This document shows, piece after piece, positions 1-64,000 of a stretch of 64,000 nt of DNA. How positions within the stretch are numbered: position 1 is the stretch's first letter; every line of letters starts with the position of its first letter. The position numbers and the translations under genes were made by a program. Where the stretch lies: contig JAHLWZ010000843.1 of assembly GCA_020536535.1 (NCBI GenBank), positions 1 through 64,000 of the forward strand, written 5' to 3'. The notes under the pieces are model-generated. The model was not told the origin of the DNA. It did no database searches and was given only the letters and a program-made list of their open reading frames with translations. The DNA comes from Pelomyxa schiedti. Lineage: Eukaryota > Protista > Evosea.

Positions 1-464
1 CCGTGCGGCGCTCCAACCTGCACAAAGTGCTCCTCCAATCTCACGTCTACCACAGCACCCTGCAGAACCCAGGGAGCGAAGTCCCCGGCATCTGCCTGAA
101 ATACAACAACCTCCAGCACCAAGACTTCGACCACACGGGAATCTCACCTCACCAACAACCATTCCCAGGGGTTTACGGCAACAGTCACTACCTTCGTCAA
201 AGTTGTTGTAATTTCATCACCATTGTTTCCAAAACTGACACGTACGACAGCGCACTACGCCCAACAGCGTGCCAAACAGAACTACATGAGTCGGTCATTG
301 CTAACAAACAAGACCGAGGACTCTGGGAGCAAAACTTTTCGCGCAAAAATTTTTACTTTTTAGGCGAAATTTTTTTTAAAAAAAAAACAACAAAAAAAAA
401 AGAGACAAAAAGGAGCAGGGGAGCCGGCAATAACTACCGGCAAAGAAGACTCGTCATACAAACA

Positions 465-670
465 GCAGTGCAGTGTGCATTTGGAGCAGCAAGGCGCATT
501 TGGAGCAGCAAAGGAGCTTATGGGGTGGTCAGTGCATTTGAGAGCGGTGGGTGCATTTGGGAGCCAGTTGGAGCAGTGCATGGTGCATTTGAGAGTGGGT
601 GGTCAGTGCATTTGGGAGCATTTGGAGCAGTGCATGGTGCATTTGGAGCGGTGCAGTTTGTGGTGGTCAC
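465..670. repeat. Degenerate minisatellite built from a GTGCATTTG(G/A)GAGCA core
   Basis: About ten imperfect copies of gtgcatttg / ttggagcag are visible, with shuffled spacers (gggtggtcagtgcattt twice; ttggagcagtgcatggtgcattt twice). Confidence 0.85.
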
Positions 671-1320
671 ATTTTGGGGATATCAATAATAACATCTATT
701 ATTATTGCAAACCTTCTTTCTGATAGATAATACAGGCGGGGGAAAATATTATTAATGCCTCGTGCTCAGCACCACACGATATCTTGGTGGAAATTTAGGG
801 AAAAAAACAAACTGTGTTGTCCTTCTTTGTTTTAGTACCCCAGGTTGTAGTTTACGTGGCGGTTCGGCACTGAAACGACATCAACAAACCACAGCCACGT
901 TCCATCAAAACCCACAACCCAAAAGGAGGAACGGGAATCTCTATTCCCGGCCAGCGTATTTGACGACATGGTTTTTTTAAGCTGGGAAGTGACAGGAGTG
1001 GAAATGAAGAGGGTAGCGGCAGGGCATCACTGTCGATGACAATTGGAGCAAGTGCGCGGCATTGGGTGGTGTCTCAAAATTAGAACTTCTGTTATGTTCC
1101 CTGCTGTACGTTGATCTCCAAATGTGCCGGGAAAGACGAACTCTTGAGTGTGTTTGCATGATAGCCCCGAAGCTCAATAGTTGTCTGAGTTCTTTCTAAT
1201 TTGTTTATTGTTGGATGATGTACAAAGCTTATCTTTATTTATTTGAGGTACAAAAAAAGGGAGTCACAGCACTAACCATGCAGAGTTGCAAAATAGGGAC
1301 AGTGGAACTCCAGGATAGAT

Positions 1321-1581
1321 CTATTCCACAACGAGCGTCAAGCCACTGTTCTGTGATGTATGAAGAAGTTTTAGTAAGTCCGACTCAACTGGGTCCAATG
1401 TTAACAATATACAACTGCTGAAGGCGTCAGAGAGTTCATGCAATATGCAAGCAGCACCCGCTTCAGTGAGGAATTGTTTTAGCAAGAGGAATTCAGAGTA
1501 AGAAAGCGAAGTGGGGAATCTTCCAGTGTATATTGCTTCTACAAGTTTCTGTGCAGCACTATAGGTAAGTTTACTTGCCAT
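1321..1581 (-). CDS. Small hypothetical protein (86 aa) or gene relic
   Basis: Open frame MASKLTYSAAQKLVEAIY...LTLVVE* with globular-looking composition; no motif recognised. Confidence 0.25.
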   Translation of the reverse strand: MASKLTYSAAQKLVEAIYTGRFPTSLSYSEFLLLKQFLTEAGAACILHELSDAFSSCILLTLDPVESDLLKLLHTSQNSGLTLVVE

Positions 1582-1965
1582 GTCCGCTTCATTTGTACTG
1601 CGGAGGGACGCTGTTTGAATGCAGGATGGGGTACAGGCATGATGGTACACCGATGCAGACTTGATGTTGCACCTAGACCGTTTTACGATATACAAAAGAG
1701 GACAGCGTTAACCAATCATGGCGCTATGAAAGGAGCGTCTGCTGTGGCCCCCTTAGCCTCAGCGGCACGATTAGAAGACTCGTGGGCAGTTGATTTAACA
1801 TATGCCGCCAGCTTTGCTTTTGCATTCTCCTCAGCAGCTTTACCTGCCATAGTGGTAGCTGTTGGTTCTTACTCAGCGGCCTTAACAGCCTCGGCCCTGT
1901 CCTTGGCTTTTGGCAGCTTTCGATTCACGAAATTTTTTCTCTTCTTTTTTTTTGATTGTTTCTTG

Positions 1966-4610
1966 TTACAGGTCTTCAAGGGAGGAGCGTTGCTGCGGTC
2001 TTATCTTGGTGAGTATTGCAAGATACAGTTTTTTGAGAGAGGACAACAGCAGAGGCTCTATCATTGTTGCTGGCCGCTCACACAGCAAAAACAGAATGAA
2101 CGATCCAAATGTGGATAGAATTATTGTACCGAACCACCATCCCACGTAGCTCATGGAAGTAAACACCATGGGTGCCCACATTCCACAATACCACATTGAG
2201 ATGATCATCTGTGTGTTGTGAGGAATAATGAAAGTGGCAGTTTGCATTACTGGGTGAAGAAGGTAGGCTCCATAGGTCAGTTTAGCCAGAGGTGTCCAGA
2301 ACCGGTGTGCCCTGTGGGAATTTACAGAGTTGTTAAATAGGAGCAGAAAAGCGGAAAGAGGATACAGTATTCGGGAAACAAATCCCCCATGCCCATACAA
2401 CCAGAGCCCAAATAAGAGAAGAAGGCCAAGTCCCCATCCAAGTTTTGAATACACCTTATGCATGTTCATTTGCAGTAGTACCAATAGTTGGACCCACCGC
2501 ATACACAGAATTCCATTTCATGGACCAGGTATCACCTTTGGTAGTGTCTCGCACTTGTAGCCAGTTAAGGAAAGAACAACTCACAAGGAGGGCTGCACTC
2601 ACAGAATACAAGGTATAACGAATAATAAGGTTATTGGACCACTGTTGAATCTGCCAATAAAATGGGGTCAGCGGGAATTACTTAAGCTGATTAACCTTCA
2701 CTATTTTTGTGTTTTGAGGCACTATCAAGAAGGCAAGCAGAAAACCAAATAAAAAAGGAGGAGCTCGTGTATATGGCATATTGTACACCTGGTTATCAAA
2801 TTAGTGTTATTTAATTTGGCACGCGGTGGTGACATTGGTATCATGCCACTGAGAAATCCAGGTAAGATAACCATCAAGGGTCCAACATGTCAGCAAAGAT
2901 ACACAAACTAGACACAGACTGAATTTCGGTTTACGGTGAAATAAAACCAAAAACAGAGGTGCTACGATATAGAATTGCATATCTGTTCCCAAAGTAAGAG
3001 CTGAGGAAATTAGGTAAAAAAAAACCATTTGCTAGATACCAAGACCAACCTGCACTGCGTGATCAGTAATTTTTTTTTTTCACCCTCCCTCTCCCTCCTA
3101 TATACTTATGCAGTAGTTGTTTGACCACGGATAGAAATTGTTTATATAAAGTAAGTTTGTCCTGGAAGACTGTGGTAAATCAAAAGTTTTAAAAAAACAT
3201 GTCTTACCACCAATACTGCTCACAGTTGGCCAACTCCACCCCATCAATGACAATTCTCCAAGCAAAGGGTCCTCTTTGCCAACGTATTATCACTGTAATA
3301 GAGGCAAACAGAATCAGTGCATAGGAAGGAGTGAGTCTCCAGTATCGATGGAAGTAATACAGAAAATAGTTGGGATGGTTTCGCCCCTACATCAGCCATT
3401 AAAGACTAGCGTGCACTGTATTCCGTACCTTTTCTGCCAGATCTTTTAGCAGAAGGTAGGCTATAAGAAATCCACTCATGAAAAAAAAAGTATCAACAGA
3501 GTAATAGGCAGCAAAGACCCAGAAAAAGTTTGCACTTGGAATGATTTTTTCATCGACATAGATCCTATTCAAATAATTACAAGCTATACATAAGTAAGAG
3601 CAGCAACATATTGACAACACCAGGGCCTGGAGAAACTAGAACTTCCGCACAGTGCCCAAGCATAACCCACCAAATGGAGAGAACCCGAACTCCATTCAGA
3701 AAGTTAGTGGGAGATTCATGGTGTCCCTGAAAAAATTAGATATTGGTATTATCTTAGGGCCAACCAACAAACTCTTTGCATTGGAGTAACATGACCAAGC
3801 AAGGAAAAACTTGGCAAGAGGTTTAATTTCCACTTTCTTGGGAGTGACTCCAAGCTGAACGGAATTGCTATCTAGGAAAGATGAGATTTTTCAAGAGGTG
3901 GGATGAGAACCCTCTGGAAGTGAGTAAGGTACTGGCTTTGATAGTTTCTTTCTATAAAAGTACTCAAGACCAGTGCCAACGATAACCAAACACCCAAGTA
4001 TAGAAAGCACACATTGCATTGCAATTGTGCCAGCAGTATTTTTGTTTTGAATCCTCTTTGTGTCTGAATGTATTAACAAGTTGAGAACGTTGAGCTGTGC
4101 AGACCTACCAGATTCACAATTCCATGTGCTAATCAACTTTCCACCACCCAGTGTCTCAGTGAAATTGACCCACTTCTCTATCTCTTTGGTTGGTGTGCAA
4201 TTCTTTGGCCAAATGTTAAAAAAAAAAAAAAAAACATTGTCTATGATTGTGTTTGTTTTTTTTTCAAGCCAGAAATCCACCGAGCAGCCAACCAAAACCC
4301 ATCCCACAATTCACAAAGCGGGGGTACTTGCCTTTGGAGTACACAGGCCCACGCTGTAAACGAGGTTCCCCTCGAGCGGCGCCGCGGCCGCCGAAAAGAC
4401 GCAGTAGTCCGCCTCGTCGCCGAGCTGCGTGCACTCGTAGTAGTTCCCCATGTCGTTGATCGCGTCGCCGCTCGCGTGCAGCATCGCCGGCGTCCAGTCC
4501 GACGCCGCGCAGTCCCGCGCCTCGGCGACGGCGGCTGAGCCGGCAGCGCGGGTATGCAGGGAAGTGACGACAAGGGAAGCGGCCACAACCGCCGAAACGA
4601 TGGCGCCCAT
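1966..4610 (-). CDS. NRF-6-like O-acyltransferase (signal peptide + NRF domain + acyltransferase-3 membrane domain), multi-exon
   Basis: Spliced motifs DMGNYYEC...GLCTPKNC, FLNGVRVLSIWWVMLGH, SVDTFFFMSGFL, HRYWRLTP, WWTNLLYINN, WSWYLANDMQFY and PLAKLTYGAYLLHP. Confidence 0.9.
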
Positions 4611-4955
4611 TGATGCTTCGAACCGGCGACAGGGCGTTTTTTCGTGCTTGATTGTGCAGAAGAAAAGGTGCAATGTCAGATCTGGTTGGTTTTGGTTCCC
4701 CCAGCCCCAAAACAAGTCACACTTTTTAGCTGGCAGCCGTTGCTCCAAAGTAGTTTCCTTCGTGCAGGGAATCCTCCCTCGAGGCTGGAGTATGATTGGG
4801 GCTTGGTTTCGCAATTAGGGATCTCAAGAATGAAAGCAATTGCAGTTTAGCATCATTATTTGAATCTATCGGGCGCGAGGCGAGCGACGCAGGAGCGTTT
4901 CGGATACTAGTGACGACAATAAGGCCTAGACGCTGTGGCAACAACAACAAAGAAA

Positions 4956-6815
4956 ATGACAGACAGCGACGACATCGTAAACAACCCCCCGTCCGTTCTC
5001 GACAAAAAAGACACGTCGCATTTGATGAAGCAAGATCTATCTGCCATCGGCGGCGAAGGGGCCCTCACTCCACTGACACCGATGGTAATTTCCAGGCAAG
5101 CAACAATTAACATAGGTTCGTGTTTCTGTCTGGTTTCACTCATTTCGTTGTTTCTCCTTTCGATGAGTCTCACGCTTTAAAAGGTACTATTGGTCATGTC
5201 GCCCACGGTAAGTCAACAGTCGTGAAGGCACTTTCTGGAGTACAGGTTGAAAAGTTTCTTATTTTGCAAGTTTTTTTTTGTGAAAATACATTCTCATGTC
5301 TTTCGAGTTCTAACGCAAACAAATAAAAACAGACTGTGCGGTTCAAGAGTGAACTTGAAAGAAACATCACAATCAAGCTTGGTTATGCCAATGCTAAGAT
5401 TTACAAGTGCTCAAATCCTGCATGTCCGCGCCCTGGGTGCTACAGATCATACGGGTCATTTAAAGAGGACACCCCTCTGTGTGAGCAAACTGGTTGTGGT
5501 CACAGAATGCAGTTGATGAGGTTGCTTTATGTAGTTCCAAGGTTTTGCCAGTCTCAACGGATGCAGGCATGTGTCTTTTGTGGATTGCCCAGGTCACGAT
5601 ATTCTGATGGCCACAATGCTCAATGGTGCTGCTGTTATGGATGCTGCCCTACTTCTCATTGCCGGAAATGAACCGTGGGTCTCAACGTCCTTTCAATTAA
5701 TTTGACATGCATTGTAGGTGCCCCCAACCACAAACATCAGAACATCTTGCCGCCGTAGAAATCATGAAACTCAAACATATCATCATTCTTCAAAACAAGG
5801 TCGACCTAATCAAGGAAAGCCAAGCACAAGAACAGCACCAACAAATCGTCAACTTTGTACAAGGAACAGTGGCCGATGGAGCCCCCATTATCCCGATTAG
5901 CGCCCAACTCAAATATAATATTGATGTGATTTGCGAAGAGATTTGCAAAAAGGTTTGTGTTTTTCCTGCATTTTCCTTGTGTGAAAAAACCCCAGATTCC
6001 TGTTCCCACCAGAAACTTCATGGTGCCATCACGTCTTATTGTAATCCGATCCTTTGACGTCAATAGACCCGGCGCTTTGGTAAAAGACCTTGTTGGAGGT
6101 GTTGCTGGTGGAAGTATTGTGCAAGGAGTTCTAAAGGTGATTTCCCGTGACCCTCCACACCTCTCAACAGTGACAGATTGGAGATGAAATTGAAGTGCGA
6201 CCCGGCATAGTCCAAAAGGATGCTAAGGGTTTTTGCGTCTGCACTCCCATCATGTCTCGTGTCGTATCTCTTCACGCAGAAGAAAACGATCTTCAGTTTG
6301 CTGTTCCTGGTGGTCTCATTGGTGTAGGAACCAAGATTGATCCAACACTGTGCCGTGCTGATAGGCTTGTCGGGCAGGTAAACAGCTCTCCTGCGTTTGC
6401 AGTACAGATATTGACGGCCGCACTAGGTTTTAGGAGCTGTGGGGAAGCTTCCTGATATATTTACTGAATTGGAGATCAACTTCTTCTTGCTTCGTCGTCT
6501 TCTTGGTGTAAAGGCTGAAGGCGACAGACAGTTCAGAGTGTCTAGACTAGAGAAGGGAGAAGTTCTGATGGTCAACATTGGAAGCACAAACACAGGCTGC
6601 CGGGTTCTTGGTGTCAAGCAAGACTTGGCAAAAGTCTTACTTCTCAATCCTGTCTGCACCCTTCTTGGTGAGAAGTTGGCCCTCTCCCGGCGTATTGATA
6701 AGCACTGGAGGTTGATTGATCTTTACCACTTATGTTTCTTACTCACAAGTACACCCACATTGTCAGGTTGATTGGCTGGGGGAAGATTTTGAGAGGAAGC
6801 AAGTTGAATGTGTAA
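4956..6815 (+). CDS. EIF2S3: Translation initiation factor eIF2 gamma subunit (7 GT-AG introns)
   Basis: [60 protein letters not shown] and [14 protein letters not shown] after splicing. Confidence 0.98.
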
Positions 6816-7735
6816 AAACGCCCAAATCAATGTGGCACACTAGCACCCACAACAAATCCACAAACACTTGTGATTTAAGAAGAAACTGATTTGTTAAATG
6901 GAACAAAACAAATCCCGTTCGCCAAAATTTCTTGTTGCTCCGTTCGCCAAAGGACGCCACAGCAGGACTCCAAAGTACGGGGAGATCTCCCCGAGGTGTG
7001 AAACCCTCCAAAACCAAACCTCAACGACCACCCACCAGCAGCCCTCTCCCACGAGAGAGGCTTGGCAAATGGCTGAGAGGCAGGGCTTTGGCAATGCGCA
7101 AGAGTCCAACTCCAACTCCCAACCACGAGTGAGCTTCTCTCCCCCCCCCCCCCAAACCCACCCCCCAATCCCCCCAATCAAATCCACAGCGGCGGTGGCA
7201 CAGACACCTCTGTAACCACTTGGCATGTACGAAGGAGAGAAAACACGTCATTTGCGGAACAACGTAACCGACAGTCACCGACACTTACTGGCCCCTCTTT
7301 GTTCTTTTTTTATTTAAAGATCTGTGTAATTTTTTTGGATCTTGACCTTTTTCGCGCCGCGATGTCTTCCCAGAGTATGTATTTCTGGGTGACAATGTAA
7401 TTCGACGTGGTGATGCCTGGCAGTGCCATGGGTTAAAAAATCGAGCAACACAATCGACCAAGACTTTAGAGGATAGGTTTTTTGTTTGTTATACTTATTT
7501 CACTCCGAAGTCCCATGTATTCCACTGCATTGGGTGCAGCCTTGAGAAGACATTAAAGATTGTGATTTTTTAAAATCAATAGCAGGTGAGCGAGTGTACA
7601 TTTTCTTCCTCTTATCTATGGATGTGGGATGCCTCCATTTTACATGCAAGTCGGCACGTTTCATGGTAGTGTGGTGTTGGTAGGAGTGGATACCTGGGAC
7701 GGGCGTTTTCCACAGGAAATTATAGGGCACCCGCC

Positions 7736-7957
7736 CTAAGTTACACCATGTGCTTTTTCCACCCTTTGCCGGAAAACAACACAGTACAGTCCACCAAGCA
7801 ACGACATGCCAACTACGTATGCAGTACCAGCACGCCAGCCAAAAAATGAGAATACCACTGCACCTCCAATGGCCCAGAGGATGCCGAACATAGCCTCCAG
7901 CCAAATTGGGTCTCCTGCCATACTTATGGGGGCAGTCAAAAATGTTATATCCCTCAA
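7736..7957 (-). CDS. Possible small two-helix membrane protein or relic
   Basis: 73-aa ORF with two hydrophobic segments; non-ATG first codon in the ORF track, start uncertain, no family recognised. Confidence 0.2.
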   Translation of the reverse strand: MRDITFLTAPISMAGDPIWLEAMFGILWAIGGAVVFSFFGWRAGTAYVVGMSLLGGLYCVVFRQRVEKAHGVT

Positions 7958-8048
7958 CGCACAGATACCTAACTAATTAGTGAGCGGGTTGTCGTTTGAT
8001 GGCAACGGTATTTTCTCTTTTTCGCCGTGGTTGTTTGTTTTCAACACG

Positions 8049-9222
8049 ATGCCACAAACCGACGGGGGAGTGGTGAAATGTGGGTCGCGTGAGGGATCGA
8101 CGGCGGGCGACAGTGGAGTGCGAGCACCGTGGGCCGCTGTGTGACTCGTGCTCAAAGCAACTCCACGCCAACAGGGCCCTAAGGCCCACACCCCCTCCCC
8201 GCTTCCCGTCCCCCTCCGCGGCGGCACGCCAGCACCAGCACCAACGGGGCCAGGCACCACTGCACAATCAGCGCAGTGCGTGCGACCTGGACATGTTCTG
8301 CTCTCGCAAGACGGGGAGCCGGCGTGCGCCCGCTGCCTCCTCCTCGGGCCGCACCGCGACCCCTCCACGGGGGTCCCCCACGCCTGCATCACACAATCGA
8401 GGAGGCGGAGGCGCTCAGCCGCGCCGCCGTCGCCGACGAGCTCGCGGTCGTGGCCAAGTTGGGCGGGGTCAATCGGATACAGGAAGGCGGAGATTATTTC
8501 TGTGCAAGGGAGCATCTATATATATATATATATATTGGTGCGCGTTTTGCACTGAAACATAGGGAGGGAAGTTTCTGTTGCGCTTCCCATGTTTCCCTGC
8601 TCTCTCTAATAGGCTGAATGTATTGCAGGCATATGAGACCGTCAAGGGTGCGATACGTGAGCACTTTGACACTCTTAGAGAGGCACTTGAATGCAGGCAC
8701 TGCAGCACCTTGACTCGCTCACTGGGCTCTCGTTCTTGCATTCACACAAATGACCTTGGACCCGGCGCACTGTGGAGCCCTGTTTTTGTGACCGAAACGG
8801 CAGACCTGTAAAGGAGTCATTTCATTCCAAACTAGAACCTCAAGCGCAAGCATCCTTTTTGTTGAGTACTTCCAATTTACTCTATAACCACCAAACTGAG
8901 CGAAATCCCAAGGAAGAGCCTGATGCTTTATCTCCACCACCGCTGAATGTGAAGGGGTGGCCTGATGAGCCTGGAGTCTTTTTCACCCTCCAATGTGTCC
9001 CAGATACAAGGAGGCTACGTTCAATTAGGCGGAGAATATCAGTTCCTACAAGCCACCAAAGTGTATAAATCAGGACCCCAAGGGAACTGGAATGTGTGCT
9101 ACTTGTATTCTAATACAGACCGGCTGTTCTCTAAACTAAGGAAGGAGCATGTCTCTATCCAAAGGAGCTCCGTAGGGGATGACACTGAACCGGCCTTGTT
9201 TGTAAAAACACAAATGTTTTGA
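8049..9222 (+). pseudogene. Disrupted B-box/coiled-coil (TRIM-like) gene
   Basis: B-box pieces are split over three frames (ATVECEHRGPLCDSCSKQLH; DMFCS / DGEPACARCLLLGPH; HAC / IEEAE). A coiled-coil exon AYETVKGAIREHFDTLREALE is followed by a stop and further frameshifts. Confidence 0.6.
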
Positions 9223-9762
9223 GTAAGCTATTCGTTCGGCTCATTCCATCACACCAACAATTTTTTTTCTTCTGTGTTTGGCTTCACCCCATAAACCAGT
9301 GGCAAATGAAGAAAAGCCCAAAACCACCAAGGAAATCTCTTCGGCTGTCTGTATTTGCTGGTTCTGACCCTGTAAATGAAGATAGTATGTACTGTTCCTC
9401 TATTCGCTTTCATCTTTTTCCTGAACAGTTTCTTTAGTCCCTCATCTTTTTTCGTTTCGCTGGTGCATGGGAATTCACGCACTGTGATCCTTGGAAGGGG
9501 AAAGGTAGACTGCCCAGCTAACGGTTGTTGTTCGAATCACACCTGCCAATGGTTGTACCAGACAACATTGAGTGAGAGTTCAAGTGGGAATGTTGAGGAC
9601 CAATTGTTAGGGACGCTCGTGATGGACACTCACTCCTTGCTAGAATGATGGATTCTGAGAGTGAAAGGCATAAAAGGACCCCTTGCATAAAAGCAGTCTT
9701 TGATCTTTTTTTCTTTTTTTTTTTAAAGTTGTTGGTGGTGCAGCCCACCGGAAGTACGACAA

Positions 9763-14499
<4,737 letters not shown>

Positions 14500-14604
14500 C
14501 ACGCCGACACATTCAATTTTGAAAAAAAAATAAAAAAAACCCCTCCAGAACGAGGGGAATTGGCTTGTTGTTAGCCTTTGATTTTTTTAACAAACGAAAA
14601 TGCC

Positions 14605-16330
14605 TCATAATTGAAAACTGATTCTAATTTGAATAGGAGGTGCTCCTCGGATTGGCCAAGCAAGAGTGAGAATGTGCTGTAGAACTTCGAGTGGTAGGTT
14701 GTGGTGAGAAAGTGGACAGGATGGGGGTTCGCGGCAGAATGCTATTAACATAACCCGCATTTCACTCCATCTGGGTTTTGTTCCATATACTCGTTTGACA
14801 ATACCTACAGCCATTACAGCTTGGTTCTCAACTAGAATCAATGTTCCGAGCTTCGGGTGAACGGAATACTCTTCAATGAATAGACGTTTTCTTGGGAGAA
14901 TGATGACATTGGCCCGTTCTCCTTGGTGAAGGATTCCGGTCACAGTATGTTGATTGTTTGTGGACTTGGATCTGGAGCACTGGGTAATGCCAGATATTCT
15001 TCCAGTAAATACCGCTGTATGAACAAAGCATAGAGGCTCACAGCCAGCCCATATCCCATTCTTGGAATGAACAACGTGAATCTTCAAAGAATATTGTGAA
15101 TGCGGAAGTACTATTTTGTGGTGACCTGTGCACTGAACCAACGAACAATATTTGGCTTGGATCCTCCTGAAACTATGACATCCCCATGTTTGAAATCGCT
15201 CTTTCCACAGGCCCGTGCATTAACCCCAACAAAAAATCCTGGAGTCACCTGTTTGCAGTCCATGGGAAATTGCTCAATTGACTTTGCCATCGTGGTTATT
15301 CCCGGCGGAACTATATGAATAGAATCGCCAGCTCGTAGGCTTCCATACTCAACCCTACCAATCACAACTGTGCCAATACCACCAATCTTCTCAACAGCAC
15401 AAATAGGTATTCTAAGTTGGTCCCCCATTGGTGGGCGCTGGTACTGGACAACTTGCATTGCTTGTAATAAAGTGGGCCCTCTGAACCAATCCATTTTTCC
15501 GGATGTCTTAACGATATTCTCTCCCGTTTGGGCGGATATGGGAACAAAGTGAATTTTGGTTACATCGTGCCCCACCTTATAAGAAGGTGAGACGCATATC
15601 AATAGCGAGAGGGAGTAAAGTGCACCTGCTTCATCATTGAAGAAATCAGGGATTGAAATGCATCAAATATTGCCTGCGACCAGTTGCATTGATCCATTTT
15701 ATTAATAGCCACGACCAGAGTTTTAAACCTGTTTGCCAAGCAAACAAGTATAATGTCGGTCAATCCTTTGCGGACAAGACTTACATCGAGTTCCTCCTTC
15801 AAAGTCCTATCAGCTCCATTTCGGATATTTCAAGTTACCGCTTTTGGTGACACAACAAACAATGCAGCGTCGGCCCTTCCGCTTGCAATAATGAGATTTT
15901 TGAGGAACTTGACGCATCCAGGAGTGTCAATAAGCCAGAATGGCTTTCGGGCCATCTTTGACAGCAAGGTTTGGTGTGCCACAATAGTAAGTCCGGTTTC
16001 ATACTCCTCTGGCAAGCGGTTACTAAGGTCAGCCAAACTATTCCCCCTACTGTGCACTTGTCAAAATTTCTTAAGGTGCTGATGTACCAAAAGAAGATAG
16101 GAAATAAAAACAAGACATGCAACTGCTGGGAAAAAAAACCAAGACCTCGCATACGTTGAACGAGGAAAGTTCATCTCCATTCCCATTATGGGACGGCGCG
16201 TCTGAGGTGGTTGGCCCCACCAACGCGGAGCCGACTCATCCAACACCATAAACCGACCCACAAGTGTGGATTTACCACTGTCGCACGGCCCAACCACCAA
16301 CCAACTCACGTGGTCCGTCACGGCGTTCAT
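14605..16330 (-). CDS. Divergent eEF1A/HBS1/eRF3-family GTPase paralog with a C-terminal box-like tail
   Basis: G1 GPCDSGKST, G2 GLTI, G3 DTPGC, G4 NKMD, G5 SAQTGEN; domain II LRIPICAVEKIGGIGTVVIGRVE; domain III HPKLGTLILVENQAVMAVGIVK; extra tail NLPLEVLQHILTLAW. Confidence 0.88.
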
Positions 16331-16370
16331 CTACACCAGGTTTTTCTGTTAAATCAACAGATTACCGTCA

Positions 16371-18022
16371 ATGAGGGGAAGAAGGCGAGGGCGGGCGTCG
16401 CGGCACGGCGGGGAGCCGGATGGTGTTGCTGTTGCCGCCGATGCAAAACTCACCGCTGCGGCCACCAACACTGACACAAGCGCAAGTGAACGCGCCGAGC
16501 ACCGATCCCACAATGACAACGAGACGGCCGACACCAGCAACAACAGCGACGGCGGCGACAACGAGGGCGAAAACGACGAGGAACCGACGGAAGGGGGAGG
16601 CAGGCGCGCGCGGCCAGAGACTCGCGAGAAGATGAGGAAGAGGCACAGGCTGGAGGCCAAGCAAGTCGACGCGCAGGTGGCGAAGATGATGGCAGGGTGC
16701 CCTCGCCGGGACCCCAGGCGGCCCGAGGTGGAGGCGCAGGCGGCGGCCCTCAGGAAGCAGACTGCAGATCGACACGCCGCTGAATCGGTGCGCGTGCGCG
16801 TGTGCGTGTGCGTGCGCGCGTGTGTGTATTATATATTATATGTGCATTTTCAATACAAACTTTAGTGATTTTTTTTTGGCGAACTGGGTGGCGGTTTTTG
16901 TGTATGAGTTTTGTTCTTAAAGCAACTGTTCTAGGCGAATTTTGTTGAACCCACGCCGGAAAAGATAGAGGAGCCAGTAATTCCTGATTCTGTATTGAAT
17001 CGGCGTCTCCAAAAGCAGAAGCAACTTGTATGATTTCATTTGTTATTAATAGTACTAAATAGAAATTCCCAGACTAGTTTACTTAAAGATGGATGGTTTT
17101 CGTTTTAATACTGCCACAGGAGCAACAAAGGCATAAAGAGCTGGAACACATCAGACGTGTAGCTGAATTAGCTGCTCAACCTTCACCAGATGAGATAGAA
17201 ACTCAACAAATTTCCGCTCATCTAACTCCACATGGATTCAAAATATTCAAGGTTTTGCCTTCGAAAATTCCCGCTTTTTCATTAAGCTTTTTTCTTTTGG
17301 TAGGTTCCAGCTGATGGCAGCTGCCTGTTCAGTGCCTTAGCAGATCAATTGACTCGACTTTCTTGTGTTTTCCCACCTGTGTGCACAGAGTTTTACACCT
17401 CAGCAATCAAACACTCGTAGGGTGCACATGATTTGGTGAAATTCCTTCGCAATACTGCTGCACACTACATTGAATCACACCCAGATCTATTTGTCGGTTT
17501 CATTGAATCTGATAACCCAAAATGTTTGCAAACCACATTGCTCCCTTTCCCATTAAATCTTCCTCAGCTTCCAATGCTCAGAAAGTGCAAGCATACTGTA
17601 AGAAGATCCGCAATGGTGACTTGTGGGGAGGGCAGCAGGAAATCGTTGCACTCGCCAACGCTCTTGGATGCACTGTTCACATCCACAACACCTCAGAAAC
17701 ACCGGTCATAATTGGCCCCTCTGACGACACACCCCACGAAACACCAGCAACAGTTACTAGCACAAGCTCCACTACAGTGGCTCCCACACAAGAGCAAGAA
17801 GAGGCCAACGACCCATCCAGTGTCAGTGAAACAACACCCCAAGGCAACAAGAAAAAGGGCAGTACAAACAACAAGAGAAAGGGTACAAAACTAGCAAACT
17901 CCACAGCAGCAACACACAGGCCCCCTGTCACTTTCCCGCACCCCAATCCAGTTCTGCACATCAGCTTTCACCTGCATGCCTACACCCTAGGCGAGCACTA
18001 TAACAGCGTAGTATCCCTATGA
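16371..18022 (+). CDS. OTU-domain deubiquitinase, OTUD6/Otu2-like
   Basis: N-terminal RKRHRLEAKQV...DRHAAE coiled region, catalytic VPADGSCLFSALADQL, LWGGQQEIVALA and HAYTLGEHYNSV. Confidence 0.92.
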
Positions 18023-18110
18023 CAACACACACCCAAACAACCAGAACATAACCCATTCCTTCAGCATTCGGGGCTTTGTGTTTTTCCAATTTGTAAAAAC
18101 CAAACAAAAA

Positions 18111-21100
18111 ATGTCGACGTCGGTTCAGCCGCAGGAGGAGAACGACAATCAAGGGGAGGAGGCAGCAGAGAAGGGCGAGGGGGACGAGGTAGCAGGCGAA
18201 GAGGAGGCCGACGAGGAAGAGGAGGAAGAAGGGGAGGGGGAGGCGGAGGATGAGGATGAGGATGAGGATGAGGATGAGGAGGAGGAGGAGGAGGAGGAGG
18301 AGGGAGAGGACCGAGGTGGCGCCGCCCAGGATCAGCAGCAGGGTGGGGCGGAGAAGGCGGACGGCGGGGGATCCATGGAGGACAACAGCGGGGACGACGG
18401 CGAGGACTGCGGCGGCACCAATAACGGCGCCTGGGGCGAAGACGACGGCGGCGGCGGCGGCGCCCCGCCCCCCGACACAGAAACAACCAGCAGCAGCAGC
18501 AGCGGCGCGCAGGAGGGGGCAGCCAGGACCCACGGGGCAGGGGAGACGGCAGGAGGGGCGGGGGGCAGGGGCAGGGGCGCCCCGTGGCTACGACTGCCTC
18601 CCCGGGTGCGCCAGCGGGGGGCGGGTGTGGTGCCTGGACTGCGGCGCGGTTCTGTGTGTTACACACGACCCGTTTGTGCACAACTTGCCGGCTCTGAGGT
18701 AGCTTGGTGGTCGTGGTTGTTGCTTGCGCTTGTGCGTAGTTGTTGGTATCTAGTTGTCACTGGGTGCTTTTTTTTTTTTGTTGTTGTTGTTGTTGTTGTT
18801 GTTGTTATGATTATTATATGGATTTGTTGGCTGAAAGAGGACAAAGGGGGCATGGAAAGAAAATCAGTTTGGATGACCCAACTACAGTTCCTAGTGTATT
18901 TTGCGCGAGACACACTAGCAGATACACTGGGTGGTGTCAAGTGGACAAGGTTTGTCTTATTTGTTCCCTCATCCAGCTGGTTTTTCCTAACTACAAATTT
19001 CCTTCTTTACCAGACTCTCATTTGCCCAACTTGTTACTCAGAGTCACACCAAGGCCATGCCATTGTATCATTGGCTGACGCACGCTTACAAGTCTCCAAA
19101 GACATGCCCTCACTCCGTGGGATTTGTACGGGAAAAAGCGAGGCCCAACAAAAAATACAAACCCAGCTTGATACTATCACCACATTGTACCAGTCATCTT
19201 ACAGAAATTTATGCACTCAAGTTATTACTCACTCCCACAGAAACCCCAACTATTAATAACACTCTACAGATAGGCTTACTGATAGAGTCTCTAGAAAAAA
19301 TGAAACTCTCCCTCAGTGCCTCTATTGCCACCTCCCGAAACCTTCAGGAGAAACAACTTAAAGAAGCTCTTTCCAAGTGCAGTCCTTCTCGTCAAGTTAC
19401 ATCACTAGTGGTAGGAAATAAATGAAGCACAAAGGAATTTATTTACCACTCCACAGGAAAGGCTCCTGTCTTTAGAATCCACGCCAGACAACAGTTCAAT
19501 GTTATCAGTATATTCGAGTTTATATCCCCTGAGGCATTCCTTTGAAGAGTCTGCAGATAAGGCGATAGATCCATATTTAACTCCGCTTCCATCTATCAAA
19601 CTTTGTGGGGTTGAGGAAGTCAAGGCAACCATTTTGAAAATGTGTTGGGAATTTGAAAACTCTTCCCCATCTGAGAGTACCAAGCTGAAAACCAAACAGC
19701 CTAGTACAAACAAAGAAACAATTGTCGAATGTACTCAAACAACACATCAGAAATTTCCTCAAGGTTCCGCACCAGTGGACACCCAAGTCACGCAATCGGT
19801 GGAACCTTCTTTTTCCACTCAATCAACTGTTGCTTCTTCTTCTCAATCTACAAGTATTTCTGCAGCCCCCCGCTCAATCGCCCCATCACCACCAAACCCT
19901 ACGGCACCTGTTCCTTTTGCACGAGAGTGCAAAGACTTCTATACTTTAGGACTTCACAATGACTCCGTATTACTGTGGTTAAAAAATCATGGAATATCCA
20001 AGCCCTCACATGTTCAGCAGAATGTACTGACACATATTTTTTCTGGTATCTTCCCATTAATCAGCTGTTCTATGGTGATCAAATCCAGGAGAAAATGTCT
20101 TCCTTCAAGCAGTACCTAGCACTGGCCGAACCACCTCATTTATAATTGCTGCCCTTAATGCAATAGATTACAGCCGTAGTCTTTGTCAAGGGCTCTTCAT
20201 TTGTCCCACTCTCACAGTTGCACACACAACATTCCAGGTATTTTTTTCTTTTATCTCAGGAAAGAAGTTCCCATAATAACTTTTAGGCGATGCAAGATTT
20301 TACTTCAAATATAACTCTTTGCACTCTCCATAGTCAAGTCAACCCCCATGCTGCCCTTATTATTGGAACAATAGACAGTATTGCTGAGGTTTCGTTTCTA
20401 ATTAACTTTTGCCCTTCTAATCACTTTAGGGGTTAAACAGTGGGAAGTTCAGCATTTCAGCCGTAAAAATGGTAGCTTTCTGTCGTGCAACAAGAATTAT
20501 CCCTCCGTATGTAAGGGGCAACCTTGCCTTATTTATCTAATGTGTCCCCATACAGTGGCCTTTCCGCTTCAATAAACACTCTCCTTAAGCACGTACCTCT
20601 GACAGCACAAGTTTTGATGTTTGACCGAGTTCCTTCCTTTGATACACTCGATGTACTCCACAGGTTTGGCAAAGATAAAGCCACTTCCATCACCCAATCC
20701 GGTGAGGCAAGGCCAGCCACCCCCTCAGCCTCTACAGCTCCTTCTCCAAACAACCAAATCAACGCACACAGCCCCACCCCAAGCCCCAGCCCCAGCCCCA
20801 CACCCGACACCCCAAAGCAAAGTAGCTCCTCCAACCCCGAAGGTCCTGCCCCAACAACACCAAATCCAATCACAACAACAACAACCCCCACATCCACAAC
20901 CACCCCGTCTCCGCCGCCCCCAGCATCCCAAGTCCCATCATCCGCTGCGTCCTCCGCGCCGCCCCGCTCCACAAAATCCACGCCGACCAAGCCCCCTTCG
21001 CCCCCAGCGAACCAGCCATCTTCCTCGTCCGCTAGCTCCCCGGCACCGGCACCCACCAGCGCCTCGGAGCCCTCGCCCCATAATGGTGGTGGCGATGGTG

Positions 21101-21693
21101 GTGGTGCGGTGGCCAAGAGTGCCACCACTGGCACCCCGGCGGTGCCGGCGCACCGGCTGAAGCTCTACTACGCGGTGATACAGCAGGAGTACGACATATC
21201 GCAGGTGTTTGCCCACATTGTGCAGCACATGTCTGGGAAGCACAGGAAGGTGCTGCTGGTCCCCTCGACGCTCAAGAAGCAGGACAGCCAGAGGATCGCG
21301 GAGCACCTCAAGACCCACATAACCAAGTACCCTGTTTCCAACCTGTTTGGCGCCAAGAAGGAGGACCCTGAGTGCAAGGATTTCGTCAAGTCCAAGTCTG
21401 CGGCTGCAGTTGTCAACAACTATGACTTGATATCGATATCTTCTTCCACTCTAGTGATTGTTCAGGGTGTATCTGTTCTCCCATCACCAGCCATGTGTGT
21501 AATTCTTTACTCTTTACATACTATCAAAATGCTCAGATAAAATCCCCAATCAACTATTTACCACTATCACAGGCTAAAGAACCTCCCGGAATTGGAAGTG
21601 ATCTTTTTACTTTTAGAGAGTCACAAATCAGGACTGGCAAGGTGGGGTGAGACTGTCAAAATTCCGTTTACCGAAATCTTGTTTGGTAGTTAA
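18111..21693 (+). CDS. Acidic N-terminus + two B-boxes + coiled coil + degenerate DEAD-box (eIF4A-like) helicase; one apparent frameshift near 18540-18580
   Basis: B-box1 CLPGC..WCLDCGAVLCVTHDPFVH; B-box2 CARH..WCQVDKTLICPTCYSESHQGH; Q-motif DFYTLGL..GISKPSHVQQ; motif I AVPSTGRT; Ia CPTLTVA; no DEAD sequence. The 3' exon structure is approximate. Confidence 0.72.
18240..18305 (+). repeat. (GAGGAT)n/(GAG)n coding microsatellite giving poly-Asp/Glu
   Basis: Directly visible tandem GAGGAT then GAG repeats. Confidence 0.9.
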
Positions 21694-21760
21694 AGAAATA
21701 AACTGGGTTACATGATTCTGCTTTATTTTCTCTCTCTTTTTTTTTTTGTTGTTGTGCTCA

Positions 21761-24700
21761 CTACGACTGTAACATTTTGTTTACGATCCAGTCCAGTCCC
21801 TTTTTTCGGATGCAGTATATTAGAACATTACCAAATGAAAGGTGTGGAGATGAACCTCATATAGTCCATCACCAGAAGTAGCACAACAGGCCTGGACAAA
21901 CCACTTCCTTGTCCTTATGTGGTGCAGACCAAGTTGGTCAGTTAGTTCGCCTACCGGCATGGCAGCCGGCAAATCTTGTTTGTTTGCAAACACAAGCACA
22001 ACGGCATCGCGGAGTTCATCCTCGGACAGCATTTTCTGAAGCTCTTCGCTGGTTTCTCCTATGCGTTCCCTGTCATTCGAGTCTACAACGTACATAAGAC
22101 CCTGGGTGTTTTGGAAGTACTAATGAAAGTGAGTGAGAGAAAGAGTGTGAATGTTGGGGTTGTTTAGTGTAACCAAGTGAGTGTTCATACATGTCTCCAT
22201 AGGGGTCTAATTTTGTCTTCTATGGTGAATTAGTTGAGAACATAGTCAAAGTCGTATTGGAGCAAGTCAAGTTCTTACCGCCTCCAGTATCCCACACTGT
22301 AAGGTTGACGTTTTTGTAAGTTACTGTCTCAACATTGAATCCAATGGTAGGTACTACAATGAACAAAGTGCGTTAGAATCAAACCTGTTTTTGGCGCTCG
22401 GGATAGAACTTACTGGTGGTAACAATTTCACCAAGTTTAAGCTATCGAAGACTTAGGTGAGGGAAAATGATGATGTGGTCAACATACTTTATACAGAATA
22501 GTCGTCTTTCCTGCAGCATCTAAACCTGAGGGTGAATTGAGCAAAGGAAACAGTTGAAGGTATGGTTTATAGGTACGCATACCAACCATCAACAAGCGGA
22601 ATTCTTTCCTTTTCGGTAACCATCCTTGAACAGTTGTGAACGTGACTGAGGCCGCTCGCTGAAGGAGTGAGGGCCTTCGAGCATCTTCTTCATCCCGAGC
22701 TCTCAGTCTTTTAGCGAACTGGTGAGAGTGTGGCCAAATATGGAAGGAAGCTACGACCTTTCGTAATAAGTGTGAGTGACGGGATGGTTCATAAGATATC
22801 GAAGTTTCCAGATCTCTTGCCCTGCCAAGCTGCTCGTTCCAGAGGCTCTGGTTTATGTTAAGTGGTATTTTTTTCACTTTGAGAATGTACAGGGTCTCTG
22901 GAATCAACGTTTTGGCAATTTTGCATATTCGTCGGTTTGGAGAACCAAGTTCCGTAGCCTCCCAGTCATAGGCGGGGGATACCCTCACATCCCTCAACGT
23001 CTTAGATTGAGCTGGGGAAAAAAAGGAATACCTGGTGTATAGCACCCTCCATAATTCATTTGAGGAAGAGAGAACTCTGAAAGCACTACTTGTCCGCCCT
23101 ATGGATATGAGGTCCTAAAACTGGGATGAAAACTGGCAATGATCCATCAAAATTCAAACTTTGGCACTCAAGTACAGAAGAATCTCATGAAGAACTTCAC
23201 GAGGAAAATTCTTGAGGGTTCCAAAGATAGATTGTTGCTCCTGAGATGGCTTATTCATCTGACTGGAACCACCTGATATTGCCGCTGTATGCAACCACCC
23301 ACAAGAGACCTGAAAGTAGTTATTTGGGAAAATTGACGGAGTCCTGCATACCGCTTTAATATTCGTGTTAGACATCGTAAACGCTTCGACAAGCGTAGGT
23401 GCAATATACTCTTGTTTCAAAAATTGACCACACTGTCCATTTTTACTTGAACCAAAAGTGTATCTGTCTTTATGTTAAAAAGAAAATGAGAAACTGTTCT
23501 CAACTTGCATTTTTCCAGAACTTGTAACTATGGCACTATGTGCCGCACTAAATGCTCCATTTGCTGACATGGCGATAACTCTATCACCTCGTGTGCACAG
23601 TTCAACATTGAAGGAGTCAATAGGCCTGCAAAAATATGATTCCCAGTATTATCTTCCATCGCCCATACGTGGGAACCAGAATATTTTGATCGACGGTGTG
23701 GCCGCACTGGCTCCTTCTCCCCATTGATAACACTGTATTATGTAACCCCTCAGTACTTGAAGTTGGCACAGTAGCGAGCAGTGTGTGATTGTCACCACAT
23801 GCCACAATTTCAATTGCTGGAGTCCCTGTTGGCAAAGGAACTGGTTGTGGAGTCGTTCTATCAATGACATCGCCAAGCCCAAGCTGGCCAAACCTAAGAA
23901 AACGAGTGAGATCGTTAGCAGGAGATCGCTTTCGTACCTATTTGAACCACAAGTAAATACGGTACCAGTTTCCGTCATATATGCAACATGTTGACCACCG
24001 CAAGACACTTTCCTGATTGGTTGCGTGAGTTTAACTTGCTGGGGATTCTCTCTATCCTATTGGAAGAGTTATTAACAGAGAAACAAGATTTTATCCATAC
24101 TTTTGTGTCACCCAACCCAAGCTGCCCTTTAGAATTAGTGCCCCATGAGAAAGCACTACCATCAGAACAGATAACTACAGAAAAGGCACCACCAGCACTA
24201 ATGTGAGAAGGTCTCGAAAGAGATTCCAGTGGAGTATGAAGTGCCTGCACCACAGTTGGTGCTAGTGACTTGCCACATATTTCACCCCACATCCACACAT
24301 CACAGACGGGAGAAGCTTCAAGTGCGAGGCAGTGCATGCCACCACAAGCAATTTCAGCAATTACGTGGCCGTACAATCTAATAAGAAATAATTAAAATTC
24401 CCATGGAAGTTATATTGTCACATAAATAAGAGCCTAATACACACCCAACAACCGGGCGAGGGATTGGCTTCTCCTGACAAGCCCAAGGCGTTGCACCCAC
24501 CATATTATTGGTAGTGGCAGTAGCAGTAGCAGCAGAATTTGTAGCAGCACCTTTAGGCGGTGCTCCCTTTGCTGGGGTAGCGCCCTTGGCTGTTGCAGGA
24601 TTGGTTTTTGATGCAGTGACGGCGGAGGGATTTGGGGTGGGAGTGGATACAGGTGTAGTTGTTCCACTGCCGCCTCCGCAGGAGTATACTTCCCCTGTGG

Positions 24701-24937
24701 AAGACAGAATCAAGGTGACTGCACCACCACAGGAAACAGACTTAGCATTAACTCTGGAACCAAAAAGTGTAGCCACAAATGCTGGGCACTGTCTAAAAGC
24801 AAAAAAATGTTAATTTATTGTTTGCTTTTAAAAAAAGGCAAAACAAACATAGGTCCCTATGACCTTTCGATGGAATCACCGTGGCCAAGTTGGCCGTGGG
24901 AGGCAACGCCCCACGTGTAGACGAGGCCCGCCGGCAT
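21761..24937 (-). CDS. RCC1-repeat + F-box + C-terminal Arf GTPase fusion protein
   Basis: RCC1 repeats ([60 protein letters not shown]); F-box [26 protein letters not shown]; open frame into [74 protein letters not shown]. Confidence 0.88.
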
Positions 24938-25181
24938 TATGGGAGCCGGACGAGATTCAGGTGCTGAAGTCATTATAGTGTGAGTCTCGGGGTCGACATT
25001 GGTGGCGAATTTGGTGGTTACCAGCATGCTTCGGTTACGGACTCACAGGTTTTAACCGGTAAACCGTTTTACACAGTGTGTCTCTGGACTTATTGCAGAA
25101 AGGCTTTGCACAACCAGTATTGAGGGGTTGTTAGTAACACAAAGAGTCGCAAGTTCCCGGGGTAATCTGTGTCAGTACAGA

Positions 25182-28100
25182 ATGGAAAATCAGATTTGGG
25201 CGAATCCAGAACAAAACCCAAAATTACACGCCGCCACGGGGAAGAACGCAAAGAGGAAGAAGGCAGCCGCGAGGGCAGCTGCCGCAAACCGTGACGAATC
25301 CGACGAGAGTTCCTCTGACAACAGCGAAGCCCCAGAGGCCCCCGATTCCCCGAGGAGGGCCACGGGCAAGCCTGAGGACGACCCCGTCTCCTCCTCTGAG
25401 GAAAACGACCAACACGACGAAGGCGCGGGCGCCAGCGCGGCCGCCACCACGAGCAGGGGCAAGGGCGGGCGCGGGAAGAGCCGCGCGGCCCCCAAGCCCG
25501 CCGCGACCCGCACGGGCCCGGCGGCGGCTCCCCCTGCGCAGCCAGCCGCGGCGGCCCCCACTCCGGGCCGCAGGCAGGCACGCCCAGCGCGCAACCCCCA
25601 GCTGGCAGTGATCAGATTCCTGCGAGAGGAATGCAGCCGCCACAGGGCGGAGGCCAGCTCGAGCACCCCCACTGGGCCAAGTGCCACGACTGGTAGTACT
25701 GGTGCTGCTGCTGCTGCTGTTACGACCACTGCTAGTACGACGGCCACGAGCTGCGGGGGAGACGATTATGGGTGCGCGCGGGAGGCGCTTGAGAAGCTGC
25801 GGGAGAAGCACGGGGTGAGGGCCGCCGCCCATAATTCCCACCCGCAGCTGTTTGCCCTCAAGTACGTGCAGCACGAGTGCGCCCCTGAGAGACTGGCGGA
25901 CCTGAATGGCGTACCAGCTGGATGCAGGGGTCTGGTGCTGAGCCATTCGCGGAATTCCGGGGGTTGCGAGTGGGCCGTTGTTGCCAGGCCCTTTGACAAG
26001 TTTCTCAATTATGGGGAACCTTTGGTAATTGCATCTTTGTGTTGTTTCTGTTTAATCTCTTGCTGGTTCTGGTTTTATTTCTTTGGTATTCGAAAACCCT
26101 AAACAAAACAAAAAGGCTCCAGAGATGGATTGGGGTAAATGCAAGATATATGAAAAAATTGATGGAACTCTGTGCATTTTATACTTCTACAATGGTGAAT
26201 GGATAATGAGTACAGGCGGAAGTGCTGATGGAATGGGCCAAGTCAAGTCTGCTAGTGAGAACAATGGTCACCCAATTATTTCTGTCCCACCTTTTTTTTT
26301 AGGTACTTTGACTTTCTGTGATCTTTTTTGGAGAATATTTAAGAAAAGTGGTTACTCTACACCCTCATCACCAGAGGCAATTAATTACACTTTCATGTTT
26401 GAACTCGTCTCCCCTCTCAATCGGGTACTCATACCATATGACACTGAGGCTCTTTATCTACTTGGAGCTAGGTCGATTCAAACTGGTTCCGAACTCGATC
26501 CGGCGCAGGCAAGCAGATTAGCTGGTGTTCCCTACACATTGTGTCCACTGAGGGAAGGTCTATGCACCTACGAGCAGGTGATACATGCTCTTAGAATGTG
26601 TGACCCACTCAAGCATGAGGGGTTTGTAGCAGTTGATTACACACGTGGTATCAGGGTCAAAGTAAAACACCCTGCATATGTATGCATGCATCATGCACTG
26701 GGTGACAAGCACTGGGGTGCTGATAGATTAATAGAGATTGTGAGAAGTGCTGAAGTGGGTGAAGTTCTGGCATACTTCCCTGAACTGAAAGGAAGGATTG
26801 AGGAAATGGCTGACATCTATTCTAAAATAGAGCAGAAAATGACAACAGAATGGGAAGCCTGCAAGTCTATAGATAGGAAGAAATTTCAGATATTTTTGTG
26901 CAATACTCCATTCCCTGATACTATGGAAGCACTACGAAGCGGGAAATGTACCTCAGTTCGTGATTTCCTTGCCAGTGTTGAGATAAAGAAACTTCGAGAG
27001 ATGTTTGGTATCTCTTCCGGGAAAGAAAAAGACAAAAGAAAACGAAATAAGCGGGGGAAGGCACAAGAGAACGAGACCAACTTGGAGAATGGAACAAGTG
27101 AAGCAAACGAGCCTCTCGATCGGCTCGAGGAAATACATCCTCAATATAGGATAGTCCATGGCTCAGAGGACTCTGTGGATCTCGACGTAGTTTACATTGT
27201 TGCAAATATGCCCTCAGTAGCTCAGTGTCACGCTTTTTGCAACGCAGGGGCAAGTTCAAGCCCAGTAGAAAACCGAAACATCGCAACCGTGTCAAATGGA
27301 GTCATATCAAAGTGTCTAAAGGGGCTACCAGATGAACTAAACAATGCCATTAGAAGAACTTTCAAGCTCCACGTAGAAAACAATTCCCTAGTGTGCCCAA
27401 TTCTTAGGAATACAGGCAGAGATATCAATGGGAAAGCTAGAGTATCCCTGCAGTCCATCCTTGGGTTACTAATACACAACACAGATGCAGAAACTAGAGC
27501 AGGTAGGCATTTTCTGACACTTCTCAGAAATTAACTTGGAAAAGTAATCGAATCGGCTGTGAAAAGTGCCCTCCACTCGCAGGATATACAATCCATGGCT
27601 AATGCACTTAAGACCATTACTCTTCAAGCAGTTATCCCTGTACTCGGAGTTGAAGAACGCAAGCGGATTGCCTTTCAGGTTGGACAACTACTTGTAAGTT
27701 TCACTTGCATTCATTTTTAATTAATTTAAAACAGCTAGGCCTTGATTCAAAATGTCGAACTTTACACAAAGAAGGAAATCAGTGATTACTTCCCTGAAAC
27801 TCGCCCATTGTTGTATCGAAAGCCGGTGCTATCTCCAGAAGAAAGTGACCTGTTCATCCAGTCGCTGTAAGTTCTTAATGGCATTTAATGAATATTCACT
27901 CTACTAGTCTCCGATTATGTAATTCCATTTCATCTCGTAATACGACAGTTCCTCTGCAAATTCCTCCAGAATGCTTCGCCCTTCCCAAACCCATTGAGTC
28001 ACTTTGTATATTTGACTTTGATGCCACCCTTTTTGCTTCTCCTTCTCCAAATCCCTCTCTGTGGACTGAGTCGAGCCTGCGAATCTTGAACTCAACGTGG

Positions 28101-29290
28101 GTGTGTATCTGCTCACCTCATTTCAAGAAGGAATAACATTGTGAAGGAAGAAGGAGGCCTTAATTGGTTTGGTTCTGCTGAGTCATTAAATCCTCCTTAT
28201 GTACCGCAACTGGCTCCTGAGTCTTTTTGGACTGCCTCTCTTGTTTGTGCTCATGACTGTTTTTAATAATTCTAACACTACTTGAAAGGTCACCAGATTT
28301 AAAGCGATCTCTGGGTTGACAGGAAAAGTCCTCCTCACTGGCCGCACACAAATGCACTCTGCACGACTCCTAGACCTCCTTTCACAACAAGGCCTTCAAT
28401 TTGATTTGGTGATTGTGCGCGAGCTCCAACGCGCACCTGGTCACCAATCAGGCTTATCTGATTGCCTTCGCACAGTAATTGGGTCTTGGTGCATGCCCTC
28501 TCTTCGATTCAAACAGGAGGCAATTAAGCATCTGCTACAGGCCAATCCACATGTTCACACTATCGAGCTTTGGGATGATAATGAAGCACAGATGACTGAA
28601 ATAGCCAAGCACGCAACACTGTTTAGTTCACCAGGAACGACCACTTCTTCACACCTTGTGGTACCCCACAGAACGATTCTGTCCCAAACTGCGGAACGCG
28701 ACCTCGTATCGCGACTAATTGCCAGTTCTCCTAACAAATTCTCGCTCCATGAAACTACCTCCTACGTTGCAGCCGTACTGAACCCAGCCAGCAAAGAGAG
28801 GTTACTTTCAGCCATAACCATTCCAGAAGGCTGGACAATTCATGCCACGCACATGACTATTCACCTCGGTCCCGTGCGAAACAAACCCTCACGCGAATCC
28901 AAACCCAAAGCCAACCCCAAAGGTGCCAACAAAAAATCCGGCAAAACCTCAAAGGCAAACAAAAGGGGACCAGATAGCACAAATTCCGACGAAGAGGACA
29001 ACAACAATTCCACTGAATCAGTGCACTACAAACTAGGAGAGCAAATGGAAATAATAGCTACTGCAGTGGGAAGAACAGCCAAGGCTCTTGCTGTCAAAGT
29101 GGAGGGAGTTCCAACAAGCAGGAGATTGTGTGACACCGGTGGGGTACCACACGTCACAATTGCAACTAACACTGCTGGAGGCAAGCCAAAGGACAGCAAG
29201 GAGATTCACGCGTGGGAACCTCTTGCCGCTCCCATAACCCTCACCGGCCTAGTCACCGCTGTGCAACAGTTAAGCCTCACAGCGACGTGA
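25182..29290 (+). CDS. Multi-domain RNA repair protein: Rnl1-type RNA ligase + nucleotidyltransferase-like + HAD phosphatase + 2H phosphodiesterase
   Basis: Ligase: CRGLVL, ARPFDKFLNYGE, EKIDGT, FELVSP, LYLLGAR, EGFVAVD, RVKVKHPAY. NTase-like: HGSEDSVDLDV. HAD: IFDFDATLFASP, LLTGR, IELWDD. 2H: HMTI and HVTI. Short GT-AG introns join all parts in frame. Confidence 0.88.
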
Positions 29291-29449
29291 CACCGGCACC
29301 AACAAGCACAACAAAAAGAAAACCAAAACCCAAAAAAAGAAGCGACACATTTCCGTTTCCTGTCATTTTCACAAAACACACCAAAACCTCGTTATGTGTA
29401 CAACGAAACTTAGTGACACAGCACAGAAAACCAACAAACAACAAAAAAA

Positions 29450-30377
29450 ATGGGAAACGGACCGTCGAAAGCAGAGCTCGAGGAGCTTCATAGACAGTTT
29501 GGAAGTACCTTTTCATAAGCCTCTTTGAAACAACAAAATTGCCCACCTTTCATACACATAACCGAAACCGTTTGCAAGTCGATTGAGAATTAAAACGCAA
29601 CAACGATGCGGCCATTGACTCGACCCATAAGTTAGCATCGAGGACCTCAAGACACACGCCAAGGCGTTCAGAGAGGTCAATGGCGCGATGACATTGGCAG
29701 ACTTTAGGAGATTCTCAATGGAGTCGTCGACGCAGCTACCACCAGGAGTCATTGAGAAGATATTTTTCGCTTTTGACAGGAACAGAGACGGGTTTGTTTC
29801 TGCCACCCCCCCCTTTTTTTTCCCCTTTTGCTCATTGGGACCAAAAGGAGAATAGATGTCAGAGAGTATTTGATGATGATATCCTTAACTAGAGGAGGAA
29901 CTCTTGGTAAGTCCAAATAATTGTTATAGCACAAAGTGTAACAGTGGGGGGGAAAAAAAAATTCCAGATGAGAAACTACAGGGTAAAAAAATGTGCTGAT
30001 GATACGTTCCATTCATTGTATTTCACAGCTTCATTTGATATCTTTGATTCCAACAGAGATGGGAAACTCGAGAAGTATGAAGTCCGAAGTCTACTTGAAG
30101 CCGCCAACGTCACAGTATCCTCCGCCCCTTAATTCCTTCTCTACTTAATGAATATTAGTATGCCGGTTCTATAAGCCTTGGACTTACGCCACAGATGGAA
30201 GCTCACGTAAATGATCTTGTTGAACAAACCTTTGAATTGTCAGATACCAATCATGTAGGTGATTCCATAATTTTTTTCAATTCCAACATGAAACAGGACG
30301 GTTTTATTGATAGGGAAGAATTTGTCCACGCCTTCAAGACACACCCCAAAGTACTTGAATTTTTCAAGCAGTTATGA
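29450..30377 (+). CDS. N-myristoylated EF-hand calcium sensor (NCS/recoverin/calcineurin B-like)
   Basis: MGNGPS myristoylation-type start; EF loops DRNRDGRIDVRE, DSNRDGKLEKYE and DTNHDGFIDREE; RGGTLDEKLQASFDIFD uses a 15-nt microexon at 29968-29982. Confidence 0.92.
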
Positions 30378-30651
30378 GACTCTAGCTCTCTATACAAGTA
30401 ATATAAAACACTATCCTATAAAATAGTTCTTTCCTCGAATCCCATCACTTTCTCATTCAACACCAATAATCACTCAAGACTTCCATGTTCGGAGGTTGGT
30501 CGTGTCTTGTGAAATGTTCCTTAGGCTCTGTGCCACTATCGAATTTCACTTTGTGGCTCTTCTTAGAATATAATGACGATTTTAATTCATGCTAAGTTTT
30601 GGATTGTACACAATAGGGAAAGAAGCCAACCAGTCTGCCTTTGTGGGGATG

Positions 30652-33047
30652 TCAGCTCTTTTTTCTCTGGGCTGTGTCTGTTTGGTTTTGTCTGGGGGAG
30701 GTGGTTTGTAGGGAGGGTGTTGTTGATGGGGTTGGGGTAGCGGCTGTTGGGTTCGGCAAGGCCGGTGAGGGTGCTGCTGGGACGGTGGAGGGAGTGGCAG
30801 ACGAGGGAGAGGATGTGGATGGTGTGCTTTGTTTTTGGAAGCAGCTGTCGCAAACCCGCTGCTTGAAGGTCTCCGAGGGAAGCATCAATTTGCTTTTGGA
30901 ACATCCACCACATACGACTTTCCCACATAGCCTGCAGTGGTGCTGTTTTCCGCGATGTAAGGGAAAGAACATGAAGAGAATGTGGAACATGCCCTTCTAT
31001 TGAGTATGCCAAAGTCAGTATCACATATCACGCAGTTACGTGTTTCCCCGTCGGGCTGATAGCGGTTTCTTCTTGTAAAAACGGAGAGGGGTTACTAACC
31101 TGCCACACAGGGGCCTCAAAAGACGACCCCTGATCGTTTGCTGGCTCCGCAATAACAGTGCCAGAACTGTCTTTTATAAATCGTTTCTTTTTAGATTTGA
31201 TCTTTTCATTCTTGAGTTAATGTAAATTCTAATGATTCTGTACAAACATCTTTCACAGCGTTTTGGAGGTCCGTAACCCAGGAGTTTTTCTCTTCAGGGG
31301 TTTCTGTATAGGCAACAAATGATTTCTTTGCTGAGGCAATCTTGTGGACCATCAGCAAGGCACTGTCTGTGTGGGAGTACAGACCGAAAAAGCGTTTTGC
31401 AGTTTATCAGTATCAGCAATATCTTCGATATGCTTTACTTCCTCGAGTTGTAGAACTACTTGTCTTCCACCGTCATATATCAGAATATCATTAAACAGGA
31501 AGAAGGTCCGTTTTTTGTCTGTTTTGCGGCACCTCTTCCATATTTGGCCTTCTCGTAAAAACACCCGATGTGGTTCCACAAGCTAGTAAAATAAGTTTAC
31601 TTTACATCACCAAAATTGTGATGACGCACATTGAACCCAGAGAGAGGAGAACTGAGTTTCTGTTGAATTTCAAGTAATTTGCGGCCATTTTCTTGTAGCC
31701 GGATAGAGTCATTGACCTGAGCTGCTACTTCTTTGAGTTTGTTAGTCGCACCCACGAGATTGCCATAGTCTGGGTGAGTTGGGGGGGTATGGGAGACAAA
31801 ATCCTATGCATTTTGGTTGGAAAGCGTTCCAAATTAAGAAGGGAAGATAAACCAGACACCTCAAGTAGAAGTTTATATCTGGGCAGTCGTTGTACTGGCA
31901 AAATCAAAAAAGAGGGTAAATTAAGGCCTTTGCATTTCGGTTCAGTGAGCTTATCCTTACAAAATGAGTTTTTTTGGGGGAAACTCGGTTGCTGGTACTT
32001 GGAGAAATTTGGTAAAAAAGACATTTTTCTCTAAATCGTCCAGAGTGGAAAAGCAGTTATTGTAATTGCATGCATAAGTACTGTATAACTTCAGGAAGGG
32101 AATCTGACAAAGAAAGTAAACACTAATTAGATGAGTGTTAGGAAATACAAATTCAAGGAATTTGTCCCCAATTAAAGTTGTGGGTGTCCATTCGTCCATC
32201 CTTTCCTCCAACCCAGCCAATAACAAGCAATTTAACTTACAAATAAAAGTTAGAAAATAAGTACAACTCTGAAGCAAGTCACCTGCCAAATTTCTTGTAT
32301 ATTAGAGAATAAGGCATAAAGTTTGTCTGGAGGTATCTGATCAGATTTCATCAGTGGCTTGAGAAACACCTTCTCAACTATTAGCAGATAAGTTGGCACA
32401 TATTAAAATGCAAACCTCTACGCAAACGTGTATCTGCTCAACATATGTCCTCTCAGTGGTAAGTATTTCTTTTGCAATGTGGTTTCGCTTGTCGTCCGGG
32501 GTGCTGTTTTTGTTAGTCACTGCTGCAGAAACCGGTTTTAGCTCTTCGTGGATCGGGTGTTGGGGCTTAAACAGCATTGTATTCCGGCTATACATGCTAT
32601 TGCGTGGAAGTGATGTTGTCCCAAGAACAGACTTTCTGACCTGAAATAAAATGAACAAGTGGAGATTGTGGGCGATTGGCGTACGTCGGCCCCACTGTTC
32701 GCAGAGTTTGCGCTGGTGCCATTGGCCGTTTGCCCACCGTTACTTCCGGGGGTTGTTCCGGAAGCGTATAGCCCCTGATGGGGCAGTGAGGTTGCCTTTG
32801 GCAAAAACCCTGATGTGTTTGGTAGAGGTACAACAGGACCAGTAACGGCCGATTTGCTGCGTGTCAGCTTAGCACTAGCAGATGTATTGGTGTTGGCGTT
32901 TGTGTTTGTGTTAGCGCCGTTTGCTGTGGTTGAAGACTGGGAGAGATTCGAAGAAGTGCTCGTAGCGGCACCACTAGCCGGCACACTGGCACGTTGCACA
33001 GATCCCGAAGCACCAAGAGACGATGACGACGACGTTTTGTGCAGCAT
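30652..33047 (-). CDS. FGD-like RhoGEF (DH) - PH - FYVE protein
   Basis: KRNHIAKEILTTERTYV, LPSFLILPVQRLPRYKLLL, RVFLREG..FFLFNDILIY, APVWQPD..CVIC..RRHHCRLCGKVVCGGCS..RVCDSC. Start and extreme 3' end uncertain (may extend to about 30457). Confidence 0.9.
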
Positions 33048-33201
33048 GCTGCACCCAACACCACTCGGTTTGTTTTATTAATGTTTATGGGCAGTGAGAT
33101 CTCTTTCCCTTCTTTCAGGACAATCATGCCACACAAAAACCCAGTTTCACGAAACTCTGAAAGTAAACGATTTTTTTGGCAGGTGTTGCCTGCCAGTTGA
33201 G

Positions 33202-34408
33202 ATGGCAACATGCAATGCCCCGGTTATTACAGTTCATGATTATAAGTTGGTGGATGGAGATCCCTTGTCGGGTCCCGGGGTGGTTCCGTTTCAGGTCTGT
33301 CGCGTTCTCTTTGCTTTTTGATTGGGGGCGTTGGCGTCGCTGGGAGGAGGAGATCTCGGCACCACATTGACTCTCTTTTGCAATTGATTGGGTACAGCTG
33401 CTTTCGGACCTGCACCAGGAACTCGCTTGTCAAGACCAGTTTACGTGGGAAGTAAATGCCCCATACCTGGTTTTGTGTGGCGACACAGCTAATGGTACTA
33501 CATCTGCTTTTGGTGATTTCCTGCGGAAACAATCTCCTCGGTATCGAGGGATTTTTGTGGTTCCTGGGAATGTATGTCACCCATTGCTATTTAAAAAGAG
33601 AAAACCTCCTTTACAGCACGAATTCTACAAAAATGAATACCATGGAACACGACAAGCAATGCAAGCTCTCGAAGCAATCCCCAATGTACATGTTCTCGAC
33701 AGGAAGACATGCGTTGTAGAGGGAATAAAGTTGATTGGTGCCACTCTGTGGTCACAGACCGCTTCATCACAGCTCAACGACTTCACACTCATCAAAATTG
33801 CAGAGCCTGATGGGTATGCTGCTTTTTCTTACTGCTTTGCCTCCTCACTTTTTTTTTCTTTTTCCGACACAGGTCTACAAGGAAGCTAACTCCAAAAGAT
33901 ACCACGGCCTTTTTCCAACAAGAACTGGAATTTATAAAATCAGAAGTTGCAAGTGCTAAGGCCGCAGGTCAGCGTGTTTTAGTACTTACTCATCATTGTC
34001 CGTTGCGGAATGAACCCGGTTTTTCCACTGACTTGAGTTCATTTATTAAGAGCAACAAGCACATTTGTGTGTGGATGTATGGTCATACTCACTATTCCAT
34101 AAGAACGAGGTTTTTCCTGCTTTATGAATAACATCTCACTCAGCCCCAGATGTGGATCAACCCTCGTTATCAGCAATCAACTGGGGTATGCATATCAAAT
34201 GGGGGAAGTAGACAATAACTTCCATCCCGAATGTGTTGTGGCTATCAAGGCACCAACTGGTGACAGCAACGTCTGGGCAGGCAATTCCATCAAGCGAGCC
34301 AAACACCTTGAAGAGCTTGCAATGGAGGCCAAAATGGCCGCAACCCCAACAACTGCAGCACCTCCTCCACCCCCACCACCAAAAAAGCCCATGAAGAAAT
34401 CTTCATGA
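33202..34408 (+). CDS. Calcineurin-like metallophosphoesterase
   Basis: Spliced motifs LSDLH, LCGD, VPGNHEFY, GATLWS, LTHHCP, WMYGHTH and SNQLGY. Confidence 0.92.
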
Positions 34409-34758
34409 AGAGAACAATTCACTCAATAGCAAATCACTTAGGTGTTAAGAATGTGAAGGAAAAGGTGAGAAATGTGCCGGACTGGACTGGGGTACCATTT
34501 CCCATCCCACAATTTAGTTCCACCGAAGAAAGAAACCTTTTTTATCGGGGATGATGAGAAAATGAATCTGGGGGTGGGTGAGAGGAGATTGGGCTGATGC
34601 ACGATCGTGTTGGTTGCGGATATCCCCTGGCTCGTGTTGTGCATTTCCCCATTGCCCTCACTCAAACCCAAAAAAATGAATACTTAATTAAATAATTTTT
34701 TTTATGTATTCCCGTTTGGACTTGTTGGGAGTTCTGGCATACAACTTTTAAAGATAAC

Positions 34759-35916
34759 TTAGAGGAATGCAAGTGTGGTTGAACTGTGGGGATAGCACCG
34801 AGTACGGAAACGGCACAGAGTCAATCCAGTCTGTGAATCAATCACAGCCCTGCATATGGTTGATGCGCCTGTTGAGGTTTCTTTTCCCGCAATGAGGCCG
34901 CGGTCCATGAGGGGCTGGTATTCATCATTTGGAAAAATGATAGAAGTGCAGGGTTGGCAGGTGAACACATTGTATGTGGCTTTCCCAGCCCTCACCAGCT
35001 CGTTGCCGGCCTTGCTGAAGCCCAGCCACCCAGTAGACAGCTTTGTCCTCTCACCTGTTGTGAGGTTTGAAACAAAGGCACCACAGGCACCATCATTCTC
35101 CACAGCAAAGGAGTGACCACTGGCATCATCAACGAAGAGGCAGGGGGGGGTGACATAGCACGACTCCCGTGTGGTCAGCTCCCTTCCCTCCTTCACAACA
35201 ACCAGGGACCCTGATGAAAAGCTCCTTTCCAGGTCCACAGTCATCACATTCCTCACGTGATCATATAGGCTCCTCATAAACTTGGCCAGAACTGAAGCCT
35301 CGTCACCGAACCCAATCAGGCCAGGCACAGTGTGTGAGAACACAACGTCAACATTCCAAGAATCCGGGATTTCAAGCGACACCCACAATGACTCAGGGGA
35401 GGGAATCGCTCTGTGGATGAATAGATTGCCTTTTGTGAAGCCCAGAGCCCACTTGTGGTTCCCCCAGAACCTGGAGATCTGCAACTCGGGAGTCCGGATG
35501 GTCCATACCCTGTTGTGACCAGGGCTCTTGGACCAGTCAATGATCTGGCTGGAGAACTGGCTGGAGACGGTCCCCTGCTTTCTGTAACACCTTGCCAGGA
35601 GCCTGTCACACCCCAGCCAGCACGAAAAGGTGTGGTCGTGGGTCCATTCGTCGGTCTCCTCGGCGCTGATGACGCCAAGCGTGGCGCCGATCGACGCGAC
35701 GATGTTCCGGCACGACTCGTTCACGCTCTTGACAATGAAGCGCCGCGCGGGAGTGAGCACCCAACGCTCGCCGATGAGCCTCACGACGTCGTTTGTGACG
35801 CGAGGTGGCCCCACAAACGACCGATTCCGGATTGTGGGCGGTGGGCACAACGCAAAGCACATCGCAACGGCTTGGTCTCGTGCGTCGATCGCAACTTCAA
35901 CAGTGCACGGGTGCAT
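34759..35916 (-). CDS. Intronless hypothetical protein (about 385 aa) with an N-terminal helical box-like motif and beta-rich body
   Basis: Uninterrupted 400-codon ORF, first ATG at 35916; N-terminal DARDQAVAMCFAL..VTNDVVRLIGERWV. Confidence 0.75.
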   Translation of the reverse strand: MHPCTVEVAIDARDQAVAMCFALCPPPTIRNRSFVGPPRVTNDVVRLIGERWVLTPARRFIVKSVNESCRNIVASIGATLGVISAEETDEWTHDHTFSCWLGCDRLLARCYRKQGTVSSQFSSQIIDWSKSPGHNRVWTIRTPELQISRFWGNHKWALGFTKGNLFIHRAIPSPESLWVSLEIPDSWNVDVVFSHTVPGLIGFGDEASVLAKFMRSLYDHVRNVMTVDLERSFSSGSLVVVKEGRELTTRESCYVTPPCLFVDDASGHSFAVENDGACGAFVSNLTTGERTKLSTGWLGFSKAGNELVRAGKATYNVFTCQPCTSIIFPNDEYQPLMDRGLIAGKETSTGASTICRAVIDSQTGLTLCRFRTRCYPHSSTTLAFL

Positions 35917-36076
35917 ATTGGGAAAAAATTTTGGAGTCTCCAACTGGTTTTCAAAGACCAAGTTGGGATAAGAACGGTGTTACTCCACGTTCGTTTGGGG
36001 GTGAAAAGTGTAGGGATGGAAGAGAATACCGAGGAACAAAAACATTCTTTTGTGTTTTTGGGACAATTGGCCCATA

Positions 36077-38572
36077 CTATGATCGTGGCTTTTTTGCGGT
36101 TGTGGGGCTGTTTGGGGGTGAGTTTGGTAGTGACGAGGACGAGGAAGGAGAAGGGGATGGCGACTGGTGGTGCCTTCGTTTGCTTCCTTTGTGGCTGTGC
36201 CTATGGCTGTGACTGTGGCCGTGTTTGTGGTGGTGTTTGTGGTGCCTCCGGTGTGCCCCATTGTCACTGCTGTCACCAGCACCCGGACCAGCCGCAGCGT
36301 CAGCGGTAGCGGTAGCAGTAGCACCACCACGTGTGTGCCTGTCTCTATCGGAATCGGAAGCGGAGGAAGAATTGTGCCCTTTGTCTCTGCTGGATTCCCT
36401 TTCCTTCCGGTGCCGGCTTTTGTGATGTGAACTCTCTTGTTCCAGTAAGGAACGGAGTTTATCGGCAGCTGCATTTGGTGGGGTTTCGTGGATGGGGGAT
36501 CTATTAATTGAATCGACCTGGAGGAAAATGCAATGTGAGTAGGAAACCAGTTGAGGAAGAACCTACTTGTTTCCTGACACCCAAAAGATATGTCGCGGCG
36601 CGAGGGTGGTTTGGGTTAATCCTTAGTGCAGCTTGAAATTTTGGGATGGCTTGTTCAAGTTGATTCAGTTTGACATGCCTATCCAAGAGTGAACAAATCT
36701 TTGGAGTTGAACGTGAACTTACGCACAACCCCAGGCAACATGGGCATCGGCATAATTTGGTACCACTTCAAGTACTTGTTTATACAGTGAAATTGCTTTA
36801 GCAGGATCTCCAGGTGTTTTATTGGCTATTTCCAATCCTCGTTCAACACTGGGTAGATATACAACCATGTTTTGGATTTGTAGACAGAGATTTGAATTGT
36901 ATGAGCCCAGGGAATTGAAAGATGAAAAAGGTCCTCCAGCAATGACAGAACACAATAAGGCATCCCCTCCTTCACGGAAAGGAGGGGGAAGAAGGAGTAT
37001 ATCGAAGAAACAGAGAAGAGGCAGATGGACCACCAAGGTGGGTTTTATGGCATATATTTATAGGTTTTAAAAGCGCAAGGAAACGTATGCAATTTGGATT
37101 GTGGAAGATTATCTAGAGTACATAAGTAATGGACATAAACTTCTTTTATAAAAAGTCTTGGCATACATGCAGTTGGTTAAGTAGCAACAGTAATCAATGA
37201 AGGCACGTAAAAAGTTAACAGGGGAGGGTGCAGGAAAAATGTGAAACAAAGAAAATATATAAATATATGCGTGTGTTTGAAAAGAGAGTGAGAAGAAAGC
37301 GGGGACGTGCGTTTCTTTTGCCCATTGATTGTTTTGTTGGTCTCTTATCAAGGTGTACATGTACTTCTTTGGTACCCTTCCAAATGATTGAGCGAAAATA
37401 TTAAAAATTGAATGTTCTTACGGCACTTTAGGCAGCATTGAACCTGCTTCATCCAATGCGTAGGCTACATAATGATGAATAAGTGGAAAGAATAAAAATA
37501 ATGTAAACCTTCTGTGAGTAGTTCAAGTGCGTGAGGGTTATGGAACAGTTGATTAGAGTTCAACAAATCACAAAAAGTTGCTGAAGAAGCCTCAAAAAGG
37601 CTTTAGAAGATCACAATTACCCAGAAAAATACCTTGGCCCACATGGATTGCACAGAGAAGACATTGCTATTTCGGAGACTCAGGTTCACTCGCTCAGATT
37701 CAACATCGACACTTACAACAGCAGCTTGGAGTGTTTAGAACAAAACAGAAAGGGGACATAATACCTAAAATAGAGTCCCCTTCCCGGAAGTCGTCAATTG
37801 ATATTGGAGTTGATTCTAGTTTCGATTTCCTATCATCGGGGCTGTCATCTAAGATATGGCACATGCCCTATGACATACTTAAATAAACATGGAGTGTGAG
37901 GAAAAGTGAAAGATACTTTGACACCCAAGTCACAAAGAAGTGGGAGAGCCCGAGCAGACACCCTCAATTCTGCCGAAATGGACACTACTGCGTGTCGCAA
38001 TCTGACAAGAAGACCGTAGGCTCTCTTGGATTCCACGACAGCTTCCACAACACACTCCCCTACGACTTGCTTCAATTCCTTTTTGTTGGTTTGTGGTTTG
38101 GAAAAAAACAGAGTAGGAATAGAAGGAAAAACCGTGAATGCCAAGTTTCTCCAGTACACTTCGTCATGCTGCCTGGTCACTGGAGTGCTAATAGCACGTA
38201 CCTGAGGTCCTGCAAACGAGCACAAAGATGGCATAGTAACGAAGCCACACGCCTCGCTATCGCCTGGTAAAATGAATAAAACAAATAGAGGAAAGGCAGT
38301 CAGCGTTAAGTAAAGCGTGTTTGATTTGGAAAAAAACCAACCAAGTGCACGCGAAATAGTGTCCTTCTCGATAGATGCTTTGACGGTCTCTTGCACGTGC
38401 TGACCAACGATATCATGCGAAACGAGAGCGAGTAGCCGTTCTTTCAACGCTGCACCGCAATCACCGTAACACGGAAACCTTACGCGGAGTGTTGATAGCG
38501 GCGCCAAAGATGGACACAAACATACCTTAAAGAACAATCGGGGTCCGATGGTGACACGGTAGATCCCGACAT
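36077..38572 (-). CDS. TTC14: Tetratricopeptide repeat protein 14-like (S1-like region + TPRs + His/Ser/Arg-rich tail)
   Basis: VEAVVESKRAYGLLVRL (S1-like), FHNPHALE, IRDQQNNQWAKETVERGL, AISLYKQVLEVVPNYADAHVAWG, FQAALRINPNHPRAATYL, DKLRSLLEQE. Confidence 0.8.
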
Positions 38573-38804
38573 GGTACCACAGGACAAGCTCTGAAATGAC
38601 TTCGAATTTCTCTGTTTTCTTCCCAGAACACAAAGATGATGATAATCAACTCATCTCAGCCGAGGACAAAAAGGGCGATTGGCACAACACCTCATAAAAA
38701 TGAGACGGACGAGATAAGATGGGAACCCCGGCCCATCTGTCAAAAAGAAATTACGACCGTAATGAGATCGTAACCATTAATACAAAAAACCCTGTAAAGT
38801 AATA

Positions 38805-39321
38805 ATGGCATCGACAACAGCCGTCACTGCGAGCAACGAAAGAAATCCCGATTTCAACGATCGTCCCGACTTCGTTGCAATGGTCATTCATCGAGGCAAC
38901 CATAAGCGCGAAGTACTGACCAAGCTGCCAGTCGAGATCCAACAAAGAGTGTAAGTGTCTTCCAAATCAACGACTAATCTTTCTTGTTCCGCGTAGTTTG
39001 CTTACAATTAATTAACCATGCGTGATCGCGCTAACAAACCACGACAGTGCGCGCGCGAGTATGCAATCACACAGGTATACGTATATAAAGTTCGGTTCTC
39101 TGGAAGACTTGTACTATTGCCTGGGCTGTTTTGGCGAAAAGGCAATGATACCTACGTCTGTGCCCGGCTTCTGGGGGAAATTTGAGTCCCCCTTTGGACT
39201 CTACGCACCCCCTATCGCCTCCCCGCAAGGCCACATTGCCCCTCCATCGTCGCCGGCCGTGGCGCACCCGCCCTGTCAACAGCAGGCAGTGACTTTCAAA
39301 CACGAGCCAATTGATCACTAA
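38805..39321 (+). CDS. Small two-exon protein (about 130 aa) with an F-box-like motif
   Basis: ATG at 38805 and intron 38951-39074 (GTAAGT..CAG) give MASTTAV..DFVAMVIHRGNHKREVLTKLPVEIQQRVYTYIKFGSLEDL..HEPIDH*. Confidence 0.6.
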
Positions 39322-39575
39322 TTCACTTACCCAAACAGCCACTATCGCCTCACCACTCCAACGAAATGTGGCCAGTGGATAAGAACTATCTTTAATAACA
39401 TTGGCCCCAAATTGGCACAAAGCTTCAGCTCCAACTTTTCCTATCTCCTGTAACGACCAACCACTTGTAATCTGTTTTGTTCTGGTGTATCAGATTGCTG
39501 AGCAAAAATGTACATAGGGATTCTTCCCACTCTTTTTCACATACAAACAATTTGTCATGGCACTCAACAGTGCGT

Positions 39576-42500
39576 CTAGCTGCCTTTCCCACATAGGCTA
39601 CGCCATTGGTCCATAACAGCACTTGGTGGTGAAGGTGTCCTGGTGGCCAACACCTGCATTCCAACGTCATAGTCCAGGTCTGTGAGAGTTCCAGGTGCAA
39701 TGTCAGAACTGGTACTTAACTGAACTAGGTGCACAAATGCATCTTGCAGCTGATGAAATGGGTTTTTTGTTTGTGTTAGTTAGTTAGGGGTTGGAGGAGT
39801 TAATGGGTACTTGTTGCAAGAGGGTCTGTTTGTATTGATATATTTGGAAGTTGAAAGCCTCTTGCTCTGTGGAAATGGGTGCTGTTTCAGCTGCTAATTG
39901 ACCATGCACCGCCTTTAGAACTGTCTCAAAGGACCCTCCATACAATTCTCTTCTTTGAGGGGATGCCAACGCCGTAACTGCACTTATTCTAGAAAAGTTA
40001 AAACAAAAAAAAAGCCTATCTGAGGTACTTGGTCTTGAGGTTTGGATTGCTCGACATTGCATGGACAAGACCATGATAAACAAGGTCAAGGCTGTTTTCA
40101 ACACAGTTTGCAGCAAGTAGGGTTCCCTATAATAGAATACAGTTGGCAAAGAACCAAGCAAAAAGCACCTACCAGAACGTAAGAAGCATTCCACTGAACT
40201 TTTGGGAATGGTGAGCTATATACCGCACTAACAAGGGTTGTAAGTGCCCTTGAGCGGAGAGAATCGGGATTGCTGGTTAAGAGTTAAAGCAGGTGGAAAA
40301 ACCTTTCAAGCAATACCTGTCACTCCCAAGAATTGTGGTAGGGAAAAACCGCAAAAGACTGCCAATCCCACGAATAGCACTTGATTGTACCTTGGTTGTT
40401 TGTTAGCTTCTTGGTTGAAAAAGGGGCTCTAAACCTTTTCGTGATCAGAGCCTGCAGAAACAAGGCAAGACAGAACTGCCACTAAATCATTTCTGAGCTG
40501 TAAGGACGATAGTGTAGATGGTAACTCATGACTGTTTTTCACTACTATAGCAGAGAGATTTGCCAGAGCCCAACACGCTTTGGTGCGTGTTACAAGAGGT
40601 GACTTAGGTTGTAGGGCAGGAATCAGGAAAGAAATACACGTGTGAACAAAGGACTCGTCCTGAATTAGGTGACTTTTGGTTAGAAGTACAGTTGTCTCAT
40701 ACAAAAATAAGGAACTCCCAGCAACTGCCAACTGTTTTACAAAGATTTGTTTTCACGGAAGCATTTGAGTCTCTTGAAAGCACCAGGCACATATCTTTGA
40801 ATACTTGTTGAGCACTGTTCTGTATTAAAATGATTAAGTGGAGAAGGAGATAGTCAAGTACTGATAGAGTAAAATATCCTGGGGAGGTGATGTGCCCTAA
40901 ACAGGAGATAGAAGTCGATCGCACAACTGGTAATGCATCCATAAAGCAGGCAGTGAAAACGGTGGATGAAAGCCAATACTGAAGGATCTGTGTTTGGACA
41001 CCAGGACTGCTTGTCACGAGAGCCGCAGCTTTAAAGGATTCCTCAACAGTCTTGACCGCAGTTAATCTTACTCCAGGTTCAAGAGAGTTCAATTTCTGTA
41101 CCACTTGAACGCATATCTCTTCAAAATACCTCCTGTGGGGGAATTAGAAGAGAAATATTAACAGCAGCTACCAGAATGTAGAGAAACTGGCATTAGGAAG
41201 AGTGCCAATTACTCTCATAGCCTCCACACAAACAGAAGTATCGGGAGAAGATGCAAGATTCAATAAAGAGGGCAGCAGAGCCACTGGCAGATTAAGTTCA
41301 CAAGGAGACAGCAGGCCTTTTTGTAGACCTTAACTTCGAAAAGAATTGGGGGAACAAACTCTTTTGCGTTTCTGTTGGTTTTGTTGAGTCCTTCCGGGAT
41401 GTTAATACAGCATGAATACAAGACAATGCAGCTTGTGTGAGCGTAACGGAGTTGCTGTATGTTGGAATATGAGGTTGAATGTAAATAGACAGGTTACCTA
41501 CCTGTCTTGTTTAATAGGCACCAAGATGGTAACGAGTTGCTGCAAGAAATTGGAGAGAATTTGATCACCTAGTTTCTCATAGGGTGTACAAGAAGCTAAT
41601 GCAGATGCACACTAAGTTGTGTCAAGCAGGGAACAAGGTACTTGACAAGAAAAGAAGTACCTTTAATAAGCTGCAAAGAACTATTGGCTGCGGTTCATGT
41701 GCAAGGATCCAAAACAAAATGGTATGCAGGGAATGTATATTTGCACTAAGGTTCTGGGAAAACGGAGTGAAGGATGCCCTTTGCCTGTAAATTTTGTCTC
41801 TCCTTAAGAACTGGTAAAATGAAAAATATAATACACACGTATTTACAGGGCTAGTAATGGCAACCATGAATGGCTTCATACTAGTAATAATTGTAGAAAG
41901 AGCTGATGCCGCGGAAATCCGGACCTTCCCTTGAAACATACGGAAACAAGGGATATGAATAAAAAAATTTATGTTCATTAGATTGAGATAAGGTCTGAAA
42001 GCGTGTAGAAGAGAAGTACCTTTCCACAAGGGTCACAGGCAAGGCTGTGGTACATCCCATTACCTTTATTGCCGGGCAGGGAAAGAGGAAGGGAACAAGT
42101 TGGAAGGAAGGTGGTCCAGTAGGCGTAAAATATATTGGGAGTAGTGGTGGCCACAGCTTCAATGCAACGAAGTGCATTACATCGGATTTCCCATGCTCCG
42201 TACCTAAACCAGTAAGATTTGGCTGGATTCTCATGCGGGGAGTACATATCACATTCACCAAATTCTTCAATGCCAGGATTAGGGTTCCATAGTTCATCTA
42301 ATTAAAAGATTACTCTTTCTAAAGGGATTAGGGAACAACTGCAGGAGTCTGTAGCAAGAGTATCAAGTGTTCCTATGAACAGAAGACTCTAAGAAGCCAT
42401 TATCAGGGGTGTTACTAAAAGTGTTTTCGAAATTGGAAAAATGAGAATGGACCTTTAATGTTTGCAGCAATACTTGTGCATCACTCCTATGAGCTGATTT

Positions 42501-43466
42501 CAATTCCATAATAATCGTTTTCAATAAAATTAAGAGTGCCGAGAAGGTCTAGAATGCTTAAGAGAAATGGGTGAGACTGGAATACAGACCGCACAGTGCC
42601 AAGGATGGGAAAAAATGGAAGTACTCCAAGAAACAAATTGTTTGAAAGCCATTGGGTAGATAGAGTCCACCAGGAACTTTGATGAAGACGGTGTTTTAAC
42701 TACAAGTTCTGGAAGAATTTGCAAAGCATAGACGGACACTGATGTGATATCTTCATTGTGCATGTGGGGCCTGAGGGTTTTAAAAAACACTGAAACCTAA
42801 AGAAGGCATGAATATGGGAATGTGATTAATTGTGGCTTCTACAATGTGGTCTGCCAACTGGCCATCTATTGCATGAACTAGTTTTGTGAGTGCGGCATAA
42901 ACTATCTCTGCACATGGGTACTCCTGTACCACATGGTTGATCCAAGGAAAAACGCCAGTTAAGTGAGTAGAATTTAACACAATCTACAGATAGGAGTAAG
43001 AGGACAAGACTGGCATTTTTCACATACTGGATGGAGTTTGAGGATAGTGTGTAAAAGACTGCACACAGTAATGCACAAAGAAGAATCGCTGAGGGGCACA
43101 TGCTCCACAACACCAACAAGAAACCGCGTTATATCCTGCCATAACGTGAATTCAGTACAACGAATTAAGTTGAATACCTCTGCTCCTAGACCATTCAAGG
43201 GGTACACCGTCTCACTCAAAATAGAAAGTAATCCAGCCACTTCCGCACTTCCATCCCTAAAAAACATTATAAATACACCCTCAAAGGCAAAATAAAAAAC
43301 AAAAAAAAAAAAAAACAAAACAAAACAAAAAAAAAAGCCCTCACTCAATGTGTTGCGCCAATTGATCCACCACAAGTCTCCATTCCCGCACGCTGTTGCA
43401 TCCTTCTGAACACACAACAGATCTGCGTCCTGGTGGCGCGCCTTCTCTGCCTCTGATGGGCCGCAT
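39576..43466 (-). CDS. HEATR6: HEAT repeat-containing protein 6-like (DUF4042)
   Basis: SLACDP..KVRISAASALST, RASFTPFSQNLSANIHSLH, TKACWALANLS, DHEKVQSSAIRGIG, NAKVQWNASY, RISAVTALASPQRRELYG. Confidence 0.85.
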
Positions 43467-43589
43467 CAGAAATGTCAGAAAAGCAAGTTGATCCTCACTG
43501 AACATCTCTCTTTCGGGGGACACCCGAAATTCATAGTAACAGAAATCCCCCCTACGGCAAGCCAACCGACGTCAAGCGCAGCTTCAACC

Positions 43590-46500
43590 ATGGACGAGCT
43601 GGACATGCTGCTGGCCGAATTGGATGCAACTGCACGCGGCTCGGGAGCGAGGGTGGTGCCCTTCCAGGCCGCCGAGTACGTTGCCGGCGAAGAAGGGCTC
43701 CCGCGCAGCAGGCAAGTTGTCTACGAATCCGCCCTAAGGAGCTCCCTCGAGTGCGAACCCCTCGCGGTACCCCGGCGCGCCAAGTTGGTGCACGAAGGGG
43801 CTTGCGCCACTCAGGAGGATCTCGACCAGTGTGCGCAATTGGGCCAGTTGGACGTACCTTGCGACCAGCCTCGTCCTCAGCCTCAGCCTCAGCCTGAGTC
43901 TCAGTCTCTGACCCAGGATGGAGGGGAAGATAAAGAGATTTGCAATTTGGTATTGAGAATCAGGGCCCCATCTGCTGGCGGGGATCACCTGGAATCAAAA
44001 GAACGTGATAGTTCCTCTGGTTTTGATTCTGATCTGGATTCTGATAGCGTGGAATTACCACCAGATGGGGTGGAGGTGAATATCTGTGTGAGAGGATTTT
44101 TGGTTGAGACATCAGTGGTGTCTAGATTCCAAAATTCTACTGACAATGATTATTTGGATGCAGAGTTAGTGTTTCCTCTTCCAGAAGGTTTGTAAACTCC
44201 TTTTCTTTTTCTAAAAAATATCTATGAAATAAATCGAAGAGACCTGAAAATTTTCTCTCTAGGAGCCACTATTTGTGGGTATGGATTTGATGTGAATGGA
44301 ACTTTAGTGGATGCAGTCATTGTTGAGAAAGACAAGGGAAGAACAGTGTATGAACAAGAACTCAGAGAAAATCCTCAGGAAGGGGCTTCACTTGTGGAAA
44401 ACGTAGTGGGTAATGTATTTAGGACGAGGTAAGTGGTTTTACAGCTTGGTGTGATACTAAATTTCTCACAAGGATATCTTCCATTCCTAAGCACGGGTTT
44501 AGAGTTATAAAGGCCGGTTATAGTCCCCTTAATTATCAACTCTGCTCAGTCTTGCCTTATAGGTCGTCTTTGCCTCTGAACTGGAGAGAATAGGTCAAAA
44601 TATGAAATATTGCCTTCCATTAACAGTCTCTGCACTTCTGAGACTCTTTAAGCTTGATGTATGTGCACAATCACATAGTAACACAAAATAAACGGAACTA
44701 TTGAACTTAAGGTAACAGTTGAGTTTGAGAGAGAACTTTATGGATATCCACAACTTAGCAATGAAATGAAAGTTATGTCGGCCCCAGCAACTTTTTCTGC
44801 TTCACAAATAGGTGCGACAAAGGAGCCAACAAAAATACTCAAATAATGTTAAAGGGAACCTTTCTTCTTATGCACTCCATGTTGTAAGGCAGTCTGTTAT
44901 CCCATCTGGGATATCTTTTACGTTACCTATTAGTGCAGTCCCTCTTCCATCAATTCTTTTAGAAACTGATGAGAAACTCTCCTATTTTTGTATCAGAGAT
45001 AAAGGAATCCCTTCCAATCGTGCACATTCCAAAGTAGCTTCATTTCACTTGGCCACACTAAGCTATGTTCACAGACAAAACGAATAGGCGTATTTTGGGA
45101 CACTTCTGCAAGTGCAAAAAATTCTGCAGCAACGGACAAGTGAGAAAGCAATTTTTTTTGTCCCTTTCTCTACAGGTGTGCCAACACGTTCTTTAGTTTC
45201 TGTGAGGTAGTGTATAGAATCTGTGTCCAATTCGAACCTGAAGAAATAGCACTGTATTACTTTGCTTCATCTATTTCAGAAGTTAAAATATTCACAGTGT
45301 GCTTCTTTTCAAAAAAAAAAAAAAATGGCCAAATCACCCACAGGCACCAATGCCACTGATAGTAGAACTTCAATATGCGGAATATACAGGCGGAACCAAT
45401 TTGAGTTGTTTGTCATCAATTAAGGAGAGACTGTGTGATTTCTATCTGCTTTTCTCTGATGGCCTCTGTACATGGGGAGATCCTGTATTAAATTTAGTAA
45501 CCTACCTCTCTTTGATGCAAGATTAGAACCCCACAGTGAAACTTCCCAAGCCAGTACATACCTTTTGTAATGGAGATGGCCCAACAAATTTCCCTCTTCT
45601 AAAACTCATTGCCAAAACTACTGGTGGAACATTCTTTAATCTGAAAACGACTCCCACCCAGTAATGTTTTCATACATTGGTCCTTTAGGCTTACTCCCTC
45701 TTCCAAGGTCTATAGTTGATTCCCTTTCTCACGAGCCTCTGATGGTTCTCAGCTGGTCACTCCAAATTGGCAGGGTGAAAGTTGAAACCAACAGGGATAT
45801 CTATCCATTATGCCCATTTCCCATTTACGGCATGTTTGAGATACATGGAAAACTGGCAGATCATTCCTGCCCAAGTTAGCTTTGTTATTTATGATGACTA
45901 TGACTGACATTTTATTTAGCCACACTGGTTTTAAAGTTGGGCCATCTAACCAGTGGCCCCATAATTCAAAGAGAATATCGATTAGTACCGTCTCCAACAT
46001 ATTCTGGACTAAGTACCATGTAATCCATCATATAATGGAACTAAAGTGAATTAAGTTGCACGGCAATGGGCTATTAAAAAAGTTGATAGTTTACTTCTGG
46101 AATCACACAGTTCTCCAGTGCGCGACTTAGTACTGTCTTTGGGAAGGCAATACCAGTTAGTATACATTTATAAATTACGGCTGCGTAATCATACAACTCA
46201 GTTTTGTTACACCAAACTCTTCCCTCCTTGTACTGAGTACCTTAGACCAAGTACCTTAATCATTTTCTTTTTCATCGATACCAAACAATGACTAGTTCTT
46301 GAAACACCAAGTTGAGCCACCCCCTTGTCTCCCTGAAGTTTTACAGCAGTACTTGCTGAAGATTGACGGAAGAAAAGTACCATTTTCCACATTAATTATG
46401 GCAGTAACTATAGGATTAGAGATTGGACCAGAAAAAACGTGAACAGAAGGCCGTATACATGAAGTCTTTATGGCACCAACAATGCTCACTAAGATCCAAA

Positions 46501-49500
46501 CACTACGATGGTACCAAAGAGGTTATTTCTTTCTTTTTCAGCCAAAAATAACACTAGTAGCAACCTCTCTTATGCCATTTTGCTGATCTGACGAAGCACG
46601 TGGATGTTTGGGGAGATCCAACTGTGGACTTCATTCCAGTTTCTCTTTCCCTCGAAATAGTTTCCTTATCCTTAAAATTTAAAGGAACCCATTGTGGAAG
46701 AAGCGGAAATAATTCCTGAAGTTGAAATCAAAACTTGTATCGAAAAGTGCAGTGATTTTAAGGAATTTGTATTGTCCAGATATATGAGCCAATTTCCAGA
46801 GATGCAACCCAACTCTAGTCAGGTCTGCAAACTGCTGAATGATCTTTATGAAGGTAATCACATACCTTTTTTTTTCCCTTCTAATGCAAGAAGGGAGGTT
46901 AAATCCATCTCTGGAAGAGCAAATGTTGAAAGAACATGGTAGTAACTATGCAGCATGGATAGATTTTTCACACTTCTGGGATCTTTATGTGTGGTGCAGC
47001 GACAATTGCTCCAATAAAGAGGTTCTCTCTCGTGTTGAGCTACTCAAGTATGATTGTAACTGTGCCGATGCTTTGTGCTGCAGAGACTCTTGCCGCTCCC
47101 TTTACCTATCCGAGGCAATGAGTATGCTGTGCCCTCTTCATGAAATCCGCCCAGCTAGAGAGTTTAGTTTTTTGTCCGCAAGACATAGCCGTGCTGTATT
47201 AGGAGTGAAAAAACACATTGTCTGTGCAGCCCTCGACAATGCATGGAACAACAGCCCTCAGAATGTCTTATCAGCACGTTGTGAATGTGACCCAAGTCTT
47301 GAACAGGAACTATGCAAACCTAGCGATTCACTTACCGTTTTTCTTGAGCCTCCAAGAACTTGCATCACATTTGAGCTTGAAGACATTCGCGAGGTCACCG
47401 TTTCCAAGATTAAGGAGTTGCTTGAAGTTGAAGGGTTCCCAATAAAAGACCAACTTATTTCTTGGAATGGTACCCCCCTTGCAGACAGCAAGTATCTTCC
47501 TCTTCGTTCTTTTTCCCTCTAAAGAGGAAAAGATTTATTTTTGAATACAACTTTTCTCAAGGCTGCCCCCTTCAACTAACAATGAAAAAATCCCACATGC
47601 CGTTGGCTGTCTTCCAAGATTCCCCTAAAATCCCCCTTTCCTGTGAGAGAGCTCTGTTTTCCATGCTATCCATTCCTCCACCAAGTAATATCAAGATTTT
47701 TCGGGTTGGAAATGCCCTTATAAAGGTATCACTTCTTTCAGAGACACTCCCCAAGGAAACTTGTCTAAAAACCATTAATTTTCTATCTACAGAGTTATAT
47801 ACGTGGTGAACATCAAACCCCTTACGAATCACGGTTTTTTGAAGTTCTCTTCCAGGTTAATTGTCTGCCCGCTGCATATAACTGTTTCAAGTAAATCACT
47901 TGCATTAAAGATACCACCAGAATTTCCAGAAAAACCGCCCCTAATGAAGATGTGTACACCTGTAATACACCCTGACATAACACCTAATGGTGAAATCGGG
48001 GGAGACGTTTCCCAACTCTGTTTACATAATTGGAATCCATCTATTACTTGTATATCAGAAAACCTGCTCAAAAATTCTTGCATTAATCAAGGTGGTAGTT
48101 GTAAATATTCTCAGCACTCTCAGTTCGATGCTTTCTCAGGACCTTTCACCTGAGATTAGAGACAAAGCTTATATACACTGTCTAGAATTCGCCTTGACTG
48201 AAATTCCTCAACTTCAAGACATTGCACAATACACAGGAAGTACTGAGTTCTCCTCTTTTAATTAATTAACAGCTTATGACTTCTTCACAGACTCGTTCAA
48301 GCAACTACGAACAGTAGTATCTTCATCAGAGATCGATCCTGCATTGAAGTCACATTATCGCAGCTCCGAGTCCCGACAAACTGTGGAATACACTTACCAA
48401 GTACTTCCTCGTTGGATTTTTTTTCCCGATTCTAAAATTCAAACAGACTTGCCACTCCACTGTCACCGATCCTGTCCAAATTCTACAACTAGCACTTCTT
48501 GTTGAGAGATTTCCCGATTTTGCCGTCAAGTATGATTTCTGTTGGGTAATAATCAACCATTCTCACCTGGTGCAACAAAAACACAGAGTGATTAGCAACA
48601 TCGCGGAACTGGAGCTTGACAATGCCCAGAATATTAGAGTGGCTGCAGCTTTTGCTGAGAAATTAACTCGATTCAAGTACTTTCCCTTATTTCCGGGGCT
48701 TTCCCACTTTTCGGTAAACCTACAATTAGGACTGCAGCTGACCTGTATGAAAGGGTGTTACAATTACGACCTGAAGAACCTCAGTCCTATCGGGACCTAG
48801 CCCTGTGCCTAGTTCAAGTAAACGAATCAGGAGGTACGCCAACTCCTCTCACAGAAATGATTCTAAGCAAGACCAAGAGAATTTGCAACGTGCATTGACT
48901 TTGTTGAACCGGGTTGTGGAAGGAGGTATACCGTGTACAACGAATATGTCCTTCCATTCAAAATGAACAGAATGGGATAGAAGATTTCAGCAGGTCGAAT
49001 TAACAGCTGTGAATGTAAACTCCAGTCCCTCTAATTTTTTTTTTACCTGGAAAAATAGGATATGTACTTTATATGGAAGATTGTACAAGAGCTTGGTCTC
49101 TGTTCTGAAGTAAAACTCCCAATTTCCCCTACGTTTCTAGAGTGCAATCTTGATTTGGATATCAGGGTAGTTCTTACATGGTAGAGTTAATATTCCTTCT
49201 CTACAGTTTTCTTATGCTTTTTTAAATGCAGGAATAATTCCGCAGACGTGGTATACAACCTAATGCCTTGTATCAGAGTCAACTGACTAATAACCAGGAT
49301 TTGGTTGTTGTTGAACCAACGGGAGAGGAATGTTCTCCATTCCACAATCATACGAAGATAGGAGGTGAGTGAGCAATATTGCTATCAACAAAGCCAACAA
49401 AATAACCAAGGGGTTCTGAGTGAGGATTTCACAGAAGGCTTTGGCCCTGTCGTTTATTCGATATCTGATGCAGTGGAAGGCCAGTACGATTTCTATGCTT

Positions 49501-49704
49501 CAGTTTTTCATCCTGGAACATCATTGTACGTCCGCTCTCCTCTACAACAGCCTTAACATTACTTACAGGAACAAAGAGACTGTGTGTATTTCACACATCT
49601 ACACGAATTTTGGCAGGGTGCTGGCCCAGCAATCATCTGTCAATATTGTTATTTTGCCTAATCCCAAGGAGAGGCAACTTTTGGCCTCTGTGTATGTTGG
49701 TTGA
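43590..49704 (+). CDS. VIT - vWA - Ubl - E2(UBC)-like - TPR - DUF2135/YfaP-like multidomain protein
   Basis: VIT: [37 protein letters not shown]. vWA: [19 protein letters not shown]. Ubl: [25 protein letters not shown]: [27 protein letters not shown]: [15 protein letters not shown]2135: [28 protein letters not shown]. The middle exons were not all phased by hand. Confidence 0.78.
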
Positions 49705-49781
49705 TAAAAATGGTTCAATGTAATTCTGAATAATTTACGTTTTGGCTTTTTTCTTTTATTTCACTGTTTGGTGGTCAATTG

Positions 49782-51941
49782 TTACAACAACAGGTCCAAT
49801 ATTGACTGTGTGGAACTTGTTTGCCTTGGGCTTGTGGGTAGTAATGGTGCTGTTGGCACTGTTTGTGAGAGGGAGGTACTGGTTGTGGTCGAGGTTGAGG
49901 TTGTTTTTCTCAGTGGTGAGGAATGCCTGGGTGACAGACTACAGTCCCTTGGGAGGTTGGCCGTGAATTGGAACAAGTCAAATGTGGGAAGTGCCCGCGG
50001 CGATTCGGGGGTTCCTGTGCCAGTACCAGTACCGGGTTTGGCTTTCAGGCCAAATGGGTCAAAGTCCTCCCCAAATCCGCCAGGTTCCGGACTTGGTGTT
50101 GCAGAGCCTGTAGGGAATGATGTGGGAAATTGTGGCTGTTGTTGTGAGATTGTGGTGTTTGGCTTGGGTGCCACGGAACGGTCCCTCTCTGAGGAATCTA
50201 GCGAAGGGAAAACAGGGTTGAAATCAAAAAAGCTCGTATCAGCTTGGTTTGAAGTGTTGCTTGTGGCGGATGTTGTAATTACTTCCTGTGGGTTATAGGT
50301 TAGCGGCTCAATATTGGCCCCATCAATCATCTGGCTTCTAATTGTTTCCTCTAAGTGGGAATCAGTATTCAGACATTGTGCCCACGCAACCTTTGATGAA
50401 TTGGAGCATGGCGTTGCACACTTTGTTAATTTGCTTGGAATCTTTCGTCATGGCACTGAAGGAGGAATCGCACTCCACAGTGAAAATGTCGGAAGCAAAC
50501 CCCCATCTCTTTAATGAGGACCATGCGATGGACTTGATTAACGTCTTTTGAAGGAGTGGAGAAAAGTAAGAACGCCATTTTGGGAGCCAAATATTGTAGC
50601 ACACCACTTTCATCAAGTCAATTCTTAGGATGGCTTCCTTCGTTATAGCAAGAAATTCGTGTCGGGGAGGGACCTTGGGTACCATAAGGCACACCGAAGG
50701 AAGTATGGGTAAAACCTCAACAACGAAAACTGAAGCTCCAAATGAAGGCGTAGACATGGCTTTATTCACATAGGCTATCTTGGTATCCCTCATAGAGGGA
50801 AAAGATAGCGTTTGATACTCTTTCACAATGTCTGCTACCAGGGCTTTGGCACTATCCTTCCAGCATGGGGTTACACTTGAGCATGCAGCACTAAAATAAC
50901 GAAGGAGTAAGAGAAGGAGGAAGGGAGAGCATGATTACAGGGTTATTTTTTTGAGGAACTCTTTTTGTAGTCGCTTGAATTCTTTGTCACTACACCCTTG
51001 AAGAGTATGACGGTATGCATCTAGGGTACCATACCGCACAGCAAGATCCAGCGCTGCTATACTTATTGCCTCTGGTTTTGATGGTACCGCACGTGCGTCA
51101 ACAATAACTGCTTCTCTTACCTATTCTATGTTCTGAAAATACTACAACCATTTTAAGTTTACTTGGAAAAAAATCATATCAATATACTGATCAGGGTCTG
51201 TTGGCTTAAGTTTTGCATAAGATACCCAGAACTTCCTCTTAAGATTAAGGACTTCATCTTCAGGAACATCGACGTCAATCAGGGAGAAGTTGTTGGGCAC
51301 CCATTGCCCTATACCAGTAAGAGAGGGAAAATAAAAGTAACGTGGGTACTTTCACAGCACTGGAAGGAATATTCGTCAGTATCGACAACATTAAGATAGG
51401 AAAGAACTCTTGTCACTGTGTTCTAAAGAAAAATGTTATTCGCTGGTGTGGTGGCAAAATAGTTATGTACTTTTATTGGAACAGTGAGGTCTATAATCTC
51501 TGTAGTTGTATTGCCGTCAACATTTCGCACTTTTTGTTTTCGTTGAGTTCTTAGGTAAAGAATAGGTTTTTCCTGTAAGTCAAGCCTTTAATATATTCTT
51601 CATTGTCGTAAAGCCAAAACCTAAATTTAGTAAGAAAGCGCATGCATACCTCCTCAAGAGAGCATGACGCCAATGGAGTTTCAGGAGTTAAAAGCCATCG
51701 CGACTTTTGTTCTTCCGTCCCGGCGATATACAACCCAAAGCCTGCTCCATCTCCTCCAAACTAGCAGAAATAAAACCACGGTAAGCAAAACAACGGGGAT
51801 AGATAAACGGCGATCTAGGCGCACCTCCCCTTGTAGTCGGTGCAGGGCGTCCCCTACAGTAGCGGAATCATCCAACGTCAACAACGCCCCCCTCCTCTCT
51901 GTCTTTCTGGGTCCCGCGTCGTAAAACAAAAACGACGGCAT
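49782..51941 (-). CDS. FERM-domain (talin-head-like) protein with a low-complexity C-terminal tail
   Basis: F0-like LTLDDSATVGDAL..FGLYIAG..WL; LNLKRKFW; QVREAVI; STPSFGASVFVVE; FLAITKEAILRID; WSSLKRW. Confidence 0.75.
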
Positions 51942-52135
51942 CTACGTCTCGCGTGTCGCACTTCCGGTACCAAGCCCCCCTTGGGGTTAATTCTTTTTTC
52001 AAAACCTTCGGGTTTCCTCCGAGGCATCTCACGTTTCTAGGAAATACGAAAAATGTGCAAAACGTAAGTTTTTTCAAAGGACAGGCGCAGAGAACTCTAG
52101 CCGATACCACTAGCGATAGCAAAAAAAAACAACAT

Positions 52136-55100
52136 TCAATTCCGGAATGCGTGCACCTCGTGTTGTACGATCATGGGATCGAACCCTTGTGTTGGAATGT
52201 AAGAACCAAACACAGGGGTAGAAGGAATAAGTTGTACCTGTGGTGTGCCAAGGAGGTGTGAAATAAACTCTAATAGAGCAAAGGGTTGTTGCGAGTCACC
52301 CCGCTTGTTCTCGAATTTTACCCAAACATCACCTGGTTGGTGTGAGTTTATATGGCGAGCTAGGTTATTGTAATCAGGAATTTACCTTGTGTCAGGAGTG
52401 TCGTGAGAAGTTTTCCATCTTTCAGGCTTATTAGTACCGCAGGAATTTCTACTCTTGCGGAATTCATGTCCTGTGGTGAGAATTCCATAAACGCAAAGTC
52501 TAATATTTATCGAGACACACTACAGCACTAGTCATGGTGAACAATTCTGGTGAATCAACTTGATCGTACACGATGAGTGCTGTAGCACCTGACTGTTGCA
52601 CATTAAGTGCTTTCTCAACAAAAGAGCAGCCTCCTCTTTGAACAATGGCAGCACTCTCTGTCGATTTCACATTAAGGAAGGAATGTGGAAAAGGAGTTAC
52701 TTGAAAAGCTTATGGGCAAACGACAGGCATCAATCGGTTGGCTGCATAAGGTGGAATTATTGTAATAAGTATTAATATAGTCCATACGAAATAGAAAGAA
52801 GACTGCTGTAGGTAGTGTTTCTCAAATCCTGCCCTAGTTTGCGTTAATTAGAGGAAATAGAGTGAATTATCTACCAAACGTGGCTGAGGCAGCGTTTACA
52901 GACAGGTTATGGGTCCCAGTTGATGCCCATAGTCGCAAAGTAAGTGGTTCTTATTTGTGTTAACAACAGTTGCAGTTGAAAAAAAAAAAACCACACCAAC
53001 AGGCTGTGGATTTCCAATTTGCTTGCCCGACAACTGTCCGGCCGCAAGCTGGAACGCAGGACAGGAAAAGTGAAAGAGAGGGTCGTGACTAATAGTGCGA
53101 GAGCTCAACTCTATAAGACAAAAATGAACACTTAACATCAGGAGTAACCATACTGCTTGAAGAGTTGCCGACATGGAATGCACTGAGAGGGAATGGGTGG
53201 GCTTGAGTGGAAAAAACGTATAAATTATGAGGGAATAGGGTGGCTGCACAGAGTACTGACTCATTGCACACACTGGAGTAAGCACTGTCAAATAGCATAT
53301 ATAGGTACTTTAACGTTTCACTGCTCTTCATAAGAAAATCTTGAGGGACGTAGGGAAATTAACCTAAAGAAATATGAATCAAGCCTGTCATCATGCCTCT
53401 TTGATCTCATATCAGCAAGTGATGCAAAGCCACATGGGACTCGTGCAGTTTTTTCAAAATGTTCCAGTAAAGCTTTTGCTGACTAAAATCACAAAGATAA
53501 GGATGGGCCTACAGTATGCGCAAGGTACCAAAATTAATGAAGGGTCCCCTGTTGCTTCAAAAAGTGTGAACGCACTTTCAATAAATTCAGGTCGTAGTGT
53601 ATACCTGTTAGACAATTAGTTGAAAGCACGTTCCAGAATAATTACCCAGGATCAACAAGAAACAATTCATTATTTCGTACAGTGAACCTTTCAGGTGGAA
53701 ATCTACGTAAATTGCTGGTAAGTGTTCGTTTCTGGGTGAAAAGAGGAAGAACCCATGGTGGGCTGTTACGGCACTATGGAAGTGGTGCATTTCCTCGGCC
53801 TGATGAAGGTGCCCAACAAGAACCTGTGTTGTACAAAGTAAGAAAAACGAGTAGAATAGGTGACTGTATACCTGCAGAGCAGGCCAGAACATCTGCATGT
53901 TAGTGAAGACATCTGATACTACAGACCCTACAAAAAAGAGTGGGCCATCACAACCGATAATTATTCCATACCACTGGCCATGTGAACTGAATAATAAAGT
54001 GCTCCTTTCCGAAGGAATGTATTGACTGCATCATAAGCCTGGTTTTTTGGTTTTGTTTCGAGTCCAAATTGGTGAAAAGGAAGAGTACTGTCCAAAACAT
54101 GTCAAGATACTTGTAATCGCCAAATGCAATATAACATTTGATTAAGTATTCATAAAATGAGTCCATGCCTTTTCTTAGGTAAGATACAACAAGATAACAT
54201 AAACAAGAAACCTGGTCCAATACTGCTTGTCACACTGTAGAGAAAGATTTCATTTAATTTGTAAATCATTGTATTTGATTTGACTTACTCGCCCCATTTG
54301 CCACTGAATATGTTAATTGTTGTTCCCAATAGGTCAAGTTTGGATCGCCGCGTCCACATTGCAGATAATGATTTGTCAGCAACAGCCTATCATTACTGTT
54401 AAAGCAGATGGTAAAAGTAAAGAGGGGTGGAAATTGCGTACCCTAAAGGTGGGATTATCAGTCAACGCTGATAAAAGTCCAAACTCCAATAAGAGAGTGC
54501 CAGCTTCTGCTGTAGTCTTAAGACAATGTAAGAGGTATTAGGAAAGAATTTTAAGTTATAACCGTGACAGTTTCAGCTGTGTTCTCACTGTTACCATACG
54601 GTATGCCAGTGTGCAAATTTACCTTGTCTCTTTAAGGGTGTTCAAAGAGATTTTTAAAAGTTCTTTGATACTTTAGGGTAGGGGATGCCTGTTGTGGTAT
54701 TAAATGCAGGTAATAACCTTGTGCCCAGGTCTAAGAGCAGGTCAGGAGGATATAGGAAATGAGCATCTATCACCATTGGCTAGAATTAAAAACTCGTTCT
54801 TGTGCGGCTCAGGAAATTCGCTTGAATGCAGAGTTGCTTGAGCATGATTGCTCAGAAGTCCACCTTCAAAACTGAGAACTAAACATTGACAAAGGGGCAA
54901 AAACCAAGTACGCGAATGGTTGCTTCAAAAACGGAGACAACCACGTCATTATCAAAAGAAACTGTTGTTGAAACTAAGTTGAGAGCTCTGTAGTACTCTG
55001 ACCAATTTCCCTAGAGATATTGAGAAGATCCAAGAGAAATCCAATGTACTAACCATCACAGCAAGAGTGTCCATTCCATCGATGAGAGTCAAAGAATACC

Positions 55101-55738
55101 TGAAGAGAGCATTGGTGAAATTGTAGGATGCATGCCACATAAGCAATACCTGCCAAGTATATCATCAAGAGTTCCCCTCGTTTTTTCCGTTCTCCCAATA
55201 CAAGCAAGGGGGCATAACTCATCTGCCGGGAAGGCGTGCAACATGTACGAGTCCCACCCATGTATGTACAATGATCGCACTCTCTCTCTGGAGAGAAAGG
55301 GAACCGTTATTGCCGCCAAACTCATGAACCAAGGAACGATTACCGTAAACTCCCCAATGAAGGTGCATCGAACAACTCTCCCAGCCGACGCTCTCTGCTA
55401 TTCTCCGTCAAGTTGCGAAATGGCAGGTAGTAGCACTCTGCGTCGCCCGCGCACTTTTGGCCGTCCCACAACCAATCGCCAACAGCGCGCTCCAGGCCAC
55501 CTTCTTCCTCAACAAGAGCAGATCCCAGATCGAACTGCACTTCCGCGTCGGTTTCAATCGCGCGCGCTCGGCCAGGAAGGAAACATGTGAACAGCAACGT
55601 GAACAGAAGAAATGAGTACGGTGCAGCGACGACGGCCGGAGATGCGATTTTATTTCTACATCTCAGCACTGCGGCATCGTTCTTGCCGTTGCCGTGTCCG
55701 GTCATCACACAGGAAATTGTTCGCTGAAAATGACTCAT
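52136..55738 (-). CDS. GH47 alpha-1,2-mannosidase-like protein with PA domain (EDEM3-like)
   Basis: [89 protein letters not shown]; PA domain [21 protein letters not shown]. Both ends approximate. Confidence 0.92.
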
Positions 55739-55934
55739 GAGACTCAGGTTTTTTTGAGTGATTCCCCTCTGACAGGAGCTGATTGCCTACAAATTCAGTA
55801 AACACACACTGGGAGAGGACACCGGGGAGTCTGCAGTCTTTGGCAGTCGGGCGGGGAATGAACGAATCTGCACCATTTAAATCAATTGACACAACCAAAA
55901 TAAATTTGGCCGGTGCGAGATCAATACGGACGAG

Positions 55935-57481
55935 ATGAGGAGGCGCGGCTCACGCAGGAACGACGACCCGGCGTACGGCGATGAAGACGACGGTGGCGAG
56001 ACCTACGAGGAAGACGATGATGGGAGGCGCGAGGGCGCAGACGACGATGACGACGAGGACGAGGAGGACGACGAGCCCCCGCCGCCCTCCAAGAGGCGCG
56101 CACCAGTGAGGTGTAACACCACCCATAATTGCTTTTTTTGTATGACTGCTTGTTGTTACTTTGCTTCTACTTTTTTTTTTAAAAAAAACAAATTTATGTA
56201 GAGTTGTTCCCATGTTTTTTGGTTTTTTTTTTTTTTTTTGTTTTGGTGGATAGAATATGTACACGTTTCTTAAATATACATACAGCACACCGAGAAAGTC
56301 AAAGGTCAAAGGTGAACCTACTGCATGTGGTCAATTGTGCACCCTAGTGAATGATAGACTTAAGGGCCTCGCCCAGAAAGTGTGTGCAGCATTACAAAAG
56401 CAACTACCCGTTGGTTCCACCCGCAGCATATTTGATATTCAATTCGTTTTACACACTGGAATAGAAGGTACTGTACCCTGTTTATGCTATTTCACTAATT
56501 GCCTTCACAGAACTGGAGACACAACACTTCCCTCTCTCAATCACTGTTTCACTTGAGCAGGGGTCATCTGATGTAACGCGGGGACCTGTCCCACTCATAA
56601 CAGGGAGCAAACCTACCTTAGCGGGGCTCCTGAAAAGTGTATGCTTTCTCTGCAGTTTTAGTGACTGTTACTTACTTGATGTTTGACCTTAGACCACTGT
56701 TGGTGACACAAAAGCACGTGCATTTATCTTCAAGGTCATTGCTGAGTGGTTCTACAAGTGTTGGGAAAGGGTACTCCAAAACTACGTAAATAAGTAAAAG
56801 TACACTAATAGTTCTTATGTTACTAGATTGCAGCTAATGAGAAGCTAGGCGTATCTCCTGGTCGCACATTTGTTGCTCTAATGAAGACAACTCCACCCGT
56901 GCCTGGGGGGTTGCATTTTGATCTGAGACTAGGAGAGTGGGTCGGGGATGGTGTATCCGTATTTGCTGGTTTTTTCCGCACCGCAGTCCGTGAGAAACTC
57001 TAATTCCCTCATGTAGACGAACCACTTGTGACGTACCCCTCTACTTCCACCAGTCCTCCCCCTGCACCCGAGGAACCCAAAGTCAATACGACACAGGCAA
57101 CCGGCCAGAAAGCTCCAGAAAGCCCTAAACCGGTACAAGAACCCCCAGCAGCTACCCCAACACTGGCCAAGGTACCGAATTCCTCAAGTAGTCTATCAAA
57201 AGTCTAATATCTGGCAGCCAGTTTTGTGTGCCCAAGGACACCTCATTGTACCAATGAGCAAACCGGCATTGATAGCCGAGTCCAAGTCTTACACAGAGGG
57301 ATACCAATGTGTAGCGTGCAACACCAAATCAGAGCTTAAGGATGCTGAAATTCTGGGTCACTGTGCCACTTGTTCTCATGATTTGTGCCCAAAGTGCTAT
57401 GCAGAGAAAAAAGTGCGTTGCATCCTATTTACTCCTTTTTGCTTTCTCAATTTCGTTTGTTTGGTACAACAGAAATCATAA
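55935..57481 (+). CDS. Hypothetical protein: acidic N-terminus and C-terminal Cys/His zinc finger (ZZ/C1-like)
   Basis: Exons phase through GT-AG introns; C-terminal CAQGH..YQCVACN..HCATCSHDLCPKCY. Confidence 0.7.
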
Positions 57482-57661
57482 TTCTACCATTGAAATTCGA
57501 CATTGTGCCCTTGGATTGTACAGGATCCTAATTTAACCTACTTACTGGTATTCTGATACCAATGTTCCTGATGTAAGGGAAAGAGAAACAGGGAAAAAAA
57601 ATAGTGACTGAACTTCACTCAACTATCAACATATCAAATGTTGGCGACTTTTTTTTGGTGT

Positions 57662-60600
57662 TCAGGAGGACTTTGTTTGTTTTTGTTTTGATTTTTTGGT
57701 TTTTTTCTTTGAGGGTTGTTGCTTGGCCTGTGGTTTTGGTTTGCCTTTTGGTTTTTTTGTGTTTGCCTCAGGTTTTACAGTCTTTTGTGCTTCTGGTTTG
57801 GCCTTTGGTGTTCCCTCCTTTTTGGTCTTGTTGCTTTGAGGTTCTGGTTTTTTGGGGTTTTGTTTGGCTGTTTTTTTCTTTTGTGCCTTTGTCTTTTTTG
57901 GCTTTGCTTGGGGTGCTGTGGTACTGTTAATAGCAGGGTTTTTCGTAGATACCGAGGGCGGAGGAGAGGGCATGGAGGGGGTAGCGGCTGGGGCCGCTTC
58001 TTGACTTTCAACTGTGGTGGATTCCGGCTTTGGTTTGGGGGGGGGCAGCACTTGTCCCTGACAAGCGGGGGATTTTGGGCTTTGGTTGGGTTACAATGCT
58101 GGGTGTGAACTGTGAGTAGTAATCTCGAGATTGGGGTTTGCTGAGTTGAGGAGCCTGACTCTTTGGTATTTTGTGTTTGAAAATCGTCTTGGGCACCTTC
58201 GGCTTCAGGTTCTTGGCTTTTTTCAATGTTGGCTGGGGGTTTTGGGCAGGGGAATCATCTTCCGTAGGAGATGTTTCACTAACTGTGTTGTTGTTGGTGT
58301 CACTTGTATCTCCTTCTGTTGGGGCTGTTACTTGTGTCCGTGATGCTTCCTGTGGGGTCTTGGGTTTTTTTTGAGTGGCTTTTTTTGGGACAGTGGCTTT
58401 TGTTTTAGCTTTGCCTTTTGTGGTCACAGTTTGTTTCGTTTCTGTTTCCATCGGAGCCGTCTCATTTGTGGTAGTAGTCTGTTCTTGTTCTGAGTTTTCT
58501 ACACTGCTGGCAATTTCTTGGCTGATGGGACTTTCTTCTGTCTCACCAGTTTTTTTCGTTGAAGTCGTCTCAGCAGTGCTAGACGATTCGTCATCATTGG
58601 AAATTTCTTTGGTACTGTGAATTTCGCTGGGGGCAGTTTCTTGACTATTGGAGGTGGAAACTGGTTTTGTCTCTATCGGTTGACTGATACTCGGCTGAGC
58701 TCGCCTACTCTCAATTGCAGTGAATCTTGCAGTTTTGCCAGTCTGTAAATAGCGGTCTTTGGCTCCCTTAACCATTTTGTCAACAATTGTAGCAGGTGGC
58801 GTGGTGGCTGCTGGGGGTTGTCGTGGACTGGATGTAATGGAAGGAACGTGTTTTTCTCCTCTAAGCAGACGTAAGAAACGCTCTGAGAGAATGTAAGGAC
58901 TTTACCTGGCGTTACCGAAATCCGCTTCTGTCAACTGACGAGGTGGTAATTCGCATCCATCAGGCAGAAAAGAAGGAAACAGCTTCCCTTTGACAAACAC
59001 AGGATTCGAAAAATAGGACGCAACAGACGCTGCTACTATGTCTTTAAAATGGCCGAATCCAGGGTACGTTGTGCCTGGTGTGAGAGGCGTGCCTTTCAGG
59101 AGTGGATCGAAGTAGGGCTGTATGGAGCCGACCATTTGATGTACTTCAAACTCAAGAACAGGTGATACAGTTCCTTTTGTTGGGCTCCCTTTCCCAGACT
59201 TGTACAGGGTAATTGCTGTTGTTGCAATGGGATGTGCCTTGTGAATGTACAATACATCATTTCCGTATCGCCGATTTCTATAACTCTCCTCTGGAGTAAG
59301 TTGGTCCTCATGCATCTTAAGTGTCTGGACAAGTCGTTTCTCATCAATAAACGGAAGGAGGACAACTCCTGCCCATGCTTGCTTTTTACCGTTTCTATCA
59401 ACCGCGAAGTCCAGAGGATAGAAGTCGATAATTGGTGACTTTGGATCACTCATTAGGTTGGCAAAGCATTGAGGAAGGCAGTGCCCGCTAGCGGCTGGAA
59501 GAACACCCATTAATTGCTCAAAGGGGCGGAAGGGCTCTCCCAGATCAAAGAACGGGGAAAAGTTCTCGCGATCCACAAATTTCGATATCTCAGCAGCAAA
59601 TGGACTGTAATGATAAGGGTAGAACCACTGGAAGTTGTTAGATGAGAAAACACAGATAGAGGAAAAAACCGTCCAAGAGCAACAGCCCTGATAATAGTAC
59701 TTCAGAACCCAACAGAGACCAGTTACGTAGGAACTGCATAGCTCAGTAAAAAATCCCTTGTCATCCATTTTCTTATTGAACTTAATACCGTAATAACGCT
59801 CACGCCAACCAGCTGTTCCCAGCTGAATCTTGTCTTCTTCTGGGGGTTCTGAGGAGATAGAAGATGGTATATAGCCAGGAGGTTGGCTAAATCGGAATGG
59901 TGTTGCACTGCTGCCTGCCGGAGCAATAGTATTGGGTGAGGGTGCTGGGGTCACTGGCGGCTGGGGGGCTGTGGGGCGGATGGTCTGAGAGACCTGGCTG
60001 GAATGCAAGGTTGCATGCCTGGCGAGTGGAGCACAGAGGCTCAGTGGGGCTTTGGCCAAAAGACTGTTCTTCAGAAGTTCGGCAGCCCCAAAATTGGAAG
60101 AGTCAAGTTGAACGCTTGCAATGACTGGAGTGTTTGGTACTGGGAGAGGGGCATTTTGTATCGGTTGTTGTTTAGATGGCGGTGCGGATTGTGGAGGAGG
60201 CACGTTGTGAATCTGTGGAGGCGTAGGTCCATTGTGAAGCTGTGGAGGCATATTGTGAGGCTGTCGAGCTGGTTGGCGAGAGAACCTAGACAACCCATAC
60301 GGGCCCCTGGAATTATTGAAGCGGCTCTCCCTTTTATTCCGTTCTATCAAAAGATTTTCTTCGTGGTGACTCACTTCCTCAATGAAACACATAGCATTTG
60401 GTATTATGACTGTTCCACTGTCAGTGATATAGCTACCCATCTGTGGTAGCTTTTTTTTGTATATGTCTATAAGCAAGTCAAGGGCCCCATTTTCAATTTC
60501 AAGTGTTGGGGAGTGTGGAAGGAAGTCATTGCCAACCAGGAAACACACAAACACCCAGTCGTCAATTAACCGCTCAAAGTCAAGAGCGAAGTTTGCTTGT

Positions 60601-61610
60601 ATGTCTCCCAATGTATTTTCAAGGTATTCACGAAGGATGTTAATGTGGAGGAATTGAAAGGGCTTTTTCTTGCATCCTTGTTCTGGGTTTTTTGTTGGAC
60701 ATTGTGCTGAATAGTGTCCGCGCTCTCCGCACAGGAAGCATCGTGGACCAGTCCTATCCGGTACAACTTCTCTCACTAAACTGAAATGTGGCTCATGAGT
60801 AGCAAGAGAGAGCATAATCAGGTCAGCATCCAAGCCGTACATGCAATGCCTCATATTTGGGGGGTATCCTGGTTTATTCTTTTGCTTCCGAATGTAGTCC
60901 ACAATTTTATGCTCTCCTTCCCCAGGCACACTAGAATCACTCAAAATCACTTTTATACCTTTCCACCCAGGATCACTAGAGAGATGCTGGTTGATGTAAA
61001 AGCGTAATGCTTGGGACAACTTGTCCATAAACGGTGTGCCTGGAGTGATAACATTACTATCCCAGGATTTTTTAACGGGATTAACGGGTTGCCCGTCAGC
61101 AGCCAATTTGTTACTGTAAAGGGAGATAAGGATTTCCTTAAAACAAAAAAGGAGAAGGGAGGGTAGAAAAAACTGATAGCAATGAAGGAAGAAGAAGAAG
61201 AACTAAGAGGGTAACTGTGATTACTTTATGGCCTCTTGCTGGGAAACTTTTTCAGCAGCATCTCTAGCTGCTTTAAATCGACGTGATCGCTGCTGGTTGA
61301 TCTTTGCGCGCGGAGCCACGCCGTCAATAGCCAGGTACAGGAGCCTCCTCGGCCTCACGATAGAAAACAGCCTGTCAATGTACGTAAACACGGCGGAAAG
61401 CATTTCCTCCTCAGTCGCGGGCGCCGGCCCTTGTTCAGGGTGGCAGCACGGGTGCACGATGCCGTTCATGTCCAAGTATAAGTTGTCAAACTCGAGGCCG
61501 TTTGGGTTCAGATCTGCCGTGTTGACGCCTGGCGCATCGTTCTCTACGGCCGATACTATGCACTTGGGGAACTTCTTGGACAACCAACGGAAGAACTGCG
61601 GTATTCCCAT
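57662..61610 (-). CDS. XRN2: 5'-3' exoribonuclease 2 (Rat1) with zinc knuckle and long Thr/Glu/Lys-rich tail; probable 1-nt indel at 58037-58045
   Basis: [101 protein letters not shown]. Confidence 0.96.
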
Positions 61611-61918
61611 CTCTCACCGGTGTTCAAGATCTGGCGTCGTAGACGACACCTCCCACTACACCTTTTTTCTTTTTTTTTTTGTGTTTTGTTCGTTTCGTAT
61701 CATAATCCCTAGTTAATAGATCCCTGCAACTGTGAGCGATCATAGGAATGGACCCAGGAGGAATAGGCACTTCCTTAATAGCCCTCTGGTGAGGCGGACA
61801 CAAATTGGTGCTCAGGCTGGGAGGCCAAGTTGCTTGTAAGATTTCCTTTTCCAATCATTTTCGTGGATTATCGATAAGGGTCCAACAGGTAAAAGGACAC
61901 AAACGAAAAAATTTCGAG

Positions 61919-64000
61919 ATGAGCAACGCGGTAACAGACGCGGATCTTAGGCAGATCTTCGAGGCCAAATGCGTTGTAGGTGTTTTGTTGTAAACTCGTC
62001 GGTTTTCTCTCATTCTCTCACTCACTTTTTTTTTCCCCCTCCCTCTACGCTTGTTGTCATCATCACAGGACTCCCATGTTGTCTCGCAACCGCAAAGGGC
62101 TGTTAGATTCGTGCAGCAGGTTAGACAAGCCACTGGCACGTCAAAAGCGCTTTGTCTGAGGACCGCGGGGCTTGGCCCTGCTTCGGCCACTGCTGTGGCT
62201 AATGTACTGAGGTTTAATGATTTCTACACCTCGCTGGATATGTCTGGAAACAGGTGCCTTTAATTTCACTGATTTCACTCATTCGTGTTGTGGAGCATTT
62301 TATTTTGCCTAGGAGGCCCTTACTTTCAACAGAATTGGAGACGCTGGAGCAGCTCACTTGGGGAGCATGTTGCGAACGAACAACACTTTGACCAGCTTGG
62401 ATATAAGAGGGAATGACATCGGCGTGCATGTAATACTCTCGCTTTCCTACGAGAATATAGTTACAGATGTAGGGAATTGATGCCCTCTTTGCGGCCATCG
62501 GATGCCAAAATAGGACACTGACTCAACTTGATTTATCTGCAATTAATGGTGTTCGCAATCACGTTGGTGTTAAAGCTGCTGTTGGTATTGCAGATGCATT
62601 GAAAGAAAATTCTGTATTGAACCGTATATGCCTGCGGGATACTGGTTTAGGCATAGAGGGAGTCAAGAAACTTTCAGAGGGAGGTGGCATTAGATCATGT
62701 GTTTCCCTTGATCTTTCTCGGAACAATATACAAACTGATGGATGTTCAGAATTAATGAGAGTTCTGCGTGGTTCTACTTCCATCGAGACATTGTTCATCT
62801 CACATAATGGGATTGGTGATGGAGGTGCTGCAGCAGTTGCACACTTTTTCCGAACAGTGAACTCTCTGATTCTACTGGACTTGTCATATAACAACATTGG
62901 GAACACTGGAATCAAGCATCTCTCTAATGCATTCAATCACCACTTAACCAAAGGAGGGCGGTTTCCGCTCAGAGTACTGTCACTAGCAGGAAATCCTATA
63001 TCCTCAGATTCACTCAGAATACTTTTGAGTCCACTTTCTGGGAGTCCATACTCCAGCCCCCAGCTAACACCAACAGAACCTCCTAAGCCAATTGAAGTGC
63101 CAATTGGGACACCCGAACGTCCCAAAAGGCAATCACCAGAGGGTGTACAACCTCTAACCCTCCCATCATCCCCCCGTCACTCTTCCGCACAGTCACAATC
63201 TCTTTCCACCTCTCCCCGTGCTTCACCACAGCTCTCACCACTTCTCCTACCATCAGATTCACGATCACACGTAAGACCAGCCAGTCCAAGGCAGTCTACA
63301 GCGAAACAAGACTCAAACGTTGTTCACACGACTTCGTGCCAGTCTTCACCCACTCTTTTACCGTCTCAGTGGGGACGGCTAAGCACAAGGCCTCGACACT
63401 CCGCCATTGACCAGAATCCTTCAAGTGCGTCTAGTGGTACAAACTCACCCTTTTTACCCCCAATAATTACGAAAGCCTGCATTCACTTTGGCGATTCACC
63501 AACAAACTTAACTTCAACCAGTGCCCCGCATTCAGCAAATTACTCACAACGTGTAGTGCAATTCAAGCAGCTTCCGAAAACAACATTACGACGCCCCAGA
63601 AATCGGCTTGGAAACTCCACATCCGTATCACAACCTGTATCCAGATTGTCATATAATGTAGATAGGCTCTGGCAGAATACCCATTTGTCATTTTCAACAC
63701 CACCAACAGCAAACCCATCTCCTCAGCGATCCCGAGCCACATCACCCCCCCTTTCTTTTCATCTTCCTCCTATATCCAACCTTAATAACGGCCTTGTATG
63801 TACCCAAAAATGCCGAATAGAAGTGTTGGACTTGAGTTGCTGTGAACTTGACTCATTCAGTGGGTCAGTACTTGCATCCTTTATAGAATTGGCCCCAGCA
63901 CTCAAGAAGTTAGTTCTAAAAGAGAACCGATTAGGTAAGATATTTCACCAACATCACAGGGATTAACTCAGCTCAGAGGATGTTGGCACTGCTGAAATCA
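61919..64000 (+). CDS. RNI-like leucine-rich repeat protein with Ser/Pro-rich insert, truncated by the window end
   Basis: Repeats LDMSGN, LDIRGNDIG, LDLSRNNIQTDG, LFISHNGIGDGG, LDLSYNNIGNTG, LVLKENRLG. Confidence 0.9.

What the first reader, a model, noticed from the sequence alone, without database searches (positions are those of the whole stretch)
14605..29290. Candidate decoy-and-ubiquitin locus: three catalytically altered NTPases fused to E3-type modules, plus a DUB and an RNA-repair enzyme
Seen: five consecutive genes are (1) an eEF1A-like GTPase with switch-II His replaced by Cys and a box-like tail, (2) an OTU deubiquitinase, (3) a B-box/B-box/coiled-coil protein ending in a DEAD-box fold with degraded motifs I-III, (4) RCC1-F-box-Arf lacking Gln71, and (5) a multi-domain RNA ligase/end-healing protein. 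Established: eEF1A, eIF4A and Arf1 are targets of bacterial effectors (Legionella Lgt/SidI and RalF, Burkholderia BLF1, Shigella IpaJ); F-box and TRIM modules recruit ubiquitination. Inference: the altered NTPase domains act as baits or substrate receptors that route bound proteins (host partners, or symbiont/pathogen effectors) to ubiquitination. This would be an integrated-decoy type system in a phagotrophic protist. The adjacency could also be chance in a genome full of domain shuffling.
Basis: partly seen in the sequence, partly recalled or inferred. Interest (0 to 1): 0.78.

Follow-up and report, generated by a model that had tools for sequence, protein, structure and literature searches.

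The report
Ancient F-box protein with Arf bait
The five neighbouring genes are likely an ordinary, unrelated stretch, but one belongs to a little-noticed protein family found in distantly related single-celled eukaryotes that joins a predicted ubiquitin-tagging adaptor to an Arf switch lacking its usual off-switch residue, likely a bait that would catch Arf-binding proteins for tagging.

Summary
The five genes are real (Pelomyxa schiedti by database name), but a coordinated decoy locus is not supported. Gene 2 is an intact Otu2/OTUD6-like DUB and gene 5 an intact RNA-repair enzyme. Gene 3 has no RING, and gene 1's tail matches no family. The neighbours are housekeeping genes at similar spacing. 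Gene 4 is the real finding. It is one spliced RCC1–F-box–Arf1 transcript with Glu at Gln71. All 16 RCC1–Arf proteins retrieved lack Gln71 (13 Pro, 3 Glu) yet keep the GTP-binding motifs; none of 154 other long Arf proteins has Pro or Glu there. Named members span three amoebozoan lineages and kinetoplastids; a 2021 supplement also lists the architecture in Thecamonas, Mastigamoeba and Euglena, while its text calls such fusions generally lineage-specific. Best reading (0.45): an SCF receptor whose GAP-resistant Arf domain binds the cell's own Arf partners for ubiquitylation. TRIM23 also lacks this Gln yet is an active GTPase, so 'dead bait' is not shown. Single origin is neither recovered nor rejected. 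Anti-effector decoy remains possible (about 0.12).

The parts
21761..24973 (-). Gene 4: RCC1 propeller - F-box - Arf1-like GTPase (NCBI model P0001, 794 aa, starts further upstream near 25027); the core finding
   Evidence: Pfam RCC1, F-box and Arf all above curated cut-offs; 14 introns joined in RNA contigs of X3 and X4; my model equals P0001 apart from the first intron boundary
23260..24936 (-). RCC1-like beta-propeller exons of gene 4 (approximate bounds)
   Evidence: Pfam; AlphaFold model and Foldseek hits to HERC2, RPGR, HERC1 and UVR8 RCC1-like domains
23032..23213 (-). F-box of gene 4, split by intron 23115-23159
   Evidence: PF12937 E 4.7e-9 and PF00646 E 1.7e-7; three helices in the model
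21764..22610 (-). Arf1-like domain: G1, Thr48, DxxG and NKQD intact; no N-terminal Gly2
   Evidence: PDB ARF1 hits E 1e-86; motif table
22218..22279 (-). Glu at the Gln71 position; codon G|AA split by intron 22220-22278
   Evidence: Joint seen in RNA contigs; codon read; same residue in P0001
14605..16330 (-). Gene 1: divergent eEF1A-like GTPase, switch-II His replaced by Cys (DTPGC at 15914-15928)
   Evidence: NCBI model P0181 covers only the part from NKMD onward
14608..14772 (-). C-terminal tail of gene 1 with a half-F-box-like motif at 14668-14700; family unassigned
   Evidence: No Pfam hit; no credible phmmer relative; weak match to own F-box profile, 2 of 1000 shuffles as high
16371..18022 (+). 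Gene 2: intact OTU deubiquitinase, Otu2/OTUD6-like
   Evidence: Pfam OTU; both PDB hits are Otu2; spliced RNA; stop-free model
18111..21693 (+). Gene 3: acidic N-terminus, two B-box-like motifs, likely coiled coil, degenerate DEAD-box fold; no RING; frameshift in the window near 18561
   Evidence: one DNA contig of X1 differs by -3 and +5 nt here, which puts the frame in register
25182..29290 (+). Gene 5: Rnl1-type RNA ligase, nucleotidyltransferase-like domain, HAD phosphatase and 2H phosphoesterase
   Evidence: middle domain 44-47% identical to Lak phage and Bacillus phage G proteins

Best explanation
Gene 4 is one spliced RCC1–F-box–Arf1 gene of a widespread protist family whose Arf domain lacks Gln71, and it likely works as an SCF ubiquitin-ligase receptor in which a predicted GAP-resistant Arf domain would catch the cell's own Arf-binding proteins for ubiquitylation, while the other four genes are likely unrelated neighbours. 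Shown: the fusion, its splicing, Pro or Glu at position 71 in every member retrieved, and intact GTP-binding motifs. Established: Gln71 is needed for GAP-stimulated hydrolysis, and F-boxes dock on Skp1-Cul1. Inferred: the domain binds GTP but is not switched off by ArfGAPs; lying C-terminal to the F-box, where substrate-binding domains usually sit, it holds GAPs, GEFs or coat effectors near the ligase; the RCC1 and Kelch propellers add localisation, nucleotide release or a second binding site.
For: One RNA contig in each of two runs spans RCC1 through Arf. 16 of 16 RCC1-Arf proteins lack Gln71 (13 Pro, 3 Glu); G24, D26, T31, T48, D67, G70, N126, K127 and D129 are invariant. Of 154 other long Arf proteins, 21 have a non-Gln residue in some domain, 1 has no motif, and none has Pro or Glu. 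Reverse tests: the only two distinct GGPDK sequences visible in the Vargova supplement have an F-box-like segment before the Arf, and 2 of 3 metagenome loci with the Pro motif have F-box-like sequence upstream, the third ending at the contig edge. Acanthamoeba AcaArf1i is F-box plus Pro71-Arf with no propeller, so Arf can be the only partner-binding domain. Gln71 is critical for GAP-stimulated hydrolysis (PMC6724607, passages). H-Ras Q61P and Q61E hydrolyse slowly and Q61P does not transform (PMC6813200, passages of a review), which fits a trap rather than a signal.
Against: No binding or activity was tested. Human TRIM23 has Lys at this position yet cycles GTP when ubiquitylated (PMC12075517, passages), so loss of Gln does not prove a locked state. 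The F-box passes Pfam's cut-off in 10 of 16 members, is weak in 3 and undetected in 3. Switch I/II conservation (0.94, 0.96) is not special: 16 control fusions give 0.86 and 0.97. Non-Gln residues also occur in Arf fusions without any E3 module. Many of the 154 controls look like mis-joined gene models of ordinary Arf1, and family members are related, so the Fisher p (1e-12) overstates independence. The Arf-domain tree does not recover one clade.
Confidence: 0.45

Rival explanations
1. TRIM23-like regulated switch: the Arf domain is an active or slowly cycling module that localises or gates the ligase, the RCC1 propeller acts as its built-in nucleotide-release factor or binds the substrate, and hydrolysis uses a non-Gln mechanism.
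For: TRIM23 has Lys at position 71 and is an active GTPase tied to its own E3 activity. HERC1's RCC1-like domains bind ARF1 and release GDP (PMC6692442, passages). Kelch and RCC1 propellers are common substrate-binding folds (own knowledge). Several members keep a helix-like segment before the first strand.
Against: Pro has no side chain that could take a catalytic role (inference). A propeller-less F-box-Arf with Pro71 exists. The amphipathic helix beats shuffles in only 3 of 16 members and not in gene 4 (p 0.76). Gly2 myristoylation is impossible in the fusion.
Confidence: 0.3
2. Anti-effector decoy at the single-gene level: the Arf1 mimic catches Arf-dependent proteins of engulfed bacteria and routes them to ubiquitylation.
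For: The named carriers are mostly phagotrophic protists (own knowledge of the taxa). Solved complexes of bacterial effectors with ARF1 appear among the fold matches. The partner-binding surface stays Arf1-like. Pelomyxa has three paralogs and houses endosymbionts (PMC10579272, passages).
Against: Low copy number and 56-75% Arf-domain identity to gene 4 across distant lineages suggest a stable host role rather than an arms race. There is no sensor or NLR part. The symbiont paper's main text has no 'effector' or 'secretion system'. The fusion has no Gly2, which a protease such as IpaJ needs (own knowledge).
Confidence: 0.12
3. The five genes form one co-regulated decoy-and-ubiquitin locus.
For: Three altered NTPase domains and a DUB do lie within 11 kb, and genes 1/2 and 4/5 are head-to-head pairs with starts 41 and 209 nt apart.
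Against: Similar spacing to Rpb2 (106 nt); housekeeping flanks; paralogs on other contigs; the DUB is the Otu2 type; gene 3 lacks a RING; gene 1's tail is unassigned. No genome was held, so the background rate of such fusions could not be counted.
Confidence: 0.05
4. Repeated independent F-box-Arf fusions with relaxed selection on Gln71, not one family; in some members the F-box is a remnant.
For: The Arf tree needs 4-5 changes of the family label and gene 4's Arf groups with canonical Arfs. Vargova et al. call such fusions generally lineage-specific. The F-box is undetected in 3 of 16.
Against: The same Pro in 13 of 13 non-Pelomyxa members; the same propeller-closing CGW motif followed by the F-box in 15 of 16; one clade is not rejected (p-AU 0.345); the two kinetoplastids group together on the RCC1-F-box part (98/97).
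Confidence: 0.08

Closest known systems
Multidomain ARF proteins of Vargova et al. 2021 (PMC8358228): AcaArf1g, MbaArf1e, MbaArf1f, TtrArlX1, EgrArf1h
   Same: The supplement table lists RCC (+/- Kelch) + F-box + Arf for the first four and RCC1 + Arf for EgrArf1h. The visible N-terminal part of MbaArf1f looks orthologous to gene 4 by eye.
   Different: Section 13 calls such architectures generally lineage-specific; the main text has no 'RCC1' and no 'glutamine'. The shared Pro/Glu71 and the spread across supergroups were not mentioned in what I read.
TRIM23/ARD1
   Same: E3 module with a C-terminal Arf1-derived domain lacking Gln71 (Lys) and no myristoylation; antiviral autophagy role.
   Different: RING-B-box-coiled coil, animal-specific and self-contained; gene 4 uses an F-box, has a propeller and carries Pro or Glu.
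HERC1 (RCC1-like domains plus HECT)
   Same: An RCC1-like propeller within a ubiquitin ligase that acts on ARF1; HERC domains are top fold matches.
   Different: HERC1 binds Arf in trans and uses a HECT domain; here the Arf domain is in the same chain behind an F-box.
Integrated decoys of plant NLRs (recalled)
   Same: A host-target mimic with lost catalysis fused to an output module.
   Different: No NLR or sensor, no evidence of effector binding, and deep conservation instead of rapid turnover.
Yeast Otu2 / OTUD6 (gene 2) and multi-domain Rnl1/HAD_SAK RNA-repair proteins (gene 5)
   Same: Both PDB hits are Otu2; T4 Rnl1, HAD_SAK_1 and 2H motifs present.
   Different: Gene 5 has an extra nucleotidyltransferase-like domain shared with jumbo phages; otherwise ordinary.

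Membership tests
F-box protein (SCF receptor), gene 4 | F-box motif | tested here: met
   PF12937 36.3 bits (cut-off 24.3) and PF00646 31.3 (20.5); above cut-off in 10 of 16 family members
F-box protein (SCF receptor), gene 4 | Binds Skp1 and Cul1 | not testable with these tools
Canonical Arf1 GTPase | G1, Thr48, DxxG and NKxD motifs | tested here: met
   Invariant in 16 of 16 apart from K30R in one Pelomyxa paralog
Canonical Arf1 GTPase | Catalytic Gln71 | tested here: not met
   Glu in gene 4, confirmed across the intron by RNA; Pro or Glu in 16 of 16
Canonical Arf1 GTPase | N-terminal myristoylated Gly2 | tested here: not met
   The domain is C-terminal in a 794-aa chain
Canonical Arf1 GTPase | Amphipathic helix before the first strand | tested here: inconclusive
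   Hydrophobic moment beats shuffles at p<0.05 in 3 of 16; gene 4 p 0.76
Single RCC1-F-box-Arf family | One clade | tested here: inconclusive
   Not recovered on the Arf domain and not rejected (p-AU 0.345, position 71 masked, 32 rows); no RCC1 outgroup was available
TRIM E3 ligase, gene 3 | N-terminal RING domain | tested here: not met
   No RING hit in the frames scanned; the N-terminus is acidic low-complexity sequence
TRIM E3 ligase, gene 3 | One or two B-boxes | tested here: inconclusive
   Cys/His patterns by eye; only a faint Pfam hit for part of B-box 2, E 0.016
TRIM E3 ligase, gene 3 | Coiled coil after the B-boxes | not tested
   Judged by eye only
DEAD-box helicase, gene 3 | Walker A Lys, motif Ia and DEAD motif | tested here: not met
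   Lys to Arg and Ia degraded against eIF4A; no DEAD word in the model
eEF1A, gene 1 | Switch-II His and switch-I arginines | tested here: not met
   Alignment to 1jny and 3wy9
F-box or SOCS box, gene 1 tail | Full box motif recognised by a profile | tested here: inconclusive
   No Pfam hit; 13-residue helix-1 match only, 2 of 1000 shuffles as high, motif chosen by eye
Integrated decoy system | Fusion to an immune sensor such as an NLR | tested here: not met
   No such domain in Pfam scans of the five genes
Integrated decoy system | Binds a pathogen effector | not testable with these tools
   Needs experiment
OTU deubiquitinase (Otu2/OTUD6), gene 2 | Cys-His-Asp motifs and best match | tested here: met
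   DGSC and GEHYNS present; 2 of 2 PDB hits are Otu2
Rnl1-type RNA ligase / end-healing enzyme, gene 5 | KxDG ligase motifs, HAD DxD and two HxT motifs | tested here: met
   All present in the stop-free model; profile hits below full-length cut-offs for the ligase

The most novel reading that the evidence does not exclude
An overlooked ARF-family paralog as old as the last eukaryotic common ancestor, kept in phagotrophic protists across Amoebozoa, Apusozoa and Euglenozoa, that uses a naturally GAP-proof Arf1 mimic (Pro/Glu71) as the bait of an SCF ligase and so destroys Arf-binding proteins, including Arf-dependent effectors of engulfed bacteria.
Probability: 0.15. Interest if true: 0.82.

Novelty: new variant of a known kind. 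Interest (0 to 1): 0.52.

Why it matters
F-box-Arf fusions were reported as scattered, lineage-specific oddities. A shared architecture with a fixed Pro or Glu at the catalytic Gln across Amoebozoa and Euglenozoa would add a candidate ancient ARF paralog. It would also show a natural 'substrate-trap' GTPase wired into a cullin ligase, a route for ubiquitin control of Arf GAPs, GEFs or coats. It is testable in Acanthamoeba, which has a named member (P0129). The parallel with TRIM23 suggests E3-Arf fusions repeatedly drop this Gln.

Tried and rejected
No genome was held, so the genome-wide count of NTPase-box fusions was not possible. Earlier-findings look-ups returned nothing. The tail search gave only the gene's own model and one repeat protein, which I rejected. 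The Atlas search with P0129 gave no usable hit; it did not hold P0181 or P0001. Complex prediction of propeller with Arf domain was not available, so there is no verdict. The single-sequence fold of gene 3's C-terminal frame was unusable (pLDDT 39). The full-length gene 4 model has pTM 0.53 with low-confidence linkers and gives no domain arrangement. The Pro motif is absent from viral contigs. In L002 the F-box lies about 180 nt after the Arf stop, so I counted it as a separate gene and the locus as uninformative. Switch-region conservation was rejected as family-specific evidence. The amphipathic-helix test was inconclusive. Missing RNA cover over the B-box region and most of gene 1 is no evidence either way (contigs only). 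Literature searches for the family found only Vargova 2021; the TRIM23 2017 paper was not held. The supplement cuts sequences at 400 letters, so switch II of MbaArf1e/f, TtrArlX1 and EgrArf1h was not seen.


Full report
Setting. The window is intron-rich eukaryotic DNA. The spliced product of gene 4 equals database protein P0001, labelled Pelomyxa schiedti, apart from my first intron boundary. No genome was held. The genome paper reports 7.43 introns per gene, almost all GT-AG (PMC8887013, passages). Pfam scans of 150 of 232 long frames outside the block found eIF2-gamma, Rpb2, RhoGEF-PH-FYVE, HEAT, VIT, UBC, TPR, Xrn and LRR domains. This is an ordinary gene-dense stretch.

Gene 1 (14605-16330, minus). 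It is eEF1A-like. Against solved archaeal EF1-alpha the switch-II His is Cys and two switch-I arginines are replaced; the P-loop Lys-Ser-Thr and NKMD remain. The neighbouring eIF2-gamma keeps DCPGH. In-frame splice paths through the G domain exist, but the NCBI model P0181 starts after it, and no spliced RNA joint was listed for this gene. The tail has no Pfam hit. A phmmer search of 1.84 billion representatives returned 2 proteins: its own model and a repeat protein. A profile from the gene 4 family F-boxes matches 13 residues, and 2 of 1000 shuffles score as high; the motif was picked by eye. An E3 role is not established.

Gene 2 (16371-18022, plus). The OTU is intact, four introns are seen in RNA contigs, and both PDB hits are Otu2. 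It is likely the conserved ribosome-associated DUB (family role recalled).

Gene 3 (18111-21693, plus). From B-box 1 onward it models as one stop-free frame of 855 codons with 9 GT-AG introns; three of them are seen in RNA, all in the DEAD half. The DEAD remnant matches Pfam (E 1.9e-6) and weakly eIF4A and DDX19, with Walker A Lys to Arg and motif Ia degraded. There is no RING, so it is not a TRIM E3 by definition. The window has a frameshift near 18561; one X1 DNA contig differs by -3 and +5 nt, which puts the frame in register. RNA linking B-boxes to the DEAD part was not seen.

Gene 5 (25182-29290, plus). It is one frame with 7 GT-AG introns and intact-looking ligase, HAD and 2H motifs, with Rnl1 and HAD_SAK_1 profile hits. 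It is an RNA-repair enzyme, not a decoy.

Locus. Strands run -,+,+,-,+ with gaps of 41, 90, 68 and 209 nt, against 106 nt from Rpb2 to gene 1. The two other Pelomyxa paralogs of gene 4 lie on contigs of 119,817 and 61,795 nt, not the 80,791-nt one. Only one of three claimed E3 modules is solid. Synteny and the genome-wide background could not be tested.

Gene 4 (21761-24973, minus). RNA contigs of runs X3 and X4 (one sample) join 14 introns from the RCC1 repeats to the end of the Arf domain. The codon at Gln71 is G|AA across an intron, so Glu. RCC1, F-box and Arf pass Pfam cut-offs. The AlphaFold model has a propeller, F-box helices and an Arf fold with low-confidence linkers; Foldseek's best matches are HERC2, RPGR and HERC1 propellers, then ARF1.

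The family. Two searches for long Arf-containing proteins listed the best 120 of 799 and 120 of 660 hits, 170 distinct proteins. Sixteen carry RCC1 repeats. All 16 lack Gln71: 13 have Pro and the 3 Pelomyxa proteins have Glu. Two of the 16 (P0123, P0129) are near-copies. Named members are Acanthamoeba, Cochliopodium, Pyxidicula, Apiculatamorpha, Papus and Pelomyxa. Of the other 154, 21 have a non-Gln residue in at least one domain, 1 has no motif, and none has Pro or Glu. Many controls look like mis-joined models of ordinary Arf1, and members are related, so the Fisher p of 1e-12 is not a test of independent events. GTP-binding residues are invariant apart from one K30R. The F-box passes Pfam's cut-off in 10, is weak in 3 and is not detected in 3. 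Fifteen of 16 share the propeller-closing CGW motif just before the F-box.

Reverse tests. In the Vargova supplement GGQDK occurs 559 times and GGPDK 3 times, in 2 distinct sequences: AcaArf1i (annotated F-box) and BsaArf1e (F-box-like by eye, partial). Sequences there are cut at 400 letters, so this is a lower bound. A metagenome scan for the Pro motif gave 3 loci. L003 has RCC1 and a weak F-box upstream, L001 has the end of an F-box-like segment upstream by my profile only, and L002 stops at the contig edge.

Origin. On the Arf domain (48 rows) the 13 Pro members group with one outsider at 88/65, and the three Pelomyxa proteins fall elsewhere. With position 71 masked (32 rows) one clade is neither recovered nor rejected, p-AU 0.345. 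On the RCC1-F-box part the two kinetoplastids group at 98/97 and gene 4 pairs with P0168 at 100/100; the backbone is open. Ancient origin is plausible but not shown, and transfer or repeated fusion is not excluded.

Mechanism. Gln71 is critical for GAP-stimulated hydrolysis in ARFs (PMC6724607, passages). H-Ras Q61P and Q61E hydrolyse about eightfold more slowly and Q61P does not transform (PMC6813200, passages of a review citing Der 1986). The Arf domain follows the F-box, where substrate-binding domains usually sit (own knowledge), and AcaArf1i has only F-box and Pro71-Arf. I therefore favour a GTP-binding, GAP-resistant bait that delivers Arf partners to SCF (0.45). Against this: TRIM23 has Lys there (supplement alignment) and is an active GTPase (PMC12075517, passages), and HERC1's propellers bind ARF1 and release GDP (PMC6692442, passages), so a regulated switch is a real rival (0.3). 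Switch conservation does not separate the two, since control fusions show the same pattern. An anti-effector role (0.12) has no direct support; the symbiont paper's main text does not use 'effector' or 'secretion system' (PMC10579272, passages).

Prior knowledge. Vargova et al. 2021 (PMC8358228; I saw passages, section 13 whole, supplement hits and two supplement parts) list RCC-F-box-Arf in Thecamonas, Mastigamoeba (two) and Acanthamoeba, and RCC1-Arf in Euglena. They describe such fusions as generally lineage-specific and as recurrent recruitment into ubiquitin circuits. Their main text has no 'RCC1' or 'glutamine'. Searches found no paper that treats these as one family or notes residue 71; subscription papers are mostly not covered.

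Verdict. The five-gene system is not supported. Gene 4 marks a conserved RCC1-F-box-Arf group with fixed loss of the catalytic Gln: a new variant of a known kind, interest 0.52.

Noticed in passing
window 27130-27500 (+): The middle domain of gene 5 (GSxDSxDxD, nucleotidyltransferase-like by eye) is 44-47% identical to proteins of 15 Lak megaphage records and Bacillus phage G gp208; no Pfam hit.
   Followed up: partly
window 18446-18561: Frameshift between gene 3's acidic N-terminus and B-box 1; one DNA contig of X1 (depth 5) is in frame, so an assembly error or a second allele.
   Followed up: partly
window 15690-16330 (-): The NCBI model of gene 1 (P0181) omits G1-G3 although an in-frame splice path exists; likely an annotation truncation.
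   Followed up: partly
window 16330-16371: Predicted start codons of genes 1 and 2 are only 41 nt apart, head to head; one of the starts may be wrong or the promoter shared.
   Followed up: no
proteins P0137, P0140, P0148: Arf fused to a 2OG-Fe(II) oxygenase has Lys at position 71 in all three; one cluster has a Picozoa member. A second fusion group with a fixed substitution.
   Followed up: no
proteins P0127, P0141, P0161, P0131, P0142, P0143: N-terminal Arf with a long unannotated C-terminus and Cys or Arg at position 71.
   Followed up: no
protein P0165: Arf with Leu71 followed by a faint ADP-ribosyltransferase-like region (E 0.031).
   Followed up: no
protein P0168: The closest Pelomyxa paralog of gene 4 also has P-loop Lys30 replaced by Arg, so it may have lost more function.
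   Followed up: no
L002 2156-2575 (-): An F-box gene begins about 180 nt after the stop of a Pro71 Arf gene.
   Followed up: partly
window 23464-23508 (-): A GC-AG intron in gene 4, confirmed by RNA contigs.
   Followed up: yes
window 44196-48900 (+): VIT, UBC-like and TPR hits close together; possibly another multidomain ubiquitin-related gene.
   Followed up: no

Follow-up and report, generated by a model that had tools for sequence, protein, structure and literature searches.

Membrane traffic throughout the eukaryotes depends on Arf GTPases, which are usually viewed as solitary switches that carry a myristate and require Gln71. Arfs have been described as lacking intrinsic hydrolysis and relying on this glutamine (bioRxiv 10.1101/2024.12.20.629688; PMC3012027; both in excerpt). 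The holozoan protein TRIM23/ARD1 resembles the Pelomyxa protein described here in carrying a ubiquitin-ligase module N-terminal to an unmyristoylated, Arf1-derived domain without Gln71 (Lys458), but is organised as RING-B-box-coiled coil-Arf, with its own RING instead of an F-box and no RCC1 repeats. Wild-type TRIM23 was reported to cycle as a GTPase that auto-ubiquitination stimulates, and its K458I mutant to be GTPase-dead (PMC12075517, in excerpt), and K458I has been tabulated alongside Arf1 Q71L (PMC9810446, in excerpt). Because TRIM23 with its Lys is described as an active GTPase, loss of Gln71 alone is no proof of a GTP lock. FBX8, an F-box plus Sec7 protein, ubiquitinates ARF6 through SCF (PMC6727740, in excerpt). 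Like the Pelomyxa protein it has a C-terminal module from the Arf pathway, and FBX8 is an SCF receptor and as such a precedent for one built from an Arf-pathway module; it differs in being restricted to metazoans and in catching Arf with a GEF domain, whereas in the Pelomyxa protein the Arf itself is the module. Yeast Saf1 and FBXO24 combine an F-box with an RCC1 propeller, as the Pelomyxa protein does, but in these proteins the F-box precedes the propeller, while in the Pelomyxa protein the propeller comes first, followed by the F-box and then the Arf domain.

F-box and BTB fusions have been interpreted as repeated cases of Arfs being drawn into ubiquitin circuits, with fused architectures that are, in the accessible part of the source, generally lineage-specific (Vargova 2021, PMC8358228). 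Supplementary table 1 of the same source, as far as available, lists MbaArf1e and MbaArf1f as 'RCC, F-box-like', AcaArf1g (XP_004334879.1, P0139 in our searches) and TtrArlX1 as Kelch, RCC, F-box, and EgrArf1h as RCC1; these proteins share the domain order of the Pelomyxa protein. The available portion of its main text makes no mention of RCC1, glutamine, Q71, catalytic or Pelomyxa.

The window analysed here is a stretch of 64,000 nucleotides from Pelomyxa schiedti (contig JAHLWZ010000843.1). An RCC1-F-box-Arf gene with short introns occupies its minus strand from 25027 to 21761. The RNA-guided model of the whole coding sequence (21761–25027) has 18 exons and 17 introns and encodes 794 aa, and its translation equals, letter for letter, P0001 and GenBank KAH3746196.1. 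With RCC1 repeats, an F-box-like domain and a C-terminal Arf1 domain, in that order, P0001 has the architecture of the Vargova supplement. Since the locus is annotated and the architecture tabulated already, the Pelomyxa protein being a further, functionally unstudied member, the novelty lies in the family-level pattern presented below.

The gene is real and is expressed as one spliced RNA. RNA evidence consisted of assembled contigs, not reads, mainly from X3 and X4, two runs of one single-cell sample. All 17 introns of the final model were spliced in RNA contigs (15 joints plus 2 further 5' joints). Contig X4 record 12 (1782 nt) extends from 24267 in the RCC1 part to beyond the last Arf-domain intron, and contig X3 record 9 (1615 nt), from the second run of the same sample, has identical joints from 23936 on; overlapping contigs, not one alone, link exons 1 and 2 to the Arf domain. 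Run X5, searched in small share, contributed four short matching pieces, all from the RCC1/F-box part. A GC-AG intron (minus strand, 23464–23508) was joined in three runs of two studies. Cover in these contigs was absent from introns and from the stretch above 25004. An earlier gene model with one long exon (820 aa) was excluded by the RNA joints. The sequence-only reading of this DNA had proposed the RCC1-F-box-Arf fusion, and this was borne out, as one RNA contig joins RCC1 blades, F-box and Arf, and the Pfam order agrees. The two observations it had named as contradicting it, a Gln-coding cDNA and a separate Arf transcript near 22.7 kb, were both absent from the RNA contigs. Its open frame from F-box to Arf stood in part: a 211-codon frame exists in the DNA (22479–23114), but it is not the coding path, as it contains three RNA-confirmed introns (23031–22993, 22890–22848 and 22757–22708; 39 + 43 + 50 = 132 nt), and the exon 22847–22758 is read in a different frame. 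The gene start it had placed at 24937 is possible, with further in-frame ATGs upstream at 24973 and at 25027, the latter used by GenBank; the RNA contigs reach 24889, and translation may begin at any of the three.

The position equivalent to Gln71 falls on an exon boundary. A 59-nt GT-AG intron (minus strand, 22278–22220) interrupts switch II, as had been read from the DNA, and its joint (22219/22279) was present in both RNA runs, X3 and X4. It is flanked by a split codon, G-AA (minus strand, 22218–22279), that encodes Glu685; no other letters were found at this codon in the RNA or in run X1. Alignment to a PDB Arf1 chain places Glu685 on Gln71 and Thr682 on Val68, so that the claimed absence of Gln71 was confirmed, through the RNA joint, as a Glu. 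The exon following this intron is 29 nt long, below the 31-letter bridging threshold, and the length sum therefore carries part of the weight for this joint: positions 49–1773 of X4 record 12 comprise 1725 nt, equal to the hand-summed exon lengths with the 59-nt intron, vs. 1722 with an alternative 62-nt intron. This alternative, which uses the next acceptor and would give WDTGG-DKIR, was excluded by the RNA joint, as was retention of the intron, which leads to a stop.

The protein begins with an RCC1-like seven-bladed propeller (residues about 36–466; minus strand, 23274–24922) recognised by Pfam (RCC1-like domain, E 1.7e-63; WD40_RLD, 215.6 bits at a cut-off of 150), by Foldseek and in an AlphaFold2 model with pLDDT mostly 85–98. 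It contains a Thr/Ala/Pro-rich insert predicted to be disordered (residues 97–161; 24474–24668; pLDDT under 50) and, in the next-to-last RCC1 repeat, a lengthened Gly-rich loop (residues 396–407; 23538–23573) that serves as a family marker. The F-box (residues 487–531; 23034–23213), interrupted by an intron at 23159–23115, scored above cut-off with two Pfam models (F-box-like, 490–531, 36.3 bits vs. 24.3; F-box, 487–527, 31.3 bits vs. 20.5) and is helical in the model. A helical linker holding three introns follows (residues 532–606; 22677–23033), as indicated by the RNA joints and the model, and then a segment of low model confidence (residues 610–627; 22614–22667; pLDDT under 50) that replaces the N-terminal helix of Arf1. 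No myristoylation site was found in residues 610–627 and no ATG-Gly start in the linker exons; the Arf domain starts at residue 628 of a single spliced ORF. The expectation that this Arf is not N-myristoylated thus holds, the domain being internal and having no MG start of its own.

The Arf1-like GTPase domain (residues 628–790; 21776–22613; Pfam Arf, E 2.4e-73) shares up to 80% identity with canonical Arf1 and is alike in its G motifs and switch surfaces, with G1 GxxxxGK(T/S), switch I Thr48, Asp67/Gly70 of DxxG and NKxD all intact. Arfs of the Pelomyxa type differ from canonical Arf1 in their internal position, in having no N-terminal Gly or myristate, and in carrying Glu or Pro in place of Gln71. 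Pfam gave no match on P0001 to the RING, B-boxes or coiled coil of the TRIM23 type. The AlphaFold2 monomer model, built from a 32-row alignment, had a mean pLDDT of 81 and a pTM of 0.56, indicating confident domains without a fixed domain arrangement. By Foldseek, the Arf domain of this model matched Arf1 and lay closer to GTP-form Arf1 chains (rmsd 0.8–1.0) than to a GDP-Sec7 chain (3.8), a weak fit given that structure predictions favour common forms. That the RCC1 propeller acts in cis on the Arf, as the sequence-only reading suggested, is a guess; a complex prediction for the two domains, run without alignments, scored 0.01 and weighs neither way.

A homologue search with residues 225–794 returned 701 proteins, and the best 120 of these 701 were examined. 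Every RCC1 + Arf match among them was taken into the family set, without regard to residue 71, giving 32 rows including the query; two RCC1-only matches (P0126, P0131) and 13 further cluster members were left out. The rows came from at least 11 genera: Pelomyxa (11 rows), Arcella and Apiculatamorpha (2 each), Mastigella, Mastigamoeba, Acanthamoeba, Luapelamoeba, Cochliopodium, Pyxidicula, Copromyxa and Papus (one each), with 9 of the 32 lacking a genus name. We take the nine genera other than Papus and Apiculatamorpha to be amoebozoans of three main branches, and those two to be euglenozoans. The rows are not independent, as 11 are Pelomyxa paralogs (at least 11 exist, the count from protein searches being a lower bound) and P0127 and P0139 are nearly identical. 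Pfam detected RCC1 and Arf in all 32 rows, Kelch repeats additionally in 4–5, and an F-box-like domain at E ≤ 0.01 in 28, with no F-box-like match in the remaining 4. The idea that the Pelomyxa fusion evolved independently, as a one-off, did not survive: proteins built alike and carrying Glu or Pro are found in at least 11 named genera, and Mastigamoeba and Acanthamoeba cases stand in the accessible part of the Vargova 2021 supplement (PMC8358228).

Residue 71 was Pro in 18 rows, Glu in 10, and Ile, Gly, Ala and Gln in one each; the sole Gln row (P0125) also lacks Trp66 and Asp67. The distribution followed lineage, with all 10 Glu rows coming from the archamoebal genera Pelomyxa, Mastigella and Mastigamoeba, and Pro in 18 and Gly in one of the 19 rows outside them. 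The surroundings of this position (residues 66–81) were Arf1-like in 27–32 of 32 rows, Phe82 being the exception. Gly70 and Phe51 were kept in all 32 rows, Trp66, Tyr81, Thr31 and Asn126/Lys127/Asp129 in 31, and Asp72, Lys73, Ile74, Leu77 and Thr48 in 30. Judged from these alignments, residue 71 stands alone among the switch and nucleotide residues in being replaced across the family. Two control sets were compared. The 118 other long Arf matches contain 135 Arf motifs, of which 127 have Gln. A count by eye over one section of the Vargova alignment found Gln in 22 of 26 Arf1-group rows that are not fused, vs. 0 of 4 rows fused to an F-box.

We give an even chance to the reading that the Pelomyxa protein serves as a substrate receptor for an SCF ubiquitin ligase and baits its substrates with an Arf that stays in the GTP state and resists ArfGAPs. 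Contact with Skp1 would be made through the F-box. The Arf domain at the C-terminus, which has Glu at the Gln71 position, is predicted to load GTP and to withstand hydrolysis driven by ArfGAPs; in its GTP state it would then hold Arf-GTP readers (ArfGAPs, coats and other effectors) for ubiquitination. In typical F-box proteins the substrate is bound by the part C-terminal to the F-box. The Arf may be the substrate-binding part here, because it lies C-terminal to the F-box and because F-box-Arf proteins without RCC1 have the same Pro; the latter also suggests that the RCC1 propeller, together with the Kelch propeller of some members, is an accessory docking surface. The RCC1-less proteins are AcaArf1i and BsaArf1e, which lack RCC1 in the sequences shown (the F-box of BsaArf1e was identified by eye) and have Pro, as does AcaArf1g, in the available Vargova alignment, where MbaArf1e and MbaArf1f have Glu. 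Binding of GTP and of partners without switch-off by ArfGAPs would fit the retention of nucleotide motifs and switch surfaces beside a catalytic residue that is mostly Pro. Several points speak against the bait reading: an unmyristoylated, internal Arf would have to be loaded with GTP by some route, 4 of 32 rows have no F-box-like match, TRIM23 is described as cycling despite its Lys, the Ras Q61E and Q61P data given below caution against equating slow hydrolysis with an effector-competent state, and Gln is also lost outside ubiquitin-linked fusions. This reading and the three alternatives considered below partly overlap.

The propeller and the segment preceding the Arf domain bear on the first alternative, in which the propeller selects the substrate and the Arf provides an address: in its GTP state, and with what remains of an amphipathic helix, it would bring the SCF to Golgi or endosomal membranes. 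For yeast Saf1, FBXO24 and other proteins that pair RCC1 with an F-box, the propeller is assumed to pick the substrate, and propellers are frequent substrate receptors. The top Foldseek matches of the Pelomyxa propeller were the RLDs of HERC1/HERC2 and UVR8 (E about 1e-30), with TM 0.84–0.85 over the target for the HERC RLDs, while RCC1 itself (20% identity) scored lower than HERC, UVR8 and RPGR domains; the closest folds include RLDs of HERC ligases, one of them peptide-motif-bound. Many rows also keep, before the G domain, a stretch bearing Phe/Trp and Lys/Arg like the N-terminal helix of Arf1. However, the hydrophobic moment of this stretch was higher than in a control window for just 19 of the 32 rows and was 0.43 vs. 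0.38 in P0001, where pLDDT is under 50. The Pro shared with RCC1-less F-box-Arf proteins also counts against this alternative, which we consider unlikely.

TRIM23, which cycles despite a Lys at the Gln71 position, is the model for a second alternative, in which the Arf still turns over GTP in some other way, with Glu acting as base, through auto-ubiquitination or with help from a domain in cis, and thereby toggles the ligase. All nucleotide motifs are retained, and the intrinsic GTPase activity of Ras Q61E was raised in one source (PMC10515638, in excerpt); older work, in the part available, gave Q61E a hydrolysis about 8-fold lower and described Q61P as slow in hydrolysis and non-transforming (PMC6813200). 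Slow hydrolysis need therefore not mean an effector-competent state, as Q61P is slow yet non-transforming. In the original Ras codon 61 study, Glu and Pro reportedly stood apart from all other substitutions in failing to transform. The side chain of Pro offers nothing that could take the place of Gln, and Pro, present in 18 of 32 family rows, would be unable to serve as base or water-positioning residue; Pfam scans of the 32 rows, moreover, returned no GAP-like domain among 25 of the 27 families listed. Continued cycling is quite improbable on these grounds.

Arfs in other fusions raise a third alternative, namely that a fused, off-membrane Arf is no ArfGAP substrate, that Gln71 became useless, and that Pro or Glu was fixed because it suits the start of the switch II helix, leaving a static scaffold with no regulatory meaning. 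Fused Arfs of several origins are without Gln and have differing residues: in the accessible Vargova alignment, TRIM23 has Lys, TpyArf1f has Asn, and three Naegleria BTB-Arfs have Leu, Ala and Asn. Since an Arf + 2OG-oxygenase protein (P0119) has Lys, tandem-Arf proteins vary at this position, and Gln is also missing from 4 of the 26 Arf1-group rows without fusion that were counted in the Vargova alignment, its loss is not confined to ubiquitin-linked fusions. Helix starts favour Pro and Glu, and in the AlphaFold2 model the switch II helix begins at residue 686, immediately after Glu685. A free site should nevertheless vary, and Pro stands in 18 of 19 non-archamoebal rows that are only 31–43% identical to the query overall, which makes a relaxed site about as improbable as a cycling switch.

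The RCC1-F-box-Arf family across amoebozoans and euglenozoans likely had one origin, given the shared loop insertion, the shared Pro and the grouping of 26 of 30 rows in an Arf-domain tree (SH-aLRT 86; quick tree with residue 71 masked, P0132 and P0139 omitted). A pattern for the lengthened RCC1 loop, written after the family had been viewed, fitted 23 of the 32 rows, among them all three euglenozoan rows with a genus name; in 148 other RCC1 proteins, which hold 1500 repeat motifs of the normal kind, it matched twice. The outgroup came from a search of 1.84 billion representatives and is dominated by giant multi-RCC1 repeat proteins. Euglena EgrArf1h has, by eye, a similar loop and an F-box-like stretch. 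In a quick tree with residue 71 masked, all Glu rows fell within two well-supported subtrees; in the same quick tree Mastigamoeba P0132 shared a 100%-supported subtree with Pelomyxa P0001, and Papus, Apiculatamorpha and four rows without genus name formed one group (support 98). A second quick Arf-only tree, likewise masked and holding 21 of the 32 family rows, was unresolved, with 7 label changes and the Pelomyxa Arf under study among canonical Arf1s; an AU test on the same 21-row tree did not reject a single clade (p 0.68). With a leave-out HMM of the RCC1 parts, the three named euglenozoan rows scored 49–63 bits, compared with an outgroup best of 63 and median of 37, and thus did not stand clearly above other RCC1 proteins; with the F-box included they reached 71–86 vs. 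59 for an outgroup that has no F-box. Transfer between protists may lie behind the spread of the family.

More tentatively, and as a proposal we hold to be rather doubtful, the family may be an ancient pseudo-catalytic RCC1-F-box-Arf paralog, marked by Pro or Glu at residue 71 and a unique RCC1 loop, that predates the amoebozoan/euglenozoan split (possibly present in the last eukaryotic common ancestor, with subsequent loss in animals, fungi and plants) and enables SCF ligases to degrade Arf-GTP binders; removal of Gln71 would then be a repeated step when an Arf joins a ubiquitin-ligase module (F-box, BTB, TRIM). Family-wide loss of Gln71 was not found in the main text of Vargova 2021 nor in the searched, mostly non-subscription literature, and we could not find described its lineage pattern together with signs of a shared amoebozoan/euglenozoan origin; the combination is apparently new.

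This protist family retains the docking residues of Arf1 and drops exactly the catalytic Gln71, a natural counterpart of the laboratory Q71L mutation. If its members act as SCF bait, they would tie the Arf cycle to targeted degradation, a connection for which TRIM23 and FBX8 of animals are the sole examples so far. In the same case they would add to the Arf family a candidate ancestral member that the most recent survey entered as unconnected oddities of single lineages.

Splicing of the RCC1-F-box-Arf fusion gene included a GC-AG intron at 23464-23508 (- strand), which was confirmed by contigs of three sequencing runs. Comparison of the window with runs X1 or X4 (the latter consisting of RNA contigs) revealed single-letter differences at 22577, 23460, 23737, 23754, and 24977, which probably represent alleles; none of the five affected switch II.

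The fusion gene is flanked upstream by a divergent gene at 25056-27534 (+ strand), with approximately 155 bp between its likely start and that of the fusion. This gene was matched by PHROG 562 (T4 Rnl1-like RNA ligase; E 1.6e-28) and, weakly, by T4 Rnl1 in the PDB. By eye, its ligase-like part is followed by a stretch containing a nucleotidyltransferase-like Gly-Ser...Asp-x-Asp motif. Downstream, DEAD-box-helicase-like pieces were recognized by eye in a convergent gene at 19415-21540 (+ strand), in which the helicase-like motifs look degenerate and a long Pro/Ser/Thr insert is present. The tested pieces of this gene had no match in Pfam or PHROG, and its 3' part was covered by RNA contigs.

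A further Pelomyxa protein, P0018, contains two tandem N-terminal Arf domains followed by a C-terminal part, with Lys at the Gln71 position of the first domain and Gln at that of the second. P0119, which combines Arf and 2OG-Fe(II) oxygenase domains, also carries Lys at this position; in Vargova et al. (2021; PMC8358228), an Arf/2OG-Fe(II) oxygenase fusion is named for Emiliania.

In the supplement of that survey (PMC8358228), Gln71 was absent from all three Naegleria BTB-Arf1 proteins (NgrArf1j/k/l) and from the F-box-Arf1 protein TpyArf1f. The substituting residues differ among these proteins, whose sequences suggest that Gln71 was lost repeatedly in ubiquitin-linked Arf fusions.

What the first reader, a model, noticed from the sequence alone, without database searches (positions are those of the whole stretch)
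25182..29290. Single-chain RNA repair machine: Rnl1 ligase + orphan nucleotidyltransferase + HAD + 2H, with no kinase
Seen: one spliced frame carries a T4 Rnl1-type ligase (adenylated-Lys motif KIDG at about 26155; motifs III-V intact), a polbeta-type GS-x-DxD signature (HGSEDSVDLDV, 27157-27189) followed by a conserved-looking helical block (KRIAFQVGQLLALIQNVELYTKKEISDYFP), a HAD domain (DFDAT at 28014, LLTGR, WDD) and a 2H domain (HMT 28850, HVT 29150). I see no P-loop kinase. Established: 2H plus HAD can convert a 2',3'-cyclic phosphate to 3'-OH; Rnl1 ligases need a 5'-phosphate; modular Swiss-army-knife RNA repair proteins exist in eukaryotes. Inference: an NTase sits where a 5'-kinase is expected, suggesting a different end-activation or post-repair marking chemistry, possibly for repairing ribotoxin-cleaved tRNA/rRNA. 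The ligase and NTase look phage/giant-virus/bacterial in style.
Basis: partly seen in the sequence, partly recalled or inferred. Interest (0 to 1): 0.8.

Follow-up and report, generated by a model that had tools for sequence, protein, structure and literature searches.

The report
Amoeba RNA-repair protein, unnamed nucleotide-adding enzyme
An amoeba gene is predicted to make one long protein that joins an RNA ligase, a phosphatase, a probable ring-opening enzyme and an enzyme of a widespread but unnamed family that likely adds nucleotides to the cleaned 3' end of broken RNA before sealing; its bacterial relatives often sit beside an ordinary RNA kinase, so it likely does not replace one.

Summary
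Seven GT-AG introns give one open frame of 1249-1258 aa, with all named motifs at the stated places. An RNA contig splices out the 27534 stop. NCBI holds the same protein from Pelomyxa schiedti. The Rnl1 ligase and the HAD_SAK_1 phosphatase pass Pfam cut-offs. The 2H domain rests on motifs only. No kinase was found.

The nucleotidyltransferase (NTase) is no orphan. It belongs to a family of 624 clusters that matches no Pfam, NCBIfam or PHROG model, folds like Pol-beta enzymes (pLDDT 94; nearest HalB, ANT(9)), and occurs in jumbo phages, bacteria, protists and giant viruses. Relatives are fused to Rnl1 or to a 3'-phosphatase, or lie beside ligases, Thg1, RlaP and tRNA arrays.

Most likely the enzyme adds NMP to the healed 3'-OH, and a separate kinase supplies the 5'-phosphate (untested). 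The amoeba copy lacks three family-conserved arginines. The key 2016 survey of RNA repair proteins was not readable.

The parts
25182..29290 (+). Whole gene, 8 exons, 1249-1258 aa. Exons in my model: 25182-26024, 26116-26266, 26303-27502, 27545-27693, 27739-27866, 27908-28096, 28128-28242, 28289-29290
   Evidence: Open spliced frame; NCBI protein P0001 reproduced with two alternative introns
25182..25766 (+). N-terminal low-complexity region (about 195 aa; Ala/Ser/Thr/Lys-rich)
   Evidence: Sequence; no significant Pfam hit
25767..27015 (+). T4 Rnl1-type ATP-dependent RNA ligase: R249, K273, adenylated-Lys motif K295-I-D-G (26155), FMFEL, EGFV, KVK. Gly stands at the T4 Lys119 position; two bacterial relatives and L176 also lack that Lys
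   Evidence: PF09511 over cut-off, TIGR02308 and phrog_562, alignment to T4 Rnl1, motif table; T4 residue numbers counted from that alignment, their roles recalled
27136..27938 (+). Pol-beta-fold nucleotidyltransferase of an unnamed family (aa 606-830): G614-S, D620/D622 (27178, 27184), N651-R-N653, KG-x-x-DE-x-NN, K705, K767-x-x-AFQ, ELYTK, R804. Lacks family Arg at 708, 711 and 730
27503..27544 (+). 42-base intron that holds the TAA at 27532-27534
   Evidence: RNA contig skips it, GT..AG
27867..27907 (+). Intron that joins the NTase to the HAD domain; the only domain-to-domain joint that rests on prediction alone
   Evidence: GTAAGT donor, TAG acceptor, used by both gene models; the NTase profile and the last helix run across it; no RNA cover
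27999..28726 (+). HAD phosphatase of the Swiss-army-knife family 1: D856-F-D-A-T (28014), T933, K991, D1012-D1013
   Evidence: PF10307, 62.2 bits over profile positions 1-200 of 203; coordinates
28751..29287 (+). Probable 2H phosphoesterase: H-M-T (28850) and H-V-T (29150), split by a Lys/Asn/Glu-rich insert of about 50 aa
   Evidence: Motifs; weak PF08302 match, E 0.05-0.1; NCBI name 2'-5' RNA ligase; fold not obtained

Best explanation
This is a spliced amoeba gene predicted to make a single-chain RNA repair protein: the probable 2H domain would open a 2',3'-cyclic phosphate, the HAD domain would remove the phosphate, the nucleotidyltransferase likely adds one or a few NMPs to the freed 3'-OH, and the Rnl1 ligase would seal this to a 5'-phosphate likely supplied by a separate kinase. 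Shown: the reading frame, one intron in RNA, the ligase and HAD family matches, the Pol-beta fold of the model, and the family's repeated fusion and linkage to RNA ligases, 3'-phosphatases and kinases. Inferred: every catalytic step, the order of steps, the substrate (probably tRNA cut and trimmed by nucleases), and the kinase working in trans. It would work like RlaP, which restores nucleotides lost at a break, but it is not an RlaP member.
For: (1) Fold: the top three whole-domain matches among 48,161 chains are Pol-beta NTases: HalB Z 8.6 (rmsd 4.8, 165 aligned), AAD(9) Z 8.3, ANT-3,9 Z 7.7. Foldseek ranks the same enzymes first, best E 5e-3. G-S and D-x-D are kept in 147-148 of 151 relatives. 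(2) Company kept: of 55 sequence groups (191 loci, linked at 60% identity), 14 have an RNA ligase fused or within the fetched flank, 4 a fused 3'-phosphatase HAD, 8 a P-loop kinase, 5 RlaP, 4 Thg1 and 14 tRNA genes; 31 have at least one of these. Rnl1 is found in 0 of 14 control genomes. (3) Fusion partners seen: Rnl1 (8 of 49 proteins scanned), HAD_PNKP (3 of 49) and weak NT5C-type HAD (2 of 49). No fusion to a kinase was seen. A phosphatase partner makes exactly the 3'-OH that such an enzyme needs. (4) The kinase coexists: Flavobacterium operon TROVE- or TerD-like gene, NTase, Rnl1, Hen1, Pnkp-type ligase, kinase-HAD; NTase-kinase-Rnl1 triplets in L013 and L154, and Rnl1, one gene, NTase, kinase in L127. 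(5) Precedent: RlaP adds 1-2 NMP to RNA 3'-OH, needs no 5'-OH, and prefers the cut end of a tRNA mimic (bioRxiv 10.64898/2025.12.29.696909). Mucorales use a stand-alone kinase with a stand-alone ligase (PMC11571804 abstract). Clp1-family RNA kinases occur in 350 of 358 eukaryote genomes (PMC10598085).
Against: No activity is measured for any member. The structural neighbours act on aminoglycosides or make self-primed DNA, not RNA 3' ends, and their Z scores are close to the level that unrelated models reach (note). The strand that usually carries the third carboxylate has N-R-N (N653 in 150 of 151); that position is assigned from the secondary structure and recalled fold knowledge, not from coordinates. 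The amoeba copy has V, Q and E where 136, 146 and 146 of 151 relatives have Arg, so it may be weak or altered. 24 of 55 groups show no RNA-related neighbour, and RlaP often sits in the same loci, which asks why two similar enzymes are kept. Many protist and some bacterial members keep the NTase beside a ligase remnant with no K-x-D-G motif (0 of 16), so it can work without a fused active ligase. No Pelomyxa kinase could be searched for (no genome held). The 2H domain is unproven.
Confidence: 0.5

Rival explanations
1. The family is an RNA-repair NTase, but the amoeba domain is a weakened or non-catalytic copy that only binds nucleotide or RNA; the chain works as a plain heal-and-seal enzyme with a kinase in trans.
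For: Three family-conserved Arg are lost (708, 711, 730), one to Glu, at places read in RNA. Long end branch, 1.06 against a median of 0.53.
Against: G-S, D-x-D, N-R-N, KG-x-x-DE-x-NN, K705, K767, AFQ, ELYTK and R804 are all kept. Three other members also lack two of these Arg (P0099, P0102, P0143), so this may be a change of specificity.
Confidence: 0.15
2. The NTase works on tRNA or other RNA 3' termini apart from ligation: rebuilding a clipped CCA end, or tailing ends to mark or protect them.
For: tRNA genes lie within the flank in 14 of 55 groups and 34 of 72 viral loci (redundant). Rnl1 is found in only 4 of 16 carrier phage records. Members with a dead ligase remnant exist.
Against: No null was computed for tRNA proximity in tRNA-rich jumbo phages. 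13 of 16 carrier phage records have a PF09414 ligase-family match, several within 3-7 kb of the NTase (that family also rings in 6 of 14 controls). No CCA-enzyme fold match was listed.
Confidence: 0.13
3. The NTase nucleotidylates a protein or itself, or makes a short oligonucleotide signal: for example it switches off a ribotoxin by AMPylation (as MNT antitoxins do, recalled) or makes a self-primed chain like HalB.
For: The best structural match is HalB, which makes oligo-dA primed on its own tyrosine (review PMC13434031, one passage). An MNT-type chain is a weaker match, Z 5.3.
Against: No conserved toxin or effector neighbour; the recurring partners are RNA end-healing enzymes. The candidate Tyr in ELYTK is Phe in 17 of 151.
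Confidence: 0.11
4. One reading: the NTase replaces the 5'-kinase by activating a 5'-OH (for example by pyrophosphoryl transfer followed by trimming), so the chain seals cyclic-phosphate/5'-OH breaks alone.
For: No kinase in this chain. None in the loci of the 3 groups with NTase fused to intact Rnl1. In 2 of the 4 genomes behind such fusions the only AAA_33 match is a 501-529 aa protein, one of them an APH fusion (incomplete assemblies). The NTase-HAD fusion mirrors T4 kinase-HAD (17 of 80 metagenome loci). The active site is atypical: a 4-residue G-S to D-x-D gap in all 146 rows scored, and N-R-N.
Against: Kinase in the same locus in 22 of 23 Flavobacterium loci and in 4 of 7 groups with a separate Rnl1. 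A stand-alone kinase lies two genes from the NTase-HAD fusion in L131, L140 and L156. Ordinary NMP transfer to a 5'-OH gives a blocked 5'-5' link (inference).
Confidence: 0.06
5. Two genes: ligase-NTase ending at the TAA at 27868-27870, and a separate HAD-2H gene.
For: No RNA covers 27630-28366. An ATG at 27888 is in frame with the HAD exon.
Against: Only 17 bases would lie between that stop and that ATG. The donor is a consensus GTAAGT, both gene models splice here, and the NTase's last helix continues across the joint.
Confidence: 0.05

Closest known systems
Eukaryotic 'Swiss-army-knife' RNA repair proteins (Pfam HAD_SAK_1, PF10307; Burroughs and Aravind 2016, not readable here)
   Same: Carries the HAD_SAK_1 domain over its cut-off, together with an RNA ligase and a probable 2H domain, in one chain.
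   Different: Carries an NTase of a family with no Pfam, NCBIfam or PHROG model, and no kinase. No second protein with this layout was found (both searches were crowded and missed known relatives, so this is weak).
RlaP (PF10127), RNA-ligase-associated Pol-beta NTase
   Same: Pol-beta fold, G-S and D-x-D; lies beside RNA ligases in bacteria and jumbo phages; proposed here to do the same kind of step.
   Different: No sequence kinship detected: 0 of 105 members list PF10127 among the 25 families shown at E 0.1 (9 single-member families not shown); hhalign probability 1.7% over 15 columns. RlaP genes occur beside it as separate genes (5 of 55 groups).
T4 Pnkp + Rnl1; bacterial Pnkp1-Rnl-Hen1 (PMC4411300); fungal Trl1
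   Same: Heal-and-seal logic: phosphatase or cyclic phosphodiesterase plus an ATP-dependent ligase. The Flavobacterium operons that hold the NTase also hold Hen1, a Pnkp-type ligase and a kinase-HAD.
   Different: These supply a P-loop kinase; this chain has none and has the NTase. Its HAD is of the SAK family, not the Pnkp family.
Hailong HalB and aminoglycoside adenylyltransferases AAD(9)/ANT
   Same: Nearest solved folds: NTase core plus a helical bundle (Z 7.7-8.6).
   Different: 8-10% identity, rmsd about 5 A, no shared partner genes. A shared fold shows no shared substrate.

Membership tests
T4 Rnl1-type RNA ligase | K-x-D-G motif I and motifs III, IV, V with an Rnl1 profile match | tested here: met
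   PF09511 43.1 bits against cut-off 28.3; KIDG, FMFEL, EGFV and KVK align to T4 Rnl1
T4 Rnl1-type RNA ligase | Lys at the T4 Lys119 position (role recalled) | tested here: not met
   S-T-G-G instead of S-K-G; also absent in bacterial relatives L013, L154 and L176, so it looks like a subfamily trait
T4 Rnl1-type RNA ligase | Lys adenylylation and sealing of 3'-OH/5'-P RNA | not testable with these tools
   Needs biochemistry
HAD_SAK_1 phosphatase | Profile match with D-x-D-x-T, T, K and DD motifs | tested here: met
   62.2 bits against cut-off 25.6 over profile positions 1-200 of 203; motifs placed
2H phosphoesterase | Two H-x-T/S motifs | tested here: met
   HMT 28850 and HVT 29150
2H phosphoesterase | Significant profile or fold match | tested here: inconclusive
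   PF08302 E 0.05-0.1, below cut-off; small local profile not above background; single-sequence model pLDDT 39
Pol-beta nucleotidyltransferase superfamily | Core fold with G-S followed by D-x-D on the second strand | tested here: met
   Model pLDDT 94; top whole-domain matches are all Pol-beta NTases; ESM Atlas feature neighbours of P0002 include PF01909 clusters at 0.94; conservation
Pol-beta nucleotidyltransferase superfamily | Third catalytic carboxylate on the next core strand (recalled) | tested here: inconclusive
RlaP (PF10127) | Match to the PF10127 profile | tested here: not met
   No hit for P0001, P0002 (E up to 1) or 49 relatives (E up to 0.01), and none among the 25 families shown for 105 aligned members; hhalign 1.7%
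RlaP (PF10127) | Genomic association with RNA ligases | tested here: met
   14 of 55 groups
RlaP (PF10127) | Adds 1-2 NMP to RNA 3'-OH | not testable with these tools
   Needs biochemistry
Trl1 / Pnkp trifunctional repair enzymes | P-loop polynucleotide 5'-kinase domain | tested here: not met
   No Pfam kinase hit; kinase profile finds nothing in P0001 or the window

The most novel reading that the evidence does not exclude
The unnamed family does a step not yet known in RNA repair. With its shortened G-S..D-x-D loop and Asn in place of the third acid, it activates a 5'-OH end or marks the healed junction, so that NTase-Rnl1 and NTase-HAD fusions, and this four-domain amoeba chain, repair cyclic-phosphate/5'-OH breaks without a P-loop kinase or make the repair nuclease-proof.
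Probability: 0.1. Interest if true: 0.9.

Novelty: new variant of a known kind. Interest (0 to 1): 0.58.

Why it matters
The amoeba gene leads to a nucleotidyltransferase family of at least 624 clusters with no model in Pfam, NCBIfam or PHROGs. It recurs with RNA ligases, 3'-phosphatases, kinases and tRNA arrays in jumbo phages, bacteria, amoebae and giant viruses. If it extends healed 3' ends, it is a second, independent answer (beside RlaP) to toxins that cut out nucleotides, and the first traced here into a eukaryotic single-chain repair protein. Small stand-alone members (about 240 aa) make the question directly testable. If it acts on another group (5'-OH, 2'-OH, protein), it would be new repair chemistry.

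Tried and rejected
No whole genome is held, so a Pelomyxa kinase elsewhere could not be sought. Searches for a second four-domain protein found only P0001; both scored only about 8000 candidates, and one search missed known 554-667 aa relatives, so this shows no absence. The representative search listed only the best 150 of 624. PDB sequence search with the NTase profile gave nothing relevant. 2H tests led nowhere firm: a single-sequence fold of the last exon was poor (pLDDT 39); phage and Bacteroidota searches gave one weak hit each; a four-row local profile, one row of which was not a 2H protein, scored 5-7 bits, within background. RNA contigs leave 25182-26643 and 27630-28366 uncovered even at 80% likeness; holes prove nothing. 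AAA_33 counts in whole phage and bacterial records are weak, because the family rings in 8-14 of 14 controls. A single Flavobacterium kinase found nothing in 5 genomes, and a small phage-type kinase nothing in 4 records. A viral scan with the fusion alignment found nothing. Origin is unresolved: FastTree put the amoeba NTase beside P0117/P0002, IQ-TREE among protist-type members with support 78-90, unstarred (50 chosen rows of 152). Contamination from a symbiont or virus was rejected: the gene has spliceosomal-type introns and lies between RCC1-repeat, EF-hand and FYVE/PH genes. Literature searches showed no paper on this family or layout, but the 2016 survey (PMC5062991) is not held, and it or its supplements may list it.
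Full report
1. The observation. The region is an intron-containing eukaryotic gene. A search with the NTase exon returned the NCBI protein P0001, named 2'-5' RNA ligase of Pelomyxa schiedti, 1249 aa. It is reproduced exactly with five of my introns and two shifted ones; it comes from the same assembly, so it is a second model, not independent proof. The other six introns have no RNA cover. The introns inside the ligase, NTase and HAD domains are backed by homology across them. The NTase-to-HAD joint (27867-27907) rests on a consensus donor, on both models and on a helix that runs across it. The flanking genes carry RCC1, EF-hand, FYVE and PH domains, so this is host DNA.

2. The domains. Ligase: PF09511 at 43.1 bits (cut-off 28.3), and the only PDB sequence hits are T4 Rnl1, with motifs I, III, IV and V aligned. 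The T4 Lys119 position is Gly, and three bacterial relatives also lack that Lys. HAD: PF10307 (HAD_SAK_1) at 62.2 bits over nearly the whole profile. 2H: two H-x-T motifs around a low-complexity insert. Support beyond the motifs is weak (PF08302, E 0.05-0.1), and my fold and profile tests were inconclusive. Kinase: none by Pfam or by a profile of 31 polynucleotide kinases, in the protein or in the window.

3. The NTase is a family. The one other hit, P0002, pulled 624 clusters at E 0.001, of which 150 were listed. A profile of 151 such proteins matches P0001 606-830 at E 1e-52. The family has no real match in Pfam (105 members scanned), NCBIfam (7 carriers among 19 proteins) or PHROGs (5 carriers among 6 proteins); in the last two only the fused ligases matched. 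The model from 105 sequences has pLDDT 94. Its best whole-domain matches among 48,161 chains are HalB (Z 8.6, rmsd 4.8, 165 aligned), AAD(9) (8.3) and ANT-3,9 (7.7); Foldseek ranks the same enzymes first at E 5e-3 or weaker. These scores are modest, but they agree with the conserved G-S and D-x-D. The family is atypical: four residues between G-S and D-x-D in all 146 rows scored, N-R-N on the strand where a third acid is expected, and an invariant KG-x-x-DE-x-NN. The amoeba copy keeps these but has V, Q and E at three Arg positions kept in 136, 146 and 146 of 151 relatives. Members occur in jumbo phages (Lak, Bacillus phage G, SCTP-2), in bacteria (4 of 401 genomes sampled from the Flavobacterium phylum), in Balamuthia, Pellita, Arcella and Willaertia, and by structure in Klosneuvirus, Indivirus and Terrestrivirus proteins of 478-1039 aa.

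4. The company it keeps. Of 49 relatives scanned (mostly the longest of the 150 listed), 8 are fused to an Rnl1 ligase, which keeps K-x-D-G-S, 3 to a Pnkp-type HAD phosphatase and 2 weakly to an NT5C-type HAD. In Flavobacterium, one or two NTase genes sit in an RNA repair operon with a TROVE- or TerD-like gene, Rnl1, Hen1, a Pnkp-type ligase, a kinase-HAD and often RlaP (the TerD label is recalled from motifs). Of the 23 such loci with the NTase, 23 hold Rnl1 and 22 hold a Walker-A kinase; they are one genus and count as one event. Over all 191 loci, merged into 55 groups at 60% identity, 14 groups have an RNA ligase (7 separate Rnl1, 3 fused Rnl1, 4 Rnl2-like), 8 a kinase, 4 a fused HAD, 5 RlaP, 4 Thg1 and 14 tRNAs; 24 have none of these. 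Features are pooled over a group's members, flanks are 5-7 kb and many contigs are short. The local profiles were built from neighbours found in these loci; representatives of the ligase, kinase, HAD, RlaP and Thg1 sets were confirmed by Pfam. Rnl1 rings in 0 of 14 control genomes, so the ligase link is far above chance. The tRNA link has no null and is only suggestive.

5. Does it replace the kinase? Mostly not. Of the 7 groups with a separate Rnl1, 4 also have the kinase in the locus, and NTase-kinase-Rnl1 triplets occur in L013 and L154. A stand-alone kinase lies two genes from the NTase-HAD fusion in L131, L140 and L156. On the other side, none of the 3 groups with fused intact Rnl1 has a kinase in the locus, 2 of the 4 incomplete genomes behind them show only a 501-529 aa AAA_33 protein, and the NTase-HAD fusion resembles T4 Pnkp with the kinase exchanged. 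Chemically, NMP transfer to a 5'-OH would give a 5'-5' link, not a ligatable phosphate (inference). A kinase in trans has precedent in Mucorales (PMC11571804, abstract seen), and Clp1-family kinases are found in 350 of 358 eukaryote genomes (PMC10598085, passages seen). Pelomyxa itself could not be checked.

6. Mechanism. Most likely (0.5): 2H opens the cyclic phosphate, HAD removes the phosphate, the NTase adds one or a few NMPs to the 3'-OH to make up for trimmed nucleotides, a separate kinase makes the 5'-phosphate, and Rnl1 seals. All steps are inferred. The model is RlaP, shown to add 1-2 NMP to RNA 3'-OH and to prefer the cut end of a tRNA mimic (bioRxiv 10.64898/2025.12.29.696909; abstract, introduction and first half of results seen). 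This family is not RlaP. Rivals: a weakened amoeba copy (0.15); work on tRNA or other 3' ends without ligation (0.13), favoured by members whose ligase remnant has no K-x-D-G (0 of 16); protein or self nucleotidylation as in HalB (0.11; review PMC13434031, one passage seen); 5'-end activation (0.06); two genes (0.05).

7. What is known. Multi-domain eukaryotic repair proteins with this HAD are a described class (Pfam name; PMC7824862 section 3.4.9 seen, which names RlaP, CCA-adding enzymes and Thg1 as the repair NTases of jumbo phages and no other). The kinase-HAD, ligase and Hen1 trio matches the Pnkp1-Rnl-Hen1 system (PMC4411300, start of abstract and two passages seen). Seven searches showed no paper on this family or layout. 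The 2016 survey by Burroughs and Aravind, the most likely place for it, was not available, nor were its supplements, so novelty is provisional. Earlier notes of this scan describe other protist and viral repair fusions, most with a kinase; they are unchecked. No second protein with this four-domain order was found, by weak searches. Origin is unresolved.

8. Verdict. A real gene and a new arrangement within a known class, and the entry point to an unnamed, widespread RNA-repair-linked NTase family. The 'no kinase, so new chemistry' reading is unlikely but not excluded. Interest 0.58.

Noticed in passing
L012:4345-13498 and 22 other Flavobacterium loci: A large RNA repair island: divergent WYL regulator, a 746-aa RING/TerD-like or TROVE gene, one or two copies of the unnamed NTase, Rnl1, Hen1, a Pnkp-type ligase, kinase-HAD, TatD and often RlaP. 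The second NTase paralog has a changed core (TKSWIDSLNN in place of KG-x-x-DE-x-NN).
   Followed up: partly
L113:5004-6185, L140:4995-7430, L143, L157, L197: Recurrent NTase-HAD_PNKP fusion (17 of 80 metagenome loci, 4 groups) in what appear to be jumbo phages; it looks like T4 Pnkp with the kinase exchanged, and a stand-alone kinase lies nearby in three loci.
   Followed up: partly
P0045, P0055, P0060, P0099, P0129 and P0027-type proteins: Protist members (Balamuthia, Pellita, Arcella, Willaertia) and some others carry the NTase followed by a decayed Rnl1-like remnant with no catalytic K-x-D-G; some add an N-terminal NT5C-like HAD.
   Followed up: partly
L003, L004, L070, L083, L084: In Lak and other jumbo phages the NTase gene lies in or beside tRNA arrays, once with tmRNA (L070) and once with Thg1 and RlaP (L084).
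   Followed up: partly
BFVD entries A0A1V0SII7, A0A1V0SCP1, A0A3G4ZP14: Giant-virus proteins of 478-1039 aa hold the same fold (TMq 0.65-0.77); their other domains were not seen.
   Followed up: no
window 25213 and 28969: One contig of run X4 lacks 2 bases at 25213, near the start of the gene. Runs X1 and X4 have 3 extra bases behind 28969, in frame, inside the 2H insert. Alleles, strains or assembly errors.
   Followed up: no
window 22479-25042 (minus), 29450-30377 (plus), 30587-31600 (minus): Ordinary neighbours: a divergent RCC1-repeat gene whose 3' part shows a small-GTPase-like motif (read from the ORF list), an EF-hand calcium-binding gene and a PH/FYVE gene.
   Followed up: no
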